Shown here piece by piece: positions 1 through 64,000 of a DNA stretch of 64,000 bases. Under the pieces are notes generated by a model. The model saw only the letters and a list, made by a program, of their open reading frames with translations, was not told the DNA's origin and did no database searches. How positions within the stretch are numbered: position 1 is the stretch's first letter; every line of letters begins with the position of its first letter. Source of the DNA: Cyanobacteria bacterium auto_48_18 (GTDB lineage: Bacteria > Cyanobacteriota > Vampirovibrionia > Obscuribacterales > Obscuribacteraceae); NCBI GenBank assembly GCA_036170915.1, contig JAVHQC010000030.1, forward strand, positions 32,001-96,000. Reading direction: 5' to 3'. Made by a program: the position numbers and the translations under genes.

Positions 1-1
1 T

Positions 2-79
2 GAACAGAGTACTACCCCTGGGTATCAGCCAAAACAAGAACAAAGACTGCTGCCAAACGCTAAGAGCTTCAGCAATTAG
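2..79 (+). CDS. 3' end of a truncated hypothetical protein (…EQSTTPGYQPKQEQRLLPNAKSFSN*), probable paralog of the next ORF
   Basis: Own translation: open frame from base 2 to TAG at 77-79; C-terminus matches that of ORF 112-408. Confidence 0.6.
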   Translation, partial: EQSTTPGYQPKQEQRLLPNAKSFSN

Positions 80-111
80 ATCGCACATTTTCTACCAGGG
101 GATAGCGGCAT

Positions 112-408
112 ATGGAAATGGAAATAGAAAAAGAGAATGCCAGTGAAGTCGAGAAAAATACTGCGGATGAAAAGGAATATGGTCACGCAAGAAAACTATT
201 TGACGATATTTACCAGTCACCGACTGATTTTCCACGAATATCGGCACCTGAGCCGACAATACGCGTGACATGTGACGCGCTTGGTAACGGCCTCAAAGAT
301 CCTGGATTCGGCCTAACCTTCAAAAAGAACAGTCAGTTTCTCGACTTCGACCTGCCAGTAAAACCAGACCAAATCCAGCTGCCAAATTTCAAAGCTTTCA
401 GCAATTAG
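112..408 (+). CDS. Hypothetical acidic protein, 98 aa
   Basis: ATG with upstream AGGGGA; C-terminus LPNFKAFSN shared with the upstream partial ORF. Confidence 0.6.
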   Translation: MEMEIEKENASEVEKNTADEKEYGHARKLFDDIYQSPTDFPRISAPEPTIRVTCDALGNGLKDPGFGLTFKKNSQFLDFDLPVKPDQIQLPNFKAFSN

Positions 409-1081
409 ATCTAAGCCTGTAACCAACTTTTGGTATGTTTTCGATCAAAGATTGGCTATCTTCGTTACCGTCATCAATTTTTTTGCGAATGCGTTTGATG
501 GCGGTGCGAAGCCCTTCAGGACTGGCGTCTGAGTCAGAGACCCAGACTCTGGAAATTAGTGCTTCAGCACTAAAAACTTGATCTTTATGTCGCATAAGAA
601 ATTCTAAAAGGGCAAAGTCACGAGGCAAGAGGTGTAACTCATTGCCATTTCGCAGAACTCGATACTTCACTGAATCAAGCTCGATGTCGCCGACCTTGAG
701 AACAGCAGAATTAATCAGAGCAGGTCGCCTCAACAAAGCTCTAATGCGCGCGCCTAACTCCTTAATATCAAACGGTTTAGTCAAATAATCATCAGCTCCC
801 AGGTCCAGGCCTGTTTGCTTATCAGACGTAGCCGCTTTGCCGGTAAGCATAATTACGGGCGCAGCGCCTCCACCGTCGCGGTATTCTCGCAAGATTTCAA
901 TGCCAGAACGGTTGGGTAAATCCCAGTCTAGAACCACCACATCATAGTTTGACAGCCGCAACAGATCTGCAGCAAAAGCACCATCATGGGCCACTTCGAC
1001 AGTAAATCGCTCGCTGGTGAGCCAACCTGACACCATATCGGCCAGGTCAATATCATCCTCAGCTATCAAAATTTTAGCCAT
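398..1081 (-). CDS. OmpR/PhoB-family response regulator
   Basis: Receiver motifs AEDD, LDWDLP, MLT, GADDYLTKPF; winged-helix end IENIPKVGYRL; start trimmed to ATG of MAKIL. Confidence 0.95.
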   Translation of the reverse strand: MAKILIAEDDIDLADMVSGWLTSERFTVEVAHDGAFAADLLRLSNYDVVVLDWDLPNRSGIEILREYRDGGGAAPVIMLTGKAATSDKQTGLDLGADDYLTKPFDIKELGARIRALLRRPALINSAVLKVGDIELDSVKYRVLRNGNELHLLPRDFALLEFLMRHKDQVFSAEALISRVWVSDSDASPEGLRTAIKRIRKKIDDGNEDSQSLIENIPKVGYRLRSNC

Positions 1082-1167
1082 GCTCACAGCTTACTAGCAA
1101 GATACTGTTTAAACCAAAGGTAAATATAGCAAGTTTTACCACCCTTGCTGGTGGGGATAAACACTCT

Positions 1168-2988
1168 ATGCTCGGCTCAGTCACTCTCAGATCAAAAATA
1201 CTTATTCTCATTTCAGTTCCGCTGATTTTAGAACTTGCTCTTCTAGGAACAGTTGCATACCTGCAAAATCAAGCAGAAGATGAGGCAAAACGCGCCGAGT
1301 ACTCTCGGCGTATTGCTGATGAAGTGATTGATTTAACTCGTGACTTTGTTTCAGTGAAAGTCTATTTTGGCGAAGAAGATTCACTGGAGCCAAACCCAAA
1401 TTTGGGATTGGAATACAAAAAATTGGCAGACAGCATCGAGAGGCACTTTGAAAATTTGAAAGTACTGACTCGAGACAAACCTGAGCTTTCGAAGTCATTG
1501 AACAGTGCACTTGACTCACTGCGGCAAACTTAGCAGCTGCTCAAAGAAACTCGACGCCACTACCGCTCCTCACTGCACCACGGCGCGGTTGATCGACTGA
1601 CGCTCTGGGCGCAACTGCGCAAAGTTTCTATCAGACTATCAAACGAATTGCTCAATCTGGGCGACGCCGGTAAAGCTGTTGCCGATGCCAGTCCTGAAAA
1701 TCAAAGACGTTTTAGAGAACAAGTACAACTTGTCTTGATTTGTGGTGGAGTAGCAAACATTTTATTGACATTGCTGTTAGGAAATATACTGGCACGCAGC
1801 ATTGCCAATCGATTAATGACAGTGAACGATAACAGCGTTCGTCTGGCACTTGATAGACCTCTTAATCAACCAGTAGCAGGCAATGACGAAATCGCTCATC
1901 TCGACAAAGTCTTTCACAGAATGGCCGATCAATTGAGAGAAGCATCGCGCAGAGAAAAAGCCATTCTTGAAAATGCCAGCGATTGTATTTGCACTTTTGA
2001 TTCCGGACTGAAATTTATCACCGCCAATCCCTCATGTGAAGACTTTTTTGCTTTGACACCAGAGCAAATTATCTCTACATACTTGCTCGACTATCTCAGT
2101 CATGAAGATAATGAAAAAGCGATTGCATTTATAAACAAAATCAAGCAAGGCCTGACTCCAAACGCGCTACCCATAGCCATAAATCGAGCTGACGGAGAGG
2201 TCAGGGAAGTGCTCTGGTCAGCTCAACAAGCACCTCAGGAAGAGAAGCAAGACCAAGGCGAAATTTTCAGTATTTTTCACGATGTCACTGAGCTTCGTAC
2301 TGCCGAACGTTTAAAACAAGAGGTGGTGGCAATGGTAACGCACGACTTACGTACGCCACTAACCACGGTGCGAAACTATCTACAGTTTTTGAGCGACGGC
2401 CTCTATGGTGACCCAGGCGAGAAAGCCAGACAATATTTGCCGGGCGCGCAACGCAGCAGTGAACGCATGATGCGGCTTATAGGTGACCTTCTCGACATCG
2501 AAAAAATTAATTCGAACATGATGGATCTGAACAAGAGCAAAGTTTCAGTGCAAAAAGTCTTCGAAAATACCATTGAACAATCGGCGAGTTTTGCCTACGA
2601 GCTTGGTGTAAAACTAAAAATTGAGCCAGCGAATCTTTTTGTTGAGGCCGATCAAGAGATGCTGCTAAGAATTTTAGCCAACCTGGTATCAAACGCTATC
2701 AAGTTTTCACCCAAGGACGGCACTGTCACTCTATCAGCAAAGAGCACTGGCCAGGTCGTTACTCTGTCAGTTACAAATCAAGGACAAGGCCTGGCACCAG
2801 ATGAGCTCGAGCGGGTTTTCGACAGGTTTCATCAGGCTCCCAATCAAACAGCTCGAACGAGCGGTGGCTCAGGCCTTGGTCTAGCAATCTGCAAAGCGCT
2901 GGTTAGCCTTCATGGTGGAAAAATATGGGCCGAATCAAATCTGACTGAAGGTACCCAGTTTCATTTTGAAATGCCGGCAGCAGCTTGA
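1168..2988 (+). pseudogene. Membrane sensor histidine kinase (TM-sensor-TM-HAMP-PAS-HisKA-HATPase) interrupted by one in-frame TAG at 1531-1533
   Basis: ORFs 1168-1533 and 1648-2988 are in the same frame and 1534-1647 is stop-free; motifs THDLRTPL, NLVSNAIKFS, GSGLGLAI; divergent from the response regulator. Confidence 0.85.
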
Positions 2989-3038
2989 TTTATTTGGATC
3001 TCACAACTATTTCACGTGTTTAGGAGTAAATTGATCCT

Positions 3039-3941
3039 ATGGCAATTCAAGAAGCACAGCGTCAGACTGATCAGGTTGAGAAACCTAAAGCCGCCCCGGA
3101 AGGTCAACTAGACTTCCCGGGCTACAAAATTGACGGTAAAGGCGGCACAGCTTTCGACGGCAATACTGCACAAGCCAACAAAGCCCACGAGAAGCTTGGT
3201 TTTCCCTCCACCGACGAAAATCTCAAGACTTTGCAGATGGCTCAGTTCCAGAGCAAAGACATCAAAGACGCTTTAGATAAGACTACGGCAGGCTCAGATC
3301 AGCCTAAACCCCGAGTGATGCTCGACGTCTTCAACTATGGCGCCTCGCCCGGATACGCTCAGGACGTGGCTAACGGTATTTCCAGCCTGCCTGAAAAAGT
3401 GGCGCAAGAATTGAAAGACAAAGGCATTCGCGTCAATGTATACAAAGACATCCACGCATACGACAGGGCCATGGGTACAAACAAAGCTGGTCAGAAAGTA
3501 TTCGGCAAAAGCACCAGTTTAGATGCCCCAGCGTTCTTCGACAGCGGTGCTAAACCACCACACATTGCCGTTTTCGAAAATTTAGGCGACGGCACTCCGG
3601 TTAAATCTTTTGCCAACACCGACCACGGTGGGCTTGCGCGCCACGAAGCCGGTCACGCCTATAGCTACCTGCGTGGTTTTGCCACCGTGAACGATCCAAA
3701 ATTCCAGGCCGCCATGGGCAAAGACGTGGACAATCTCACTCCCGCTCAGACCAAGCAATTGATGCAGGAAGTCAAACCAGGTGGGCCCATGGCCTATTAC
3801 CTGGGCCAGGCGAGTAAAGAAGAGTTCTATGCCGAAGCCTTCGCAGTCGCTACCGGTCGCGGCAGTGACAAACGGGCAGCCGCTCGCATTACACAGCTGT
3901 TTCCTAATACACTAAATTATTTGCGCGATTCGACAAAGTAA
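3039..3941 (+). CDS. Zinc metallopeptidase-like protein (anthrax lethal factor/Pro-Pro endopeptidase-like)
   Basis: HEAGH (HExxH) plus downstream EEFYAEAF and C-terminal FPNT; no signal peptide. Confidence 0.7.
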   Translation: MAIQEAQRQTDQVEKPKAAPEGQLDFPGYKIDGKGGTAFDGNTAQANKAHEKLGFPSTDENLKTLQMAQFQSKDIKDALDKTTAGSDQPKPRVMLDVFNYGASPGYAQDVANGISSLPEKVAQELKDKGIRVNVYKDIHAYDRAMGTNKAGQKVFGKSTSLDAPAFFDSGAKPPHIAVFENLGDGTPVKSFANTDHGGLARHEAGHAYSYLRGFATVNDPKFQAAMGKDVDNLTPAQTKQLMQEVKPGGPMAYYLGQASKEEFYAEAFAVATGRGSDKRAAARITQLFPNTLNYLRDSTK

Positions 3942-4519
3942 TGCTGAAATCTTGCCAGGCTGCCTGGTCGACTCTGTATTTGAAACTAAAGCGTATACGT
4001 TTTAGTTTTTTAGCAATGCTTCTGGTATCGGTTTTGATGTCTATGCTGATAGTGGCATGGAGACCCGCTGAAGTGGCCCATGCTTCAGAACCTCACCGCT
4101 CGACGACAACAAGCATTACTCGTGAAGCCGACAAACCTCTCACTTTCGAAAAAGTGAAACAGCGGGCGGGGCATTCAAATCGCAGATACAAGGCTGTGGC
4201 TGCACCACGGCCAACATGGATGTGGAACCTCTGGGGAATGAATAAAAGCCAGCTTGAGCGGAAGTTTCCCACTCCTCAATTTAGCCATAATGCTGACTAT
4301 TCGCAAATTCGTTGGCGCGGCACTGACATTTCGTCGGTGCTGGATATTCAGTTCGTCAATGAGAAAGTTGACAAAATTCGCTATACAACACACTACGGTT
4401 ATCCTCGGCCTGGCACCAAGAGCAATGTGGAAATCAGCCCCTGGATGAGCAAGCCCGCGTCCCATGTGCGCGCAGTGCCATCCATTAAAGCCTTCAAAGA
4501 ACAACTCAAACAGCACTAA
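3941..4519 (+). CDS. Hypothetical membrane-anchored/secreted basic protein
   Basis: TAATG overlap with the upstream gene; hydrophobic segment FSFLAMLLVSVLMSMLIVAW. Confidence 0.65.
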   Translation: MLKSCQAAWSTLYLKLKRIRFSFLAMLLVSVLMSMLIVAWRPAEVAHASEPHRSTTTSITREADKPLTFEKVKQRAGHSNRRYKAVAAPRPTWMWNLWGMNKSQLERKFPTPQFSHNADYSQIRWRGTDISSVLDIQFVNEKVDKIRYTTHYGYPRPGTKSNVEISPWMSKPASHVRAVPSIKAFKEQLKQH

Positions 4520-4521
4520 TT

Positions 4522-6987
4522 TTATTGTCCTGAATTAGCCCCATGAGTGGCAATGGCACTAGCACCAGTGGCAGTGCGCGCTCTTTGTGCGGCGTAAGAG
4601 AGAATCGCTTCCACCTGACTCAAATAATTGGCGATATATTGAGCACGGAAACCACGCTGAATGAAAGCCTCGAGCCTGAGCCACTCTTTAACGGTTGAGT
4701 GCAGGGCAGTAACGTCTTTTAAGACACTATCAATTTCATCTGGTTTCGGATTTGACGGCAGGCCGTGCAATGCTTTTTGAACGGCATCAAGTTGATTGAC
4801 CACATCATTGGTGCTGGCGGTATCAGACATGATGCGTTTTTTGGGATCTTGCAAATAGCGATTTACCATGGTGGAAAAATCATCGAACAAAATGCGACTG
4901 GCTTTAACCGGATCAGCCTGTGGAGTCATCACCGTAGGCCGTCTATATGGGCCAACCTTGAGCATGTTGACCTTTTTGTCGTCCAGGTGAGCTACGGCAA
5001 ACATGGTGGTGCCGAGGGTACCAATCATACGAGAGGTATCAAGCTGCTCCACTAATCCGGCAGTGTCTAGTTGTCTAATTGACAAACCAGGATAGGAGAG
5101 CGCTTTGTCGGCGGTGGATTCTTTGACGAAACCGGCGGCGTCATTGAGTTCTTTGGCGGTGCCGACATAAGTCATCGGGTTGAGAGTATCAACCCAGCCG
5201 TTGGCCACCCAGACTTCCCATTCCTGCTGAATAGCATTCATGCGCATGCGTTTAGGCATGCCGTAAACAGCTGCTGATATGCGAATGCCTGGTTTTGCCG
5301 CGCGCAATTCTTCAGAAATTTCTTTGACGAAACTGCTGATGATATTGGCTTTCCAATGTATCCACATGGTTCTGGTTTCTTCGTCCATGCGATCGAGCGA
5401 CATGCCGGTTTCGCGCTCAAACTTCTGCCTGGAGAGCCAGTTAAAGCCTAGCTCAGAACCTTTATTGTTAAACGGATAACGAATGTAATCTAGTTGAATA
5501 CCATCAACGGGATAACGATTAACCACCTCTGATACCAGTTTTTTCACATAGTTGCGGCATTCAGGGTTGGACGGATCAATCCAGTATTCAAATTGTCTTG
5601 GGGGCAGAAGTGAGCCTGTCTGAGTCGCCAGTGCCCAGGCAAAATCGTGAGACGACAAAACCGGACCAGGATAGTCTGCTTCTTTGCCCACAATAGGATT
5701 ATGCTTGGCATTGCCTACGCTAAATGTCCAGAACCAGGCATGAAATTCCATGCCTCTCTTTTTAGCTTCAGAGAGAGCAGAACCCAACGGATCCCAGCCA
5801 CTGGTCTCAGGATTCTGCGTTGCCATTTTTGAGGGATACATGGTGAAGCCGGCATTATTGGTTTCGAAGTAAACCACATTGATACCGGCAGTTTTCAATT
5901 TATCGAATAGTTGAGACATACCTTTGGCACCACGGGTGGCGACAATGGTTCCTCTATCAAGCCAGACCGAACGCGCTTCCACAGGCCGAACCGGCATTGA
6001 TTGAGCGAAAGCCATGGCAAATTCCTGCCGGGCCTTCTGCAAATTTTCATCGGCTTCTAAAAATTTGCGATCGCTGTAAGCTTGTTGAAAAGCTTTGACG
6101 TGCGCAGTGGCGGCATCATAATCGCTTTGAATGGTTTTAAGCGGCACTGAAAATTCCGCTTGCTTAGCGGTTTTCATCGCTTCTTCAGTACGCTTGGCTA
6201 GATAATAAAGCTCGGCTGAAATAGTTTGATAATCAGCAAAGCTTATTTGCACTGCTGCTGCTTGAGTGATACCAGGCGACAACTCGTCTAAGGCCTGCGA
6301 AATTAGAGTGGCATTGCTTGAAACTTCGCCTTGCACCCCTGGTGCCCAACCCATAAAAATGACATTGCCGGCGCGAGCAATACCAACACCTTGCGTCTGC
6401 CCACCGGCGTCTTGCCACGAAGCAATGCTGGTACCGTTTGGTGAAAGAGCCAATTGCGAAACCACCGTAGCAATAGCAAATTCGGCAGTCACAGGATTAA
6501 GATTGGCAGAACGCCAGACCAACTTATTTACTTCTTTCAACGTCGCTTGCTTCGACGAGGCCACACCGGCCAGCGCCGAAAGAGAAACTGCACCAGCACC
6601 AGGCACACCAGCCCCATCAGTAATTAGAAGCTTACCGCCGCCGCGAGCAAAGTCAGTCAGGGCCGCAACTTCGGCAGCAGGCAAATCGACAAGTAGTGGC
6701 ACCACAATCACTTTGAAGCCAGATAGTTTTGCTACACCAGCATCAACATCGCTGTCACTCAATTCGTCAAATCGCACATTGGCACCATCAAGCGCCTTTT
6801 TGAAAATCTTGTAGTCTTCATCATAGGTGCCGATATGCTGATCTTGATAAACGGCACCATTACGTGCGCTTTTGAGCACCGCTACAGGAGACGCCGCCCA
6901 GGCCGGCACCATTGAGGTCAGTTGAATCAAAAACTGTAAGAAAGCCAGTGCCAACCAGGAGAGAGTCACAGTTTTCGATCTTGCCAT
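4522..6987 (-). CDS. Secreted glycoside hydrolase-like family 10 (GHL10/DUF187, YddW-like) with N-terminal accessory domain
   Basis: Signal peptide; EARSVWLD, GMEFHAW, VDGIQLDYIRYP, QEWEVW…PMTY motifs. Confidence 0.85.
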   Translation of the reverse strand: MARSKTVTLSWLALAFLQFLIQLTSMVPAWAASPVAVLKSARNGAVYQDQHIGTYDEDYKIFKKALDGANVRFDELSDSDVDAGVAKLSGFKVIVVPLLVDLPAAEVAALTDFARGGGKLLITDGAGVPGAGAVSLSALAGVASSKQATLKEVNKLVWRSANLNPVTAEFAIATVVSQLALSPNGTSIASWQDAGGQTQGVGIARAGNVIFMGWAPGVQGEVSSNATLISQALDELSPGITQAAAVQISFADYQTISAELYYLAKRTEEAMKTAKQAEFSVPLKTIQSDYDAATAHVKAFQQAYSDRKFLEADENLQKARQEFAMAFAQSMPVRPVEARSVWLDRGTIVATRGAKGMSQLFDKLKTAGINVVYFETNNAGFTMYPSKMATQNPETSGWDPLGSALSEAKKRGMEFHAWFWTFSVGNAKHNPIVGKEADYPGPVLSSHDFAWALATQTGSLLPPRQFEYWIDPSNPECRNYVKKLVSEVVNRYPVDGIQLDYIRYPFNNKGSELGFNWLSRQKFERETGMSLDRMDEETRTMWIHWKANIISSFVKEISEELRAAKPGIRISAAVYGMPKRMRMNAIQQEWEVWVANGWVDTLNPMTYVGTAKELNDAAGFVKESTADKALSYPGLSIRQLDTAGLVEQLDTSRMIGTLGTTMFAVAHLDDKKVNMLKVGPYRRPTVMTPQADPVKASRILFDDFSTMVNRYLQDPKKRIMSDTASTNDVVNQLDAVQKALHGLPSNPKPDEIDSVLKDVTALHSTVKEWLRLEAFIQRGFRAQYIANYLSQVEAILSYAAQRARTATGASAIATHGANSGQ

Positions 6988-7081
6988 TGTGCTTCGCGGT
7001 CCTCAGAATTGAATGTTTAATCAGTGGTAGTAGTAGTAACAGTATTAATAGTAGTGAAAATTTTGATTTGAAAAAAAATAG

Positions 7082-7624
7082 TTAGTTGCTGTTATTGCGT
7101 GCTTTGGTCAATCGATCGAGATCCCGTTTAGTTTCTTTTTTAGCTATATTTTCTCGTTTGTCGTACAGCTTGCGTCCCTTAGCCAGTGCGAGATCTACCT
7201 TAACCAAATGACCTTTGAAATATAGTTTGAGCGGAATCAATGCCAGCCCTTTTTCTTGCATGTTTGATTTCAATTTGAGAATTTGTTTTTTATGCACCAG
7301 TAGTCGGCGCTTGCGCAGGGGCTCATGATTAAAGCGATTGCCAAAATCGTAAGGTGATATATGACAGTTATATAGGTAGAGATCGCCGTCTTCTACCTTA
7401 ACGAAAGCGTCGGCTAAATTAGCCTTGCCGGCTCGAATCGATTTGACTTCGGTGCCGACTAAGCTGATTCCGGCTTCGAGTGTGTCGATGATTTCGTAAT
7501 CGTGCCGCGCACGACGATTGTCGGCCACTGTTTTGAAAAATGGCTTATCGTCTTTTTTGTCTGCTTTTTTAGCTGTCTGCTTATTTGGCTGAGCAGATTT
7601 GGTGGGCTTATTGAGATTGGTCAT
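7082..7624 (-). CDS. smpB: SsrA-binding protein SmpB
   Basis: NRRARHDY, EAGISLVGTEVKSIR, RKLYDKRE. Confidence 0.97.
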   Translation of the reverse strand: MTNLNKPTKSAQPNKQTAKKADKKDDKPFFKTVADNRRARHDYEIIDTLEAGISLVGTEVKSIRAGKANLADAFVKVEDGDLYLYNCHISPYDFGNRFNHEPLRKRRLLVHKKQILKLKSNMQEKGLALIPLKLYFKGHLVKVDLALAKGRKLYDKRENIAKKETKRDLDRLTKARNNSN

Positions 7625-7788
7625 GGTGAGTAAGAGAAGTTTGCACGGCTCAGTATAGCCCGCGGCGCCTCAACATATCTAGTCAGACGGCACCACCACA
7701 CGATTCTAGAAGTCAGAGGGAAGCCAGCGCCGCAGGCCGCTTGGCAAGCGTGGTATCATCTTTAGTGAAGTCAGATTAACTAAGCCCC

Positions 7789-8883
7789 ATGATCAAAATT
7801 CAACCGCTATTTGCCACAGAATCGACTCAGGTACGCGCTCTCTTGCGCTACCAGGACGAACCTGTGCCATATGAGAGTTTTTGCGCCGAAGACCGCTATC
7901 TAATTACTGGTCTGACTTTCTGGCAGCACTGGCTGCCATGCCACTGGCATATTTCCCCATCTGTTTATGTAGCTAAAGAAGACGGTCTGGTGCTGGGAAT
8001 GATTTCGCTGCATCCCATTGGCAAATCGAAAAATTGCTGGCAGGTAGATCATCTGGTGGTGCATCCCAATCACCGCGGCCGCGGAATTGCCCAAGAGCTT
8101 TTGCGTTTTGCCTTCGCCTTGTTCGGCAGTCAGGGCATCAGTCATTTCGTAGCAGAAGCTTCCGATCAAAATTCAGGTGCGCTCAATCTTCTGGCTAGTT
8201 GCGGCTTCAGACGTTCTGCCCGCATTACCCACTATCAGGTGCCTTCAGATCTAAAGAGCGCCGACGATGACAGTATCGACAGCCTCGGCTCATCTGGCAC
8301 TTTCCGCCTGGCTGAACCAGAAGATCAAACCAGCCTCTATCAATTGCATCAAGACGTACTGCCTGCCGACATCAGATTGACATTTCAGTATGTGCCGGAA
8401 GATTTTTACATTTTCCCTTTAAAGGTTGAGAGTTTAGACAAACTGGCCAGAAGGCTAATAAGGCGTAAAAGTTGGTTTTGGGTTTCCTGTGATCCCGAGC
8501 GTAAAGTGATTACTTCATCGTGTAGGGTCACTGCTCACCGCGAAGGCGACTATCACCTGGAATTTGCTGTGCATCCAGGCTGGTCGCACACATCTAAAGA
8601 TCTGGTCAATTTCGTTCTGTCGATTATGCGCCGGGCCGGCATGAAGGGCATGGTGATTGCCAAAGCCTATGACTACCAGACTTCTGTGATTGAGGCTTTA
8701 GAAGAAGCAGGGCTGGAGCGGGCCGGACACTTCTCACTTTTAACGCGAGACCACTGGCTACGGGCTAAGACACCAGCTAAGAGACTTACTCTCGAGCGCA
8801 CGGTCAGTTTGAATCCGCTAGGCGGCAAACCGGCTATTAATCTGCCCATGGGCACTTTTGAGGCGCCCACCCTTAATAACTAG
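7789..8883 (+). CDS. GNAT-family N-acetyltransferase (two GNAT-like domains)
   Basis: Acetyl-CoA motif VHPNHRGRGIA, NSGALNLLASCGF; second VHPGW motif. Confidence 0.8.
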   Translation: MIKIQPLFATESTQVRALLRYQDEPVPYESFCAEDRYLITGLTFWQHWLPCHWHISPSVYVAKEDGLVLGMISLHPIGKSKNCWQVDHLVVHPNHRGRGIAQELLRFAFALFGSQGISHFVAEASDQNSGALNLLASCGFRRSARITHYQVPSDLKSADDDSIDSLGSSGTFRLAEPEDQTSLYQLHQDVLPADIRLTFQYVPEDFYIFPLKVESLDKLARRLIRRKSWFWVSCDPERKVITSSCRVTAHREGDYHLEFAVHPGWSHTSKDLVNFVLSIMRRAGMKGMVIAKAYDYQTSVIEALEEAGLERAGHFSLLTRDHWLRAKTPAKRLTLERTVSLNPLGGKPAINLPMGTFEAPTLNN

Positions 8884-9140
8884 AAAAAACTTCCACAGCC
8901 GACTGTGGGGCGATGGCAGCTAGTTGTTATATGCGCTTAAGCTTTTGCGCCATTTTTCCCCTGATTTGTCTAAGAATTCGATCATTTGGCATTTGCTTTG
9001 TAAAGGATTTACGAAAGTCTTCAGTATCAGCCCTGCTCATCTGATAATCTGAAAACTTGCCGATACTTATGGCTGAGGGAAGCTTGCTTGCCCATGTCAT
9101 GTTGTCGGGTAATTTAGTCGTAGTTCTTAGGAGTGCAGTG

Positions 9141-9548
9141 GTGCCTACCATCAATCAGTTGATCAGACGCGAAAGAAGCAAGGTGACTTACAAAACCAAG
9201 TCTCCAGCGCTCAAATCTTGCCCTCAGAGAAGGGGCGTTTGCACCCAGGTGAAGACCACTACACCTAAAAAGCCAAACTCGGCTCTGCGCAAAATCGCCA
9301 GAGTACGTTTGACGAACGGCATTGAAATCACCGCCTACATTCCAGGCGTTGGCCACAACCTTCAAGAGCACTCAGTTGTGCTTGTTAGAGGCGGCCGGGT
9401 GAAGGATCTTCCAGGCGTTCGCTATCACATCGTCAGAGGCGCCCTCGACACAGCCGGCGTTAAAGACCGCAAGCAGAGCCGCTCTAAGTACGGCGCTAAG
9501 CGTCCTAAGCCAGGCGCTCCAGCAGCAGCTGCCGGTAAGAAAAAGTAA
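9141..9548 (+). CDS. rpsL: 30S ribosomal protein S12
   Basis: [31 protein letters not shown] start at 9141 with AGGAG at 9129-9133. Confidence 0.98.
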
Positions 9549-9576
9549 TCGCTTCTAATACATAGGAAAGTTAAGA

Positions 9577-10047
9577 ATGTCTCGCAGAAAGCAAGCAGAT
9601 AAAAGAATCACCGTAGCTGATCCTGTTTTCAACAGTCAGCAGGTTTCTCGCTTCGTCAACAGAATGATGCAACGCGGCAAGCGTAGTACCGCTCAGAGTC
9701 TCTTCTACGATGCTCTTCAAATTCTCAAAGATCGCACTAAGCAAGAGCCTCTTGATGTTTTCAACAAAGCCGTTAAGAACGTCACTCCATTAGTTGAAGT
9801 AAAAGCTCGTCGCGTAGGCGGCTCTACTTATCAGGTTCCTGTTGAAGTGAAGTCTTCTCGTGGTTTCGCTTTAGCCTCACAATGGCTGATTGCTAACAGC
9901 CGCAAGCGTCCAGGTCGTACATTTGCAGAGCGTTTGTCTGCTGAACTGGTTGATGCCAGCAACGGCACCGGCGCATCAGTGAAGAAACGGGATGAGACAC
10001 ACAAAATGGCTGAAGCCAACAAAGCTTTCGCTCATTACCGCTACTAA
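9577..10047 (+). CDS. rpsG: 30S ribosomal protein S7
   Basis: RRVGGSTYQVP, HKMAEANKAFAHYR. Confidence 0.98.
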   Translation: MSRRKQADKRITVADPVFNSQQVSRFVNRMMQRGKRSTAQSLFYDALQILKDRTKQEPLDVFNKAVKNVTPLVEVKARRVGGSTYQVPVEVKSSRGFALASQWLIANSRKRPGRTFAERLSAELVDASNGTGASVKKRDETHKMAEANKAFAHYRY

Positions 10048-10088
10048 TTTTATTCAAAACCACTGTCGGTCGCAGTCTTATTGAATCG

Positions 10089-10124
10089 AAAACGCTTCGA
10101 CTTTCTCGGTCGAGGCGTTTTTAT
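10089..10124 (+). terminator. Putative intrinsic terminator between rpsG and fusA
   Basis: AAAACGCTTCGAC-7 nt-GTCGAGGCGTTTT followed by TATT. Confidence 0.65.
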
Positions 10125-10365
10125 TCAGAGTGCTGAACCGTTAACGGTTGAGTGAAAAAGTAAAGTTTGTAACGAATGCACAGGCAATTCTGAAGATCTT
10201 TATGAAGGATATAAAGATGGCCGGACATCAGGTGGTAACCTAAATTTGGTCTTTCCAAGCAGTGGGCAGCGCTGATCGTCCACCATTTAAATAGAGAAAG
10301 ATTGTCAACACCATCAATTGAGCAGCGCAAGAAAGTACCCAGCTAGTTATATTTGGAAGGTTCAA

Positions 10366-12507
10366 ATGGATAGCGTTAAAGAAAGGAAGACAGGGCCCGT
10401 GGCAGGAAGACAAATTCAGCTTCAAGACGTCCGTAATATGGGTATTGCCGCTCACATCGATGCCGGTAAAACCACCACAACAGAACGGATTCTGTTTTAT
10501 TCCGGCTTGATCCACAGAATGGGTGAAGTGCATGAAGGCACATCATTCACCGACTGGATGGAACAAGAAAAAGAACGCGGCATCACCATTACCGCAGCTG
10601 CCATCACTTCACAGTGGAGAGGCAAGCGCATCAACTTAATCGACACCCCTGGACACGTTGACTTCACCGTTGAAGTTGAACGCTCCATGCGCGTGCTAGA
10701 CGGCGTTGTAATCGTGCTCTGCGCCGTTGGTGGCGTACAGCCCCAGACCAACACCGTTTGGAAGCAAGCTAACCGTTATGAAGTGCCCAGAATGATTCTG
10801 GTCAACAAAATGGATCGCACCGGCGCTGACTTCTACAAAGTGGTCAAACAAATCAAAGAACAGCTTCCCGGCATGTCTACCACCTGGGCCAATGCTCACC
10901 CAATTCAATTGCCAATCGGCGCTGAAGGCGAGTTCAAGGGCTTGGTTGACCTGGTCGAAATGAAAGCTCACATCTACGACGAAAAAGATCCTATGGGTCA
11001 GAAATTCAACATCGTCGACATTCCAGCCGACATGATGGAAGACGCTCAGAAATATCGCAAATGGCTCGAAGAGTCAGTTGTGGAAACTGACGACGCCCTG
11101 ATGGAAATCTACATGGAAACAGAAACTGTTGAAAACGAAGCTTTCAAAGTAGCTTTGCGCAAAGCAGTTTGCAACAACAAAGTTATTCCGATTCTTTGTG
11201 GTTCAGCTTTCAAAAACAAAGGCGTACAACAATTGCTCGACGCTGTTGTTGATTTGCTTCCTTCACCAGCTGACGTTTCTGCTATCAAAGGCACATTGCC
11301 TGACGGTACTGAAACCGAACGCGCTCCTGATGATGCCGCACCATTTTCAGCTCTGGCCTTCAAAGTGATGAACGATCCTTTCGTCGGCAAACTGACCTTC
11401 TTGCGCATCTATTCAGGCAAGCTCGCAGCAGGCTCTTATGTTCTTAATTCCACAAAAGGAAAAAGAGAGCGCATCAGCCGTCTGGTTCAATTGCAAGCAG
11501 ACAACCGCACAGACGTTGATGAAGCCTTTGCCGGCGACATTATTGCCGCTGTTGGCTTGAAAGACACCACCACTGGTGACACTCTTTCTGCTGAAAATTC
11601 TCCTGTAATTTTGGAATCAATGAACTTCCCAGATCCAGTGATCTCGGTTGCTATCGAACCAAAAACCAAAGGCGACTCCGACAAACTTGGTGTCTCGCTT
11701 GGCCGTTTGGCAGAAGAAGATCCAACCTTCAAAGTGCGTGTTGACCACGAAACTGGCCAGACAATCATTGCTGGTATGGGCGAACTGCACTTAGAAATCA
11801 TCGTTGACCGTCTGCTTCGTGAATTCAAAGTTGAAGCCAACGTTGGTAAGCCACAAGTGGCCTACCGCGAAACCATCAAGAAAAACGTCAAGTGCGAAGG
11901 CAAATTCATCCGTCAGTCTGGCGGTCGTGGTCAATATGGTCACGTAGTCTTCGAACTCGAACCTCTTGCTGCCGGCACCGGATTTGAATTCGTCAACAAG
12001 ATCGTTGGTGGTGTAGTTCCAAAAGAATACATTCCAGCAATTGAAGCTGGCGTAAGAGATACTCTGGTTGGTGGTGTACTGGCCGGTTACCCTGTAATCG
12101 ACGTTAAGTGCATTCTGGTCTTCGGTTCGTATCACGAAGTTGACTCGAACGAAATGGCCTTTAAGACTGCTGCTAGTATCGGCTTCAAAGAAGGCTTTAT
12201 GAAAGCCAATCCAATTCTGCAAGAGCCGATCATGAAAGTTGAAGTTGAAGTGCCTGAAGAATTCATGGGCGACGTAATTGGTGACATTTCATCGAGACGT
12301 GGCCGCATTGAAGGCATGGACACCATCGAATCACTATCAAAAGTGAAATCATCGGTGCCACTGTCTGAAATGTTTGGTTATGCTACCGACATCCGCAACA
12401 AAACCCGCGGACAAGGTACATTCACCATGGAATTCGCTCACTACGAAGAAGTGCCGAATGCTATTGCTGAAGCAGTAATCTCAACTAAGAAAGACGTTCG
12501 CCACTAA
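10366..12507 (+). CDS. fusA: Elongation factor G (start ATG 10366 or GTG 10399)
   Basis: [42 protein letters not shown]. Confidence 0.97.
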
Positions 12508-12534
12508 ATTTGATTTAGTTAGTTCGACTTTAGA

Positions 12535-12568
12535 GCGGCCCCTGGGAAACCGGGGGCTGTCTTTTTTT
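12535..12568 (+). terminator. Intrinsic terminator after fusA
   Basis: GCGGCCCCTGG-GAAA-CCGGGGGCTGT followed by a T7 run. Confidence 0.85.
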
Positions 12569-12700
12569 GAGGTGTCGAAATCGCAGAGAAATTTATGCAA
12601 AATTTCTCTATAAGATTAAAAAGGCATCTCTTCTAGAAAAGCGGTAAAATTCTCACAGTCTTGATTCCGCACCGCTTTGAAAGCCGCAAGGAGTTTCTCA

Positions 12701-13114
12701 ATGAAGTATCTGCACAGCGGGTACATCCTTTTCTGCCAGGGCGCAGACTATGAAGAAGACGGCCGAGTAGATGCACGCGGCCTGTTCGACCTTTTTGTTC
12801 TCAAAGAAGTGCCGAGCAAAATGAACTGCACCTGCGTTATCGGTTTCGGCACTCCTTATGAACGTCGACAATATAAAGGCATCGTCACCATTGAAGATCC
12901 TGATGGCAACGTCGTGCTCACCAAAGACTTCAACGCCAACGACCCGGGCGATATTTTCAAAGGTCATTACATCTTCCAGCCAGACGTCTCCCTGACAAAA
13001 GAAGGGGCGTGGTCTGCCAAAGTTTCATTGCTCAACTGGAAAGATGACACCATGTGGGACTGCGAGCGCAAATTCTTCGCCATGCTCGAAGGCGACGCAC
13101 CACCAGACCCGTAA
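12701..13114 (+). CDS. Hypothetical protein (DUF6941-like beta-sandwich)
   Basis: AAGGAG RBS before ATG 12701; N-terminal ILFCQ…DGRVDARGLFD pattern. Confidence 0.6.
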   Translation: MKYLHSGYILFCQGADYEEDGRVDARGLFDLFVLKEVPSKMNCTCVIGFGTPYERRQYKGIVTIEDPDGNVVLTKDFNANDPGDIFKGHYIFQPDVSLTKEGAWSAKVSLLNWKDDTMWDCERKFFAMLEGDAPPDP

Positions 13115-13137
13115 GCTATTTTAGATCTGAAGGCAAA

Positions 13138-14397
13138 TTAGCAAAAATCGAGATTTTCGAAGTTCTTGCCCAGCACTTCGCGACTGTCAGCACCTAGCCA
13201 GCGGTCGACAATGGTGGCATATACGGTGCGGAAGTCGACAGTGTGTTTAAGATCGCCATGATCAAGATTGGTCAGCGATGGATATTCACCATAAAGCCCG
13301 CCCTTCACCCCTGTGCCTAGAACAAGACAGGGAGCCGCTGTACCGTGGTCAGTACCGCCGCCGTCATTCTCTGCAACTCGACGGCCAAACTCAGAAAAAA
13401 TTAGCACCAGCACTTTGTCATCACAGCCGTTCTGTTTAAGGTCTTCATGGAAGGCTCTGAGAGATTTGCCAAGGCCGTTCAACAAGTTAGTCTGAGTGCG
13501 CAATTCACCGGCATGAGTGTCAAAGCCGTCGTAACCAAGCGTATAAACTTTCGCGCCGATGCCACCACTTACCATTTGAGCGATAAACTTCAAACTCGAG
13601 CCTAATTTGCCGTCTGGATATTTAGCAGTTGTCTTATGATCTTTGACCAGATCAAACAGTTTCTCAGAAGCGCGATTGGCTTCTATGCCGCTTTTACGCA
13701 GCTTGCTAACAATAGGTCGACGATCTTCAAAGTCGTTGTAAATATCACCGAAGGCCTGCAACTGCAGAGCCCTATCTGCCTTGTAGAGCGGATCAACTTT
13801 AAATCTAAACGCCTGCACATCAGAAACGGAAGGCACTGTTATTTTGCGGGCAAGCAGCGATTTGGGCAAAAGCGGATCGACATTGACTGCCAACATACTG
13901 GCATTGGCAGGCGGCGCAGAGAGGCTTAGATGATCTAAATAGCGACCCAACCAACCGGTATCGCCGATGATATCAGGTTGAGCTGTTTGCCAAATTTCTA
14001 TTGAGCGAAAGTGCGAGCGGTTTGGTTCTGGATAGCCGACTCCTTGAATAACTGCGAGCTGCTGATCTTTATAAAACTGAGCAAACTCGCCAAGTGCAGG
14101 ATGAAAGCCAACATCAGAGTTAATTGGTAAGACATCAGTTTGCTTGATGGCAATCTTAGGCCGAGCATCATAATAAGCACCATTGCCATAAGGAATTATG
14201 GAGTTGATGCCGTCGTTTCCGCCGTTCAATTGAATTACTAAAATCGATCTTCCGGATAGTTTGGCCGCAACGGCAGGATCGATATTGGCGGCCACTCCAT
14301 CTAGCTGATAGCGTCCAAGCAAACCGAGAGCTGCCAGGCCGGCGAGAAAATCGCGACGACTGACGGAAGTTTTGCTGCTGTTCTCTTGCTTAGCCAT
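13138..14397 (-). CDS. DUF1501 family protein, Tat-exported
   Basis: SRRDFL Tat motif; QLNGGNDG, NRSHF, GFDTH, SEFGRR, GTDHG, DFRTVY. Confidence 0.92.
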   Translation of the reverse strand: MAKQENSSKTSVSRRDFLAGLAALGLLGRYQLDGVAANIDPAVAAKLSGRSILVIQLNGGNDGINSIIPYGNGAYYDARPKIAIKQTDVLPINSDVGFHPALGEFAQFYKDQQLAVIQGVGYPEPNRSHFRSIEIWQTAQPDIIGDTGWLGRYLDHLSLSAPPANASMLAVNVDPLLPKSLLARKITVPSVSDVQAFRFKVDPLYKADRALQLQAFGDIYNDFEDRRPIVSKLRKSGIEANRASEKLFDLVKDHKTTAKYPDGKLGSSLKFIAQMVSGGIGAKVYTLGYDGFDTHAGELRTQTNLLNGLGKSLRAFHEDLKQNGCDDKVLVLIFSEFGRRVAENDGGGTDHGTAAPCLVLGTGVKGGLYGEYPSLTNLDHGDLKHTVDFRTVYATIVDRWLGADSREVLGKNFENLDFC

Positions 14398-14422
14398 TTC
14401 GCCTCAAAGGTCTTTATTTATA

Positions 14423-15817
14423 CTAGTTTAACTGATATGTAGGTAAGGTCATAATCAAATGTATAAGGCCACGCAGCCTGGCGTCTAAAACCTTGCCCGT
14501 AGGCAAACCGGTCAATTGCTTGCCGTCCATATCTGTAGACAAATACTCGATTAAACGCCTCCGAGCGGAAGGCGGCGCGTCGCCATCAACTAACAAACTG
14601 AGAAAATAATCTACTGTTTCGTCGGCAGTAGTTAAGCCTTGAGCTGCAGCGATGTCAGCTGGCGACGAATACTTTTCTAGATAATCAAACTTTTGCGAAA
14701 TTATGCGAGCGGCAAAATTAAAACGTTCCATCATTGTGTCTGAGGCAATCCAGTTGTGGCCGCCGTCCCAACCTTTCACAGATGGCGGATTGAATAGATT
14801 TTGCCCCATGGCCGCCATCAGTCGTGGCACTTCCGCATCAACTTTAAATATCTGAAAAGTCTTGAGCATGCCAACTACATATTCGCATGGGCTCTTGATC
14901 AATGAGTGATAACACTGCTCAGAGGTAAATATGGGCGAAGAAAAAATCGCTTTTAGCATAGCACCGATATTATGATCGCTGCTGTGATACACAGCTGCAA
15001 TGTCATCGACAAAAGATTTAGGCGGATTTTCCATGGCGAAAAAGTGCAAAAGTTTGCGCGCAAGATATCGACCTGTTGCTTTTTCATTGGCGAGAATGGT
15101 GACAATATCGCTGCCATCAAAATTACCGCTCTGGCCGAGAAATGTTTTCATTCCACTATCATGCTGACCGGTGTTAAAGTAGAAGCCATCAGGTTTTGCT
15201 TGCCAGCCGGTAAAGGCGCGGGCACCCTCTTTGATGTCTTGTTCAGAATAATTGCCTATGCCCATGGTGAATAGTTCCATCACTTCTCGCGCATAATTTT
15301 CATTTGGTCTTTTCTTGCGATTCTGTTGATTATCGAGCCACGTAATCATGGCCGGATCTTTCGACATGGCAAGAAGCAAATCATCGAAGCGGCCGAAAGC
15401 AAGTTTGCGCATGGTGCAATTTTGCACATACATGGCGTAAGAGTTGCGCACTTTATAGTCAGCGGTGGCGAAGTGTCCATGCCAGAAAAGCGTCATCTTT
15501 TCTTCAAGCGGGCGGGCCGTAAACATCATGCGAAAAAGCCACCAGCGTTTGATATCGTCTGGATTGGTGAAATCAAAAGATTGCTCAGCCAGCATTTTAT
15601 CAAGGGCGCTATTGCTAACAGCCGATGGGGTTGTTAGTTTTTCCAAAGCGTCGTGATAGCTCATCTCCGTATATGGTGCCAATTCTTCGGGTGTGAATCC
15701 AAAACCGGCACGCCCCATCAAATGCCTGAGATCTTTGTGCCAGCGCTTGCTTTTGGCTCCACCAACCGACTTAGAACCAGTTTTGCGTTTACTCTGCATA
15801 GGCTGGAACCTTGCCAC
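14423..15817 (-). CDS. DUF1800 family protein
   Basis: EKMTLFWHGHFAT, NENYAREVMELFTMG, PPSVKGW; usual partner of DUF1501. Confidence 0.92.
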   Translation of the reverse strand: MARFQPMQSKRKTGSKSVGGAKSKRWHKDLRHLMGRAGFGFTPEELAPYTEMSYHDALEKLTTPSAVSNSALDKMLAEQSFDFTNPDDIKRWWLFRMMFTARPLEEKMTLFWHGHFATADYKVRNSYAMYVQNCTMRKLAFGRFDDLLLAMSKDPAMITWLDNQQNRKKRPNENYAREVMELFTMGIGNYSEQDIKEGARAFTGWQAKPDGFYFNTGQHDSGMKTFLGQSGNFDGSDIVTILANEKATGRYLARKLLHFFAMENPPKSFVDDIAAVYHSSDHNIGAMLKAIFSSPIFTSEQCYHSLIKSPCEYVVGMLKTFQIFKVDAEVPRLMAAMGQNLFNPPSVKGWDGGHNWIASDTMMERFNFAARIISQKFDYLEKYSSPADIAAAQGLTTADETVDYFLSLLVDGDAPPSARRRLIEYLSTDMDGKQLTGLPTGKVLDARLRGLIHLIMTLPTYQLN

Positions 15818-16355
15818 GCTTTAGCTGTTCGAGTTCTTGCAATTGCTCTGGTCTGATTACTCTTTGCAAAAGCACAGTGAAATGCTCTTGCTTGGTTTTT
15901 ATCTGTTGAATCAGTTCGAGAATGGCCGGGTCTTCCTCTTCTTTCGGCACTGGAGCGGCGGCAATCTCTGCTGTCAGTTTTGCCTTGAATGCTTTCCTTT
16001 TTTCGCTCAACTGCTCTCGTACAACTCTCACATCGCTGCGGTAAACATTGAAAAATTCACCGACGGCTTTTCGTTGCGTTGCATCAAGCGACGGTATCAA
16101 ACGCACTTGCTCTAAGCTTGGATTGGGATCAATCAAGATTTTGCCTATGGCATCGCTGGGCCCGGCTCTTTTGTCTACCGAAGGCAGTACGGCGGCGGCA
16201 GCGGTGGCACTGAAAAAATTGCCCACGGCAAATTCGCGCGGTGTTGAAATTGCGTCAGCCGCTTTTTTTGCCGCCTCAGCCGGTTCGGCAAGTGCAAATG
16301 CTAGAAGCAAGCACAGCACTGTCGCGACGAAATTTTTGCCAAATCTTTTCATCAT
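15789..16355 (-). CDS. Secreted helical protein (Spy/CpxP-like)
   Basis: Signal peptide AEA; helical region ending VIRPEQLQEL; overlaps the DUF1800 start. Confidence 0.55.
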   Translation of the reverse strand: MMKRFGKNFVATVLCLLLAFALAEPAEAAKKAADAISTPREFAVGNFFSATAAAAVLPSVDKRAGPSDAIGKILIDPNPSLEQVRLIPSLDATQRKAVGEFFNVYRSDVRVVREQLSEKRKAFKAKLTAEIAAAPVPKEEEDPAILELIQQIKTKQEHFTVLLQRVIRPEQLQELEQLKRGKVPAYAE

Positions 16356-16541
16356 AGTATCGTGCCCACTTTGGCTAAAAACTATGGGGCCATGCCAGAT
16401 TATTGGCGCGGTGGTTGCAGTGGGGTATCACTTTTCGATTTCACATGGTTTACAGAAAAACTCGATGTTTTTCTGAAAGCAGGATTTTTGCGGTTTTAAG
16501 ATCCCGGCACGCCGTAACCGTAACCCATGACCATGAAACAA

Positions 16542-16985
16542 TCAGCGTTTGCCGATTTTGCGCGCCACAAATGTAGCAATCGAGCCCACTAGCACCAGCA
16601 ATCCGAATGCGACAACAGACATAAACGGCCGCACTGGTTGGACCGCATCGTTTGCAGAAAGTAATGACTGAAGGCAAACTAAAGCACAGGCCACAATATA
16701 GCTGATCGGAAAAGGCGACCATTTGCGATCGGCTAAGAATGTTACTAGAGCTGAGATCGGAACCCAGCTAATCATCCAACAAGAAGCGAAAATATCGAGA
16801 GGAAACGGTAATTCGAAATAGCCAATCAGTATCTCGCCCATTCCCAGCAATGCAGAAGCAAGCAAATACATATTAAAAAGCGGTGCTTGCTCACTTTCAA
16901 GAGTAAAACATTTGAGGCGATAGAGCAGCACGGCGAAGCAAACTAAGAGAGCCACTGCGCCAAAGATGATACTGAAAGTTTCCAA
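16542..16985 (-). CDS. Hypothetical multi-pass membrane protein
   Basis: About 5 hydrophobic segments. Confidence 0.6.
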   Translation of the reverse strand: METFSIIFGAVALLVCFAVLLYRLKCFTLESEQAPLFNMYLLASALLGMGEILIGYFELPFPLDIFASCWMISWVPISALVTFLADRKWSPFPISYIVACALVCLQSLLSANDAVQPVRPFMSVVAFGLLVLVGSIATFVARKIGKR

Positions 16986-16993
16986 CGCGACCT

Positions 16994-17437
16994 CTAGTGA
17001 TGTGCACTAATTTCGGTGCCAGCGGAGTAGGCTTTGCTTAGCCCTGAACTAATCGCTCCCGAAGTCAGCCCCATCGTCCAATACATAATTGCCCAAAGTA
17101 TAGGGAGATAAAAAATGTGACTTCTAAACAACGCACTTTTGACAAATAAAACAATAAAAAGCAAAACAGGAAGGTAGAGGAAAATAGTAGAAAGCGTTGG
17201 CATAGGGATGAATTGATCAGCCTGCAATCCACAAAATTTAAAGACAGCGGCAATGGCAAAGACAGTTAGGCCACAAAAATACAAATACCAATACGGAAAA
17301 GTCCACATTAAAAGTGCGAGAGCTAAAGGCAGAACCGGACTTTTGTCCTCGCCCTCTAAAAGCTCTCGATCTGGCGAATCTACATCTTGTGGCCCAGAAC
17401 TAAAATTTGCTTCGGCGCCACCATTTTTATTATCCAT
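16994..17437 (-). CDS. Hypothetical multi-pass membrane protein
   Basis: Acidic N-terminus followed by 3-4 hydrophobic segments. Confidence 0.6.
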   Translation of the reverse strand: MDNKNGGAEANFSSGPQDVDSPDRELLEGEDKSPVLPLALALLMWTFPYWYLYFCGLTVFAIAAVFKFCGLQADQFIPMPTLSTIFLYLPVLLFIVLFVKSALFRSHIFYLPILWAIMYWTMGLTSGAISSGLSKAYSAGTEISAHH

Positions 17438-17503
17438 GTTCGCGCCTTCAATCTCTCACCCGAGTATAGCAATGGCCGACTTGAACATTCGCCGAATACA
17501 AAC

Positions 17504-17538
17504 AAAAAAAGCCGCCTTCACAACTAAAAGAAAGCGGC
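17504..17538 (-). terminator. Intrinsic terminator downstream of tRNA-Val
   Basis: Minus strand GCCGCTTTC…GAAGGCGGC followed by T7. Confidence 0.7.
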
Positions 17539-17559
17539 CTAATTCAAATTTTTAAAATT

Positions 17560-17631
17560 TGGGCGGTACAGGATTTGAACCTGTGACCCCTTCCATGTCA
17601 AGGAAGTGCTCTACCCCTGAGCCAACCGCCC
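17560..17631 (-). tRNA. tRNA-Val(GAC), CCA not encoded
   Basis: Reverse complement GGGCGGTTGGCTCAGGGGTAGAGC…CTTCC-TTGACAT-GGAAG…GGTTCAAATCC…ACCGCCCA folds as a cloverleaf. Confidence 0.95.
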
Positions 17632-17755
17632 GCAGCATCGGAAGATTCCGAAGATGACTATTGTAACTCTAACCGGCCTCTGGCGAATAACAGAATCGCA
17701 AGAGGCATGAAAAGTTCGCAACAATAAGAAACGCTGACCATTTCTTTGAAAAGAA

Positions 17756-17827
<72 letters not shown>

Positions 17828-18032
17828 GTAAATTTGCCTGAATTTAGCCCTCAGACAAGACACATGCTATTTCGCAGGCGTGCTTTTGTCAATTCTAAAG
17901 CGCCACGACAAGCCTTTTAGTTGCGTGATAAAGCAAGGAGTGCCCATATATCTCTAGGGCCATGCGGTTATCATTAGCTTAACGTTTTGTCTTCCAGCAA
18001 ACAAATTGCTCTTACAAAGGTGACCGACCTGC

Positions 18033-19028
18033 ATGCAAATGGTATTGAGACGAGTCCTGGCGGCCATTCCCATGCTCTTCCTGATTTCACTGGTCAGCTT
18101 TGCCTTGATGCGAGCGTTGCCTGGCGATCCAGTTGATGTGATGCTTGGAGCGGCGCAAAAAGAGCTACCCTCTGAAGATTTAAAACTGCTGCGCCAAGAA
18201 TTCGGCCTTAATCAAAGCCCGGCCAAGCAATACCTGCTCTGGCTTTCCGGGTGGGTGAAAGCTGACAACGTAGCCTCAGCAAACGCGCTGGGTAGGTCTT
18301 ATCGCGACGGACGGCCGGTCAAAGAAGTTATTGTCGAGCGCATTCCGGCCACGCTGACTCTGGTGGGCATCGCGCTGGTCTTGTCTTTTGCCCTGGGATT
18401 AAGCATAGGCATTCTGGCTGCGTTTCTCAATTTGCAAGGCAATAAGCGGGCAGACTCAGCTCTTACAGCTGTTTTGTTGGCGATTTATTCGGCTCCAAAT
18501 TTCTGGCTGGCTTTCCTTGCCCTGGCTGCTTTAGCCAGTCAAGCGGGTTTGGCAATGGTGAAGCTGCCTATTTTAGGCTTGCATCCTCCGGGCGCTGTGC
18601 CTACCTTTGGGGCAGAAATAGAATATTTGCTTTTGCCGGCGATCATTCTTTCTACCCGTCGCATGGCTAAAGTAGCTTTGTATGTGCGCACTTTGGCACT
18701 GGACGAAATCGGCAAAGAATACGTGGTGACCGCCCTGGCAAAAGGTTTGTCACTGATATCAGTGATCACAAATCACGTTCTCAAGAACTGTTTAATTCCA
18801 GTGGTAAATTTGGCTGGCCTTTCGCTTCCGGCCTTGATAGGCGGCTCGGTATTGATAGAAACCATTTTTTGTGTGCCGGGCATGGGCAGGCTCATGGTCG
18901 AGTCCACTTTCGGCCGCAATTATCCGGTGCTCATGGGCCTCGTTATGCTTTACGGAGCCATTGTCATTCTTGCGAATTTACTTGCGGACGTGCTCAACAA
19001 AGTGATTGACCCGAGGCTGGAAAATTGA
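18033..19028 (+). CDS. Peptide/nickel ABC transporter permease (DppB/OppB-like)
   Basis: LPGDP, EYVVTALAKGL EAA loop, GGSVLIETIF, IDPR. Confidence 0.92.
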   Translation: MQMVLRRVLAAIPMLFLISLVSFALMRALPGDPVDVMLGAAQKELPSEDLKLLRQEFGLNQSPAKQYLLWLSGWVKADNVASANALGRSYRDGRPVKEVIVERIPATLTLVGIALVLSFALGLSIGILAAFLNLQGNKRADSALTAVLLAIYSAPNFWLAFLALAALASQAGLAMVKLPILGLHPPGAVPTFGAEIEYLLLPAIILSTRRMAKVALYVRTLALDEIGKEYVVTALAKGLSLISVITNHVLKNCLIPVVNLAGLSLPALIGGSVLIETIFCVPGMGRLMVESTFGRNYPVLMGLVMLYGAIVILANLLADVLNKVIDPRLEN

Positions 19029-19942
19029 AAAAACAGCTCAACAAAAATGTCATCATCGGCTCAGTGGCGCTCGCCATACTATTTCTGACCGCTCTAACGC
19101 CGCTGATTTTGCCACTGGTCGGCATCGTCATAGAGCCGCCCATATCAAGTCTGCATCAGGTCAATCTGCCACCATCGTGGCAAAGCGATCATTTTTTAGG
19201 CACTGACGCGCTTGGCCATGACCTTCTCAAAATGATTGTCTTCGGTGCCATGGGCTCGCTTTCTGTAGGCCTTTGCTCGGCCTTTGTGGCGGTTATTCTG
19301 GGCAATATCTGGGGCTCTACAGCGGCACTGGCAGGAGGTTTTGTCGACAGTTTGATGATGCGTTTTGTGGACGCACTGCTGGCTGTACCCTCCATTATTC
19401 TTTTGCTGACATTGAGTTCGATTCTATCGGCCCCGGAGCTGATTGAAAAATTTCCCCCAATCTTGCTCAAAGGCCTGGGCGTCACCGCCTACACCGATGG
19501 GCTAATGCCTTATTTCATAGTCATACTTGCCATCACCGCCACCACCTGGCTCGAGTCGGCACGGGTTGCCAGAGCGCGGGTTTTGGCCATCAAAGAAGAA
19601 GACTTTTTTCTCGCTGCACGCGCCCTCGGCAGCTCGTTTAGCCAACTTTTAGGCAAACACTTACTGCCTGCGCTGGCTACTACAGCCGTTGTAGAAGCCA
19701 CCCTGCTGGTCAGCGACGCCATTATCATGGAATCTGGATTAAGCTTTCTCGGCCTCGGACTCGGCCCCTCAACTCCAAGCTGGGGCAGCATGCTCAAAGA
19801 AGCACAGGCCTGCTTAATTGCAGGCAATTGGTGGGCGGCGGTCATACCAGGTTTGCTAATTTGCTTCACTGTAATCAGCGTTCATCTTCTTGGCGAAGGG
19901 TTCTTAAGCTCAAAGCGGGCCAGAGGCAAAATCCCGGCTTGA
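19025..19942 (+). CDS. Peptide/nickel ABC transporter permease (DppC/OppC-like)
   Basis: LGTDALGHD, AARALG, ESGLSFLGLG, PSWGSML. Confidence 0.92.
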   Translation: MKKQLNKNVIIGSVALAILFLTALTPLILPLVGIVIEPPISSLHQVNLPPSWQSDHFLGTDALGHDLLKMIVFGAMGSLSVGLCSAFVAVILGNIWGSTAALAGGFVDSLMMRFVDALLAVPSIILLLTLSSILSAPELIEKFPPILLKGLGVTAYTDGLMPYFIVILAITATTWLESARVARARVLAIKEEDFFLAARALGSSFSQLLGKHLLPALATTAVVEATLLVSDAIIMESGLSFLGLGLGPSTPSWGSMLKEAQACLIAGNWWAAVIPGLLICFTVISVHLLGEGFLSSKRARGKIPA

Positions 19943-20014
19943 CACTTCCCAATGGGCTAGAATATTGGCACGCTTTAGCAGCATTAACACTGACAATTAA
20001 ATTACGGATAGCCA

Positions 20015-20551
20015 ATGAAATTTATGCCCGATTCAAAAAGCAAAAGCTATGGCCATTTGTTACTTGCCGCCGTCATCGTCAGCAGTTTTTCACTAAGTGC
20101 CTGCGGAGACAGCAAGGAAGTAAGTTTCAACTCTGGTGGCATGACTCAGGTATCAAGAGCCGGTGCGGGTTCTGTACCGGACGACCTGAAAAAATTAGTT
20201 TACCCTGGTGCCACCGCCAGTGGTTCACAGTCGGCTAGCGAAAATGGTAAAGACTCAAACGATCATTCGCGCTATTTAAATTTGTCTACCAGCGATTCTA
20301 TTGAAAAAGTCGCCACCTGGTATGAGGCAGCACTGAAGCAAGAAGGTTGGAATATTGAGAAGAATGAGGCCATGGGAAATTTGGTCACACTGAGCGGCAC
20401 ACTTAAGGATGCCGAAGTTGCCATCAATATTGCCGACGACTCAGGTAAGACCTCAATCATTGTCAACCAGAGCACCTCACTTGGTGCCATACCCGACGAC
20501 GAAACTGTAGAAAACTTCAAACCTAACAAAGAGGTTCCACCCACTGACTAA
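20015..20551 (+). CDS. Hypothetical lipoprotein
   Basis: Lipobox LSAC; YPGA and VATWYEAALKQEGWNI motifs. Confidence 0.75.
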   Translation: MKFMPDSKSKSYGHLLLAAVIVSSFSLSACGDSKEVSFNSGGMTQVSRAGAGSVPDDLKKLVYPGATASGSQSASENGKDSNDHSRYLNLSTSDSIEKVATWYEAALKQEGWNIEKNEAMGNLVTLSGTLKDAEVAINIADDSGKTSIIVNQSTSLGAIPDDETVENFKPNKEVPPTD

Positions 20552-20582
20552 GGCTGCTGCAAAGTCAATTGAAGCAAAGCCA

Positions 20583-21227
20583 GTGGCTCTGGCTGAAGTT
20601 CTAACGTCTTCAATTACTGGCTTAGTTGCCGAGACGATCAAAAGCGAAGTGGGCGGAAATATCAAAATTTCTAAACCGCGCTTCGGCAGTTTCGTCAGAG
20701 TAGATTCGCCTGAAAACGAAATTTCTGTTTTTGCTATTGTGTTCAACGTCATCACCAACCCACCCGACAGTGTGCACAAACCAAGCGCTCTCGGCCTCAC
20801 TCGCGACCAACTGCGAGTGGAACAACCACATATTTTTGCCCTGCTCAAAACAGAAGTGCACGCTCAAATTGTGGGCTACTTAGATTGGCAGACAAAAGCA
20901 ATTTATCAACATTTGCCACCACAGCCACCTGAAGTGCACGATTTTCTCTACACTGCCACCACTGACGAAGTGATGAAACTATCGAGCGAATTTGAATTTT
21001 TGCGTTTGCTCAATGGTGTCACCAGTGTACCGGCCGATGAATTGATGGCGGCAAGCGTGCGTGAAGGCGCCCGTGCACGAGCTCATGGCGCACCGCCGGA
21101 GCAGGCCGAAGCCATCGCCACTGCTTATTTGATTGAAGCCGGACGAGCAATATCGCAGTTATTTAGATCAGACTACGAGCGCATGTTGAGCATCGTCAGA
21201 AAAATCAAACCGGCTAATGTTGGTTAG
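20583..21227 (+). CDS. HAS-barrel domain protein
   Basis: PRFGSFVRV, HKPSALGLTRDQLRVEQPHIFALL, QHLPPQPPEVH resemble cyanobacterial HAS-barrel proteins. Confidence 0.75.
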   Translation: MALAEVLTSSITGLVAETIKSEVGGNIKISKPRFGSFVRVDSPENEISVFAIVFNVITNPPDSVHKPSALGLTRDQLRVEQPHIFALLKTEVHAQIVGYLDWQTKAIYQHLPPQPPEVHDFLYTATTDEVMKLSSEFEFLRLLNGVTSVPADELMAASVREGARARAHGAPPEQAEAIATAYLIEAGRAISQLFRSDYERMLSIVRKIKPANVG

Positions 21228-21240
21228 TTTTCAACTTGAA

Positions 21241-21822
21241 CTAATCACAAATCGCTAAATCTACATAAGGCCGCGACACAGATTTAATCACCGGCCCAGC
21301 TTTCTCTTTACCTTTATCTACTGCCTCAAAGCCCGCATCAATTTTTACCAGCGGTGCTTTCTTGTGCACATATCGAGTGGGCATCATAGCCTGTAATCCC
21401 GCTTCGGCCTCGAAGTTTTTCAACAGCTCAACGCGCTTCATGCCTGGTTTAATCGCAGTGCAATCTTTCATCAGGGCAATTAACCACTCTTCCTGAGCGC
21501 TGTACGGCTTAGGCCTGGTCGGAAAACTCAAATACATTGACGAAACAGTTTTAACCGCTGGCCCCAGAGTAACTTCAATACTGATCAGCTGGCAATTCTT
21601 CAATAAATATCTGTAAGGGCTTGGTTGGTCGCCGGCGTCTGGCGTATAGAGCTTGAGCAGTTCTGCCTGGGACGATCCTGGCACGATACCTCTACCCTCA
21701 GCCACAACTTTCTGCAGCCACTGCAAATTAGAACTTGAACTAGACGGATTTGCTTGCACTTTTATTGCCACCATCAAAACTGCTGATACCAGAAGTGCCA
21801 CCAGAAGAATTTTAGGTTTCAT
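21241..21822 (-). CDS. Secreted hypothetical protein with a duplicated domain
   Basis: Signal peptide VQA; two similar ~70-80 aa units. Confidence 0.7.
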   Translation of the reverse strand: MKPKILLVALLVSAVLMVAIKVQANPSSSSSNLQWLQKVVAEGRGIVPGSSQAELLKLYTPDAGDQPSPYRYLLKNCQLISIEVTLGPAVKTVSSMYLSFPTRPKPYSAQEEWLIALMKDCTAIKPGMKRVELLKNFEAEAGLQAMMPTRYVHKKAPLVKIDAGFEAVDKGKEKAGPVIKSVSRPYVDLAICD

Positions 21823-21830
21823 CCAATCTC

Positions 21831-22715
21831 CTAAGCCAGCTCGGCACTATCGGCATACTTCATATAAACCCAGACAGCAAGCGAGACTATGATTATCAAT
21901 ACTGTGGATACGGCTGAACCAAAGGCCCAATCACGCACGGTTAAAAACTGATTTTGAATCAAATTTCCCATATACATATACTTGCCACCACCAAGCAAAT
22001 CAGGAGTGACGTAATCACCCAAAGATGGAATAAACACCATCAGCGATCCGGCCACGATACCACCACTGGTGAGGGGCAAAAGTATTTTAAAGAGGGTACG
22101 TAGTGGGCTGGCACCAAGATCTAGAGACGCCTCAATTAGCTTTATATCGACTTTTTCAATTGCCGTGTAAAGCGGCAAAATCATATACGGCAAATAGTTG
22201 TAAACCATTCCTAACCAGACGGCAAAAGGCGTATAGAGCAGAGGAGGCAGCTCATGGCCGAGCCCGCACGCTGCTGCCAGGTGAGCAAGTATGCCGGTGG
22301 GTCGCAAAATCGTAATCCAGGCATATATGCGCAAAAGTGACGAAGTCCACAGCGGCAGCACGATTAAAAGTATGAGCATGTTGCGCATGCTGCGTTTTGT
22401 GAAGAGCGCCAGCCACACCGCAAAAATATAACCGAGCACCAGAGTCGAGCTGGTCGTAAGCGTGGAAAGCACAAGCGATCGCAGCAGCGCCGACAGATAT
22501 GGGCCGTGAATAAAGCGCAAGTAATTGTCGAAACTAAAGCCTAAGACTACACGCCCAAGCTGATCCCGCCCACCAAAGCTGTAAACCCAGAGGATCACAA
22601 GAGGGACTAGCACGAAAAGCGCGAGATAGGTGCACGCGGGTGCCAAAAGCCAGAGTCTGGCGCCAGGTCTTTGAGAACTCTTAGAGATGTTCACTTTTGC
22701 TTCTCTAAACGGCAA
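21831..22715 (-). CDS. potB: Spermidine/putrescine-type ABC permease (PotB-like)
   Basis: PLWTSSLLRIYAW, YLPYMILPLY, EASLDLGA, LLGGGK. Confidence 0.85.
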   Translation of the reverse strand: MPFREAKVNISKSSQRPGARLWLLAPACTYLALFVLVPLVILWVYSFGGRDQLGRVVLGFSFDNYLRFIHGPYLSALLRSLVLSTLTTSSTLVLGYIFAVWLALFTKRSMRNMLILLIVLPLWTSSLLRIYAWITILRPTGILAHLAAACGLGHELPPLLYTPFAVWLGMVYNYLPYMILPLYTAIEKVDIKLIEASLDLGASPLRTLFKILLPLTSGGIVAGSLMVFIPSLGDYVTPDLLGGGKYMYMGNLIQNQFLTVRDWAFGSAVSTVLIIIVSLAVWVYMKYADSAELA

Positions 22716-22808
22716 GATACACTATACCGTCTATGGCCGGCCCTATGTAGCAGAGCTGCCAAACAATCCCAAGCTACTGACTTCGACGCAAACTGAAAGA
22801 ACGCCACC

Positions 22809-23783
22809 ATGCTCAAGATCATATTTCTCGGCACACCACAATTTGCAGTTCCTACTCTGCAGAGCTTACTCGACAACGAAGAAAATCTCGGCCTCAAAGT
22901 CGTAGCAGCAGTTTGCCAGCCAGACAAACCCAAAGGTCGCGGCGGAAAAGTTGAAATGCCGCCGGTCAAAGTGCTCGCTCAAGCTCACAACATCGAAGTA
23001 CTGCAACCCAACGCCCTGGCACGGTCTCCTGAAACAGTCGAAAGAATGCGCGAGTTGGCTCCCGATCTGTTAGTCATGGTGGCATTCGGTCAAATTTTAA
23101 AGAAAAATGTCTTAGAGATGGCACCACTTGGTGTGATCAACGTGCACGGATCCCTGTTGCCGGCATTGCGCGGAGCTGCTCCAATAAACTGGGCGATTAT
23201 CAATGGCGATACCTTCACTGGTGTCACAACCATGTACACCGAAGCCGGTGTTGATACAGGGCCTATGCTACTCAAAGCTGAGATGACCATCACACCCGAC
23301 ATGACAGCAGTGGAGTTAGCGGAAGAAATGTCTCACGCAGGGGCAGAACTTCTGATTGCTACCATTGTTGCCTTGCAAAATAAAACACTCACGCCTGAGC
23401 GGCAAGACGATTCTCTGTCTACACTTGCTCCAATGCTTTCGCGCGCACTTTCAAAAATTGATTGGAAAAAATCTGCTCAAGAAATTCACAACCTTGTGCG
23501 AGGCCTTACACCATGGCCGTCTACCATTGCTGCGTTCAGAGACGGTGAGCTCAAAATTATAAAAACAAAGATGGCTAAAAGAGAAGATTTAGAATCAGCC
23601 GACAGTGCAAAAATGGCCGGCCAAATACTTAAAGAGCATGGCAAAATATTTGTTGCTTGCGGCAAAGAAAACAAATTTGAATTTTTGGAATTGATTGAAG
23701 TGCAGCCGGCCAACAAAGCAAAGCTGCCGGCCTCAGCCTGGATCAATGGTGTTAGATTGGAAACAGGTGAATGTCTTAAATGA
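22809..23783 (+). CDS. fmt: Methionyl-tRNA formyltransferase
   Basis: FLGTPQFA, QPDKPKGRG, NVHGSLLP, RGAAPI. Confidence 0.96.
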   Translation: MLKIIFLGTPQFAVPTLQSLLDNEENLGLKVVAAVCQPDKPKGRGGKVEMPPVKVLAQAHNIEVLQPNALARSPETVERMRELAPDLLVMVAFGQILKKNVLEMAPLGVINVHGSLLPALRGAAPINWAIINGDTFTGVTTMYTEAGVDTGPMLLKAEMTITPDMTAVELAEEMSHAGAELLIATIVALQNKTLTPERQDDSLSTLAPMLSRALSKIDWKKSAQEIHNLVRGLTPWPSTIAAFRDGELKIIKTKMAKREDLESADSAKMAGQILKEHGKIFVACGKENKFEFLELIEVQPANKAKLPASAWINGVRLETGECLK

Positions 23784-25276
23784 GTGCAGAAAACAGCGAG
23801 CCGAAAGAAGCACCGCGAAAGAAGAACGATTCACATCTGCGCAAACGAGGAGTGTCGTCTCGCAAACTCGCTGTAGAAGTCTTGATTAAAATTCAAGAGA
23901 AGGGCGCTTACACAAACATTGCCCTGGCCAATGCATTAGACGGCAGCAAATGGGACCTTTCTGAGCGCGACCGGGCCTTTGTTACTGCTCTTGTGCAAGG
24001 TGTTTTACGCAATGCCAACAACCTCGATAAAACTATCGGCACCATATCAAGCAAACCTGTCAATAAAATTCAACCACCACTTCTCAATTTGCTTCGCATT
24101 GCTATTTTCCAGCTTGAATCAATGCCAGATATTCCTCAAAGTGCAGTAGTCGACACGGCTGTAGAATTGGCCCGTGTTATTGGTCATGTGGGCCTTTCTA
24201 AATTCGTCAACGGCATTCTGCGCACCTATATTCGCAATGTAGAGAAAGGTCGAGTGGCGATTGTGGAACCGCTCAATTTAGCCACAATGCAAAACGATGA
24301 GATTGTCACCGCCCTTTCTGAACAACACTCGATGCCATCATGGCTGGTATCGCGCTGGCTCGCCAGATTCGGTGCAGAAGAAACCGCTAAAATTCTCAAA
24401 GCTTCAGATACACCGGCCAAACTGACTTTGCGCGTTAACGACATTGCTATGGAGACTGACGGCTATCAGCGCTTGCTGGCCGACAAAGGTGTAATTGCCG
24501 AGCGGTCGAAACTGGTGCCCACTTGCCTGACTATCACCGATCGAAAAAGTATCAAAGGCCCTGTGGAAAAATTACCTGGCTATGACGACGGTATCTTTTC
24601 CATTCAAGATGAAGCGGCAGCATTTGTCGGTCAGGTAATGGCGCCGCAATCAAGTGATGTGATTATTGACCTTTGTGCTGCTCCTGGCGGTAAGACTCTT
24701 AACTTGTCTGAAATGATGAACAACAAAGGTCGCATCGTCGCCATTGATAAACACGAAAAAAGACTCAACCTGGTTAAAGAAAATAGACTGCGTTTGGGCC
24801 TGACCAATATCGAAACTTACGCTGCCGACGGCACCACCTACGAGCATCCACCTGTAGACAAAGTGCTAGTTGACGCGCCATGTTCGGGCACAGGCGTAAT
24901 TAACAAACGCTCTGACATTCGTCTCAAGTTGAAAGAAAGCGATATTGCCGAAGTCAATGCCATTCAAAAGGCGCTGCTCACTAATGCCGCGAAACTGGTG
25001 AAGCCGGGCGGCATACTCGTTTATTCCACTTGTTCAATTGAACGTGAAGAAAACGAAGATATGGTGGCCTGGTTTCTTGAGCAATTTGAAGAATTTCAGG
25101 CCGAAGACATCACTCCGGCCTTCCAACCGGGCGTCTTAGCTGAGCTTGGTCTGGAAAAAGAAGCGTCTCAAGGTTATGCGCTCTTTTTACCGTCGCGGCA
25201 TGAATTTTCAGGATTCTTTGTAGCCAAATTGAGAAAACGTGCGGCTGTGGTTGAAGACGATACAGTTCAGGGTTGA
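23780..25276 (+). CDS. rsmB: 16S rRNA m5C967 methyltransferase RsmB/Sun
   Basis: NusB-like N-domain; DLCAAPGGKT, DAPCSGTG, YSTCS; follows fmt. Confidence 0.95.
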   Translation: MSAENSEPKEAPRKKNDSHLRKRGVSSRKLAVEVLIKIQEKGAYTNIALANALDGSKWDLSERDRAFVTALVQGVLRNANNLDKTIGTISSKPVNKIQPPLLNLLRIAIFQLESMPDIPQSAVVDTAVELARVIGHVGLSKFVNGILRTYIRNVEKGRVAIVEPLNLATMQNDEIVTALSEQHSMPSWLVSRWLARFGAEETAKILKASDTPAKLTLRVNDIAMETDGYQRLLADKGVIAERSKLVPTCLTITDRKSIKGPVEKLPGYDDGIFSIQDEAAAFVGQVMAPQSSDVIIDLCAAPGGKTLNLSEMMNNKGRIVAIDKHEKRLNLVKENRLRLGLTNIETYAADGTTYEHPPVDKVLVDAPCSGTGVINKRSDIRLKLKESDIAEVNAIQKALLTNAAKLVKPGGILVYSTCSIEREENEDMVAWFLEQFEEFQAEDITPAFQPGVLAELGLEKEASQGYALFLPSRHEFSGFFVAKLRKRAAVVEDDTVQG

Positions 25277-25476
25277 TTTCTGAAACGTGACAAGACTACA
25301 GGTTGCTCCATAACGATATCAGGCCCGTAAACTACCGTAACTTGCCACTAGCGCCTCAATTGTGTCCAAACAGTTCACTATTCGACTAGCCTTTCGGGCC
25401 GGCGGGTATCTACTTAGATAGAGCTCACACAGCCCAGGCAACAAAGTAAATGGTCCGATAATTATTGGAGAAAATC

Positions 25477-26325
25477 ATGGAAACAGGCCTTGGGTTTTTA
25501 CTTTTCGTACTTGGCTATTTGCTCACTTCAATCAAAATCGTCAAAGAATACGAGCGCTTCATTGTCTTTACCTTAGGTCGCGCTGATGGAGTCAGAGGCC
25601 CAGGCATGCAGCTCGTTTTTCCGCTGTTGCAAACTTCGCGCAAAGTCGACTTACGTATCATCACCATGTCGATTCCCATGCAAGAAATCATCACCAAAGA
25701 CAACGTCTCGGCCAAGACCGCGGCGGTATGCTTCTTTCAAGTTGTAGACCCATTCAAAGCCGTGACCAAAATCGAAGACCCATTTAACGCTACATCACAG
25801 GTTGCACAGACAACCTTACGCAGCGTGCTCGGCCAACACGAACTCGACGAATTGCTGACCGAAAGAGACGCCATTAACGCTAAATTGTCGGCCATTATCG
25901 ACAGACAAACTGAAGGTTGGGGCATCAAAGTCATATCTGTCGAAGTTAAAGACGTTGAAATTCCAGAAAGCATGAAACGCGCCATGGCCAGACAAGCCGA
26001 AGCTGAACGAGAAAGACGAGCCAAGATCGTGGCTGCAGAAGGCGAACATCAAGCTGCTGAAAAACTTGCTGAAGCCGCTCGCGTCATCGGTACAGTACCA
26101 GGGGCGATGCAACTGAGACAATTACAGACCATGGTGGAAGTATCAGCAGAGAAGAATTCCACTTTGATTTTCCCTGTGCCTATTGAGCTCATGCAATTTG
26201 TACAGGGTGCGGCCAAGCACTTTAACAAAGAAGAAGAAGCGCCACAAGATCCAGGCGCCACCATCAAAATAGAAGGCAAACCTGAACAAATTGCCGCCAG
26301 CAAACCCCACTCTCAAGAAAAATAA
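25477..26325 (+). CDS. SPFH/stomatin (slipin) family protein
   Basis: ITKDNV, AQTTLRSVLG, AMARQAEAERERRAK; GGAG RBS before ATG 25477. Confidence 0.93.
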   Translation: METGLGFLLFVLGYLLTSIKIVKEYERFIVFTLGRADGVRGPGMQLVFPLLQTSRKVDLRIITMSIPMQEIITKDNVSAKTAAVCFFQVVDPFKAVTKIEDPFNATSQVAQTTLRSVLGQHELDELLTERDAINAKLSAIIDRQTEGWGIKVISVEVKDVEIPESMKRAMARQAEAERERRAKIVAAEGEHQAAEKLAEAARVIGTVPGAMQLRQLQTMVEVSAEKNSTLIFPVPIELMQFVQGAAKHFNKEEEAPQDPGATIKIEGKPEQIAASKPHSQEK

Positions 26326-26338
26326 TGGCCTGCTCGAT

Positions 26339-26914
26339 ATGATAAGGAGAGCCACCATTATTATTTCTTTGCTCGTCGCTTTCATTTACGGTGGTAGCTG
26401 TTCTGCCGAACAAGAACCAAAAACCGCAGATGAATTTTTTCAGGTGGGGCTCGACCTTAAAGCACAGGGTTTGCCTGAGGCCTCACGCTCAGCACTTGAA
26501 CAGGCCATTGCTCTAGACAAAAATGGACCAATATCAAAAAAAGCAGCTGCCATCATACGCGGCAGGCTGCCAAAATTTACAGTATCAAACGCAGCCGAAC
26601 AAGAGAATGTAAAAGCGCACACCTTAATGGTCGCGGGCGATTATACAGGAGCAATCTCAGGATTCACCACGGCCATATCACGCTATCCTGAGTTTGAGTG
26701 GCCATACGGCAATCTGGGCTATGTTTATATTTTGCAGCGCCGTTATCCTGCAGCTATTCGCGTACTTAAAAAAGCGGTGGCAATAAATCCAAATTATGCC
26801 AGTGCCTGGGGCAACCTCGCTGAATGTTATCGCCTTACCGGTGACACTGCGCAGGCAGCAGAATGTCGCAAAAGAGCACTTCAAGCCTTACCAAAAAATT
26901 TAGAAAAATTATAA
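26339..26914 (+). CDS. Secreted tetratricopeptide-repeat protein
   Basis: Signal-like N-terminus; TPR motifs YGNLGYVY, AVAINPNYASAWGNLA. Confidence 0.85.
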   Translation: MIRRATIIISLLVAFIYGGSCSAEQEPKTADEFFQVGLDLKAQGLPEASRSALEQAIALDKNGPISKKAAAIIRGRLPKFTVSNAAEQENVKAHTLMVAGDYTGAISGFTTAISRYPEFEWPYGNLGYVYILQRRYPAAIRVLKKAVAINPNYASAWGNLAECYRLTGDTAQAAECRKRALQALPKNLEKL

Positions 26915-26930
26915 GGCTAAGAGAAGATAG

Positions 26931-27503
26931 CTAGCGCTTGTCTTGATTTTTCAGTCTAAAAAATTCAGGCAAAGTCAGTTCTTTAGGTTTGGCTACTATC
27001 CAAGAAAGGCCCTCTGCCACAGCATTGAGCAAGGCATGTTCAGGATCTGCTGCCATTTCTTCTTCAAAAATCAATCGATATGGTGCAACATTTTCACCAT
27101 ACCAGAGAAAAACGCGAGCGCTACCGGCACCGTGGGCGATACCAAAATTGAGCATCAAGTGATCTAAATCTGGAGGGGCAGACACATCAAAATGCCTGGC
27201 ATAATCGGCAATCGAGTCAGGACCACCAGCAAAATCCAAACCAGCACGGTACTTACCGAACATTCCTGCTTCTTTAAAAGCTCTTCCACGAATGATTACC
27301 AGCTCAGATGCTCCACGCCGGTATGTCAACCAACCGCGCCAGTCTGAGGCGGCAAAATTGGCAAGCTGTAAGCCGATTTCGCGTTCAACCGCTTCTTTCA
27401 ATGTGTGACACTCAGGCGGCAGCTCGGCCAGCGTCGCAGCGCGCTGCGCTTCTTCTTTGGCTATTAATTCTGATTCTAGTTCTAAGAGCCTGATGTGGAG
27501 CAT
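26931..27503 (-). CDS. Hypothetical protein
   Basis: 190-aa ORF starting 3 nt after the TauE stop; no recognised motif. Confidence 0.65.
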   Translation of the reverse strand: MLHIRLLELESELIAKEEAQRAATLAELPPECHTLKEAVEREIGLQLANFAASDWRGWLTYRRGASELVIIRGRAFKEAGMFGKYRAGLDFAGGPDSIADYARHFDVSAPPDLDHLMLNFGIAHGAGSARVFLWYGENVAPYRLIFEEEMAADPEHALLNAVAEGLSWIVAKPKELTLPEFFRLKNQDKR

Positions 27504-27505
27504 AC

Positions 27506-28324
27506 TTATTTACCAAGCAAAATATTTAGTTCTTTGTAGGCCATGAAAGTCGCCATGAGCAACATTATGGCGCCAAATGCACTGCGCAAAGACGAATCTT
27601 TAAGCTTAATGGCCAGTTTACTGCCAATCATAGATCCCGGCACAGCGCCGCAAACCATAACCAGCACCAGCAAGAGCTGCACATGACCATAAACTGAGTG
27701 AGAAACTGTTCCTGGAATCGACAAACAGGTAACCACTAGTAGCGATGTGCCAAAGGCAGCCTTGACGCTCATATTGAAAGCGCTGAGTAATATAGGAATG
27801 AGAATAAAACCACCGCCAACTCCAAAAAAACCGGCCATTAGACCGGTTAAAAGCCCAACTGGGACAACCCGCCACCAGACCACACTGATTGTCTCTTGGG
27901 TTGGCGCGTTCGTGGTTTTTTCAGATTTTAGCTTTTGACTGTAGCCGGAGAGCAGATCTAAACCAGCCAAAGCAATCAAGGCCGAAAAACAAATCATCAA
28001 AATTTGACCATGCACATAAGTAGTTAAATGCGCACCAAGGACGATACCAAAAACGCCTGGTACTACCAGCGCCTTCACCATAGAAAAATTTACCAGCTTC
28101 TCTTTAATGTAATTGATTGAACCAGCCATAGAAGTTGGCACAATTAAAGCCAGAGTTGTACCCACCGCAATATGAGGATCAAGGTGCAAAAACAGACGCA
28201 GCATGGGCGTGCAAACAATGCCGCCGCCTACACCAAAAGTTCCTGACAGCAAGCCGGTCAGAACACCAATTAAAAGTGCCAGGGCAATGTTGCTCGGCGT
28301 AAAGGCTACGCTTAGCGTTTCCAC
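27506..28324 (-). CDS. Sulfite exporter TauE/SafE family membrane protein
   Basis: Duplicated GxFGVGGG motifs; AVGTTL and AFGTSL. Confidence 0.92.
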   Translation of the reverse strand: METLSVAFTPSNIALALLIGVLTGLLSGTFGVGGGIVCTPMLRLFLHLDPHIAVGTTLALIVPTSMAGSINYIKEKLVNFSMVKALVVPGVFGIVLGAHLTTYVHGQILMICFSALIALAGLDLLSGYSQKLKSEKTTNAPTQETISVVWWRVVPVGLLTGLMAGFFGVGGGFILIPILLSAFNMSVKAAFGTSLLVVTCLSIPGTVSHSVYGHVQLLLVLVMVCGAVPGSMIGSKLAIKLKDSSLRSAFGAIMLLMATFMAYKELNILLGK

Positions 28325-28858
28325 TTACATGTATTGAGACAGCATTTTGCCCAGATCTGGATTCTCCACAATCATCTGGTCAAAATACGGATTTTTGGTC
28401 AGCTTTTTAGCAATAGAACGGTCACGCTTGATAGCGCGGTAGAGCCCTTCAGGATCAAAGGTGACCACACTAAGCGCCTTAGGATTTTTTGCTAAAACCT
28501 TAGCTGCTGAGCCCCATTTTGTAATGCGGCGACACGTGTAGTGATCGGCTTCAGCAATTTTGTCTAAATGCGGATGCGCTGCCAGCAATCGCGCCGATGC
28601 AGCGTGAGTACAGATTGCAGCCACCAGAGTAGGATCGGCTGCCACCATCTTATCGAGCCAGCGATATTTAGCCATCTTTTTTGCAGTTGATACGTCACTG
28701 CGAATGGTCTTCGCACTGACATTATATTCGAGGGGCGGACGCAAAGGCGCTTCTGTGGTAGTTGTCTGCGCAGAGGCGGCAGCCACATTGGTAATCAGCA
28801 GCGCACCCAGAGAGAACGCAACCAATAATTTGTTGTTCTGTACTTGACGGGAAGGCAT
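28325..28858 (-). CDS. Secreted protein with four ~30-aa repeats
   Basis: Signal peptide ASA; repeats visible in the translation. Confidence 0.75.
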   Translation of the reverse strand: MPSRQVQNNKLLVAFSLGALLITNVAAASAQTTTTEAPLRPPLEYNVSAKTIRSDVSTAKKMAKYRWLDKMVAADPTLVAAICTHAASARLLAAHPHLDKIAEADHYTCRRITKWGSAAKVLAKNPKALSVVTFDPEGLYRAIKRDRSIAKKLTKNPYFDQMIVENPDLGKMLSQYM

Positions 28859-28970
28859 CTGCTAGTCTCAGTAATATATTGGTGATTGACGCGATTTTAT
28901 CACTATAAGCTCTGGCATCACAGTTACACGTCCAGCTTTCCCAAGCGGTGGCTAAAAGAGTAGAAAGTAT

Positions 28971-30818
28971 ATGCCTGACAATTCGAGCTCAAGTGGAGGA
29001 GACAAGTCGGCCGGTCAAGCGGGCGCCTTAGACGGGGCCGAAGTTAAACCAGATAAAGCTGGCGGCGATCAACTGCAAGCTGACTGGTCAGCCGCTAAAG
29101 CTGAAAAGCCGGGCCATGGATCGTCAAAAGAGCCTGGTAGTGAAAATTTTTCCAAGTCGGGCGTTAGCGGCGCGCTTGCGGGCAATCAGTCATCAGCCGC
29201 CATGGATATTATTAAAGAAAGTTCTAAAAGGTCTTATTTGAACCGTGACCGTGCCGCCGGTGATGGCAGCCTGAGTAGTACGGCCAATCAGGTCACCAGG
29301 TTGACACGCCACATTGAGCCCGCCGGTAAAACAGTAGCCGACAATAGCCGTGAATTTACAGTTATGAGTGCTGTGCTCAAAAGTGAAGCTCAGGCCTTCT
29401 CTCCCTTTGCATTGAAGCCCATGCTGGTGCCGGTCAAATCTGAATTTGCCCAGGCCAATAGTGATAAAAACTGCGAAAAATTCAAGAAAACAGAGCTTTT
29501 GGAATTACTCGAACTGACCGCTAAACCTAGTGACGACAGCTCAAGGCTCTCCAGAGCCGAAGCCCGAGGCCTGAGTGAGACGCGTGAGCGCCTGGCCAAT
29601 TGTGACAATGCCAAAGACGCTCTCTCAAATGCGCTTCATCTAGCCCGCCTCTACCAACATTTACGATATATTGAAGAGGCCAAACAGGCCACCCTATTTT
29701 CCCTTGGTATCGATCCCGACAATCTTTTAGGCAAACAGCTTTTGAAGGAATTAGAAAGAGTGCAAACCACAGACCTCGGCCTCAGTCAGGGCATTGCTCT
29801 AGATCCGTTATTTACCAAAAGTGCATTGCGCAATCGCATCATCAATTTAAGCGGTGGCAAGGTCATTGTTGTCGGCGACCTGCTCATCGATGAGCTGGTA
29901 GAAGGTCGTCCTGAGCGCATTTCTCGTGAAGCTCCTGTGTTGGTTTTAGAACATGTAGATACCGAATTAATTCCCGGTGGCGCGGCCAACACCGCCCACA
30001 ATATCACTGCCCTTGGTGGAAAGTGTCACGCCATAGGCGTTTGCGGCAAAGATGATTATGCTCCCAAATTGGCGGCAGTGCTAACTCGCTATGGCATAAC
30101 TCATGATCTGGTAGCCGATGAGAGCCGTCCAACAACAGTTAAGAGCCGCGTGATCTCTAAATCACACTCACTACTGCAACAACTCTTGCGCATCGATCGC
30201 ATTTCGCATGCAAAAATCAGCAGCGAAATTGAAAGCCAGCTGATAGAGAAAATTAGCGAAGCAAATGACAAACGCCCTTCTCATGCGGTTATTGTCTCTG
30301 ACTACAAAGCTGGTGTCATCACCGATGGTGTCATTGCCGCCGTTCGCAAATTAGCTGAAACACGCGAAACCATGGTTATAGTCGATGCTCAAAATAGCTT
30401 TGAAAGATTCGGCAACTGTACATTGATGACGCCCAATCAGCCTGATGCAGAAGCTGCCTCTGGTATCAAAATTACTTCAAAAGAGTCTCTCAAACAACTG
30501 GGCGAAATTCTACTAAATAAGTCTGGAGTAAAAGCGCTGCTGGTTACTCGCGGCGGAGACGGAATGGTTTTGTTTGAGCGGGGCAAACCGATGGTTGAAC
30601 TTCCTGCCTTCAACAGGTCTGAGGTATTCGATGTCACCGGTGCAGGCGACACGGTTGTTGCTACAATGGCTTTAGCTCTGACTTCCGGCGCAACAATGGT
30701 TGAAGCCATGGCCCTGGGCAATCTTGCCGCATCAATTGTGGTGCGCAAACCAGGTACTGAAGTGACTAGTCAGAAAGAAATGCTTGATCATCTTGAACAG
30801 CTGAATCTGCCTGATTAA
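28971..30818 (+). CDS. D-glycero-beta-D-manno-heptose-7-phosphate kinase (RfaE domain I, PfkB family) with long N-terminal extension
   Basis: VGDLLIDE…RISREAPV, PGGAANTAHNI, RPTTVKSR, TPNQPD, DVTGAGDT. Confidence 0.85.
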   Translation: MPDNSSSSGGDKSAGQAGALDGAEVKPDKAGGDQLQADWSAAKAEKPGHGSSKEPGSENFSKSGVSGALAGNQSSAAMDIIKESSKRSYLNRDRAAGDGSLSSTANQVTRLTRHIEPAGKTVADNSREFTVMSAVLKSEAQAFSPFALKPMLVPVKSEFAQANSDKNCEKFKKTELLELLELTAKPSDDSSRLSRAEARGLSETRERLANCDNAKDALSNALHLARLYQHLRYIEEAKQATLFSLGIDPDNLLGKQLLKELERVQTTDLGLSQGIALDPLFTKSALRNRIINLSGGKVIVVGDLLIDELVEGRPERISREAPVLVLEHVDTELIPGGAANTAHNITALGGKCHAIGVCGKDDYAPKLAAVLTRYGITHDLVADESRPTTVKSRVISKSHSLLQQLLRIDRISHAKISSEIESQLIEKISEANDKRPSHAVIVSDYKAGVITDGVIAAVRKLAETRETMVIVDAQNSFERFGNCTLMTPNQPDAEAASGIKITSKESLKQLGEILLNKSGVKALLVTRGGDGMVLFERGKPMVELPAFNRSEVFDVTGAGDTVVATMALALTSGATMVEAMALGNLAASIVVRKPGTEVTSQKEMLDHLEQLNLPD

Positions 30819-30839
30819 TTAGCCACCTGATAGAAAGCA

Positions 30840-31166
30840 TTAGACGAGATTTTTATTCTCATAGTTCTGTCTTACACGAGCGTACACAAGATCGTGTGGG
30901 TCGTTGTACTGTGAGATTTTCTCGATGAAATCTTGCTGCACCGATGCAGGCAATCTGTCGAGACTGGTGGAGACATTGTCGGCTACTGCAAATGCGTGTG
31001 CCTTGATTTGCTCAACCATCATTTCATTTTCTTTCAGCATTTCAGCGAAGCGCTGTGCTTCGGGAGTCATTTTGTCGAACCTTTCTGTATGAAGCTCATT
31101 TTGAAAAGCACTGCTGGAATTAGATTCGATGCCTGCCAGTTCGCCTTTGTTTTGTTCAATCGCCAT
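30840..31166 (-). CDS. Hypothetical protein, 108 aa (MAIEQNKG…)
   Basis: GAGGA RBS before ATG 31166; in frame with the ORF-track call. Confidence 0.65.
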   Translation of the reverse strand: MAIEQNKGELAGIESNSSSAFQNELHTERFDKMTPEAQRFAEMLKENEMMVEQIKAHAFAVADNVSTSLDRLPASVQQDFIEKISQYNDPHDLVYARVRQNYENKNLV

Positions 31167-31304
31167 TTTAGGAATTCCTCTAATTTTGGGGTGTCGCCCT
31201 CGCGTGCTTATATCTATGTGTGTTAGAGAATTCTTCGACAAGGGTTTTCGTAGAAACCACATGGTTTGGCAAAAAAAATTTGCTGGTAATATGTCAAATC
31301 GTAT

Positions 31305-31625
31305 TTGCAGTCGCTTTTCAGGTTGTTTGATTTGACCGCTTTTTCCCCTGACATGTCAGCCCGCCAGCTGCTCAAAGTTGCAAACGACCATCACACGGGC
31401 GTTCTGGCCCTAACTGATGGCGAGCGTTGTGACCTGATTGAATTGCTTAAGGAAAAAGCTCGCGACGAGCTCGAGTTTGGCGAAGAAGTTTTGTTTGAGA
31501 AGGTTCGGCTGGTCAGGCGAGTAACCGGCGCGGTATCCATTTTCTTTGAAAAAGACGAACCGCCCAAAGCTCCTAAAGCCAAGGCCAAAGCTGAGGTCAA
31601 AGAAGAAGCTAAAGAAGAAGCTTAA
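31305..31625 (+). CDS. Hypothetical protein with Lys/Ala/Glu-rich tail (start may be ATG 31353)
   Basis: ORF co-oriented with the downstream DUF4330-ictB pair. Confidence 0.55.
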   Translation: MQSLFRLFDLTAFSPDMSARQLLKVANDHHTGVLALTDGERCDLIELLKEKARDELEFGEEVLFEKVRLVRRVTGAVSIFFEKDEPPKAPKAKAKAEVKEEAKEEA

Positions 31626-31712
31626 CCAATCCTTGTATTATGGATTGGTTTTTTACGCTAACTTAGTTGCTACAGACAAATGCGACTAGACAGAATGGGG
31701 CACAGGACAGTG

Positions 31713-32225
31713 ATGCAAGAGCAAGCGATATCCAAAAAAGGCAGATTGAATATACTCGACTACAGTCTGGTTGTGATCATGCTGCTGGCAATTGCTGGTT
31801 TTGGTCTGGCTAAAGCTGGTCATGCCGGCGTTAATCAGGTGATTAAAGGCACTCACAAAGTCAATATCGATGTTTATATCACCGGTCTTAAGACTAAAGA
31901 TCTCTCCCTATTTAAGGTAGGCGACAAAAGCTCAATTACCATCCGCAACCAGCCAGTGCAGCCGCCCATGACCATAGTTAAGGTCGATCACTGGCAAAAG
32001 CAAGTGGCATTCATTAGTCCTGACGGCAAAAAAGCCCTGGCTTTTCCCGACCCGGCCAATGCTATCGCGCATGATTTTGTAGTCACCGTGCAAGATGAAG
32101 CCGACGCCACCGACGACGGTTATGTAATTCGTGGCAACAAAATCAAATTGGGCAACCAAATCGAATTAGAAGCCTTCAAATATAGAGTGCAAGGAGTGGT
32201 GGTTGACCTTAACCAGGCGCTCTAG
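31713..32225 (+). CDS. DUF4330 family protein
   Basis: GRLNILD plus TM, SITIRNQP, KIKLGNQIELE; cyanobacterial-type family. Confidence 0.75.
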   Translation: MQEQAISKKGRLNILDYSLVVIMLLAIAGFGLAKAGHAGVNQVIKGTHKVNIDVYITGLKTKDLSLFKVGDKSSITIRNQPVQPPMTIVKVDHWQKQVAFISPDGKKALAFPDPANAIAHDFVVTVQDEADATDDGYVIRGNKIKLGNQIELEAFKYRVQGVVVDLNQAL

Positions 32226-33671
32226 ATGCTGACTCGACTCGCTTCCTATTTTAGTTTATCTGGCTTAGACCGAGCCTGGGCCAATAGTTTGGCCGGGTCG
32301 ACGCTTATTGGTTGGACGGTGCGCGCCTTTGAGAAAATTCGCGCGGGCAGCAAGGCAAAAACCAGTTTGATTAAAATTGGTGGAAGTCTCCAGCAGCTGG
32401 CCTACGCTCTCGCCTGTTTGCTTTTTTTAGTTCTGGCGCTGCCTCAATTTGCCGGTGATAAAAACGGCCTGGCTCTTTTGTCTACCGGTGCCATGATTGT
32501 CTGGATTATTGGTCGTCTATTGGGAGGCCCTGAAGAGAGACGCTTTTCGGCTATCGACGCCGTGGTGCTTACTTACCTGGCAGCCAATATTGTCGCCACT
32601 TTCTCTTCTCACTATCTAGTGCAAAGTATCAAAGGGCTGAGCAAAGTTGCCGTTTACATCGTCAACTATTTTTTGCTCACGTCTACATTGAGCAAAAGTC
32701 CAAGCCGTCTGGTGAAAATCATTGCTGCCGCCATTCTGGCTGGTTTTGTTGTCAGCCTGTATGGACTCTACCAATATAAGATTGGCGTGGCGCCTCTGGC
32801 CACCTGGGAAGACCCCACAGTGGAATCGAAAGGCACACGCATTTACTCCACCTTGGGCAATCCCAATCTGCTGGCCGGTTATCTAATTCCGCTATTTCCT
32901 TTAGCCCTGGCACTTTCTGTGGAGTCTTTCAAACTCAAAACCAGATGGCTGCGCTGGCTTTCTGCTGTCTTTTGCAGCGGCATGGCTGCCACCATTGGGC
33001 TGGCTACAGTTTTAACAGGAAGCCGCGGAGCATTTCTTGCCCTTGGCGCTATTGGGGCCGTAATTGTTCTGGCACTATTTGGCTATGTGGTGGCAAGGCA
33101 CAAAAAATTGATTGCTCCAATCATTCTGGTTGTAATTCTGGCTGCAGTGGCCGGCGTCTTAATTATCCATTTCAAGTTGCCCGCCTTTGAAAGCCGCATT
33201 CTCTCTATCTTCGCCGGCTCTGAGCACAGCTCAAATGCTTATCGTCTCAATGTCTGGCGGGCATCAGCAAAAATGTTTATGGACAACTGGTGGTTCGGAG
33301 TTGGCCCAGGCAATTCCACTTTCCCTCTGGCCTATGGCCTTTATATGAAAAGCGGCTATGACGCTTTAGGTACCTATTGTGTACCGCTGGAAATTGGAGT
33401 GGAGTGCGGCATTCTCGGCCTGCTATCTTCACTCATGCTCACTGTCAGCATGTTCGCCCGCGCTCACCTGGCTTTCTGGCAAAGTAATTACCGCTGGCTC
33501 TCTCTAGGGCTCACCGCAGCTTTGACCGGTCTCATAATTCAGGGTCTTGTGGACACTGTTTTCTACAGGCCCCAGGTTCAATTTTTGTTCTGGCTGGTTG
33601 TGGCAGGTATAACTTCTGTCTCTTTGTATAACCGAAATTTGGCGTCGGCAGGCGGCGAAACGGTGCAGTAG
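32226..33671 (+). CDS. ictB: IctB-family / O-antigen ligase-like membrane protein
   Basis: LATWED, RIYSTLGNPNLLAGYL, TGSRG, SSNAYRLNVW, GVGPGN, DTVFYRPQV. Confidence 0.85.
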   Translation: MLTRLASYFSLSGLDRAWANSLAGSTLIGWTVRAFEKIRAGSKAKTSLIKIGGSLQQLAYALACLLFLVLALPQFAGDKNGLALLSTGAMIVWIIGRLLGGPEERRFSAIDAVVLTYLAANIVATFSSHYLVQSIKGLSKVAVYIVNYFLLTSTLSKSPSRLVKIIAAAILAGFVVSLYGLYQYKIGVAPLATWEDPTVESKGTRIYSTLGNPNLLAGYLIPLFPLALALSVESFKLKTRWLRWLSAVFCSGMAATIGLATVLTGSRGAFLALGAIGAVIVLALFGYVVARHKKLIAPIILVVILAAVAGVLIIHFKLPAFESRILSIFAGSEHSSNAYRLNVWRASAKMFMDNWWFGVGPGNSTFPLAYGLYMKSGYDALGTYCVPLEIGVECGILGLLSSLMLTVSMFARAHLAFWQSNYRWLSLGLTAALTGLIIQGLVDTVFYRPQVQFLFWLVVAGITSVSLYNRNLASAGGETVQ

Positions 33672-34186
33672 ACAGGCGCGGCGCACGGAATCAAAAACTA
33701 GATTGATATCAATCTGAGTTTCTGGATTCACTCTATATAAGGATTGCCATTTAATAATCCGTTTAATGAAAGCTGATCCGTCTAATGTTCCGTCCTCCAA
33801 CCTTAAATGGCTCACATAATCACCATCAAAATGGGTTTTTGTTAATAAACCGAGAGCGCAAAAAGCCAAGCTTTTCCCGCAAACTTAACTCCAGCGTGCG
33901 ATTGCGGCATTTTCGACAATTCTTAAGTCGCACTAATTTTAATGTTGAAAATTGGTTGCGGTTGGGCATGATAATAGAAGCCAAAGCTTGGAGATGCTCC
34001 CAACGTCAGGCGATCAGGAATAGTGCTCCACAATTTAAGCTCTCTTGACGACCACTGAACATTAGACGACAATAATATACAGAGCATTACTATTCACCAG
34101 GATACCTTTTACGCCAAAAGACACTTCGTCTCCGGGCATTACTCAATAAGCCACCTTCAAGGTTGGCTCCAGGAGGACAGCAAAAT

Positions 34187-36376
34187 ATGAAAGCTAGACG
34201 ACAACGGGGGGCGACGCTGGGGCTTGTAGCAGCCTGCGTTTTCCTCGTGATCATAGTGGGGGTCGGATTCTTCTTCCTCTCCAAAATCATCGGCGGCGGT
34301 CGTGGGGTCGCTAACGCTACAGACGCCGGCGCCCTGAACGTCGCCAAACATGCCGTCAGACGTGGTGCAGTATCACTCGCTAAGTACGGCCTGACCGACG
34401 AATTCGGCGAATTGACAGAGCCTCGGAACAGCAACGTAGACTTAGTCACCTACAACAGATTAGTTGCTCAAGCTCTGATCGTCGGTAAGAACGCCGAAGT
34501 AGAAAACACTGCTCTTGCTAGAGGCAATGCCAATTTTCTGGCCGGTCAAGTTAAGCAAGTTGGTTTAGAACTGAAAAGCAATCTCGAAGCTGCCGGTACT
34601 CTAGACGCTGACTTCACTGACATTGCCAGCAGAAATAACACAAAAATGTGGAATGGCAGCCCTGTCAATTTGAACGGACAAGTTGTCGCTGGCTACATGA
34701 AGAGAGGCAGTTCGACAAACGTTTACTTTGATCCAGCCACCCTTGCTGCTCTGGGCGGATGGCCTGGTCTGACATTGTCAGCTCAAGCATCTAAGGTTGG
34801 ACCTCGGTACCTCGCCGGTTATGAAAACTTGACTGTAATGGGCAATCCTTTCATCATGGGCGTACCTGTACTGCCACAAACCAAGCCCCACTTGGTTGAC
34901 CACGGACAATTCACTGCCACCGCCTTTGATGCCAACACTCCTCCTAACGCGTTCCGCACAAACGGACGTGCTCTAGAAGCTAAGTCTGGCAATATCGGTG
35001 GAACCGTTGCTTGTGCCATCGTTGGTACCATCGACAAAGACTTCCAGGCCGTTATTCCTAGAGGCTACGTGCGAGTTCTTAACGGCAACGATGCCGTCGC
35101 CAACAATGGTGCACCAACCGGAGTACCAGTAAGCAACGGCGACCAGGACATATTCAACCAGGAGTTGTTCAACTCACCTGGTATCATGCAAGCCAACAGC
35201 GCTGGCGGCAACCCTGTGTTCACACACGACGGTAACCTCGGCGATGCTCAAACCAGATGGGCCGCATACGTAGCTACTCTCGGTAATTATCCTCGAGGCA
35301 GTCTTGGTTCTGATGGTGTCACCGTGAACAACACCACAGACGAACCTTCACCAAACTATGGTGCTGGTGACCCTGTTCTCTTCGCCGGCATCCAGAACAT
35401 GATCTCCAATCCTGCTTTTGACCTGCGCACAACTGGTGCTCCTGACAACTTTGCCGACTATGCTGATCTGATTGCCATGGGCAGAGCATCTGGTAGCACC
35501 ACATGCATCTACACAATGTACGATGACAGCTTGTCTACTTCTAGCCCTTGCGTAACCAGCCTTGATACTTGGACAACCAACTTCAGACGCAATCTCGGTG
35601 GCGTAGCTGCTGGAGGCGCAGTTCAACCTGGTGGCTTCACCAACGTTGAATTTATGAAAGCTGACTTGCTCGGCAAAATTGCTGGACGCGCTGGTGGTAG
35701 ATTCTGCGCTAACGTTGCTGCTGCTGGCAGATCTGGAATCAAGGCCTGGCCTGAATCTGGTGGTCGTGTTCTGAAACCTGGTGTCCCTGGTTCTGCCATC
35801 CCTTACACAGGTGGTGCCACCAAAGTTAACTACTTGAGCGTAGACACTACCTACAAGTATTTGACTCAGATGAATGGTGGCTTGAATCCTTGCAACGCTA
35901 ATCCAATCATTGACGAAATGACTAAGAGAATGCAGCAAGTTGAGCCTAGAGTGACTAGACCTGAAGTAGTTGCCGCACTTAGTGATCCAGCCTACCCTCT
36001 GACACTCGCCAATGGAGCTGGAACCGGCAAACTGTACTTGTACGTTGATCCATCCACACGTAGACCTAGAATGGGTACTTCACTTCCTTGGACAGACACC
36101 AACATAGCTGCTGACGGACCTTCCGCAGCCGGCTCCAACAAATGCGATAGCAGCTACCCACTGAACGGATGGGCTGTGAACACATACAAGGGCTACTCTG
36201 GTACGACTGGTGATGGCAACTATCACGAGAATCCATTCACCAGACCAAACCCTGGCTCTGGACCATCAGGAACAGACAGCGCCCTCTGGCAAGCTAGCTC
36301 GGGTTACAACAACCTCCTCGGAGAATTGAAATTCGAACAAGTTACCGAAGGTGCCACTTTCTGCAAACCTAACTAA
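34187..36376 (+). CDS. Large Gly/Asn/Thr-rich surface protein with Tad/Flp-pilin-like N-terminus
   Basis: AGGAGG RBS; RQRG|ATLGLV hydrophobic helix followed by ANATDAGALNVA; multiple Cys. Confidence 0.7.
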   Translation: MKARRQRGATLGLVAACVFLVIIVGVGFFFLSKIIGGGRGVANATDAGALNVAKHAVRRGAVSLAKYGLTDEFGELTEPRNSNVDLVTYNRLVAQALIVGKNAEVENTALARGNANFLAGQVKQVGLELKSNLEAAGTLDADFTDIASRNNTKMWNGSPVNLNGQVVAGYMKRGSSTNVYFDPATLAALGGWPGLTLSAQASKVGPRYLAGYENLTVMGNPFIMGVPVLPQTKPHLVDHGQFTATAFDANTPPNAFRTNGRALEAKSGNIGGTVACAIVGTIDKDFQAVIPRGYVRVLNGNDAVANNGAPTGVPVSNGDQDIFNQELFNSPGIMQANSAGGNPVFTHDGNLGDAQTRWAAYVATLGNYPRGSLGSDGVTVNNTTDEPSPNYGAGDPVLFAGIQNMISNPAFDLRTTGAPDNFADYADLIAMGRASGSTTCIYTMYDDSLSTSSPCVTSLDTWTTNFRRNLGGVAAGGAVQPGGFTNVEFMKADLLGKIAGRAGGRFCANVAAAGRSGIKAWPESGGRVLKPGVPGSAIPYTGGATKVNYLSVDTTYKYLTQMNGGLNPCNANPIIDEMTKRMQQVEPRVTRPEVVAALSDPAYPLTLANGAGTGKLYLYVDPSTRRPRMGTSLPWTDTNIAADGPSAAGSNKCDSSYPLNGWAVNTYKGYSGTTGDGNYHENPFTRPNPGSGPSGTDSALWQASSGYNNLLGELKFEQVTEGATFCKPN

Positions 36377-36398
36377 TCCACAAAAAAGCCCACACCTT

Positions 36399-36436
36399 GA
36401 ATCGACCGCTTCTATAATTAAAGAGGCGGTCGTTTC
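36399..36436 (+). terminator. Stem-loop after the large surface protein gene
   Basis: CGACCGCTTCT-ATAATTAA-AGAGGCGGTCG followed by TTTC. Confidence 0.6.
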
Positions 36437-36521
36437 ATTACTATCAATCCATGGCATTAAGCATGTAGCAGCGTCGGGCACCTGGCACGAGACCTGGCAT
36501 GAGTATTAGGAGGTAAATCAA

Positions 36522-37007
36522 GTGTTTAAAAGCTCTTTAGCCAAAGCGGGTTCGTTGTCAAAACCGGCTTTAGCCATTGCCCTGGTGATTGCAAGCAGCT
36601 CGCTTGCAGCCTTTGCTCAACAAAATAATCAGCCGCCAGGCAGTTCAACATCATCTGGTTCACCAGATAAACTCAAAGAAAAAGTAACCGTTCCCGAATT
36701 GCCTGAATACACAGGTAAATCAAAATATTTGCATGGCCTTGTTTACCCAAGCAACCCTGATAACAAAAAGGGACCTACCTACGTAATGGTCTTCAACACC
36801 AAAGAAACAGAAAGTCAAGTGCATGACTGGTGGCTGAATAGCTTGAGACAATACAAATGGAATATCACTTACACATCTGCTGATGTAGTTCAGGGCACCA
36901 ATAAAGATGGCAGCAGTTGCATCGTGCAAATTGGTGGACCGGTGATTGGACAAGCTAAAGATGATCGGGCGAGTTATGTGATCAGATATCAGGCTGGAAA
37001 ACCGTAG
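36522..37007 (+). CDS. Secreted hypothetical protein
   Basis: AGGAGG RBS, signal peptide AFA; VHDWWLNSLRQYKWNI motif. Confidence 0.75.
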   Translation: MFKSSLAKAGSLSKPALAIALVIASSSLAAFAQQNNQPPGSSTSSGSPDKLKEKVTVPELPEYTGKSKYLHGLVYPSNPDNKKGPTYVMVFNTKETESQVHDWWLNSLRQYKWNITYTSADVVQGTNKDGSSCIVQIGGPVIGQAKDDRASYVIRYQAGKP

Positions 37008-37036
37008 TCAGTTATCGAGTTGCTGATAACTGATTT
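37008..37036. terminator. Hairpin between convergent genes
   Basis: TCAGTTATC-8 nt-GATAACTGA-TTT directly after the stop codon. Confidence 0.5.
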
Positions 37037-37245
37037 GCCACGGCGAGCTGATTCCAATATGGTGCAAACTTGACGTCGCCAAGCGATAAATACCAGTGAA
37101 AACCCTGTAGTTTGATCTATGCAGGTGGCGTTAAGATGACTCTTAACTCGCCGCCGTATCTCGCGAATACCGAGAAAGATTAACCACTTGCACGGCGGCA
37201 ACCTTTGAAACTAGCTACTGATTGTTCAAGTCCTCTAGCTAATTA

Positions 37246-38037
37246 TTAGTCTTCTACGAAAGCCACTACCCTGGCTGGTGCCGCGCTGGCGCCTACGATT
37301 TTAAGCGGGAAGAATGCAACCTTAAAGCCATGTGGTGGCAACTCCTTTAAGTTGGCCAGTTGTTGCACCACGTAAAACCGATACTGGCGCATGGCAAAAT
37401 GAGCGTCCCATATGCGGCTCTTGTCGCCACTCTTCTGATAATCGGCAATCATAATGTGAAATGGTCTATCCCAACCAAGAGCGTCGGTGCCACCAACCAG
37501 TGCACCACACTCCGCAAGATATGTAGCCGATTCGGCAGTCAGACCCGGGTAGTTGTAACGCATAGGTTCTGTAAGCGGCATTAGATCGTGATCAGTACGC
37601 AAAAGCACTGCATCACGCGGTTTAATTTGATAATCAATCTTTTCTAGCGCCGCTTTCAGATCATCAACGGTGATACCAGCACCGGTTGCTTTAAGAGCGG
37701 TTAAATCGAGCACTACGCCATTCAAATAAAGCTCTTCAAGGGGAATTTGATCCACAGTAAGCGCACTCTCTTTTGCTGTTTTGCTGCCGTAATGCCAGGG
37801 AGCGTCTACATGAGTACCCAGGTGAGTACTGATGCTCAAATTCTCTTCTGCCCAACCCTCACCTTCAGGCAAATCGCTTTCGGGGCAACCAAACAAATGC
37901 GACATTATTTTGGCGCCGTGAGCATGGCCGACAAACTCAATTTGCGGGCAAACAATGCGGTAGAGCGGTTTAAGCACATCGGGAAATTCGCTGATATCAA
38001 TTTGTTCAAGGGCTCTCGTCAGGTCAACAAGTTTCAT
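37246..38037 (-). CDS. Cyclase-family metallohydrolase (kynurenine formamidase-like)
   Basis: HLGTHVDAPWH motif; PLKIVGASAAPARVVA. Confidence 0.88.
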   Translation of the reverse strand: MKLVDLTRALEQIDISEFPDVLKPLYRIVCPQIEFVGHAHGAKIMSHLFGCPESDLPEGEGWAEENLSISTHLGTHVDAPWHYGSKTAKESALTVDQIPLEELYLNGVVLDLTALKATGAGITVDDLKAALEKIDYQIKPRDAVLLRTDHDLMPLTEPMRYNYPGLTAESATYLAECGALVGGTDALGWDRPFHIMIADYQKSGDKSRIWDAHFAMRQYRFYVVQQLANLKELPPHGFKVAFFPLKIVGASAAPARVVAFVED

Positions 38038-38275
38038 GGATTCCCCTTTTAAAAGGCTCAAAGTTTGAATATTAAGACAAGCTTATCTAATTGAATACGC
38101 ATGTTGGAAACTGCTTTAATAGAAAAGTAGTGCACCAGAAGAGTGTCGCTACTTATGCACTCAGCACCGCTCCTGCAGCGGTTATCGTCGTGCTCTATTC
38201 AATTGGATTGTGCACTCACATAGTAAACGGTTCGCCAATGCTCGGCGAGCACTCAGAACAAAAAAGGTGACTTAG

Positions 38276-39265
38276 ATGCAAGCTTTAGCAAAACAAAATC
38301 AAGGCTCGTCGGCTGCAGCAAAACTGGCCGGCAGATCACTGCGAAATCGAAAAGCAAAACCATCATTTGATCTCGACCGCATTGAAAATGAAGGCGAGAT
38401 ATTAGAAAAGTCAGAATTTATCAACATCACACCTGAGGGTCAATGTGATGAAGCACTGGCTGCCTACTTAAAAGACATGGGTCGCTATCCGCTGCTCACT
38501 AAAGAACAAGAAATCGACCTGGCTAAGCAGGCTAGAGATGGCAATGAACTGGCTAAACGTCGCCTGGCGCAATCTAACTTGCGTCTTGTGGTCAGCATTG
38601 CTAAGCGTTTTATCGGACGCGGACTGCCAATGGGAGATTTGATTCAGGAAGGCAATCTGGGGCTATTGCGAGCCGTAGAAAAGTTTGACCCCGACCGCGG
38701 GTTCCGCTTCTCTACTTACGCAACCTGGTGGATACGTCAGAGCTGTTCTCGAGCGGTTCAGGATAAAGGCCACACCATTCGCATTCCTGTGCACATGAGC
38801 GAAACTGTGCAAAAGATCAATGCAGCGGCACGCGATTTCTTTTTGCGTGAAGGCCGCCGTGCTTCAAGCAGCGAACTGGCTGCCGAAGCAGGTTTAGGTG
38901 AAGGTAAACTGAACGCGCTACTGTTGTCGATTCAGGAGCCTGTATCTCTTGATGCTGCGACTTCAGAAGAAGGAGATGCGTTGATTGACCAGCTAGCCGA
39001 TCAAGATCACCTTGCCACCGAGGATGATGCCACAATTAAACTCTGCCGCCAGGACGTGCAAAATCTGGTGCGACGTTTGAGCTCTGGCGAATCAGATGTT
39101 ATTCGCTTGCGCTACGGTCTCGATAATGGTGTGCCATTGACGGCAGTGAAAGTGGCCAAGGTACTGAATATAAGCGACGACAGAGTCAGGCAACTGGAAG
39201 GCAGAGCAATTCTCAAACTGCGCAATATGGATCAGTCGGGCAGCTTGAGAGATTATTTGAAATAA
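38276..39265 (+). CDS. RpoD-like (group 2-type) sigma-70 factor
   Basis: [42 protein letters not shown]; no region 1.1. Confidence 0.92.
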
Positions 39266-39301
39266 CTTTTTCAAATAGCTGCTCCAATAACCTGGAAGAA
39301 C

Positions 39302-39333
39302 AAAAAAGCCTCGCTCACCGCGAGGCTTTTTTT
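39302..39333. terminator. Bidirectional intrinsic terminator between the sigma gene and the respiratory operon
   Basis: AAAAAAGCCTCGC-TCACC-GCGAGGCTTTTTTT. Confidence 0.9.
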
Positions 39334-39359
39334 ATTCTTTGAGACTAAGTCTGTTGAAT

Positions 39360-39485
39360 CTAAAACTCAGCCACTAGACCAAATGAGGCAATCAAAAGAA
39401 TAAAGACGAAATAGAGAATGAAGAACCAGGTCCATCTGTAAATGATGTCGACTTCAGTCAGTTTTTTTGCTTTCTCTGGTGGCAT
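39360..39485 (-). CDS. Small single-TM protein, 41 aa (MPPEKAKKLTEVDIIYRWTWFFILYFVFILLIASFGLVAEF), not in the ORF track
   Basis: Own translation; AAGGAG RBS upstream; last gene before the terminator. Confidence 0.8.
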   Translation of the reverse strand: MPPEKAKKLTEVDIIYRWTWFFILYFVFILLIASFGLVAEF

Positions 39486-39510
39486 AGTCTAATTTCTCCT
39501 TCTTCAATAA

Positions 39511-39933
39511 TTATTTTGCGGCCGGTTTAGCAGCGGCAGCTGGTTCAACCGGAAGCTTGCGCACGAAGCTTACGAATTCTTTGGCTTCAGCCAAAAATCT
39601 ATCTTTCTGAGGACGGGAGAGCCAGAGAGCGAGCACGCGACGACGATCAACTGTTTTCTTCAAACCTGGTGGTCGTTGTCCAAGAAGACGTTCGCGAATC
39701 ATGCGGTTGCCTTCGCGATAATAACAATCGCCAATCTGACAACCGGTAACGATCACACCAGCAGCACCAGATTTCATCGCCGCTTCAATCATCAGCGGTT
39801 GAATCATGCCGCTACATGGCAATTTGACTACATGCAGGCCATCAATTTCTTTCACTTCGCCCTGGGCGGTGCAAACTGAATCGAGATCAGCAGCACGTTC
39901 GCAGATGAGAGTGATTACTTTTTGTTCGGACAT
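39511..39933 (-). CDS. mvhD: MvhD/FlpD-type [2Fe-2S] protein (hydrogenase iron-sulfur subunit family)
   Basis: Four Cys: LICER, LPCSG, GCQIGDCYYREGN. Confidence 0.88.
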   Translation of the reverse strand: MSEQKVITLICERAADLDSVCTAQGEVKEIDGLHVVKLPCSGMIQPLMIEAAMKSGAAGVIVTGCQIGDCYYREGNRMIRERLLGQRPPGLKKTVDRRRVLALWLSRPQKDRFLAEAKEFVSFVRKLPVEPAAAAKPAAK

Positions 39934-39976
39934 TACCTGTGTACCTTTGTTGTTTGTGACCCTAAGCTACTGTCTT

Positions 39977-41143
39977 TTATGCACCGGGTTTAGCTTCAGC
40001 CAGAGCCCGAATTTGAGCAGTGACATCAGTATCGAGCAAGTTCGGCAAGTCAATGGCATCGAAAGCACATGCACCCACGCAAACTCCGCAAGCAGAGCAA
40101 CGGTATGGTTTGACGGTGGCCAGCAGTTTGAATCTTGAACCAGCTGGTGCCGGCACCATTTCAATGGCCTGATAAGGGCAATCGAATGAGCAGAGGCTAC
40201 AGCCGACGCATTTTGTCAGCACCACTTCTGCAGCCTCAATAGGGTTAGCGGCTTTGTACAAATTAGGCAGCGGCACCAGAACTAAACCGATGGTGGCACC
40301 AATCATCAGCACCCAATAGGTGACGAGATCAACATGGGCCATCAGCCAGTAAGGGAAGAGGAAGAACCAGTCGATATCAAAGCTGGTTGGAGCTGAGTTG
40401 ATATCGGCCATTTTGCCGCTGGTGATTGGAAAAGCAAATACAAAGAGCAAGAGTACAGCCATGAGCATATAGTTGATGGCTGGTGGTGGCGTAATTACTG
40501 GTCTGGTCATGCGCACATAGTGCATCCACAAACCAAACAACAAAGTGAAAGACAAACCGATGTGAATAAAGAGGAAGTTTGAAAGTGTCAGGTTTGTAAT
40601 GGCGGTGCCATTCAAGAACCATGCTTTAAGACCAGGCCCGACTACAGGCAGAGCATCAAAAGCACTTACAGTCATACGGGTCAAAACTAATGAACGCTCG
40701 TCCCAAACCAGGTAATAACCGGTTTGACCGACAAAGAGCACCATCAGCAGTAGCACGATACCTGTCACCCACTGAATCCAGCGGTATTGACGGTAGCGGT
40801 CTGTCACCCAAACACGCAAAGCGTGCAACACAATCGTAATCACCATGGCATCACCGGCGTAACGGTGGATACCACGAATAACCGCACCCATAGGCAACTT
40901 GTCGGTAATGTAGTCAACCGATGTCCAGGCGTTGACTAGATTGGCAGAGAAATAAGCATTATCGATGGTGGGAATGTAATAAGCGAAAAGCAAAAGACCT
41001 GAGAGGAATAAGACCCACAGGTAGAACTGAGGCAGAGCGCCGTGATAATAGAAAGGATTGTACTTATTGCTGATGACAGCATTAGTGCCTTTCTCAATTG
41101 TCAGCGCTAAGTCGGTCAGGCCTTTAGGTATCGACGTGTACAT
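39977..41143 (-). CDS. Cytochrome b (four heme His) fused to a C-terminal 2x[4Fe-4S] ferredoxin domain
   Basis: GIHRY…LHAL, FIHI…MHY, WVTG, TGYYLVWD; CVGCSLCSFDCP and CSACGVCVGAC; GGGAG RBS before ATG 41143. Confidence 0.9.
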   Translation of the reverse strand: MYTSIPKGLTDLALTIEKGTNAVISNKYNPFYYHGALPQFYLWVLFLSGLLLFAYYIPTIDNAYFSANLVNAWTSVDYITDKLPMGAVIRGIHRYAGDAMVITIVLHALRVWVTDRYRQYRWIQWVTGIVLLLMVLFVGQTGYYLVWDERSLVLTRMTVSAFDALPVVGPGLKAWFLNGTAITNLTLSNFLFIHIGLSFTLLFGLWMHYVRMTRPVITPPPAINYMLMAVLLLFVFAFPITSGKMADINSAPTSFDIDWFFLFPYWLMAHVDLVTYWVLMIGATIGLVLVPLPNLYKAANPIEAAEVVLTKCVGCSLCSFDCPYQAIEMVPAPAGSRFKLLATVKPYRCSACGVCVGACAFDAIDLPNLLDTDVTAQIRALAEAKPGA

Positions 41144-41189
41144 GATGCGGAACTCCCGTTCAACCAACCAATTAAATTACTTAAGTGGC

Positions 41190-41543
41190 TTATTTCTTAA
41201 CCGGCAAAATAGTTTTTTCTTCGGCTTCTTCACGGCCGACAGCTGCAATACCAATGGCGGCCGCGATCATGGCCACACCCATAACGAGCGAATAAGCATA
41301 GTCACCATAACGTGACTCTGCTCCTGATTTTTTCAAATATTCAGTCCAAGAAGCTCCCATACTTGCTACTTGATCATAGTTAGGCAAGGGCAAAAAGAAA
41401 TTCTCATTTGTCCATCTGAGCCAGAGCGGCCAGTTATCGAAAGCACCATTCATGCCAAGCTCAGCCCAGGGCATTAGCCCCGTGCATGCCAGGCATACGA
41501 CAGCTCCTACGACTACTAGAACAACGTTAATTGTCTTATCCAC
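41190..41543 (-). CDS. Two-TM hypothetical protein in the respiratory operon
   Basis: GTG start with GAAAGGA RBS; two hydrophobic helices. Confidence 0.7.
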   Translation of the reverse strand: MDKTINVVLVVVGAVVCLACTGLMPWAELGMNGAFDNWPLWLRWTNENFFLPLPNYDQVASMGASWTEYLKKSGAESRYGDYAYSLVMGVAMIAAAIGIAAVGREEAEEKTILPVKK

Positions 41544-41973
41544 GGTCGATCCTTTCTTGTGCTTCAGAATCTGATGACTTTTCACCAGCGCTTTTGTTCA
41601 CGCTTGCTAGTTTGTAATATATTTTGTCGAATAGAGGAATTTTGCGAGTGCCGTCATTTTTCGATTTTTCCTCGGCATAGATAAAGAAGGCTTGCACACC
41701 GATTAAGGCTACAGTGAGAACACTGCCGGCTATGACATATGCCACCGCAGACAGTGACAAACCATTCTGAATTTCTCTTGTGCCTTCAAAAAACCATGAC
41801 AGAGTAATCACCGAAAAAACAAAAGCGACAAGCTTCAATGACAGTTTGATTTTGAAAGTAGGCTTGCCATGAGAAGCGCCGGGATCTTTTTCAGACCCGC
41901 CATGGCTTTTAATTTCGGCGACGCTTCTCACTTGAGACTTCTTCTCTCCATTGTTCTTATCTTGCTTAGACAC
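41536..41973 (-). CDS. Two-TM hypothetical protein in the respiratory operon
   Basis: Starts immediately after the cytochrome b stop; two hydrophobic helices. Confidence 0.75.
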   Translation of the reverse strand: MSKQDKNNGEKKSQVRSVAEIKSHGGSEKDPGASHGKPTFKIKLSLKLVAFVFSVITLSWFFEGTREIQNGLSLSAVAYVIAGSVLTVALIGVQAFFIYAEEKSKNDGTRKIPLFDKIYYKLASVNKSAGEKSSDSEAQERIDRG

Positions 41974-43845
41974 CTAAGCTGCTGCCACCGGAGCGGCAGG
42001 TTTAGGCGCTTCGGCCAGACTCTTTTTCACCATATTGGCTTGGAAGGCTGCAAGCAAGCAGGCTACACCAGCCAGCGGTCCACCAATCATCCACCACCAG
42101 TCCACAGGCGGCACGGTGAGCGGATATCCGCCCTTAACCAGGCCAGGAGTGAGTCTATCCACCAGGGTGCAATAGTCCCAGGTCCAGCGGTTGTTGACCA
42201 TGAAGTCAATTATGCTGATGTATTCAGGGTGAGGCCCTTTAACAGGATCGGTAAATTTGATGGCACTAAAGGCACCATTAGGTCCTGCTGGTGTTTCAAA
42301 GGTTGGAATAAAGCGAGTAACGATATCGAGAGGTCCCTTGGTCTGACAAAGTCTTGCAAGTTCTTCAAGATCAGCTTTAGCAGCCGGCTCACCCAACACT
42401 TTGACATAGCCAGGATCAAGAGTAACGTGATAATTCCAGTACTCTTTGTTAACCGGCACGCCTGAATTTTTCGTACTGTGCAGTTTGCGCACAATTGCTT
42501 CCACTTTATCTGCGGTATCACCCATGGTGGGTCTGGCAATGCCGTAGAGTGCAGCGTGACCCATAGGGTCAATGAACATTTCAGTGAGGGCCATATAGTA
42601 GTAGGTGTAGCCCACGAAGGTCTGAATGGCGCAGATGGCAAACATAATCATGGCGGGCATAAAGCCTTTGGCTTTTTCCTGCATATTTTTGTTAGTCAGC
42701 ATCAGCACTGCCTGCCAGATAATACCGATGTCGATAGTACCGTAGAGGAAGGTGCGCCAGAATGGCGGGTCATAGTGAATATCGGCAATGTTGACGATAA
42801 TCAAATAAGAGAAAACAATCCAGCAAGCCGCTCCCATAAAGGTGAGCATGAGAATAAACGGCCGCTTCATGATGTTCTTTTCGTGACCGGTAATGGCTGA
42901 GTCTAAGAAAGGCAAAGCAATTACTGATACAGGAATAATCATGGTGATGTATGTTGCCACCACCGGCTCCAGATACTTGTACATCTGATACAAGCCAAGG
43001 AAATACCAGTCAGAAAGAATCGGCAACGGAGTGACATCTGGATCTGACCGTGAACCTTGAGCGGCTGGGAGCGCGACTGCCACAAAAGCAATCATCAAAA
43101 TTAGAACCCAACGCTTTGTCCAGTTCAAAGGCACCCGCACATAAGCATTGTGGAAGAAGTAGATTTCCACAAAAATCAGCGGTATCAATGAAAAGGCCAG
43201 GTGCAGTGAGAAGAATCTAGTCATGGTGTTCTGAGTAATAGCAGCACCACCACCAAGCAAGACTTCGGCTGTATTCCAACCTAAGTGCAATGATTTATAG
43301 AGAGGCTGATAGAAGTCGCCCATGACGGCGAACTGATCCATATAAGTCGGGAAAGTAGCAAATACCTTGGTCGCCCAGAAGGCGCGCTGATTCCAGATCA
43401 ATAGATATCCCGACAGTCCTGAATACATGGCGAGAAGCAAAGTCACCAGAGCAATGGCGATATTGAATTCTTTCGATGGTTTGTAATCGGCATTGATAAA
43501 CATGCGATAGAGGCGCATGGTGGCAGCGATGATCATGGCGTCTGCACCATACTTGTGCATGCCTCGCATCAGCCCGCCAATCGGGATGCCGTTTTGAATA
43601 TTGAGAATCGAATCGAAGGCAGCTGACTTAGTGGGCACGTACCACATGATTAAAATCAGGCCAGTGGCCATGACTATGAACCAGACCAGATAGAAAATTG
43701 GCCCTAGTGCATAGAAAGGGTTGGTTCTCGCTTCGACCTGGTGATGCTCATCGAAAATATCGATGTTGTTGATGCGAGTTTTAACCCAGTCACCAGCAGC
43801 AGTGAGAGTGCTCGCAATGCTTTTATCTTGTACTGAACTAGGCAA
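41974..43845 (-). CDS. Cytochrome b of a Rieske/cyt b complex lacking both heme bH His, with C-terminal extension
   Basis: RGMHKYGAD, SGYLLIWNQRAFWA, TRFFSLH, SDWYFL (PEWY-like); TTG start with GGAGG RBS. Confidence 0.9.
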   Translation of the reverse strand: MPSSVQDKSIASTLTAAGDWVKTRINNIDIFDEHHQVEARTNPFYALGPIFYLVWFIVMATGLILIMWYVPTKSAAFDSILNIQNGIPIGGLMRGMHKYGADAMIIAATMRLYRMFINADYKPSKEFNIAIALVTLLLAMYSGLSGYLLIWNQRAFWATKVFATFPTYMDQFAVMGDFYQPLYKSLHLGWNTAEVLLGGGAAITQNTMTRFFSLHLAFSLIPLIFVEIYFFHNAYVRVPLNWTKRWVLILMIAFVAVALPAAQGSRSDPDVTPLPILSDWYFLGLYQMYKYLEPVVATYITMIIPVSVIALPFLDSAITGHEKNIMKRPFILMLTFMGAACWIVFSYLIIVNIADIHYDPPFWRTFLYGTIDIGIIWQAVLMLTNKNMQEKAKGFMPAMIMFAICAIQTFVGYTYYYMALTEMFIDPMGHAALYGIARPTMGDTADKVEAIVRKLHSTKNSGVPVNKEYWNYHVTLDPGYVKVLGEPAAKADLEELARLCQTKGPLDIVTRFIPTFETPAGPNGAFSAIKFTDPVKGPHPEYISIIDFMVNNRWTWDYCTLVDRLTPGLVKGGYPLTVPPVDWWWMIGGPLAGVACLLAAFQANMVKKSLAEAPKPAAPVAAA

Positions 43846-44407
43846 TTGAACCAGCCTCCAACGCAACCACTTGATACGTTTCGCCTACTCTCTTGATCTC
43901 AAATTTCCGCGGTGGACGTGGTGCAGGACCGCTCACCACTTTACCGGCCTGAGCAATATCGTAGACGCTCAAGTGGCATGGGCAGGCAAACACTGGGCCA
44001 GCGGGTTTGAAGTTGTAACCTTTAGCGCATTCATCAGGATCTTTGACGAAATTGAAGATGCAACCAAGGTGCGGACAGATGCGGCTGTAGGCCACCACAT
44101 CACCAGTGGGCAATTTGACGATGAAACCAGGAATTTTGCGAATTTCAGCGCCTTCAGGGTTGTACTCAACGTACTTCTGATTGAACATGAAAGGCAGGCA
44201 GGTCCATGGATCTGGAAAATCTTTGTCTGTGTATGTAGGAATCGGCGGCTCGGCCAATGGTTGGTCTGATTCACCAAGAATGTCGAGCGGCTTTAGTGTC
44301 GGTCTGAGATATCTGAGAAACGGTGATATCAACAGCCCGAACGTGGCGGCCAGCGGTAAGGCTGCTACCGTCTTTAATATGACCCTTCTTCTAACTCCGT
44401 CTTCCAT
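43838..44407 (-). CDS. Rieske [2Fe-2S] protein of a bc-type complex
   Basis: Twin-Arg N-terminus plus TM; CPHLGC and CPCHLSVY; GPAPRP. Confidence 0.93.
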   Translation of the reverse strand: MEDGVRRRVILKTVAALPLAATFGLLISPFLRYLRPTLKPLDILGESDQPLAEPPIPTYTDKDFPDPWTCLPFMFNQKYVEYNPEGAEIRKIPGFIVKLPTGDVVAYSRICPHLGCIFNFVKDPDECAKGYNFKPAGPVFACPCHLSVYDIAQAGKVVSGPAPRPPRKFEIKRVGETYQVVALEAGSIA

Positions 44408-44431
44408 TGTCTTTTTCCTGATCTGAATGGG

Positions 44432-45334
44432 CTAGGTCTGCGGCTTACTTAGATTAGACTGCTCGCCTTTTTCTTTACTTTCTTTCTCTTCTTGGTCTTC
44501 TTTGACTTGACGAGCATGAGTAGCAACTTCGGAAGCATTGCTTTCGTGGAAGTGACGAACGAAGCCTACTAGCTTCCATATATATGGTTCGTCAAAGGTA
44601 ATTTTCTTAGCTTTGTCTGTTTTGCCAAGGAAATTAGGCATCCCTTCCCACTTTATACCGTGAGCGATGTGATCCCACAAAACTTGATCGGTGCGATCAT
44701 AAAACCTTGGGAAGTTTTGGAAGTTAGCCGGTGCTGGCTCAAGTACGTTGCCCTTCATGAGCGGGCCGTTGCCATAACCTTTAGCACCGTGGCAGACTGC
44801 ACAGTTTCCGCCGAAGACCGGCGATATATCTGCTATTTCAGTATCGGTCAGCGGCGGAGTCGAGAGGCTGCGCACATAGAAAACCATGTTCCAAATTTGC
44901 GGTGGACGCAATTTTTGCTGCACTGTAGGGTGCTCGAAACCACCTTTTGTTGTTTCGCTTTCTTTACCGAATGTAATGAAATCGTACTGCTCAACAGGCT
45001 TTTGTTTTCTGCCCCAGTCTTTGCTGGAGAAATCAACGGTGGCCTTACCGGCAACAGGTTTACCATCAGCTCCGTGGCAGCTGGCGCAATTTTGGGCTTC
45101 GTAGACGCCTTTGCCATCAGGAACGGAAGGATCGTCATTGGGCCAGATCGGTTCACGATCGCCAAGAGTTACCTTTGCGGCAACCAGACCATCATCAGAA
45201 GCAGGCAAAGTCACCTTACTGTTGGTACAAGCCGAAAGGCCAACCACAAAAGGAATGATTGCCAGCAGCAGTGAAGCAACCGGGGAGAGATTTTTATGGT
45301 TACTTAAAACCATTTTGGGCTTACTAAGTGACAT
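44432..45334 (-). CDS. Diheme cytochrome c, probable lipoprotein
   Basis: LSAC lipobox; CASCH and CAVCH. Confidence 0.9.
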   Translation of the reverse strand: MSLSKPKMVLSNHKNLSPVASLLLAIIPFVVGLSACTNSKVTLPASDDGLVAAKVTLGDREPIWPNDDPSVPDGKGVYEAQNCASCHGADGKPVAGKATVDFSSKDWGRKQKPVEQYDFITFGKESETTKGGFEHPTVQQKLRPPQIWNMVFYVRSLSTPPLTDTEIADISPVFGGNCAVCHGAKGYGNGPLMKGNVLEPAPANFQNFPRFYDRTDQVLWDHIAHGIKWEGMPNFLGKTDKAKKITFDEPYIWKLVGFVRHFHESNASEVATHARQVKEDQEEKESKEKGEQSNLSKPQT

Positions 45335-45340
45335 CTTCCT

Positions 45341-45517
45341 CTAATAACCAAAGAAGGGAATCCAGGACACCGCTGCATAGACAAAAATCAGGATGAAGCA
45401 AATCACCAGAAAAGGTGGCGGGGCACCTTCACCGATACGGTATTCAGAGACCACTTCGTAGTGGTCATCATCAACCGGTGTATTCGGAGTAACTATTTTT
45501 TTGACTTCTTCAGCCAT
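45341..45517 (-). CDS. Small single-TM protein (MAEEVKK…WIPFFGY)
   Basis: AAAGGG RBS; C-terminal hydrophobic helix; operon position. Confidence 0.7.
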   Translation of the reverse strand: MAEEVKKIVTPNTPVDDDHYEVVSEYRIGEGAPPPFLVICFILIFVYAAVSWIPFFGY

Positions 45518-45533
45518 TTTCCATATCCCTTTA

Positions 45534-45773
45534 TTAAGCTTCGCCTTGAGCACGAAGTTTTTCTACAGCAGCTTTGGCTTTATTGCCTAGCACCAGCTCT
45601 TCGCTATCGTCGAGCATGTCAAATTTGACTGATTCAAGATCTTCAAATTCGCCATTGCGAAATGCCCAGAGTACGCCAACTACAGCAATAGCAAAGAAGA
45701 GTCCACAAATGCCGAATGCAATCCATAGGCCAGAGCTGAGGCTGGCTCCATTGAGAACACAATTAGGACACAT
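45534..45773 (-). CDS. ccoS: cbb3 oxidase maturation protein CcoS/FixS
   Basis: TM followed by WAFRNGEFEDLE. Confidence 0.85.
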   Translation of the reverse strand: MCPNCVLNGASLSSGLWIAFGICGLFFAIAVVGVLWAFRNGEFEDLESVKFDMLDDSEELVLGNKAKAAVEKLRAQGEA

Positions 45774-45784
45774 AGTACTCTCCT

Positions 45785-46729
45785 TTATTCTTTACCGTGG
45801 TGCGGTTCATAAACCTGTTTGGTCAAGACTGGAAGATGTGTAGGTTCAACAACATTGAGTTGATCAAGATTGTTGACGGTCACTTCATGATCTTTCGGCA
45901 GAGTTTTCAAATATGCCACCAGATACCATCTTTGCTCTTCAGACAATACTGATTGGAAACGCGGCATTCTTGTGCCGGTCACCCCTTCTGAAATACGGTA
46001 GAACCAATGTTCATCAGGATACTGTTTGTAATAATCGCGAGTCAGATTTGGTGGTTTTTTCTCAAGAGTGATGGCGTTAGGGCCATTGCCCAGACCTTCT
46101 AAACCATGGCAAGCGGCACAGTTCTGAGTGTAGATACCACGACCAGCGTTAGCTGCGGCATCAGATGCGGTATCAACGTTTTTGCGTGCTGCAAGGCCGC
46201 GACCTTGTGGAGTAGTGGGCAAATATTCATCAGGCGGAGTAACAAAAGCAGTAACGGTGCGCTTATTACCAAGAGTCTGGATGTATTGCACCAGGTCGTT
46301 CATGTCACGTTCAGACAGATAGCTGAAGCTCGGCATAATTGAACCAGGCTTAACTGCACGTGGTGAAATCAAGTGAGCCTTTTGCCATTGCGAAGGGAAA
46401 CGTCCGCCTTCATTAGTAAGGTCAGGCCCTGTGCGAGCGGTACCCAGTTGGTGCGGAGTTTCGTAAACATAGTCGCCTTCTTTGACGAGCGGCCCGTAGC
46501 CACGATCTTGAATACGAGTAAATTGCGTATGGCAATAGAAGCAACCTTCGCGTACATATATTTGACGACCGCGAGCGGCATCACCAACAGCTAGTGGAAT
46601 TACTTTGTAGTCGTTGCCGCGTCCTGATGCTTTTGGATTGAAAAGCACCATGGGCATGAGCACCGTGGAGAAAATAATGATGAAGAACGTGGTGACAATG
46701 CCAATCGCACCAAGTCGGTAACCGTACAT
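45785..46729 (-). CDS. ccoO: cbb3 oxidase subunit II (CcoO) fused to a second cytochrome c domain
   Basis: GRQIYVREGCFYCHTQ, GTARTGPDL, SIMPSF; second heme CAACH with TRMPRF. Confidence 0.93.
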   Translation of the reverse strand: MYGYRLGAIGIVTTFFIIIFSTVLMPMVLFNPKASGRGNDYKVIPLAVGDAARGRQIYVREGCFYCHTQFTRIQDRGYGPLVKEGDYVYETPHQLGTARTGPDLTNEGGRFPSQWQKAHLISPRAVKPGSIMPSFSYLSERDMNDLVQYIQTLGNKRTVTAFVTPPDEYLPTTPQGRGLAARKNVDTASDAAANAGRGIYTQNCAACHGLEGLGNGPNAITLEKKPPNLTRDYYKQYPDEHWFYRISEGVTGTRMPRFQSVLSEEQRWYLVAYLKTLPKDHEVTVNNLDQLNVVEPTHLPVLTKQVYEPHHGKE

Positions 46730-48144
46730 TAGACCTTAACCTCCCGAGCCTTGACTGTCGCATCGGCTGAAGCTCTGGGTGTATAGAGCGTTTTAAATGT
46801 GTTGTATGCAAACAAACACTGACCAGTGACAATCATGAAACCGCTAATTGCTCTCAAGAACCAGTAAGGAGGTAGCGCATTACTCCACTGGTCCACTGGA
46901 TAACCCAGCGCCCAACCGGCAGATTGCACCAGACCAGCTGTTGTTAGAGACGTCATCATCAATAAGAAGCCTAAGAATTTGAGCCAGTAGTGCGCTCTAA
47001 TCAGCCCTTGACTGTGCCATTCACGGCCAGTCAAACGCGGCATGCAGTAATAAATTGATGAGGTAAGAATGAATGAGAACGTTCCCAGCAGCGCTAAGTG
47101 AGCGTGGCCAACTACCCATTGAGTAAAGTGGATATACCAGTTAATCCAGCGAGTAGCCTGGAACGGACCTTGAGTACAAGTGATCAAATAGAACATGCAT
47201 GAAGTAACGGCAAAGCGCAGTGGCAAATCGGTGGCCACTTGTCCCCATTTTCCGCGCATGGTCATGAAGAAATTGGTGAGCACGGTAAGAACCGGAACCA
47301 ATAAGAAAATCGACGAGATTACGGCGATGGCTTTTAACCACTCAGGCACAGGCGATTGCAAAATGTGGTGCGTGCCGGTTGGTGCATAAAACAGAGCAAT
47401 GCCCCAGAAGCCCAACATGGACAAACCATGACTATATAGAGGGGCTTTGGTAAAGCGTGGAATCAAGAAATACATCATGCCGACACCAACAGTGGTGAAC
47501 CACATGCCAAGAATATTATGGCCGTAGAACCAACCGATGATGGCGTCATTAAGACCAGGCAAAGCAACGAAAGTGCGCTGGCCGATTACGTATACAAGCG
47601 GGAACCAGAAAAGCGATCCGAGGAAATACCAGAGTGATACGTAGAGCTTTTTCACTTTACGCTGCACGATGGTCATATAAATATTGAAAGCAACAGAAAC
47701 GAGACCGATAACAACAATAACGTCGAGAATGGCGCCTAATTCGGCATATTCTCGACCTTCAGTGTTGCCATTCAATAGTGTGCAGAACGCTCCGATCATG
47801 AGGATGTTCCAGGCCCACATCGTAAAGTTGCCCAGTCGCTCGCTGTACAGTTTGGTTTTACAAAGCGTCGGCACCATGTGGAACATGGAACCTACGTAAC
47901 CCATGGACAACCAGCCGATGGCTACGGCGTTCACGTGCCACATTCTTAAGTGCGGCATAGATAGTTGCGGCACGCCGCGAATCAGGTCGGGCATAGAAAA
48001 TTCGGTTCCGGCAAGCATGCCGGCGCCCATTCCCCACAACGACCACCAGAGCGCCGACAGGAAGAAGTTGCGACTGGCGCTGCCTTCCTTGGCGCTGAGA
48101 AATCTTTCTAGCAAACTTGTTTGTGCCAAACTATTGATAGACAC
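46729..48144 (-). CDS. ccoN: cbb3-type (C-family) heme-copper oxygen reductase subunit I
   Basis: HVNAV, REYAE, WFYGHN, GTHH, WVVGHAH. Confidence 0.95.
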   Translation of the reverse strand: MSINSLAQTSLLERFLSAKEGSASRNFFLSALWWSLWGMGAGMLAGTEFSMPDLIRGVPQLSMPHLRMWHVNAVAIGWLSMGYVGSMFHMVPTLCKTKLYSERLGNFTMWAWNILMIGAFCTLLNGNTEGREYAELGAILDVIVVIGLVSVAFNIYMTIVQRKVKKLYVSLWYFLGSLFWFPLVYVIGQRTFVALPGLNDAIIGWFYGHNILGMWFTTVGVGMMYFLIPRFTKAPLYSHGLSMLGFWGIALFYAPTGTHHILQSPVPEWLKAIAVISSIFLLVPVLTVLTNFFMTMRGKWGQVATDLPLRFAVTSCMFYLITCTQGPFQATRWINWYIHFTQWVVGHAHLALLGTFSFILTSSIYYCMPRLTGREWHSQGLIRAHYWLKFLGFLLMMTSLTTAGLVQSAGWALGYPVDQWSNALPPYWFLRAISGFMIVTGQCLFAYNTFKTLYTPRASADATVKAREVKV

Positions 48145-48391
48145 TTAACGGTACCCCTTCAAAGGCTCCTTGCCTTGACTCATGTGTGATTCTAGGCTAC
48201 TGACATCGCCTCAATCCCCTTGCCGTACCATGAGTTTTCATTCAAGAATTATTTCAGCGTTAGAGGGGCTTCCCTACACATAGTTTGTCTTTGATACAAA
48301 GCGTAACTGACGGTCATAGACAGAAACCATACGCAAGGCAGCCAATGAGAATCGAGTAGATATGCGCCTTAGTCCAATTTCATTTTGAGCG

Positions 48392-49021
48392 TCAATTTTG
48401 CTCGCTGACCTTCGTCGACAGGTCGATGGAATTGAAGCGATTGGCACATTTGTCAATATCGTTTGTGAGCCAAAATTTAAGTGCGTCAGCAGCAGTCAAA
48501 AGCATTTTGTCGAGAATTTCTCTCTGCTCAAGCGGCACACTAGCCAAGACGTAATCACCCCTGGTGGCACCACCAGGGTCAGGACCAACCCCTATTTTCA
48601 AACGATCAAATTGCTTGTTGCCCGACAAAGATTCAATAATCGACTCCACTCCATGCTGACCCCCGGCACCACCACCCTTCTGAAAGCGTAAACGACCGGT
48701 GTTGAGCGAGACGTCATCGTGGGTGACAAGCAAAGACCCTGATTCAGGCTTGACTTTGTACCAGTGCAAAACTTTCTGTACTGCCTGGCCAGACAAGTTC
48801 ATATATGTAAGCGGCTTGACAATGATAATGTCGTCGCTGGCCACTTTCAAACGCGCATACTCGCACTGCATAGAGCTTGACTGGCGAAAATCGACTCGAC
48901 CTTCGCTACTGTCAGTCAGTTTGGTAGCAAGCAATTCAGCCAGGCGAAAGCCCACGTTGTGTCTGGTTTGTTCATAGCGCGCGCCAGGATTTCCAAGACC
49001 AACAATAATTTTCACAGCCAT
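48392..49021 (-). CDS. pth: Peptidyl-tRNA hydrolase
   Basis: VGLGNPG, TRHNVGF, KPLTYMNLSG, HDD. Confidence 0.95.
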   Translation of the reverse strand: MAVKIIVGLGNPGARYEQTRHNVGFRLAELLATKLTDSSEGRVDFRQSSSMQCEYARLKVASDDIIIVKPLTYMNLSGQAVQKVLHWYKVKPESGSLLVTHDDVSLNTGRLRFQKGGGAGGQHGVESIIESLSGNKQFDRLKIGVGPDPGGATRGDYVLASVPLEQREILDKMLLTAADALKFWLTNDIDKCANRFNSIDLSTKVSEQN

Positions 49022-49138
49022 CTAAATTCTCGAATGTGTTTTTTATTATCGCGCTCGCCGCTCTAGCTTTGCCCAAACAGTACAAAAACAGCGCTCTAAT
49101 AGCTACACTTAAGGAGCTACACTTATAAGTGATTCACA

Positions 49139-50566
49139 ATGACCCAAATCAACAACATTGACGATCAAGAGCTGCATTTCCCTTATCTGCCTAACACCGA
49201 GGCCGAGCGAGGAGAGATGCTCAAAACTATCGGTGTCAAAACTTTCGAAGAGCTAATTAGCCACATCCCAGCCAATGTGCGCGCGAAGCCTCTAGAAATT
49301 GCCGAAGGGCTTTCTGAGCTGGAATTATCGAACGAATTGCAAAGACTGGCTGCTAAAAACAAACCAGCCAGCCAACAGATTTCTTTTCTTGGTGGTGGAT
49401 CTTATAGAAGGTTTGTACCAGCAGTGGTGCCCGCCATTATTTCGCGTTCTGAATTTGCCACAGCTTACACTCCCTATCAGCCTGAAGTATCGCAAGGCAG
49501 CCTGCAAGCCATTTATGAGTTCCAGACTGCGATTTGTTTAATTACAGGAATGGATGTGGCGAACGCTTCTATGTATGACGGACCCACAGCCTGTGCCGAA
49601 GCGGCCATGATGGCAGTGCGTTTGACCGAGCGTAAAAAAGTCTTGATTGCTGCTTCAGTAAATCCTGAACATCGCATGGTCACTGAAACTTACGCCAATT
49701 CGTGCGCCATTGAGACTGTGATGGTCAAAAATGACAATGGTGTTTCCAGCGGCCCAGGCAGTGATTTAGAGTCACTTTTGGACAGCGATGTTGCTTGTTT
49801 TGTTGTGCAATATCCTAATTTCTTTGGTTGCGTTGAAGCACTAGAAACGCTTGCTCAATCAGTGCACGCTCAAGGCGCGCTGCTTGTTGTGATAAGCGAT
49901 CCGATCAGTCTTGGACTTCTAAAAGCGCCGGGCGATTTAGGTGCTGATATCGTAGTTGGTGACGCCCAAAGTTGCGGTAATTTCCTCAGTTTCGGCGGCC
50001 CATCAGCTGGTTATATGGCCTGCCGCAAAGAATTTATTCGCCAGCTGCCTGGTAGACTTGCCGGAATGACCGTCGATAACCGCGGTCAGAGAGCTTTTAC
50101 TCTCACTCTGCAGACTCGCGAACAGCACATTAGACGCGCTAAGGCCACCTCCAACATCTGCACCAACCAGGCCCTCAACGCGCTTGCCATGCTGGTTTAT
50201 CTCACTTGCATGGGCCCTCAAGGCTTGCGTGAACTGGCTAATATCAGCCTGCAGCGCGCTCATTATCTAGCAGACAAATTGGTGCAAATCGAAGGCGTCA
50301 GCCTGACATTTGCTGAGCAGCCATTCTTCAATGAGTTTGCACTGACTCTGCCAAAATCGGTCACAGTGCCCGAAGTGTTGAATCAGCTCAAGGCGCAGGG
50401 CATTCTTGGCGGTATAAAACTCTCGACTAACTATCCGCAATTAAGCAATTCAATCCTCATTGCTGTGACCGAGATGAATCCTGTTGCAGATTTGAATACC
50501 TTTGTGGAGGCCGTAGAAGCCACGCTGTCCGCCAAGGCCGTCAAAAAAAAGGTTTTGACTGTATAA
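49139..50566 (+). CDS. gcvPA: Glycine dehydrogenase (decarboxylating) subunit 1
   Basis: YTPYQPEVSQG, NASMYDG, TREQHIRRAKATSNICTNQ. Confidence 0.95.
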   Translation: MTQINNIDDQELHFPYLPNTEAERGEMLKTIGVKTFEELISHIPANVRAKPLEIAEGLSELELSNELQRLAAKNKPASQQISFLGGGSYRRFVPAVVPAIISRSEFATAYTPYQPEVSQGSLQAIYEFQTAICLITGMDVANASMYDGPTACAEAAMMAVRLTERKKVLIAASVNPEHRMVTETYANSCAIETVMVKNDNGVSSGPGSDLESLLDSDVACFVVQYPNFFGCVEALETLAQSVHAQGALLVVISDPISLGLLKAPGDLGADIVVGDAQSCGNFLSFGGPSAGYMACRKEFIRQLPGRLAGMTVDNRGQRAFTLTLQTREQHIRRAKATSNICTNQALNALAMLVYLTCMGPQGLRELANISLQRAHYLADKLVQIEGVSLTFAEQPFFNEFALTLPKSVTVPEVLNQLKAQGILGGIKLSTNYPQLSNSILIAVTEMNPVADLNTFVEAVEATLSAKAVKKKVLTV

Positions 50567-50609
50567 TCTCTAAATAATTTGGAAGAATTGAAGAATTGGG
50601 AAATACATT

Positions 50610-51368
50610 TTGCCTGTGACCACATCAGCACCGCAACAAACAGAGAACACCGCTCCAGATAATTCCCCCAAAGGTTTTATGAGTGGTTTCATCAAAGAAG
50701 CTCTCGAGCTGATTGTCGTCACCTTGATTTTATTGATAGGCATTCGCTGGGGCATCGCCGAAGCGCGCTATATTCCCTCGAGCTCCATGGAGCCCACCCT
50801 GCAAATCAACGATCGCTTGATCGTAGAAAAAATCTCCGGCCACCTGGCTAAACCAATAGAACGCGGCGATATTCTGGTTTTCTATCCACCCGCAATTGAA
50901 ATGGGCGGCGAAGAGCTTTCCAACGATCCGCTGCACTGGTTAGGGCGCCTGACTGGTTTGCCCTTTTTCCCTAATGATGCCGCCTTTATTAAAAGAGTGA
51001 TTGGTCTGGAAGGCGACATGATTCGCGTGGTTGCCGGCCAGGGCGTTTACGTTAATGGTCAGCTTTTAGACGAATCTGCCTACATTAAGGAAGTGCCAGC
51101 CTATAGCCTCACCGTTATGGGCGACATTAAAGGACGTAACTCAAAAAACGAATTTATTCGTCCTTGCACAGACAAACAAGTCAACGAACCCATTATCGTG
51201 CCTGCACATTGCCTTTTCATGATGGGCGACAATCGCAATAATTCAGAAGATGGCCACGTATGGGGCTTTCTTGACCAAAAGCGTGTAATCGGTAAGGCCT
51301 GGCTGTTAATCTGGCGCCGCCTGGAAGCTCCAGCCTATCCTAAGAGTCTTCAACATCAAGATCAGTAA
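50610..51368 (+). CDS. lepB: Signal peptidase I
   Basis: IPSSSMEPTL, FIKRVIG, GDNRNNSED. Confidence 0.95.
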   Translation: MPVTTSAPQQTENTAPDNSPKGFMSGFIKEALELIVVTLILLIGIRWGIAEARYIPSSSMEPTLQINDRLIVEKISGHLAKPIERGDILVFYPPAIEMGGEELSNDPLHWLGRLTGLPFFPNDAAFIKRVIGLEGDMIRVVAGQGVYVNGQLLDESAYIKEVPAYSLTVMGDIKGRNSKNEFIRPCTDKQVNEPIIVPAHCLFMMGDNRNNSEDGHVWGFLDQKRVIGKAWLLIWRRLEAPAYPKSLQHQDQ

Positions 51369-51439
51369 ATAGCGCACTCTTAGACCATCACAAAGTATAG
51401 ATTGGGTATAAGAGTTAGTGAGAGCAAGAGGCTGACAAA

Positions 51440-52960
51440 ATGGCAAAAGGATCGCAGGCTAAAGGTTCGGAGGCTAAAGGATCGACACAGGGTTCGCAAG
51501 ATACTCATGTAGATCAATCCGGTCACGCCGGTCACGAGCACGAATCTGCAGCAGAGCAGGAAAAGTCTCAAAAAGCACTGAGTCAACCGAAGTTAAGTCA
51601 AACAGATTTGCGCGACATTGAAAGCGAGCTTCATCAGCGCGAAATTGTTTTGATTGAACGCGAAATAAAATCACTGCGCCTGCAAGAAGAGCTGGAGCGT
51701 CTGCGACCTCTGTCTGGTCTGTATCGCGTGGTCAAATCTATGGCCACCGAGCGCAAGCTTGACGCTCTGCTTGAGACCATCACACGCGAAACGCAAAACA
51801 TGCTCAAATGCGACCGTTGTAGCGTTTTTGTTTTAGACCAGGAAAAAAGTGAACTCTGGACTCAAGTGGCCCAAGGTCTCGTTGGCGCTCGCACCATTCG
51901 CATTCCTATGTCAGGCACAGCTATTGTCAGTCACTGCGCCCGTTCCGGCAAAATTATCAATATTCCAGATGCCTATCAAGACGAAAGATTTGATCCTGCC
52001 GTGGACAAACACACAGGCTACAAAACTCGCAGTGTACTCTGCGTGCCCATGCGCAACCGCGAAGGCAGCGTGATTGGCGTATTTCAGGTCTTAAATAAAC
52101 TGGCCGGTCCATTTACCTCTGAAGACGAAGATTGGCTCGAAGCCTTGACTGCAGTAGCGTCAGGTTTAATTGAGCAGGCTCAGGCCTATGCCGAAATCGA
52201 AAGCTTCGTTGATAAAACTCTAGAAGTACTGGCTCAGACAATTGATAAACGCGACCCTCTAACCGCTGGCCACTCAGTGAGAGTGACTAATTACAGCTTG
52301 CTGATTGGTAGTGGCCTTGATGTCATTGCCGAAGATTTAGACGTATTGCGCTATTCTGCCATGATGCACGATTATGGCAAAATCGGTGTACCAGAAGACA
52401 TTCTCTGGAAGAACGGCCGCCTCACTCCTGATGAGTATGCCACTGTACAAAAACATGCCAGCATCACTTTTGACTTGCTCAATAATTTGCCTTTCACCAA
52501 ACGACTGGGAGCAGTGCCTTTCGTCGCTTCATGCCACCATGAAAAGTTAGACGGCACCGGGTACTATCGCGGTTTAAGAGGCGAAGAAATTCCATTTTTG
52601 TCACGCATTATTGCTGTTGCTGACGTTTTCGATGCACTCACTTCAGTCAGGCATTACCGAAATCGCATGCCGATTGAAAAAGTGACTGAGATTTTGGATG
52701 CTGGACGTGACAATCACTTTGACATTCGTTGCGTTGATGCATTTGAAAAATTGCCGTCAGATCGCGTGTTGAAGATCATGGAAAGCGAAAGAGATCGCAA
52801 TACATCAGAAGACATTACGGCCTTTCAACACATAACCTGGAAGCGCCTGGTAGAAATCATCGGCGGCTCGCGTCCAAAACGTGGTGAAGAGGGGCTGAAA
52901 GAGGCCTTCGACCGCATGTATAACTTTGGCTTGCCTAAAGACTATAAACCTCTAGACTAA
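51440..52960 (+). CDS. GAF plus HD-GYP cyclic-dinucleotide phosphodiesterase-like protein
   Basis: Coiled coil; GAF (DERFD…DKHTGYKTRS, NKLAGPF); HDYGK, HHEKLDGTGYY, VADVFDAL. Confidence 0.9.
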   Translation: MAKGSQAKGSEAKGSTQGSQDTHVDQSGHAGHEHESAAEQEKSQKALSQPKLSQTDLRDIESELHQREIVLIEREIKSLRLQEELERLRPLSGLYRVVKSMATERKLDALLETITRETQNMLKCDRCSVFVLDQEKSELWTQVAQGLVGARTIRIPMSGTAIVSHCARSGKIINIPDAYQDERFDPAVDKHTGYKTRSVLCVPMRNREGSVIGVFQVLNKLAGPFTSEDEDWLEALTAVASGLIEQAQAYAEIESFVDKTLEVLAQTIDKRDPLTAGHSVRVTNYSLLIGSGLDVIAEDLDVLRYSAMMHDYGKIGVPEDILWKNGRLTPDEYATVQKHASITFDLLNNLPFTKRLGAVPFVASCHHEKLDGTGYYRGLRGEEIPFLSRIIAVADVFDALTSVRHYRNRMPIEKVTEILDAGRDNHFDIRCVDAFEKLPSDRVLKIMESERDRNTSEDITAFQHITWKRLVEIIGGSRPKRGEEGLKEAFDRMYNFGLPKDYKPLD

Positions 52961-53005
52961 CGACTAAATTTTCGACTAAAACATTTCGACTAGGATGATT
53001 GGCAT

Positions 53006-53887
53006 TTGATGGTATCGACCGAACTTAAACAGCTGATCAGCTGCGCAGCTTTTCTACTGGCTGGCTTAATTTCAGCCAGCAGCGCTTCAGGCGCACAAAA
53101 CAGTGATACTGCCAGCAATGCCACAAAAAAAATCGATAAAATCGAAAAACTAGAAATTGAAAATCGCAGCGGCCATACCAGCGACAAAGAAGATGCTCCG
53201 GCCCTGCCTCCAGCTGACGATGCGCCTCCGGCGAAGTCAACATTGCGAGTGCGCATTTCGGTGCCGCAAATGGAGAAATGCACTCAGGCTTTTGTTATTT
53301 ATCCTTACATCACAAAACCACTGAAAATTTTGATACCACACGCACCTCTTCCTGAAGAAGATATGCAAGATTTTCGTATGCGCCTGATTCAAACCGGTTA
53401 TGCCAATCGCCAATCGATGACTAAGCCTTATCCTGCACAGGGCTGGCGCTGGCATTACGCTTATCGCAATGCTTTAAAACGTTCGGGTTTGAGCGAGCCT
53501 AAATTTGTAGGGGGCATTTATCGTTTTGCTGACGAAATGACAAAGTATGTAAAGCCTGAATGCGAACGCATCAACCGCATTGAAGAAGCGCGCAACAAGC
53601 GCTATCAGGCGATGGTGGTGGAATATGAAGACAACCATAAAGATGAAGAAAGCGAAGCAATAAGACTGAATCGCGAACCGATTAAATTGCCCTTGCGGCT
53701 CATTGCTAAAGGCAAAGCTGTTGAAGGCACCGTTTCTCTGCCACCAGGAGAATGGTACATTACGGGCAAACACCAGGTGCCAGGCTTACTTTATTACTGG
53801 CAAGAGAGAATCAAAGTTAATAGCGGTGAGAATATCTCAGCAAATTTGACCGACGCCAATGCTCTATTGATTCAGGGCGGTTGGTAG
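53006..53887 (+). CDS. Secreted hypothetical protein
   Basis: Signal peptide; 293-aa ORF filling the gap. Confidence 0.65.
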   Translation: MMVSTELKQLISCAAFLLAGLISASSASGAQNSDTASNATKKIDKIEKLEIENRSGHTSDKEDAPALPPADDAPPAKSTLRVRISVPQMEKCTQAFVIYPYITKPLKILIPHAPLPEEDMQDFRMRLIQTGYANRQSMTKPYPAQGWRWHYAYRNALKRSGLSEPKFVGGIYRFADEMTKYVKPECERINRIEEARNKRYQAMVVEYEDNHKDEESEAIRLNREPIKLPLRLIAKGKAVEGTVSLPPGEWYITGKHQVPGLLYYWQERIKVNSGENISANLTDANALLIQGGW

Positions 53888-53904
53888 CAATATTTTGACC
53901 AGTT

Positions 53905-55647
53905 TTATACAGCATTAACTTGATGCACAAGCACTTGCACTGTGGGTTTAGCCGAAAGTCTCTGTCGCAAAGCTTTTATCACGGCTTCTCTGACACTAGA
54001 TCGCAAGGCCACAGTAACATCGTCACTTTTATTGTTCGGTTTGGTGCGCGTTACTGCTTCTCTAATGATGCCATCAAGTTCTTGTTGCATGGTAGCCCAT
54101 TCGTTAGAGCGCAAGAAGCCCGACGCGCCGACTTCCACAGTGGGGCCTGTGACAATTTCACCACTGGCGGTGACAGTTAAACCGATAGTGACAACGCCCT
54201 CTAGACTGAGGATGCGTCTTTCGTTCACTGAGGCTGTGGTGACCCGCTCACCTTGCTCTCGATTGAATAAAACCGGCTGGAAAGCAATGGAGCCTGCAAT
54301 AGAGCCAATGCCGCGGCTGATTTCAAGCATATCGCCATTGGTCAAAACAAAAATATTGCTTTCGTCTAAACCAAAAGCTGCGGCAATTTCACCATGCTGA
54401 GTAATGTGGCGCCCCTCGCCAATTGCTGGTGCAAAATAGCGGGGCTTTGTGACTGAAAGCATCAGCTTCAATTCTTCTTTCGATGCATGCTTCGATACGT
54501 GCACGCCAGGCTTTTGACCCCATAACACTTTTACGTTTTTCAAAAGCAATTCGTCGAGAATGTGCGCCATATGTCTGGCACGGCCCGGCAACACGTCACT
54601 GGAGAATATGATGGTGTCACCATCTTTGACGGTAATTGTAGGATGGCGATCATAGGCGATGTCATCTAAAACATTGATAGGATCTGACTCTGTTGTACTG
54701 GCAATCACCAGAACTTCTTCATTTTTCATATTGCCCAGCGCGTTGATAGACCCTTCAATGGCGCGGTCAAAAATCAGATTTCCGGTGATGGTGGCACTAA
54801 CGGCAATTTTGTGGAAAGTATCACCAAGCAAAATCACTTTGCGATTGGTTATGGCAGCCACATCAAACAAAATTTGCAGCCTGTGAGTATTGGTGCCAGG
54901 CATCACAACAATAACGCGCCCGGACGCCTCGCTGATAATTTCTTCCATGGCTTGTGCCACTACTTTCTCAGACAAAGTGTAGCCGCCCGCCTCGACATTG
55001 GCTGAGTCTGAAATTAGCAGAGTGACACCCTCATCACCGATGGTGGCAAGTCGGCCCACATCAAGAAGGGTGTGGTCAACTGGTGTCTGATCAAACTTGA
55101 AGCTAGAAGTGTAGATAATCGTGCCGGCATCGCAAGTAATTCGCAAAGCGCAAGCATCAGCAATAGCATTGTTACTGACAATCCATTCCACTTCAAATGG
55201 GCCCACCTGATAACTTTTTTTCACCTCAATCTCTTCCATGGCGGGAACCGGCCGCACGGCGGCAGTGTCACTGGAATCGCTGGAGCTATAGAGGTCGTAG
55301 ACATTTTGCTTGAAGAGCTCGGCCACAAAGCGCGGCGCTAAAATGCGAGGAAAACTAACGTGATGGGTGAGATAAGTAAGGGCGCCCGCATGCTCTTCAT
55401 GGCCATTGGTGAGCAACAGTGCTGTAATTTTGTCTTGATTGGCTTCAAGAAAAGATGAATTGGGCAAAAGTAAGTCGACCCCAGGTAGTTCGCGGGCCGG
55501 ATACCCTGCTCCGGCGTCTACCACGATAATTTCGCCCTGGTAGATGAAGAGCCACATCACCTGCCCCAGTTCGCCCTGACCGCCCACCGGCACTGCATAG
55601 AGGGCATGATAATCGAGTTCAGGCCAGGTAGTTAAGAAGTCGCTCAC
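53905..55647 (-). CDS. Ribonuclease J-like protein with degenerate metal-binding motifs
   Basis: PVGGQGELG, VDAG, PGVDLLLP, LISDSANVE, HVSKHASKEEL, GEGRH. Confidence 0.88.
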   Translation of the reverse strand: MSDFLTTWPELDYHALYAVPVGGQGELGQVMWLFIYQGEIIVVDAGAGYPARELPGVDLLLPNSSFLEANQDKITALLLTNGHEEHAGALTYLTHHVSFPRILAPRFVAELFKQNVYDLYSSSDSSDTAAVRPVPAMEEIEVKKSYQVGPFEVEWIVSNNAIADACALRITCDAGTIIYTSSFKFDQTPVDHTLLDVGRLATIGDEGVTLLISDSANVEAGGYTLSEKVVAQAMEEIISEASGRVIVVMPGTNTHRLQILFDVAAITNRKVILLGDTFHKIAVSATITGNLIFDRAIEGSINALGNMKNEEVLVIASTTESDPINVLDDIAYDRHPTITVKDGDTIIFSSDVLPGRARHMAHILDELLLKNVKVLWGQKPGVHVSKHASKEELKLMLSVTKPRYFAPAIGEGRHITQHGEIAAAFGLDESNIFVLTNGDMLEISRGIGSIAGSIAFQPVLFNREQGERVTTASVNERRILSLEGVVTIGLTVTASGEIVTGPTVEVGASGFLRSNEWATMQQELDGIIREAVTRTKPNNKSDDVTVALRSSVREAVIKALRQRLSAKPTVQVLVHQVNAV

Positions 55648-55784
55648 GAGTGTTTCCTGTGAAATTCAGCTAAATAAAGAAGGTCTTGCTACCAATCAAT
55701 TTTATAGCTGTCGGACAGAAGAATGGAAAGAAGATCAAATTTGTAAGAATAGAAAGTAAAATCAGACACACAGGAAAATTGACT

Positions 55785-57383
55785 ATGCAAGAGGCGAAGA
55801 TGCAGGCACAAGCTAGCAAAGAGAGTCAGATAGACCTCCTTTTAAAACCAGGCAGCGCTAAAGAGGGTTTTGCCGCCACTGGCAAACCGGCCATAATTCA
55901 AGTCTTGCCCGGGGGCAAACTGAGAGAAATCGGCCACAGCGAGCTCGAGAAGCTGATTGGCCAGGCTGAAACTTTACTCAGCGAAGCCGGCGTCAAGCTC
56001 GGCGATAAAGTGATTATGACCTCACCCAATAGCCCAGAGCTGCTGGCCACCATACTGGCAACCTGGCGCCTCGGGGCCGTGGCCGTGCCAATAGATTTTC
56101 GCCTCACCGAAGGCGAACTGGCCAATGTCGCTAAATCGCCCGCCATTAGTGCAAGCGCTGTGCTTGTCTTCAAGCCTCTAATTAAAGACTATGCTGCGTT
56201 AGAGACAAATTTGCAAAGCGGCAGCGGAAATATTTTCTTGTCTGACCTTAGCGCTCTGCATAATTGCGTTGAGAAAAAGCGGTCTCAAACGGACGCCGCC
56301 AGTGATTTTAAAGATTTGAAAGATCCGGCTTTTCTGATTCTCACATCAGGCACCACAGGTACACCCAAAGGGGCATTGCACGATTTAAGCAGCCTGCTCA
56401 GCAATTTAACAGAACTGGGTGAAATGGCTGATTTTTGCAAAGATCTAAAAGTGCTGCTGCCGGTGCCAATCTCGCATGTACTCGGACTGGAAGTGATGAT
56501 GATTGCCCTGCTTTACGGCAGCACGGTCATTTTTTCAGAGATGACTGTCGAAGGAATAATTGCCGCCAACAATCAATTTAAACCAGAATTCATGGTGGGC
56601 GTGCCCACCATATATGGTGCCTTTGTCGCTCTTCCTCAAGGCTCTGTCGACTTGAGCAATTCTCGTGTGCTTCTCTGTGGTGGTGCGCCACTGCCCCCAT
56701 CGCTGGCCGCCGATTTCCACACCCGCTTTAATAAGCGCCTCAATAATGGTTATGGCTCAACCGAATCAAAAATCATCGCCGTCAATTTAGAAGGCCCTGA
56801 CGAATCAGTAGGCAAAGTGGTGCCGGCGGTGCAAATAAAAATTCTAGGCGATCAGGGCCAAGAAATGCCTGAGGGAGAATCTGGAGAAATTGTCATTTGC
56901 GGCTCCACTCTCATGCTTGGTTACATCGGCCAACCTGAGGCCACCAGTGCGGTGATTCATGATGGTGGCTATTACACAGGTGACATCGGTCACATGCAGG
57001 ACGGCTATCTTTATATTTCCGGACGGGCCAAAGAATTGATTATCGTGGCCGGCAACAAAGTCTTTCCGGCCGAAGTGGAAGGGGTTTTGCGCTCAAACGA
57101 CCTTGTGCACGAAGTGGCGGTAATTGGCGTTCCCCACAGCAAATTGGGGCAGATAGTCAAAGCGCATATTGTGGTTGAAGCCGGCGAATGGTCAAAACCA
57201 CTGGACAGTGAAAATGCCGAAGAGAAAAAAGAAGCGCGGCAAAAGCTGATTCAGGCTATGCGTGAGTATTGTGCTGCCAATTTAAAGCGTGAACTGCGCC
57301 CGATGGAATGGGAGTTTTACAGCTGTGAATATATTTTACCGCGCACTTCCGCCGGCAAAATTGATAAGAAGCAACTGAAATAA
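55785..57383 (+). CDS. AMP-binding acyl-CoA synthetase (class I adenylate-forming enzyme)
   Basis: TSGTTGTPKG, GYGSTE, YTGDIG, GRAKELII, PRTSAGKIDK. Confidence 0.92.
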   Translation: MQEAKMQAQASKESQIDLLLKPGSAKEGFAATGKPAIIQVLPGGKLREIGHSELEKLIGQAETLLSEAGVKLGDKVIMTSPNSPELLATILATWRLGAVAVPIDFRLTEGELANVAKSPAISASAVLVFKPLIKDYAALETNLQSGSGNIFLSDLSALHNCVEKKRSQTDAASDFKDLKDPAFLILTSGTTGTPKGALHDLSSLLSNLTELGEMADFCKDLKVLLPVPISHVLGLEVMMIALLYGSTVIFSEMTVEGIIAANNQFKPEFMVGVPTIYGAFVALPQGSVDLSNSRVLLCGGAPLPPSLAADFHTRFNKRLNNGYGSTESKIIAVNLEGPDESVGKVVPAVQIKILGDQGQEMPEGESGEIVICGSTLMLGYIGQPEATSAVIHDGGYYTGDIGHMQDGYLYISGRAKELIIVAGNKVFPAEVEGVLRSNDLVHEVAVIGVPHSKLGQIVKAHIVVEAGEWSKPLDSENAEEKKEARQKLIQAMREYCAANLKRELRPMEWEFYSCEYILPRTSAGKIDKKQLK

Positions 57384-57385
57384 AA

Positions 57386-58756
57386 TCAATTTATTTTTGA
57401 CAGCCGCTCAAAATAATCCACGAACATGCGCATTCCGCCGCTGGCTTGCTGCCAATCGAAGTTTTCATTGATGGCATGATAACCGTGCTCAGGCAGGGAT
57501 AAACCTAAAAAGACAATCGGCACTTGCATGATTTCTTGCATACTGACGACGGCACCGATTGACCCGCCTTCTCTGGTGAAAGCGGCTTCTTTGCCAAAGC
57601 CGGCTTTCATGGCCGCTTTGGCCGCCAAATTGAATGGCCCGCTGAATTCGCCGATGAAAGGCTTTAACGTACCTTCGCGCACCAGCTCAACATCACTATT
57701 TTTCGAGCGCACAAAAGCCTCCACCTGGTCGATTATTTTAGCCGGATCTTGGTCAGGCACCAGACGCATGCTAATTTTCGCTTCTGCTTGATGAGGAATA
57801 ATGGTCTTTACGCCAGGCCCAGCGTAACCGCCGGTGATACCATGTACTTCAAAGGTAGGCTTCGCCCAGATGCGAGCACTAGCCTCCCTGGCATCTTCAG
57901 TACGGGTGTGCAGAAGCTCATGAGCTTTCTTAAAATTATCCACGGCAAAACCGGAAGCAACAAAATTAGAGAGTTCTTCTTCATTGACTGGCCGCACGTC
58001 GTCATAGAAACCAGGAATTTTAACTTCGCCGCTCCTAGCATCAAAGCATTGTGCAATCAAATCACAAAGCTCAGCGATAGGATTGCGAGCCAGGCCACCG
58101 GTAGTACCTGAATGAACATCTTTAACACCGGTTTTCAATTTGAAAAGAAAACCCTGCAACCCTCGCAGTCCATAGGGAATGGCTGGTCGCTCGCGAGAAA
58201 CCCAGATGGTATCTGATACCACAATTGAGTTAGTGGAAAGCTCATCAATGTTGCCTTCGAGAAACTGGGCAAACGACGGGCTGCCGATTTCTTCTTCCAG
58301 TTCCCAAATAAATTTGATATTGATTGGCACGCCCAGTTTACGAACGTATGCAGCAGCATACATGACAGACAGCGCTGGACCTTTGTCGTCTGTGGTGCCC
58401 CGGCCGCGATAAACACCGTCTTCAATTTGCATGTCGAATGGCGGCGTTTGCCACTCAGCGGCGTCGGCAGGCTGCACATCAAGATGGTTATAAACAGTCA
58501 CTGTAGGAAATTCTTTGCCGGCATGAAACTCACCCACAACCACAGGTTGACCGGCAGTGCTCACAATTTTGGCCGAGGCGCCCTGCTCTTTCAGCAGTTG
58601 CACCGCTAATTCGGCGGTCTGCAGCATCTCGGCTTTGCGGTCTGGCTCCATGCTGACGCTGGCCAAATTCACCAATTTTCTCAAATTGCTTTCGTACTCA
58701 CCGCGCAGCGATTCAGCGTATGCCGAGACTTTTTCGAGATTGCATTCGACGTTCAT
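57386..58756 (-). CDS. M20-family metallopeptidase/dipeptidase
   Basis: YNHLDVQP, GRGTTDDKG, EEEIGS, HAINE. Confidence 0.92.
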   Translation of the reverse strand: MNVECNLEKVSAYAESLRGEYESNLRKLVNLASVSMEPDRKAEMLQTAELAVQLLKEQGASAKIVSTAGQPVVVGEFHAGKEFPTVTVYNHLDVQPADAAEWQTPPFDMQIEDGVYRGRGTTDDKGPALSVMYAAAYVRKLGVPINIKFIWELEEEIGSPSFAQFLEGNIDELSTNSIVVSDTIWVSRERPAIPYGLRGLQGFLFKLKTGVKDVHSGTTGGLARNPIAELCDLIAQCFDARSGEVKIPGFYDDVRPVNEEELSNFVASGFAVDNFKKAHELLHTRTEDAREASARIWAKPTFEVHGITGGYAGPGVKTIIPHQAEAKISMRLVPDQDPAKIIDQVEAFVRSKNSDVELVREGTLKPFIGEFSGPFNLAAKAAMKAGFGKEAAFTREGGSIGAVVSMQEIMQVPIVFLGLSLPEHGYHAINENFDWQQASGGMRMFVDYFERLSKIN

Positions 58757-58818
58757 AACACTCCAAATTTACCCAAGGTAATTATAGGAGGTTAGAAGAA
58801 AACTTAGAACGAATATAA

Positions 58819-59340
58819 CTAGGCGACTACTGCTGGCTTATCAAGCTGGGCAAATACTCTTTGCATACTTGCCACAAATTTAGGGCTTTCTAGGAAACCT
58901 GAAACTTTGAAAACTGGTGTGATGTTTCCGCCTTTCACTGTCAATACAGACACCGATGGGTAACCTTCAATATTGCAAAGCTCGGCTAATTTTTTGCCAT
59001 CAGCGTTGTTTGAAGGCGTAACCCGCAAAAATATGGCATCTTTGGCAATGGCACTTGTGCTTGATTTTTCGAGCTCTTGGCCGAAAAGCTTGCACCAACC
59101 GCAGCGGTCTTCTTGAAAAACCACAACCAGTGGTTTGCCTTCTGCCTGAGCCCTGGTAAATGCTGATTTGACGTCGGTTTGCCATTCAATTTGAGAAATA
59201 TTTTGCTCGACCGATTTCGATCCTTCGAATGGTCTAATTAATTTAACAGCGAGTTGCTGGCTCAGTACTTCTCTTGCTGAATCACTGGACTTGCCGGAAT
59301 ATTCCAAAGCATTTGATGCCAAAATTTCAGGACGTGCCAT
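58819..59340 (-). CDS. Thioredoxin-family protein (CGWC)
   Basis: GKPLVVVFQEDRCGWCK, IEGYPS. Confidence 0.8.
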   Translation of the reverse strand: MARPEILASNALEYSGKSSDSAREVLSQQLAVKLIRPFEGSKSVEQNISQIEWQTDVKSAFTRAQAEGKPLVVVFQEDRCGWCKLFGQELEKSSTSAIAKDAIFLRVTPSNNADGKKLAELCNIEGYPSVSVLTVKGGNITPVFKVSGFLESPKFVASMQRVFAQLDKPAVVA

Positions 59341-59446
59341 TTTTATAGATATCCTCGCCGGAGAAACCTGAGCTGTTTGACAGCTCGACAAAGGTATCTA
59401 CACGGTCATTAAGAAAGCTGGACAGCTAAGCTAAGATTCAAAGATT

Positions 59447-59484
59447 AAAACGCAGAGAAATTTGCGCAAATCTCTCTGCGTTTT
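59447..59484. repeat. Near-perfect 38-bp palindrome (terminator or operator)
   Basis: AAAACGCAGAGAAATTTG-CG-CAAATCTCTCTGCGTTTT. Confidence 0.65.
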
Positions 59485-59550
59485 GGCAATGCGTATTCAA
59501 AAGGTCACGGGCGCCGACCAGTTTTTTTTAAGCCGTTTACTAAACAGACG

Positions 59551-60717
59551 CTATTTAATCTGCACAGGAGCTCTTTCACTCATCTGCATCTGAATACCCC
59601 GGGCATCCATTTCAGCCAGGAAAAGCTTACAGGGCACGGTGGTCTCCTGGCGCAAAACTCCCCGCTCAGTAATGTCACCGCGCGCAATCATCTGCGCCAC
59701 GATTGAAGCAGGAAATGCGGTCATGCGCATCATGGCCGTGAGACCAGCAGCTTGATCGGCATAGTCGATACAATCCCAGATAATCTGCACCGGTTTTTTC
59801 TCTCTCAGCCCTGAAACCATTACCCGCACAAGCACCACATCAGGCTCGTCTTTAGGCAATTTATCCGACAGCAATTTGAACAATAAATCACGAGGAATCT
59901 GCATACCTGAAGCAGTTTCCACAGGCTCTTTCGACATCATGCCCATGTCTTTCAAAGTATGCATAATGTCGCAGTGACCAGGATAGCGAATGGTTTTGTA
60001 GTCTAAATGCTGCACGCGTCCTAGATAGCTTTGCGGTAATGTGGAAATGCCGCCTGATGTATTGAACGCTTCCATGGTGCCGAATGGGCGCGGAAACTCA
60101 ATTGATTCATTGTCAGACAATGATGGCACTGAAAATATTTTACCGTCGCGAATGACTGTGCAGTCTTCGTAGTACTCGTTTATCAAGCCATCGATAGAAA
60201 ATACCTGGCAATAGTCCATAAAACAATCATCAGGATTGGCAGGTAAGCCACCTACTCTCAGGCGAATATCATAAATTTCGTCAAGACTTTCAGCGGCACT
60301 GACGGCTAGCAGTGACACCATACCTGGTGCCAGACCAAGATCAGGAATAATGGTTACACCCTGCTCTTTTGCTAACTCGTCTAGAGCAAATTCTTTAGCG
60401 ACAATTTCTTCGTTGCCACCAAGATCGATAAAGTGAGTTTTAGTGGCCAGGGCAATTTTGGCCAGTTCATAATTATGTTTGTAAGTGATGCAGCTTACGG
60501 CCACATCAATTTCGCCCATCAATTGCGCCAGCTCGTCGGTATTTGTAACGTCTAGTTCAACCGGGATAATTTTGTCGTCAGATAGTCGCTTGACTAGCTC
60601 TTTGAGGTTGTCGGTGTTGGCGTCGGCCACAACCACTCTCTCAACTTTGGCACCGCGAATGAGATCGTAAGCTACTGCATAGCCCATCTTTCCGGCACCT
60701 AGAACTAGAAATTTCAC
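59551..60717 (-). CDS. Saccharopine dehydrogenase / lysine 6-dehydrogenase family protein
   Basis: LGAGKMG, DLGGN, DLGLAPG, VGGLP, KTIRYPGH, AMMRMTAFP. Confidence 0.9.
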   Translation of the reverse strand: MKFLVLGAGKMGYAVAYDLIRGAKVERVVVADANTDNLKELVKRLSDDKIIPVELDVTNTDELAQLMGEIDVAVSCITYKHNYELAKIALATKTHFIDLGGNEEIVAKEFALDELAKEQGVTIIPDLGLAPGMVSLLAVSAAESLDEIYDIRLRVGGLPANPDDCFMDYCQVFSIDGLINEYYEDCTVIRDGKIFSVPSLSDNESIEFPRPFGTMEAFNTSGGISTLPQSYLGRVQHLDYKTIRYPGHCDIMHTLKDMGMMSKEPVETASGMQIPRDLLFKLLSDKLPKDEPDVVLVRVMVSGLREKKPVQIIWDCIDYADQAAGLTAMMRMTAFPASIVAQMIARGDITERGVLRQETTVPCKLFLAEMDARGIQMQMSERAPVQIK

Positions 60718-60771
60718 AATTCACCTCGAACTAAAACTAGTGGTTGGCATCTTAAGCCGACAATAATACTA

Positions 60772-61560
60772 CTAATAAGTTGAGCGGCGTTTACCACCGT
60801 CAACACAGATAGTGGAACCAGTGACATAAGCAGCCTGCACCGAAGCAAGGAAAGTTACCACGGCGGCAAACTCTTCAGGAGTGCCGAGTCGGCCACAAGG
60901 AATGTGCTTCAAATATTCACGGGTATACTCTTCTTTGCTCTGTCCACTTTTAGCCACTCGCGCGGTCATCAAATCGGTCAATCGGTCAGTAGCAATTGCT
61001 CCGGGAGCCACACAATTAACGGTTACGCCACTTGCAGCCAATTCGTCGGCCAGACTCTTAAGCATGGCAGTCACAGCAGCTCGCAGTGAATTAGAAATAG
61101 CCAGACCGGCGATGGGCTCCATCACAGATAGTGATGTAACGCATAACACCCGACCAAAGCCCCTCTCTTTCATACCAGGCACAAAAGCACAATTAAGTTC
61201 GGCTACTGATTGGAAAAGTTGCTCGAAACCAGCTTGCCAGTCATCATGACTAGTATTGGCTGTGTCACTAGGTTTGGGGCCGCCTACATTGTGCACCAGA
61301 ATATCAATGCCGCCCACAGTTTTATTCACATACTCTATAAGTGCTTTGCGGCTCTCGCTCTTGCTCAAATCAGAACTAAAAATATGCAGCGGAGTATTCT
61401 TACGCCAGAGTCCGGCAGCCAGGGCCTCCAGATTACCTTGATCGCGGCTTGCCGCCACAATTTCCACACCTTCCGCGCCGAGTGCCTGAACCACTGCCCG
61501 GCCAATGCCTTTTGACGCACCGGTGACAAGAGCTTTTTTACCGCGAATACCAAGATCCAT
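60772..61560 (-). CDS. Short-chain dehydrogenase/reductase
   Basis: TGASKGIG, NVGGP, SNSLR in place of YxxxK, VDGG. Confidence 0.92.
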   Translation of the reverse strand: MDLGIRGKKALVTGASKGIGRAVVQALGAEGVEIVAASRDQGNLEALAAGLWRKNTPLHIFSSDLSKSESRKALIEYVNKTVGGIDILVHNVGGPKPSDTANTSHDDWQAGFEQLFQSVAELNCAFVPGMKERGFGRVLCVTSLSVMEPIAGLAISNSLRAAVTAMLKSLADELAASGVTVNCVAPGAIATDRLTDLMTARVAKSGQSKEEYTREYLKHIPCGRLGTPEEFAAVVTFLASVQAAYVTGSTICVDGGKRRSTY

Positions 61561-61568
61561 TTTCTTGC

Positions 61569-63044
61569 CTATATTTTGTATTTGTACGAAATTGTTTTTG
61601 CCTCGGAGAAAAATTCGAGGCTGTAGCGGCCGCCTTCGCGGCCCATACCAGAAGATTTCTGGCCACCAAAAGGTGTTCTCAAATCACGAGCAAACCAGGT
61701 GTTAATCCAGATCATACCAGCGCGAATTTTTGCACTGGCACGCTCAAGGCGATCGATATCTTTGCTCCACACCGAAGCCGAAAGACCATATGGTGTGGCA
61801 TTAGCAAGTTCAATCGCTTCTTCTTCACTATCAAAAGGAAGTATTGGTAGAGCCGGCCCAAATATTTCTTCTTGCAAAAAGCGCGATTGAATTTTAAGCC
61901 CAGTAAAAACGGAAGGGCTGAGAAAATTACCTTCGCCAAGCTCAGTCAATCGCTCACCGCCACACTGGAGCTGCCCTTCAGCTTTTCCGATGGCTAGATA
62001 CGACTGCACTTTTTCCATGTGCTCGCGCGAAATAAGCGCACCCATATCAGTGTCTTTGCTGAGTGGATCACCTACTCTAATTTTCTGCACTCGCTCTACA
62101 ATTTTTTCCACTACTTGATCGTAGACTTTTCGCTCAACAAATAACCGAGAACCAGCCAGGCAAATCTGGCCTTGATTACGAAAAGCAGCTCTCACAGCAG
62201 TGGGAATAGCATCGTCGAGATCAGCGTCAGCAAATACTATGTTGGCACCCTTGCCACCTAATTCGAATGAGAGCTTCTTCAAAGTAGCGCTGGCAGCTTG
62301 CATGATAGCGCGGCCAGTGGAAGTTTCACCCGTGAAAGAAATGGAGCGCACGTCGGTGTGACGAGTCAGGGCTTCACCGGCACCACCAGCGCCGAAACCC
62401 TGCACGATATTAAAGACTCCCGGCGGCAAGCCGGCCTCTTGCATCACTTCAGCCAGCAAGAACGCCGTATATGGTGTCCACTCTGCCGGCTTGAGCACAA
62501 TGGTATTGCCCATAACCAGAGCCGGGGCTATCTTCCATGTAGCCAGATAAAGCGGCAAATTCCAGGGCGTTATTAAACCACAAACGCCCAGTGGCTCACG
62601 CACAGCTATGTGCCTTTCCCCAGGCGCTGTGCTGAATGTTTCTTCCACATAGCTGGCGGCAAAATCGGCAAAAAATTGAAAATTGAAAGCTGATCGTGGA
62701 ATGTCACCGTCAAAACTTTCGTTGATTGGTTTGCCTGAATCAGTACTTTCAGCAACAGCAAATTGCTCGCGCCTTTGCAAAATCAATGCGCCGATTTTAC
62801 GCAGAACATCACAACGCTCACGCATGGAAAGACGGGGCCAAGGGCCTTTTTCAAAAGCATTACGAGCGGCAGCCACAGCTCTGTCGATATCGTCGGTGGT
62901 GCCCAGTGCCACCAGTCCGTGTACTTTGCCTGTGGCTGGATTAATAGTCTCGAAAGTTTCTTTGCTCGACCCGCTTTGAAATTTTCCATCGATAAAATGT
63001 TCGATAGATATGAGCGAATTAGCCACAGCACCAGATCTAGACAT
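61569..63044 (-). CDS. Aldehyde dehydrogenase (2-hydroxy/2-aminomuconate semialdehyde dehydrogenase-like)
   Basis: DIPRSAFNF, PWNLP, FTGET, FELGGK, NQGQICLAGS, EEIFGP, RDLRTPFGG. Confidence 0.88.
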   Translation of the reverse strand: MSRSGAVANSLISIEHFIDGKFQSGSSKETFETINPATGKVHGLVALGTTDDIDRAVAAARNAFEKGPWPRLSMRERCDVLRKIGALILQRREQFAVAESTDSGKPINESFDGDIPRSAFNFQFFADFAASYVEETFSTAPGERHIAVREPLGVCGLITPWNLPLYLATWKIAPALVMGNTIVLKPAEWTPYTAFLLAEVMQEAGLPPGVFNIVQGFGAGGAGEALTRHTDVRSISFTGETSTGRAIMQAASATLKKLSFELGGKGANIVFADADLDDAIPTAVRAAFRNQGQICLAGSRLFVERKVYDQVVEKIVERVQKIRVGDPLSKDTDMGALISREHMEKVQSYLAIGKAEGQLQCGGERLTELGEGNFLSPSVFTGLKIQSRFLQEEIFGPALPILPFDSEEEAIELANATPYGLSASVWSKDIDRLERASAKIRAGMIWINTWFARDLRTPFGGQKSSGMGREGGRYSLEFFSEAKTISYKYKI

Positions 63045-63056
63045 ATTTTCCTCGCC

Positions 63057-63500
63057 TTAAGATGCGGTTGTAAAAGCAGCTATAGCCTTGATTTCAATAA
63101 AGTTGCGCCCTGGCAATTTTGCCACTTGCACAGTGGTGCGGCATGGTGGCACTGCCATGGCGAAATAGCGGCTATAAACCCTGTTGTATTTTTCAAAGTC
63201 GGCCATATCTGCTAAAAACACCGTCACGTCCACAACATCGGTATAGCCAAGGCCCGCTGCTTTCAAAACTGTGCCAAGGTTTTCAAGCACTCCTTGAGTT
63301 TGTACCTCAATATCGTATGCCAAAATTTCGCCTGCCGGGCCCAGAGTCAAACCCGCTTCTATCCCAGTCTCGACGTTGCGACAGCCTTGACCAGAAATAA
63401 AGAGCAAATTGCCCACCTGTAAAGCATGCGAATAATTGCCCAGAGGGCTGGGAGCGGAAGTACCACATTTAACTACGGTTTTAATAGAGGGCTCTGCCAT
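63057..63500 (-). CDS. RidA/YjgF family protein (possible 2-aminomuconate deaminase)
   Basis: YSHA, LFISGQ, PCRTTV, IEIKAIA. Confidence 0.88.
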   Translation of the reverse strand: MAEPSIKTVVKCGTSAPSPLGNYSHALQVGNLLFISGQGCRNVETGIEAGLTLGPAGEILAYDIEVQTQGVLENLGTVLKAAGLGYTDVVDVTVFLADMADFEKYNRVYSRYFAMAVPPCRTTVQVAKLPGRNFIEIKAIAAFTTAS

Positions 63501-63668
63501 TTTTTCTTACAACCATTACTTACAACAACTCAGTTTTTACACCATCAGATAGCCGAGAGAGCAGCTTGAAGCGAATTTATTAAGGTAAGAAATGGAGCCT
63601 GGCATGTTTGCACTTGAAGCTGCGAGAATTAGCAGCAAGAAAGCAAAGCTCACTAAAAAGACATCACT

Positions 63669-64000
63669 ATGACTCAAACCGAGACCCTCACTATGGCAAC
63701 CACAACCGGCCACGATCTGCCCTGGCAGCCGATTTTTACCATTGAGCGCAGCGGTCGCAAAGAAGTTACCGTATACGGCATTGTCGCACTGGTCGAGGGT
63801 CTAGGCTCAATCACATCCACTACGCAGTCAATCAATGCGGTACGGCCCATTACCGAACTCGGTGACACCTCATATCAGGTGTGGAGCCGTTCAACTTTGA
63901 AACCATGGCAACTGCTTCAACATCTGGATATTCTCAAAAATCATTATCCGGCTTTAACTGACGAGCATCTCGCTCTCTGCATGGCCTCGCACAGTGCCGA
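63669..64000 (+). CDS. L-asparaginase II family protein (Rhizobium AnsA type), truncated by the window end; not in the ORF track
   Basis: Own translation contains RSTLKPWQ and LALCMASHSA, matching the family motifs RSxxKPxQ and ASHSGE. Confidence 0.8.
   Translation, partial: MTQTETLTMATTTGHDLPWQPIFTIERSGRKEVTVYGIVALVEGLGSITSTTQSINAVRPITELGDTSYQVWSRSTLKPWQLLQHLDILKNHYPALTDEHLALCMASHSA

Follow-up and report, generated by a model that had tools for sequence, protein, structure and literature searches.

The window analysed is a stretch of 64,000 nt from a member of the Obscuribacterales (Vampirovibrionia) whose genome is 86% complete, a value that qualifies every gene absence stated here for the host genome. 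The operon under study lies on the minus strand of the window and comprises the following features.

39302..39332, listed on the + strand only: hairpin of 13 pairs, preceded by an A run and followed by a T run, lying between mvhD and a convergent sigma-factor gene
39511..39933, - strand: MvhD/FlpD-like [2Fe-2S] protein, 140 aa, PF02662
39977..41140, - strand: cytochrome b #2, 387 aa, ATG start, PF00033 at residues 23-211
39980..40237, - strand: C-terminal domain of cytochrome b #2 (about residues 302-387), predicted 2x[4Fe-4S] dicluster and terminal helix 370-383
41190..41585, - strand: short membrane protein of two helices, without a family match; its true start is possibly further downstream
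41536..41973, - strand: second short membrane protein of two helices, likewise without a family match, at a conserved position
41974..43866, - strand: cytochrome b #1, 630 aa, bL ligands H104 and H222
43838..44407, - strand: Rieske [2Fe-2S] protein, PF00355, twin-arginine-like N-terminus, boxes CPHLGC and CPCHLSVY
44432..45334, - strand: diheme cytochrome c, CcoP-like, two CxxCH, lipoprotein-like N-terminus
45341..45553, - strand: small one-helix protein, no Pfam match, conserved in 62/80 loci
45534..45773, - strand: CcoS/FixS maturation protein
45785..46729, - strand: CcoO fused with a second cytochrome c domain
46729..48144, - strand: CcoN, subunit I of a C-family heme-copper oxygen reductase, six His and helix-VII Tyr253

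From its sequence the hairpin is likely a two-way terminator closing the operon, and a promoter scan performed at chance level (9 found, 11.3 expected). The place of the ORF at 41190..41585 is occupied by a small two-helix ORF in other families too. The six histidines and the helix-VII tyrosine of CcoN are kept in 61 of 61 homologues; its match to TIGR00780 falls below the curated cut-off of that model. Both Cys/His boxes of the Rieske protein were present in 66/66 homologues, and menaquinone genes are present in the host genome. The protein encoded at 45341..45553 is possibly CcoQ-like or an N-terminal piece of CcoP.

The operon is the complex III-IV operon of Melainabacteria/Vampirovibrionia, published as 'petB, petB, petC' next to a heme-copper reductase of type C (PMC6349859). 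In the passages concerned, that paper annotates the genes as b6f subunits, whereas both cytochromes b described here are without the heme cn cysteine (CxGG motif) at the expected place and neither groups inside the PetB clade of a quick tree. Passages of the same paper do not mention MvhD, a ferredoxin tail or missing bH ligands, and no description of MvhD or of bH loss in this operon was found in the open-access papers searched.

Two unlike cytochromes b

Cytochromes b #1 and #2 are both long forms and not a split b6 plus subunit IV. In bc1 and b6f the Qo-bearing cytochrome b has four heme histidines, whereas cytochrome b #1 possesses only H104 and H222. Its bH positions are taken by R118 and Y236/F237, and E234 is invariant. 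The helix-B position is arginine in 69 of 71 close homologues (the other two have gaps) and arginine or lysine in 19/19 sequences from five other families, and no homologue covering the helix-D position has histidine there. H239 was considered as a stand-in bH ligand and rejected, being histidine in 3 of 71 homologues. The Qo motif of #1, LPILSDWYF, is kept in 71/71 and 19/19 sequences of the same two sets; its counterpart in #2 has decayed.

Cytochrome b #2 has six membrane helices (A-F) and all four heme histidines, H92, H106, H193 and H207, which are kept in 75/75 close homologues and in 20/20 sequences of a second set. An additional histidine, H33, is likewise invariant, as are D114 and R210 (75/75 homologues). 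A bc1-type Qi His/Asp pair was not found in #2, at the positions that we take to form that site. Over 20 operons the conservation of the Qo elements was 0.98 and 0.93 in #1 versus 0.56 and 0.49 in #2, and that of the N-side elements 0.64-0.75 in #1 versus 0.77-0.91 in #2. Since #1 has no heme bH ligands, #2 would be the only N-side outlet. The initial annotation had placed an electron port on the bH side of #2, and this part of its picture is supported. Cytochrome b #2 has kept the ligands of both hemes and the N-side surface. What the annotation overlooked was the loss of bH ligands in #1, which changes the mechanism.

Among the pairs folded, #1-#2 and three controls, the predicted heterodimer scored 0.62 and the best control 0.00; the mark for this score is reached by 116/157 solved pairs and 2/215 mismatched pairs, and the score may echo resemblance to solved cytochrome b dimers. 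Separate runs agreed in at least 88% of contacts with a partner pLDDT of at least 71, and the modelled interface is formed by helices A and D around the bL ligands. The modelling thus supports a heterodimer of cytochromes b #1 and #2.

The two proteins might instead belong to independent enzymes, #1 serving the cbb3 oxidase as a quinol oxidase module with one heme and no Q cycle, and #2 with MvhD being a homodimeric ferredoxin:menaquinone reductase. The cytb2-mvhD pair has indeed been relocated together, away from the operon, in one genome (G086) and lies on a contig other than that of the operon in a second (G173), and the quick tree places #1 and #2 in clades that are separate and far apart. 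We nevertheless regard this arrangement as most improbable: Qo decay in #2 is the mirror image of bH loss in #1, the two cytochromes b are gained and lost together across genomes, and the heterodimer model passes. The separate clades also leave a recent duplication giving #1 and #2 unsupported, in a tree that is midpoint-rooted and from which the #1 sequences of two families (f9 and f5) were lost at the domain filter. The atlas matches of cytochrome b #1 are generic cytochrome b clusters, and those of the 180-aa tail are clusters without a name. The asymmetric pair was traced within Vampirovibrionia.

The iron-sulphur tail, MvhD and their family

Cytochrome b #2 ends in two CxxCxxCxxxC motifs (C311/314/317/321 and C348/351/354/358), in the region that the initial annotation had read as an HdrA-like ferredoxin domain. 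The peptides are present, and when a 21-sequence profile of the tail was compared with the PDB, only 3 of 177,635 sequences passed at 1e-9 in a single stretch, namely two HdrA C-termini and FwdG. A single-sequence search did not separate HdrA from PsaC or TYKY, so that the profile was required. The HdrA2 model gave 47 bits on the tail versus 22 on the host genome's own ferredoxin, and within the HdrA2 profile (NF040770) positions 571-644 are matched by the tail and 669-771 by MvhD, in the same order. NuoI too matches 21/21 tail sequences at 1e-9. At the level of sequence, the tail is therefore best matched by HdrA C-termini, as proposed and ahead of generic ferredoxins, by a modest margin.

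MvhD docks on the C-terminal ferredoxin region of HdrA and relays electrons in Mvh/Flx-Hdr complexes. The gene lying 43 bp downstream of cytochrome b #2 was correctly recognised as mvhD: PF02662 matches above cut-off (E 2.5e-19), and C11, C40, C65 and C70 align with C13, C42, C67 and C72 of the MvhD in PDB 5odc_D, which we take to be the [2Fe-2S] ligands. All four are cysteine in 74/74 homologues and 20/20 orthologues; a fifth, C21, is kept in 20/74 homologues. Neither a membrane helix nor a signal was seen in MvhD. Its core is basic (net +7, with a median of +3 in 20 orthologues) and has conserved basic residues; the ferredoxin of the host genome is acidic. Of the 80 related loci, 76 have mvhD as the following gene and four stop within 90 bases of the match, so the pairing is not due to chance.

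The module had been taken for a one-off graft onto an oxygen-reducing chain. It is instead, by sequence comparison, the split form of a widespread uncharacterised cytochrome b-ferredoxin-FlpD family, in which the order six-helix diheme cytochrome b, dicluster, MvhD is kept, here over two adjacent genes. Cytochrome b, dicluster and MvhD occur in a single chain in 117 of the 150 closest family representatives, and these natural fusions bear out the physical link proposed between tail and MvhD. The MvhD profile matches the fused domain at 99.9%, all four MvhD cysteines are present in 84 of 105 fused relatives, and the family forms one clade with a support of 99 in the quick tree. A nested sister clade has a 2Fe-2S/FAD/NAD module on the same cytochrome b chassis. 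One fused relative was predicted as a rigid unit (pLDDT 96, pTM 0.92), and fold searches of both models returned cytochrome b matches only. The membrane domain of the fused relative aligns to the bc1/b6f cytochrome b fold through helix F only (Z 24, rmsd <3 Å over ~257 residues). Helix F of cytochrome b ends on the N side, and the tail would thus be cytoplasmic, the topology that the initial annotation had assumed. None of the three outcomes that would have told against that annotation was encountered.

Fused relatives mostly adjoin eNOR-like oxidases and have no Rieske gene. Since most members of the family are without a Rieske partner, the module needs no Q cycle. Their surroundings include SCO, heme o synthase, heme A synthase and a degenerate oxidase subunit, and in 63 of 80 loci they are accompanied by a protein of ~180 aa with a His-Met-x-Cys pattern. 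Such neighbours would suit an assembly or sensing module for heme-copper oxidases, passing cytoplasmic electrons to copper/heme maturation or reactivation, or sensing O2, outside the main electron path. A comparable transfer of cytoplasmic electrons across the membrane for oxidase maturation has been ascribed to CcoG, for which the host genome gave no match; CcoS is encoded in its operon. This role is very unlikely for the host pair, as the ~180-aa partner is missing from the host genome and from 20/20 Vampirovibrionia loci, and the conserved loss of bH in #1 would go unexplained, with Qo left without an outlet unless #2 is catalytic.

Direction of electron flow and comparison with known systems

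An architecture of a heterodimer with a cytoplasmic wire is highly probable. The #1/#2 heterodimer would replace the usual cytochrome b homodimer, and menaquinol would be oxidised at a single Qo site located on #1. One electron would pass through the Rieske protein and the cytochromes c to the cbb3 oxidase and O2, and the other from bL of #1 to bL of #2 and on to bH of #2, which is the sole heme on the N side. Together, the HdrA-like 2x[4Fe-4S] tail and docked MvhD would form a three-cluster wire from the cytoplasm to bH of #2. A small acidic carrier, presumably ferredoxin reduced by 2-oxoacid oxidoreductases, would bind the basic MvhD, and the wire would supply the second electron for N-side menaquinone reduction. 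In b6f the corresponding N-side role is ascribed to heme cn together with ferredoxin/FNR, and in Mitchell's original Q cycle to the donor 'd'. A bc1 engineered to run on inter-monomer transfer is described as working in vivo (PMC4152375). As a whole, the statement that this is an asymmetric menaquinol:O2 complex III-IV with cytoplasmic electron entry has, in our estimate, an even chance of being correct.

The initial annotation had left exit and entry side by side. Ferredoxin entry is now the more likely; transfer from ferredoxin to menaquinone is 320-360 mV downhill by textbook values. The reduction of ferredoxin by exit loses ground, being uphill in 7 of 8 bookkeeping cases with assumed potentials. 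An exit port would let the low-potential electron bifurcated at Qo leave through bH, tail and MvhD to NAD(P)+, via an unknown flavoprotein, or to flavodoxin, driven by O2 and with the same heterodimer. In Hdr arms the direction is given as dicluster to MvhD to FAD (PMC12350162), which maps to outward flow in #2-MvhD and speaks against entry. The missing canonical Qi residues of #2 point the same way, and in the same bookkeeping 4 of 8 cases make NAD+ reduction level or downhill, a reaction that a preprint proposes for related eNOR-operon cytochromes b (10.64898/2026.01.22.701106). The host genome also has a Hox hydrogenase/diaphorase, on a contig other than that of the operon; its NiFe large-subunit matches are confined to one contig (C11). 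The operon, however, encodes no subunit that binds flavin or NAD, large subunits of Hox size or of another soluble type were found in 6 of 32 operon-bearing genomes, and heterotrophs with 2-oxoacid:ferredoxin oxidoreductases would need little uphill reductant. Exit is accordingly judged fairly unlikely.

As the initial annotation had noted, no hydrogenase or Hdr gene lies within the window. The host genome yielded no FeFe hydrogenase and no full-length match to the HdrA2 model; it has one FlpD gene and, elsewhere, one CCG gene with its own dicluster. Hydrogenase, named earlier among the donors, is not a constant one and was rejected as an obligate partner, a NiFe match over cut-off being found in only 14 of the 32 operon-bearing genomes. 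POR_N occurs in 32/32 of them, a count that indicates availability and not linkage. The port as sole ferredoxin entry was also rejected: NuoD-like genes are present in 31 of 32 genomes and the host genome has no NuoF apart from HoxF, so a better-coupled entry for ferredoxin probably exists already.

The three clusters could also act as an internal buffer, storing the first electron until the second comes and letting menaquinone be reduced in a single two-electron step that avoids a reactive semiquinone. This substitute for heme cn would need no outside partner, and the module does travel without a partner gene. The CxGG cysteine is missing from both cytochromes b, in b6f-type complexes heme cn is accepted as the store (PMC5600118), and storage would help a complex that has a single Qo and a single bH. 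One cluster would be enough for storage, though, and a three-cluster wire with an exposed MvhD cluster suggests a partner, as do the conserved basic residues on MvhD; the wire also occurs in family members without a Rieske protein. Buffering is hence considered unlikely, and entry from ferredoxin remains the preferred reading.

With bc1 and b6f the operon shares the Rieske protein, a PEWY-type Qo motif and, in the model, the helix A/D dimer interface. Its two cytochromes b, in contrast, are unlike each other; three b hemes are predicted where bc1 and b6f have four, along with a single Qo and a cytoplasmic Fe-S wire, and heme cn, subunit IV and canonical Qi residues are lacking. The order and four cysteines are those of the HdrA C-terminal dicluster and MvhD arm (Mvh-, Fdh- and Elp-Hdr, and the HdrA2 fusion NF040770), yet the FAD domain, HdrBC, MvhAG and FdhAB are absent from the operon and a b-type heme protein stands in their stead. 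Anammox bc complexes combine Rieske/cytochrome b with an NAD(P) oxidoreductase subunit, a proposed link of the low-potential branch to the cytoplasm. Theirs is a flavin/NAD module and not HdrA-MvhD, and they are not known to be tied to an O2 reductase or to have a bH-less cytochrome b partner. The eNOR-operon cytochromes b of the preprint belong to the same family by tree and gene context, combining cytochrome b with Fe-S next to a heme-copper enzyme. They are, however, single chains without a Rieske partner, and in place of H33 they carry Leu, Ser or Thr. Passages of the preprint leave the MvhD domain unnamed, and we infer that its subfamily H is the cytochrome b-ferredoxin-FlpD family.

Taken together, the sequences suggest that complex III of Vampirovibrionia appears to contain two unlike cytochromes b, one with an HdrA-related Fe-S wire that probably takes electrons from the cytoplasm. 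On balance we favour a naturally occurring Rieske/cytochrome b complex of obligate asymmetry, where all low-potential electrons cross from bL to bL and an HdrA-MvhD arm wires the N side to the cytoplasm, working either as Mitchell's original Q cycle with ferredoxin or as an O2-driven bifurcation exporting reductant. It would be class-wide in the sister group of oxygenic cyanobacteria, and its wire family would also serve eNOR-type enzymes.

It has long been asked in bioenergetics whether electrons passing between the halves of complex III are of importance in nature, and whether the N side can be fed by a cytoplasmic donor; both questions have so far rested on engineered bc1 fusions and on the debated binding of ferredoxin/FNR to b6f. 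What the operon seems to encode is a natural enzyme where lost heme ligands force such transfer and where the wire is dedicated and genetically removable. The respiration of the closest non-photosynthetic relatives of cyanobacteria is thereby re-read, these genes not being b6f subunits, and the operon offers a handle on the widespread cytochrome b-ferredoxin-MvhD family found beside eNOR-type enzymes.

Operon organisation and the two cytochromes b

The operon comprises 11 genes on the minus strand with intergenic gaps of -29 to 49 bases, cytochrome b #2 and mvhD lying at its end, followed by a 13-pair hairpin 3' of mvhD:

48144 to 39511, minus strand: in order, ccoN, ccoO-cytochrome c fusion, ccoS, 70-aa protein, diheme cytochrome c, Rieske, cytochrome b #1, two small membrane proteins, cytochrome b #2, mvhD
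41974..43866, minus strand: cytochrome b #1, 630 aa
39977..41140, minus strand: cytochrome b #2, 387 aa
39511..39933, minus strand: mvhD, 140 aa

The nearest named relatives are Obscuribacter and other Obscuribacterales. The six His and the helix-VII Tyr of CcoN were conserved in 61 of 61 homologues, indicating that the chain terminates in an O2 reductase. Both futalosine-pathway matches were present in the source genome, so the quinone is probably menaquinone. Contig C11 of this genome carries a complete hoxEFUYH-like cluster for an NAD-linked NiFe hydrogenase, together with a maturation protease (L164:8522-13936). It contains the only NuoF-like gene of the genome, and several diheme cytochromes c and universal stress proteins are encoded on either side. 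An orphan Rieske paralogue on contig C6 (L165:8821-9423; 43% identity to the operon's Rieske protein) has altered boxes (CTHCRH; CPCACDLS, second His gone) and no cytochrome b nearby.

Cytochrome b #1 retains the bL ligands H104 and H222, while the bH positions are occupied by Arg118 (69/71 close homologues, with two gaps) and Tyr236/Phe237 (Tyr236 in 71/71). Among 19 operons from five other families, compared by complete gene order for nine loci and by coordinates for the others, the first bH position was Arg in 13 and Lys in six, a second His in helix D was absent and PLPILSDWYFL was unchanged throughout. In #2 the four heme His and an extra H33 were conserved (75/75 and 20/20) and the Qo motif had decayed. 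Across 20 operons, conservation of the Qo elements was 0.98 and 0.93 in #1 versus 0.56 and 0.49 in #2, and that of the N-side elements 0.64-0.75 versus 0.77-0.91. In Obscuribacterales #1 (596-649 aa) ends in an extra domain of ~160 aa, in which no heme motif was found, and a further helix (window 41974-42600); in other families it measures 441-517 aa and lacks this domain.

Co-folding of #1 with #2 scored 0.62 against 0.00 for the best control, reaching a mark met by 116 of 157 solved pairs and two of 215 mismatched pairs. Contact agreement between runs was at least 88%, partner pLDDT at least 71, and the predicted interface involved helices A and D. The model supports a heterodimer, although the score may reflect mere likeness to solved cytochrome b dimers, since such structures already exist. 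That #1 and #2 with MvhD are two separate enzymes would fit genome G086, where the cytb2-mvhD pair is separate from the rest of the operon, but is very improbable given the co-folding result.

The iron-sulphur tail and MvhD

C-terminal to its membrane domain, cytochrome b #2 has two CxxCxxCxxxC motifs, and the following gene encodes an MvhD (C11, C40, C65 and C70), a protein described as a connector from Hdr complexes (available text of PMC6019823). Related genome loci numbered 130; in the best 80 of them, mvhD followed the #2 homologue in 76, the remaining four stopping within 90 bases; ccoN was found in 62, and all 18 without it had less than 4.3 kb of upstream DNA. This co-occurrence bears out the pairing of MvhD with #2 noted in the initial annotation.

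A PDB search with a single tail sequence did not discriminate HdrA from other ferredoxin matches. With a 21-sequence profile, only two HdrA C-termini and FwdG passed 1e-9 as a single stretch; polyferredoxins topped the same search by summed repeats, the best single domain scoring ~31 bits. The HdrA matches extend into a terminal helix, modelled at residues 370-383. Within NCBIfam the best E-value was for HdrA2, with NuoI near, each matching 21/21 members. In the source genome the HdrA2 model gave 47 bits for the tail versus 22 for a free ferredoxin, and consecutive stretches of it were matched by the tail (571-644) and MvhD (669-771). The tail is thus HdrA-like, as first annotated, by a modest margin.

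Helix F of bc1 cytochrome b ends on the N side. A fused relative, in which cytochrome b, ferredoxin and MvhD domains form one chain, aligned to solved cytochromes b across residues 14-288, through helix F; the predicted model of #2 has the same six membrane helices, and neither a signal nor a membrane helix was seen in the MvhD sequence. The tail and MvhD are therefore predicted to be cytoplasmic, which bears out the side originally assigned. MvhD is basic and the genome's ferredoxin acidic.

The wider family and its distribution

Among the 150 best representatives after 50% clustering, 117 combined the cytochrome b with an MvhD-like domain in one chain, and 146-148 retained the four heme His; one fused relative was predicted to form one rigid unit (pLDDT 96, pTM 0.92). 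By these comparisons #2-MvhD belongs to a wide family, and the earlier description of a module grafted onto this oxygen-reducing chain was abandoned. Subfamily H has been listed as large proteins with a cytochrome-b domain, function unknown. Available sections of the Ferrigenium preprint (10.64898/2026.01.22.701106) describe eNOR-linked relatives as cytochrome b plus Fe-S, with NAD+ reduction proposed.

Gene context was surveyed for the fused genes in 80 metagenome loci, the best of at least 554 and many of them short. The fused genes had as neighbours heme-copper subunits, SCO, the synthases for heme o and heme A, and a degenerate oxidase subunit; none of the 80 loci showed a Rieske motif. 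Gln-Gln and no Tyr followed the active-site His in 34 of 37 subunit-I-like ORFs (35 loci). The loci are termed eNOR-like because their gene set agrees with the eNOR operon of the preprint (section 6.5.2). H33 occurred in 0/72 scored fused genes. A partner of ~180 aa was present in 63/80 eNOR-like loci and 0/20 Vampirovibrionia loci; the latter count speaks against the wire (tail plus MvhD) being an assembly or sensing module, a reading considered improbable. Four loci encode a further cytochrome b that has 2Fe-2S, FAD and NAD domains at its end and nests within the cytochrome b-ferredoxin-MvhD clade in a quick tree.

In these pairs (L139, L142, L155, L163) both cytochromes b have four His, and a second kind of cytochrome b heterodimer is possible. 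The ~180-aa protein (L155:7648-8178; C-terminal 180 aa of P0146), either fused to or downstream of the cytochrome b-ferredoxin-MvhD gene, is unnamed, without a Pfam match, and has one helix and a His-Met-Arg...Cys-x-Arg-x-Arg pattern, possibly metal-binding. A degenerate heme-copper oxidase subunit I with a weak COX1 match adjoins fused genes (L155:8178-9575, L144:10946-12319) and is probably the 'eNOR scaffold' of the preprint. Of 105 fused relatives in alignment A5, 20 had Pro, Ala, Gly or Ser in place of the fourth MvhD Cys, reflecting either changed cluster ligation or alignment error; the first two Cys were invariant. In P0164 an SCO domain is fused N-terminally to a cytochrome b-ferredoxin; P0246, P0259, P0272 and P0273 instead carry a CxxCH at the C-terminus.

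Matches to #2 at 1e-20 occurred in 179 of 301 genomes of the class. By manual count 20 of these are weak and fall on other cytochromes b, so that 159 remain; none of the 98 genomes of family f6 matched. In a phylum sample 3/251 genomes matched at 1e-40, all inside the class. Among 34 hand-chosen genomes, mostly with weak or no #2 match, seven had a #1 orthologue (ccoN in six, FlpD in six) and the remaining 27 had neither ccoN nor FlpD, a pattern read as a package and not as a statistic because kin are non-independent. Five genomes without the cbb3 package (G029, G007, G025, G142, G013; L200-L204) carry a different four-His cytochrome b of 367-409 aa. The operon also appeared, at 68-93% identity to the window, in records titled as other phyla (L010, L038, L069, L078), probably misbinned or mislabelled contigs.

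Proposed electron flow and relation to known complexes

The residues and gene order of the operon and the fusions in its relatives are observed. Menaquinol would be bifurcated at Qo of #1, the high-potential electron passing to O2 and the low-potential electron from bL1 to bL2 and bH2, making dimer crossing obligatory; an engineered bc1 sustains growth through bL-to-bL crossing (PMC4152375, as available). The tail and MvhD would prolong the chain between bH2 and the cytoplasm.

The module had been viewed as either an exit or an entry port. With assumed potentials, those of menaquinone taken from the literature, entry from ferredoxin was 320-360 mV downhill, exit to ferredoxin uphill in 7/8 cases and exit to NAD+ borderline, positive in 4/8. 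Entry from a cytoplasmic donor, ferredoxin, via MvhD is given an even chance. Genes for 2-oxoacid oxidoreductase occurred in 32/32 operon-bearing genomes tested and a NiFe match over cut-off in only 14/32, so that hydrogenase, a donor also suggested, is no constant partner. An outside donor is part of Mitchell's first Q cycle, and in b6f the role ascribed to heme cn is either electron storage or acceptance of an electron from ferredoxin (available parts of PMC5600118 and PMC7908018). Neither #1 nor #2 appears able to bind heme cn, which would suit a wire acting as an internal electron store; we regard this as unlikely.

Three observations count against entry: the Hdr arm runs from dicluster to MvhD to FAD (PMC12350162, in part), a NuoD-like gene was found in 31/32 operon-bearing genomes, and no canonical Qi residues were seen in #2. 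The Hdr direction and the NAD+ cases favour electrons leaving through the wire to the cytoplasm, which the uphill step to ferredoxin makes rather unlikely; the available legend in PMC12350162 places those Hdr clusters at the N terminus, whereas the present tail matches the C terminus.

The complex would resemble the bc complex in its mode of working and differs in that the Qo-bearing #1 fails the four-His test; it is neither a b6f nor an Hdr complex. The operon of petB, petB and petC with a type C reductase is already in print as III-IV (available text of PMC6349859). The portion of PMC11214002 available contains no description of these cytochromes b, and in the open-access literature, to which the search was confined, neither MvhD nor the missing bH ligands were found described for this operon. 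The tail, the adjoining MvhD and the loss of the bH ligands in #1 are real and conserved, and they probably belong to one asymmetric Rieske/cytochrome b complex.
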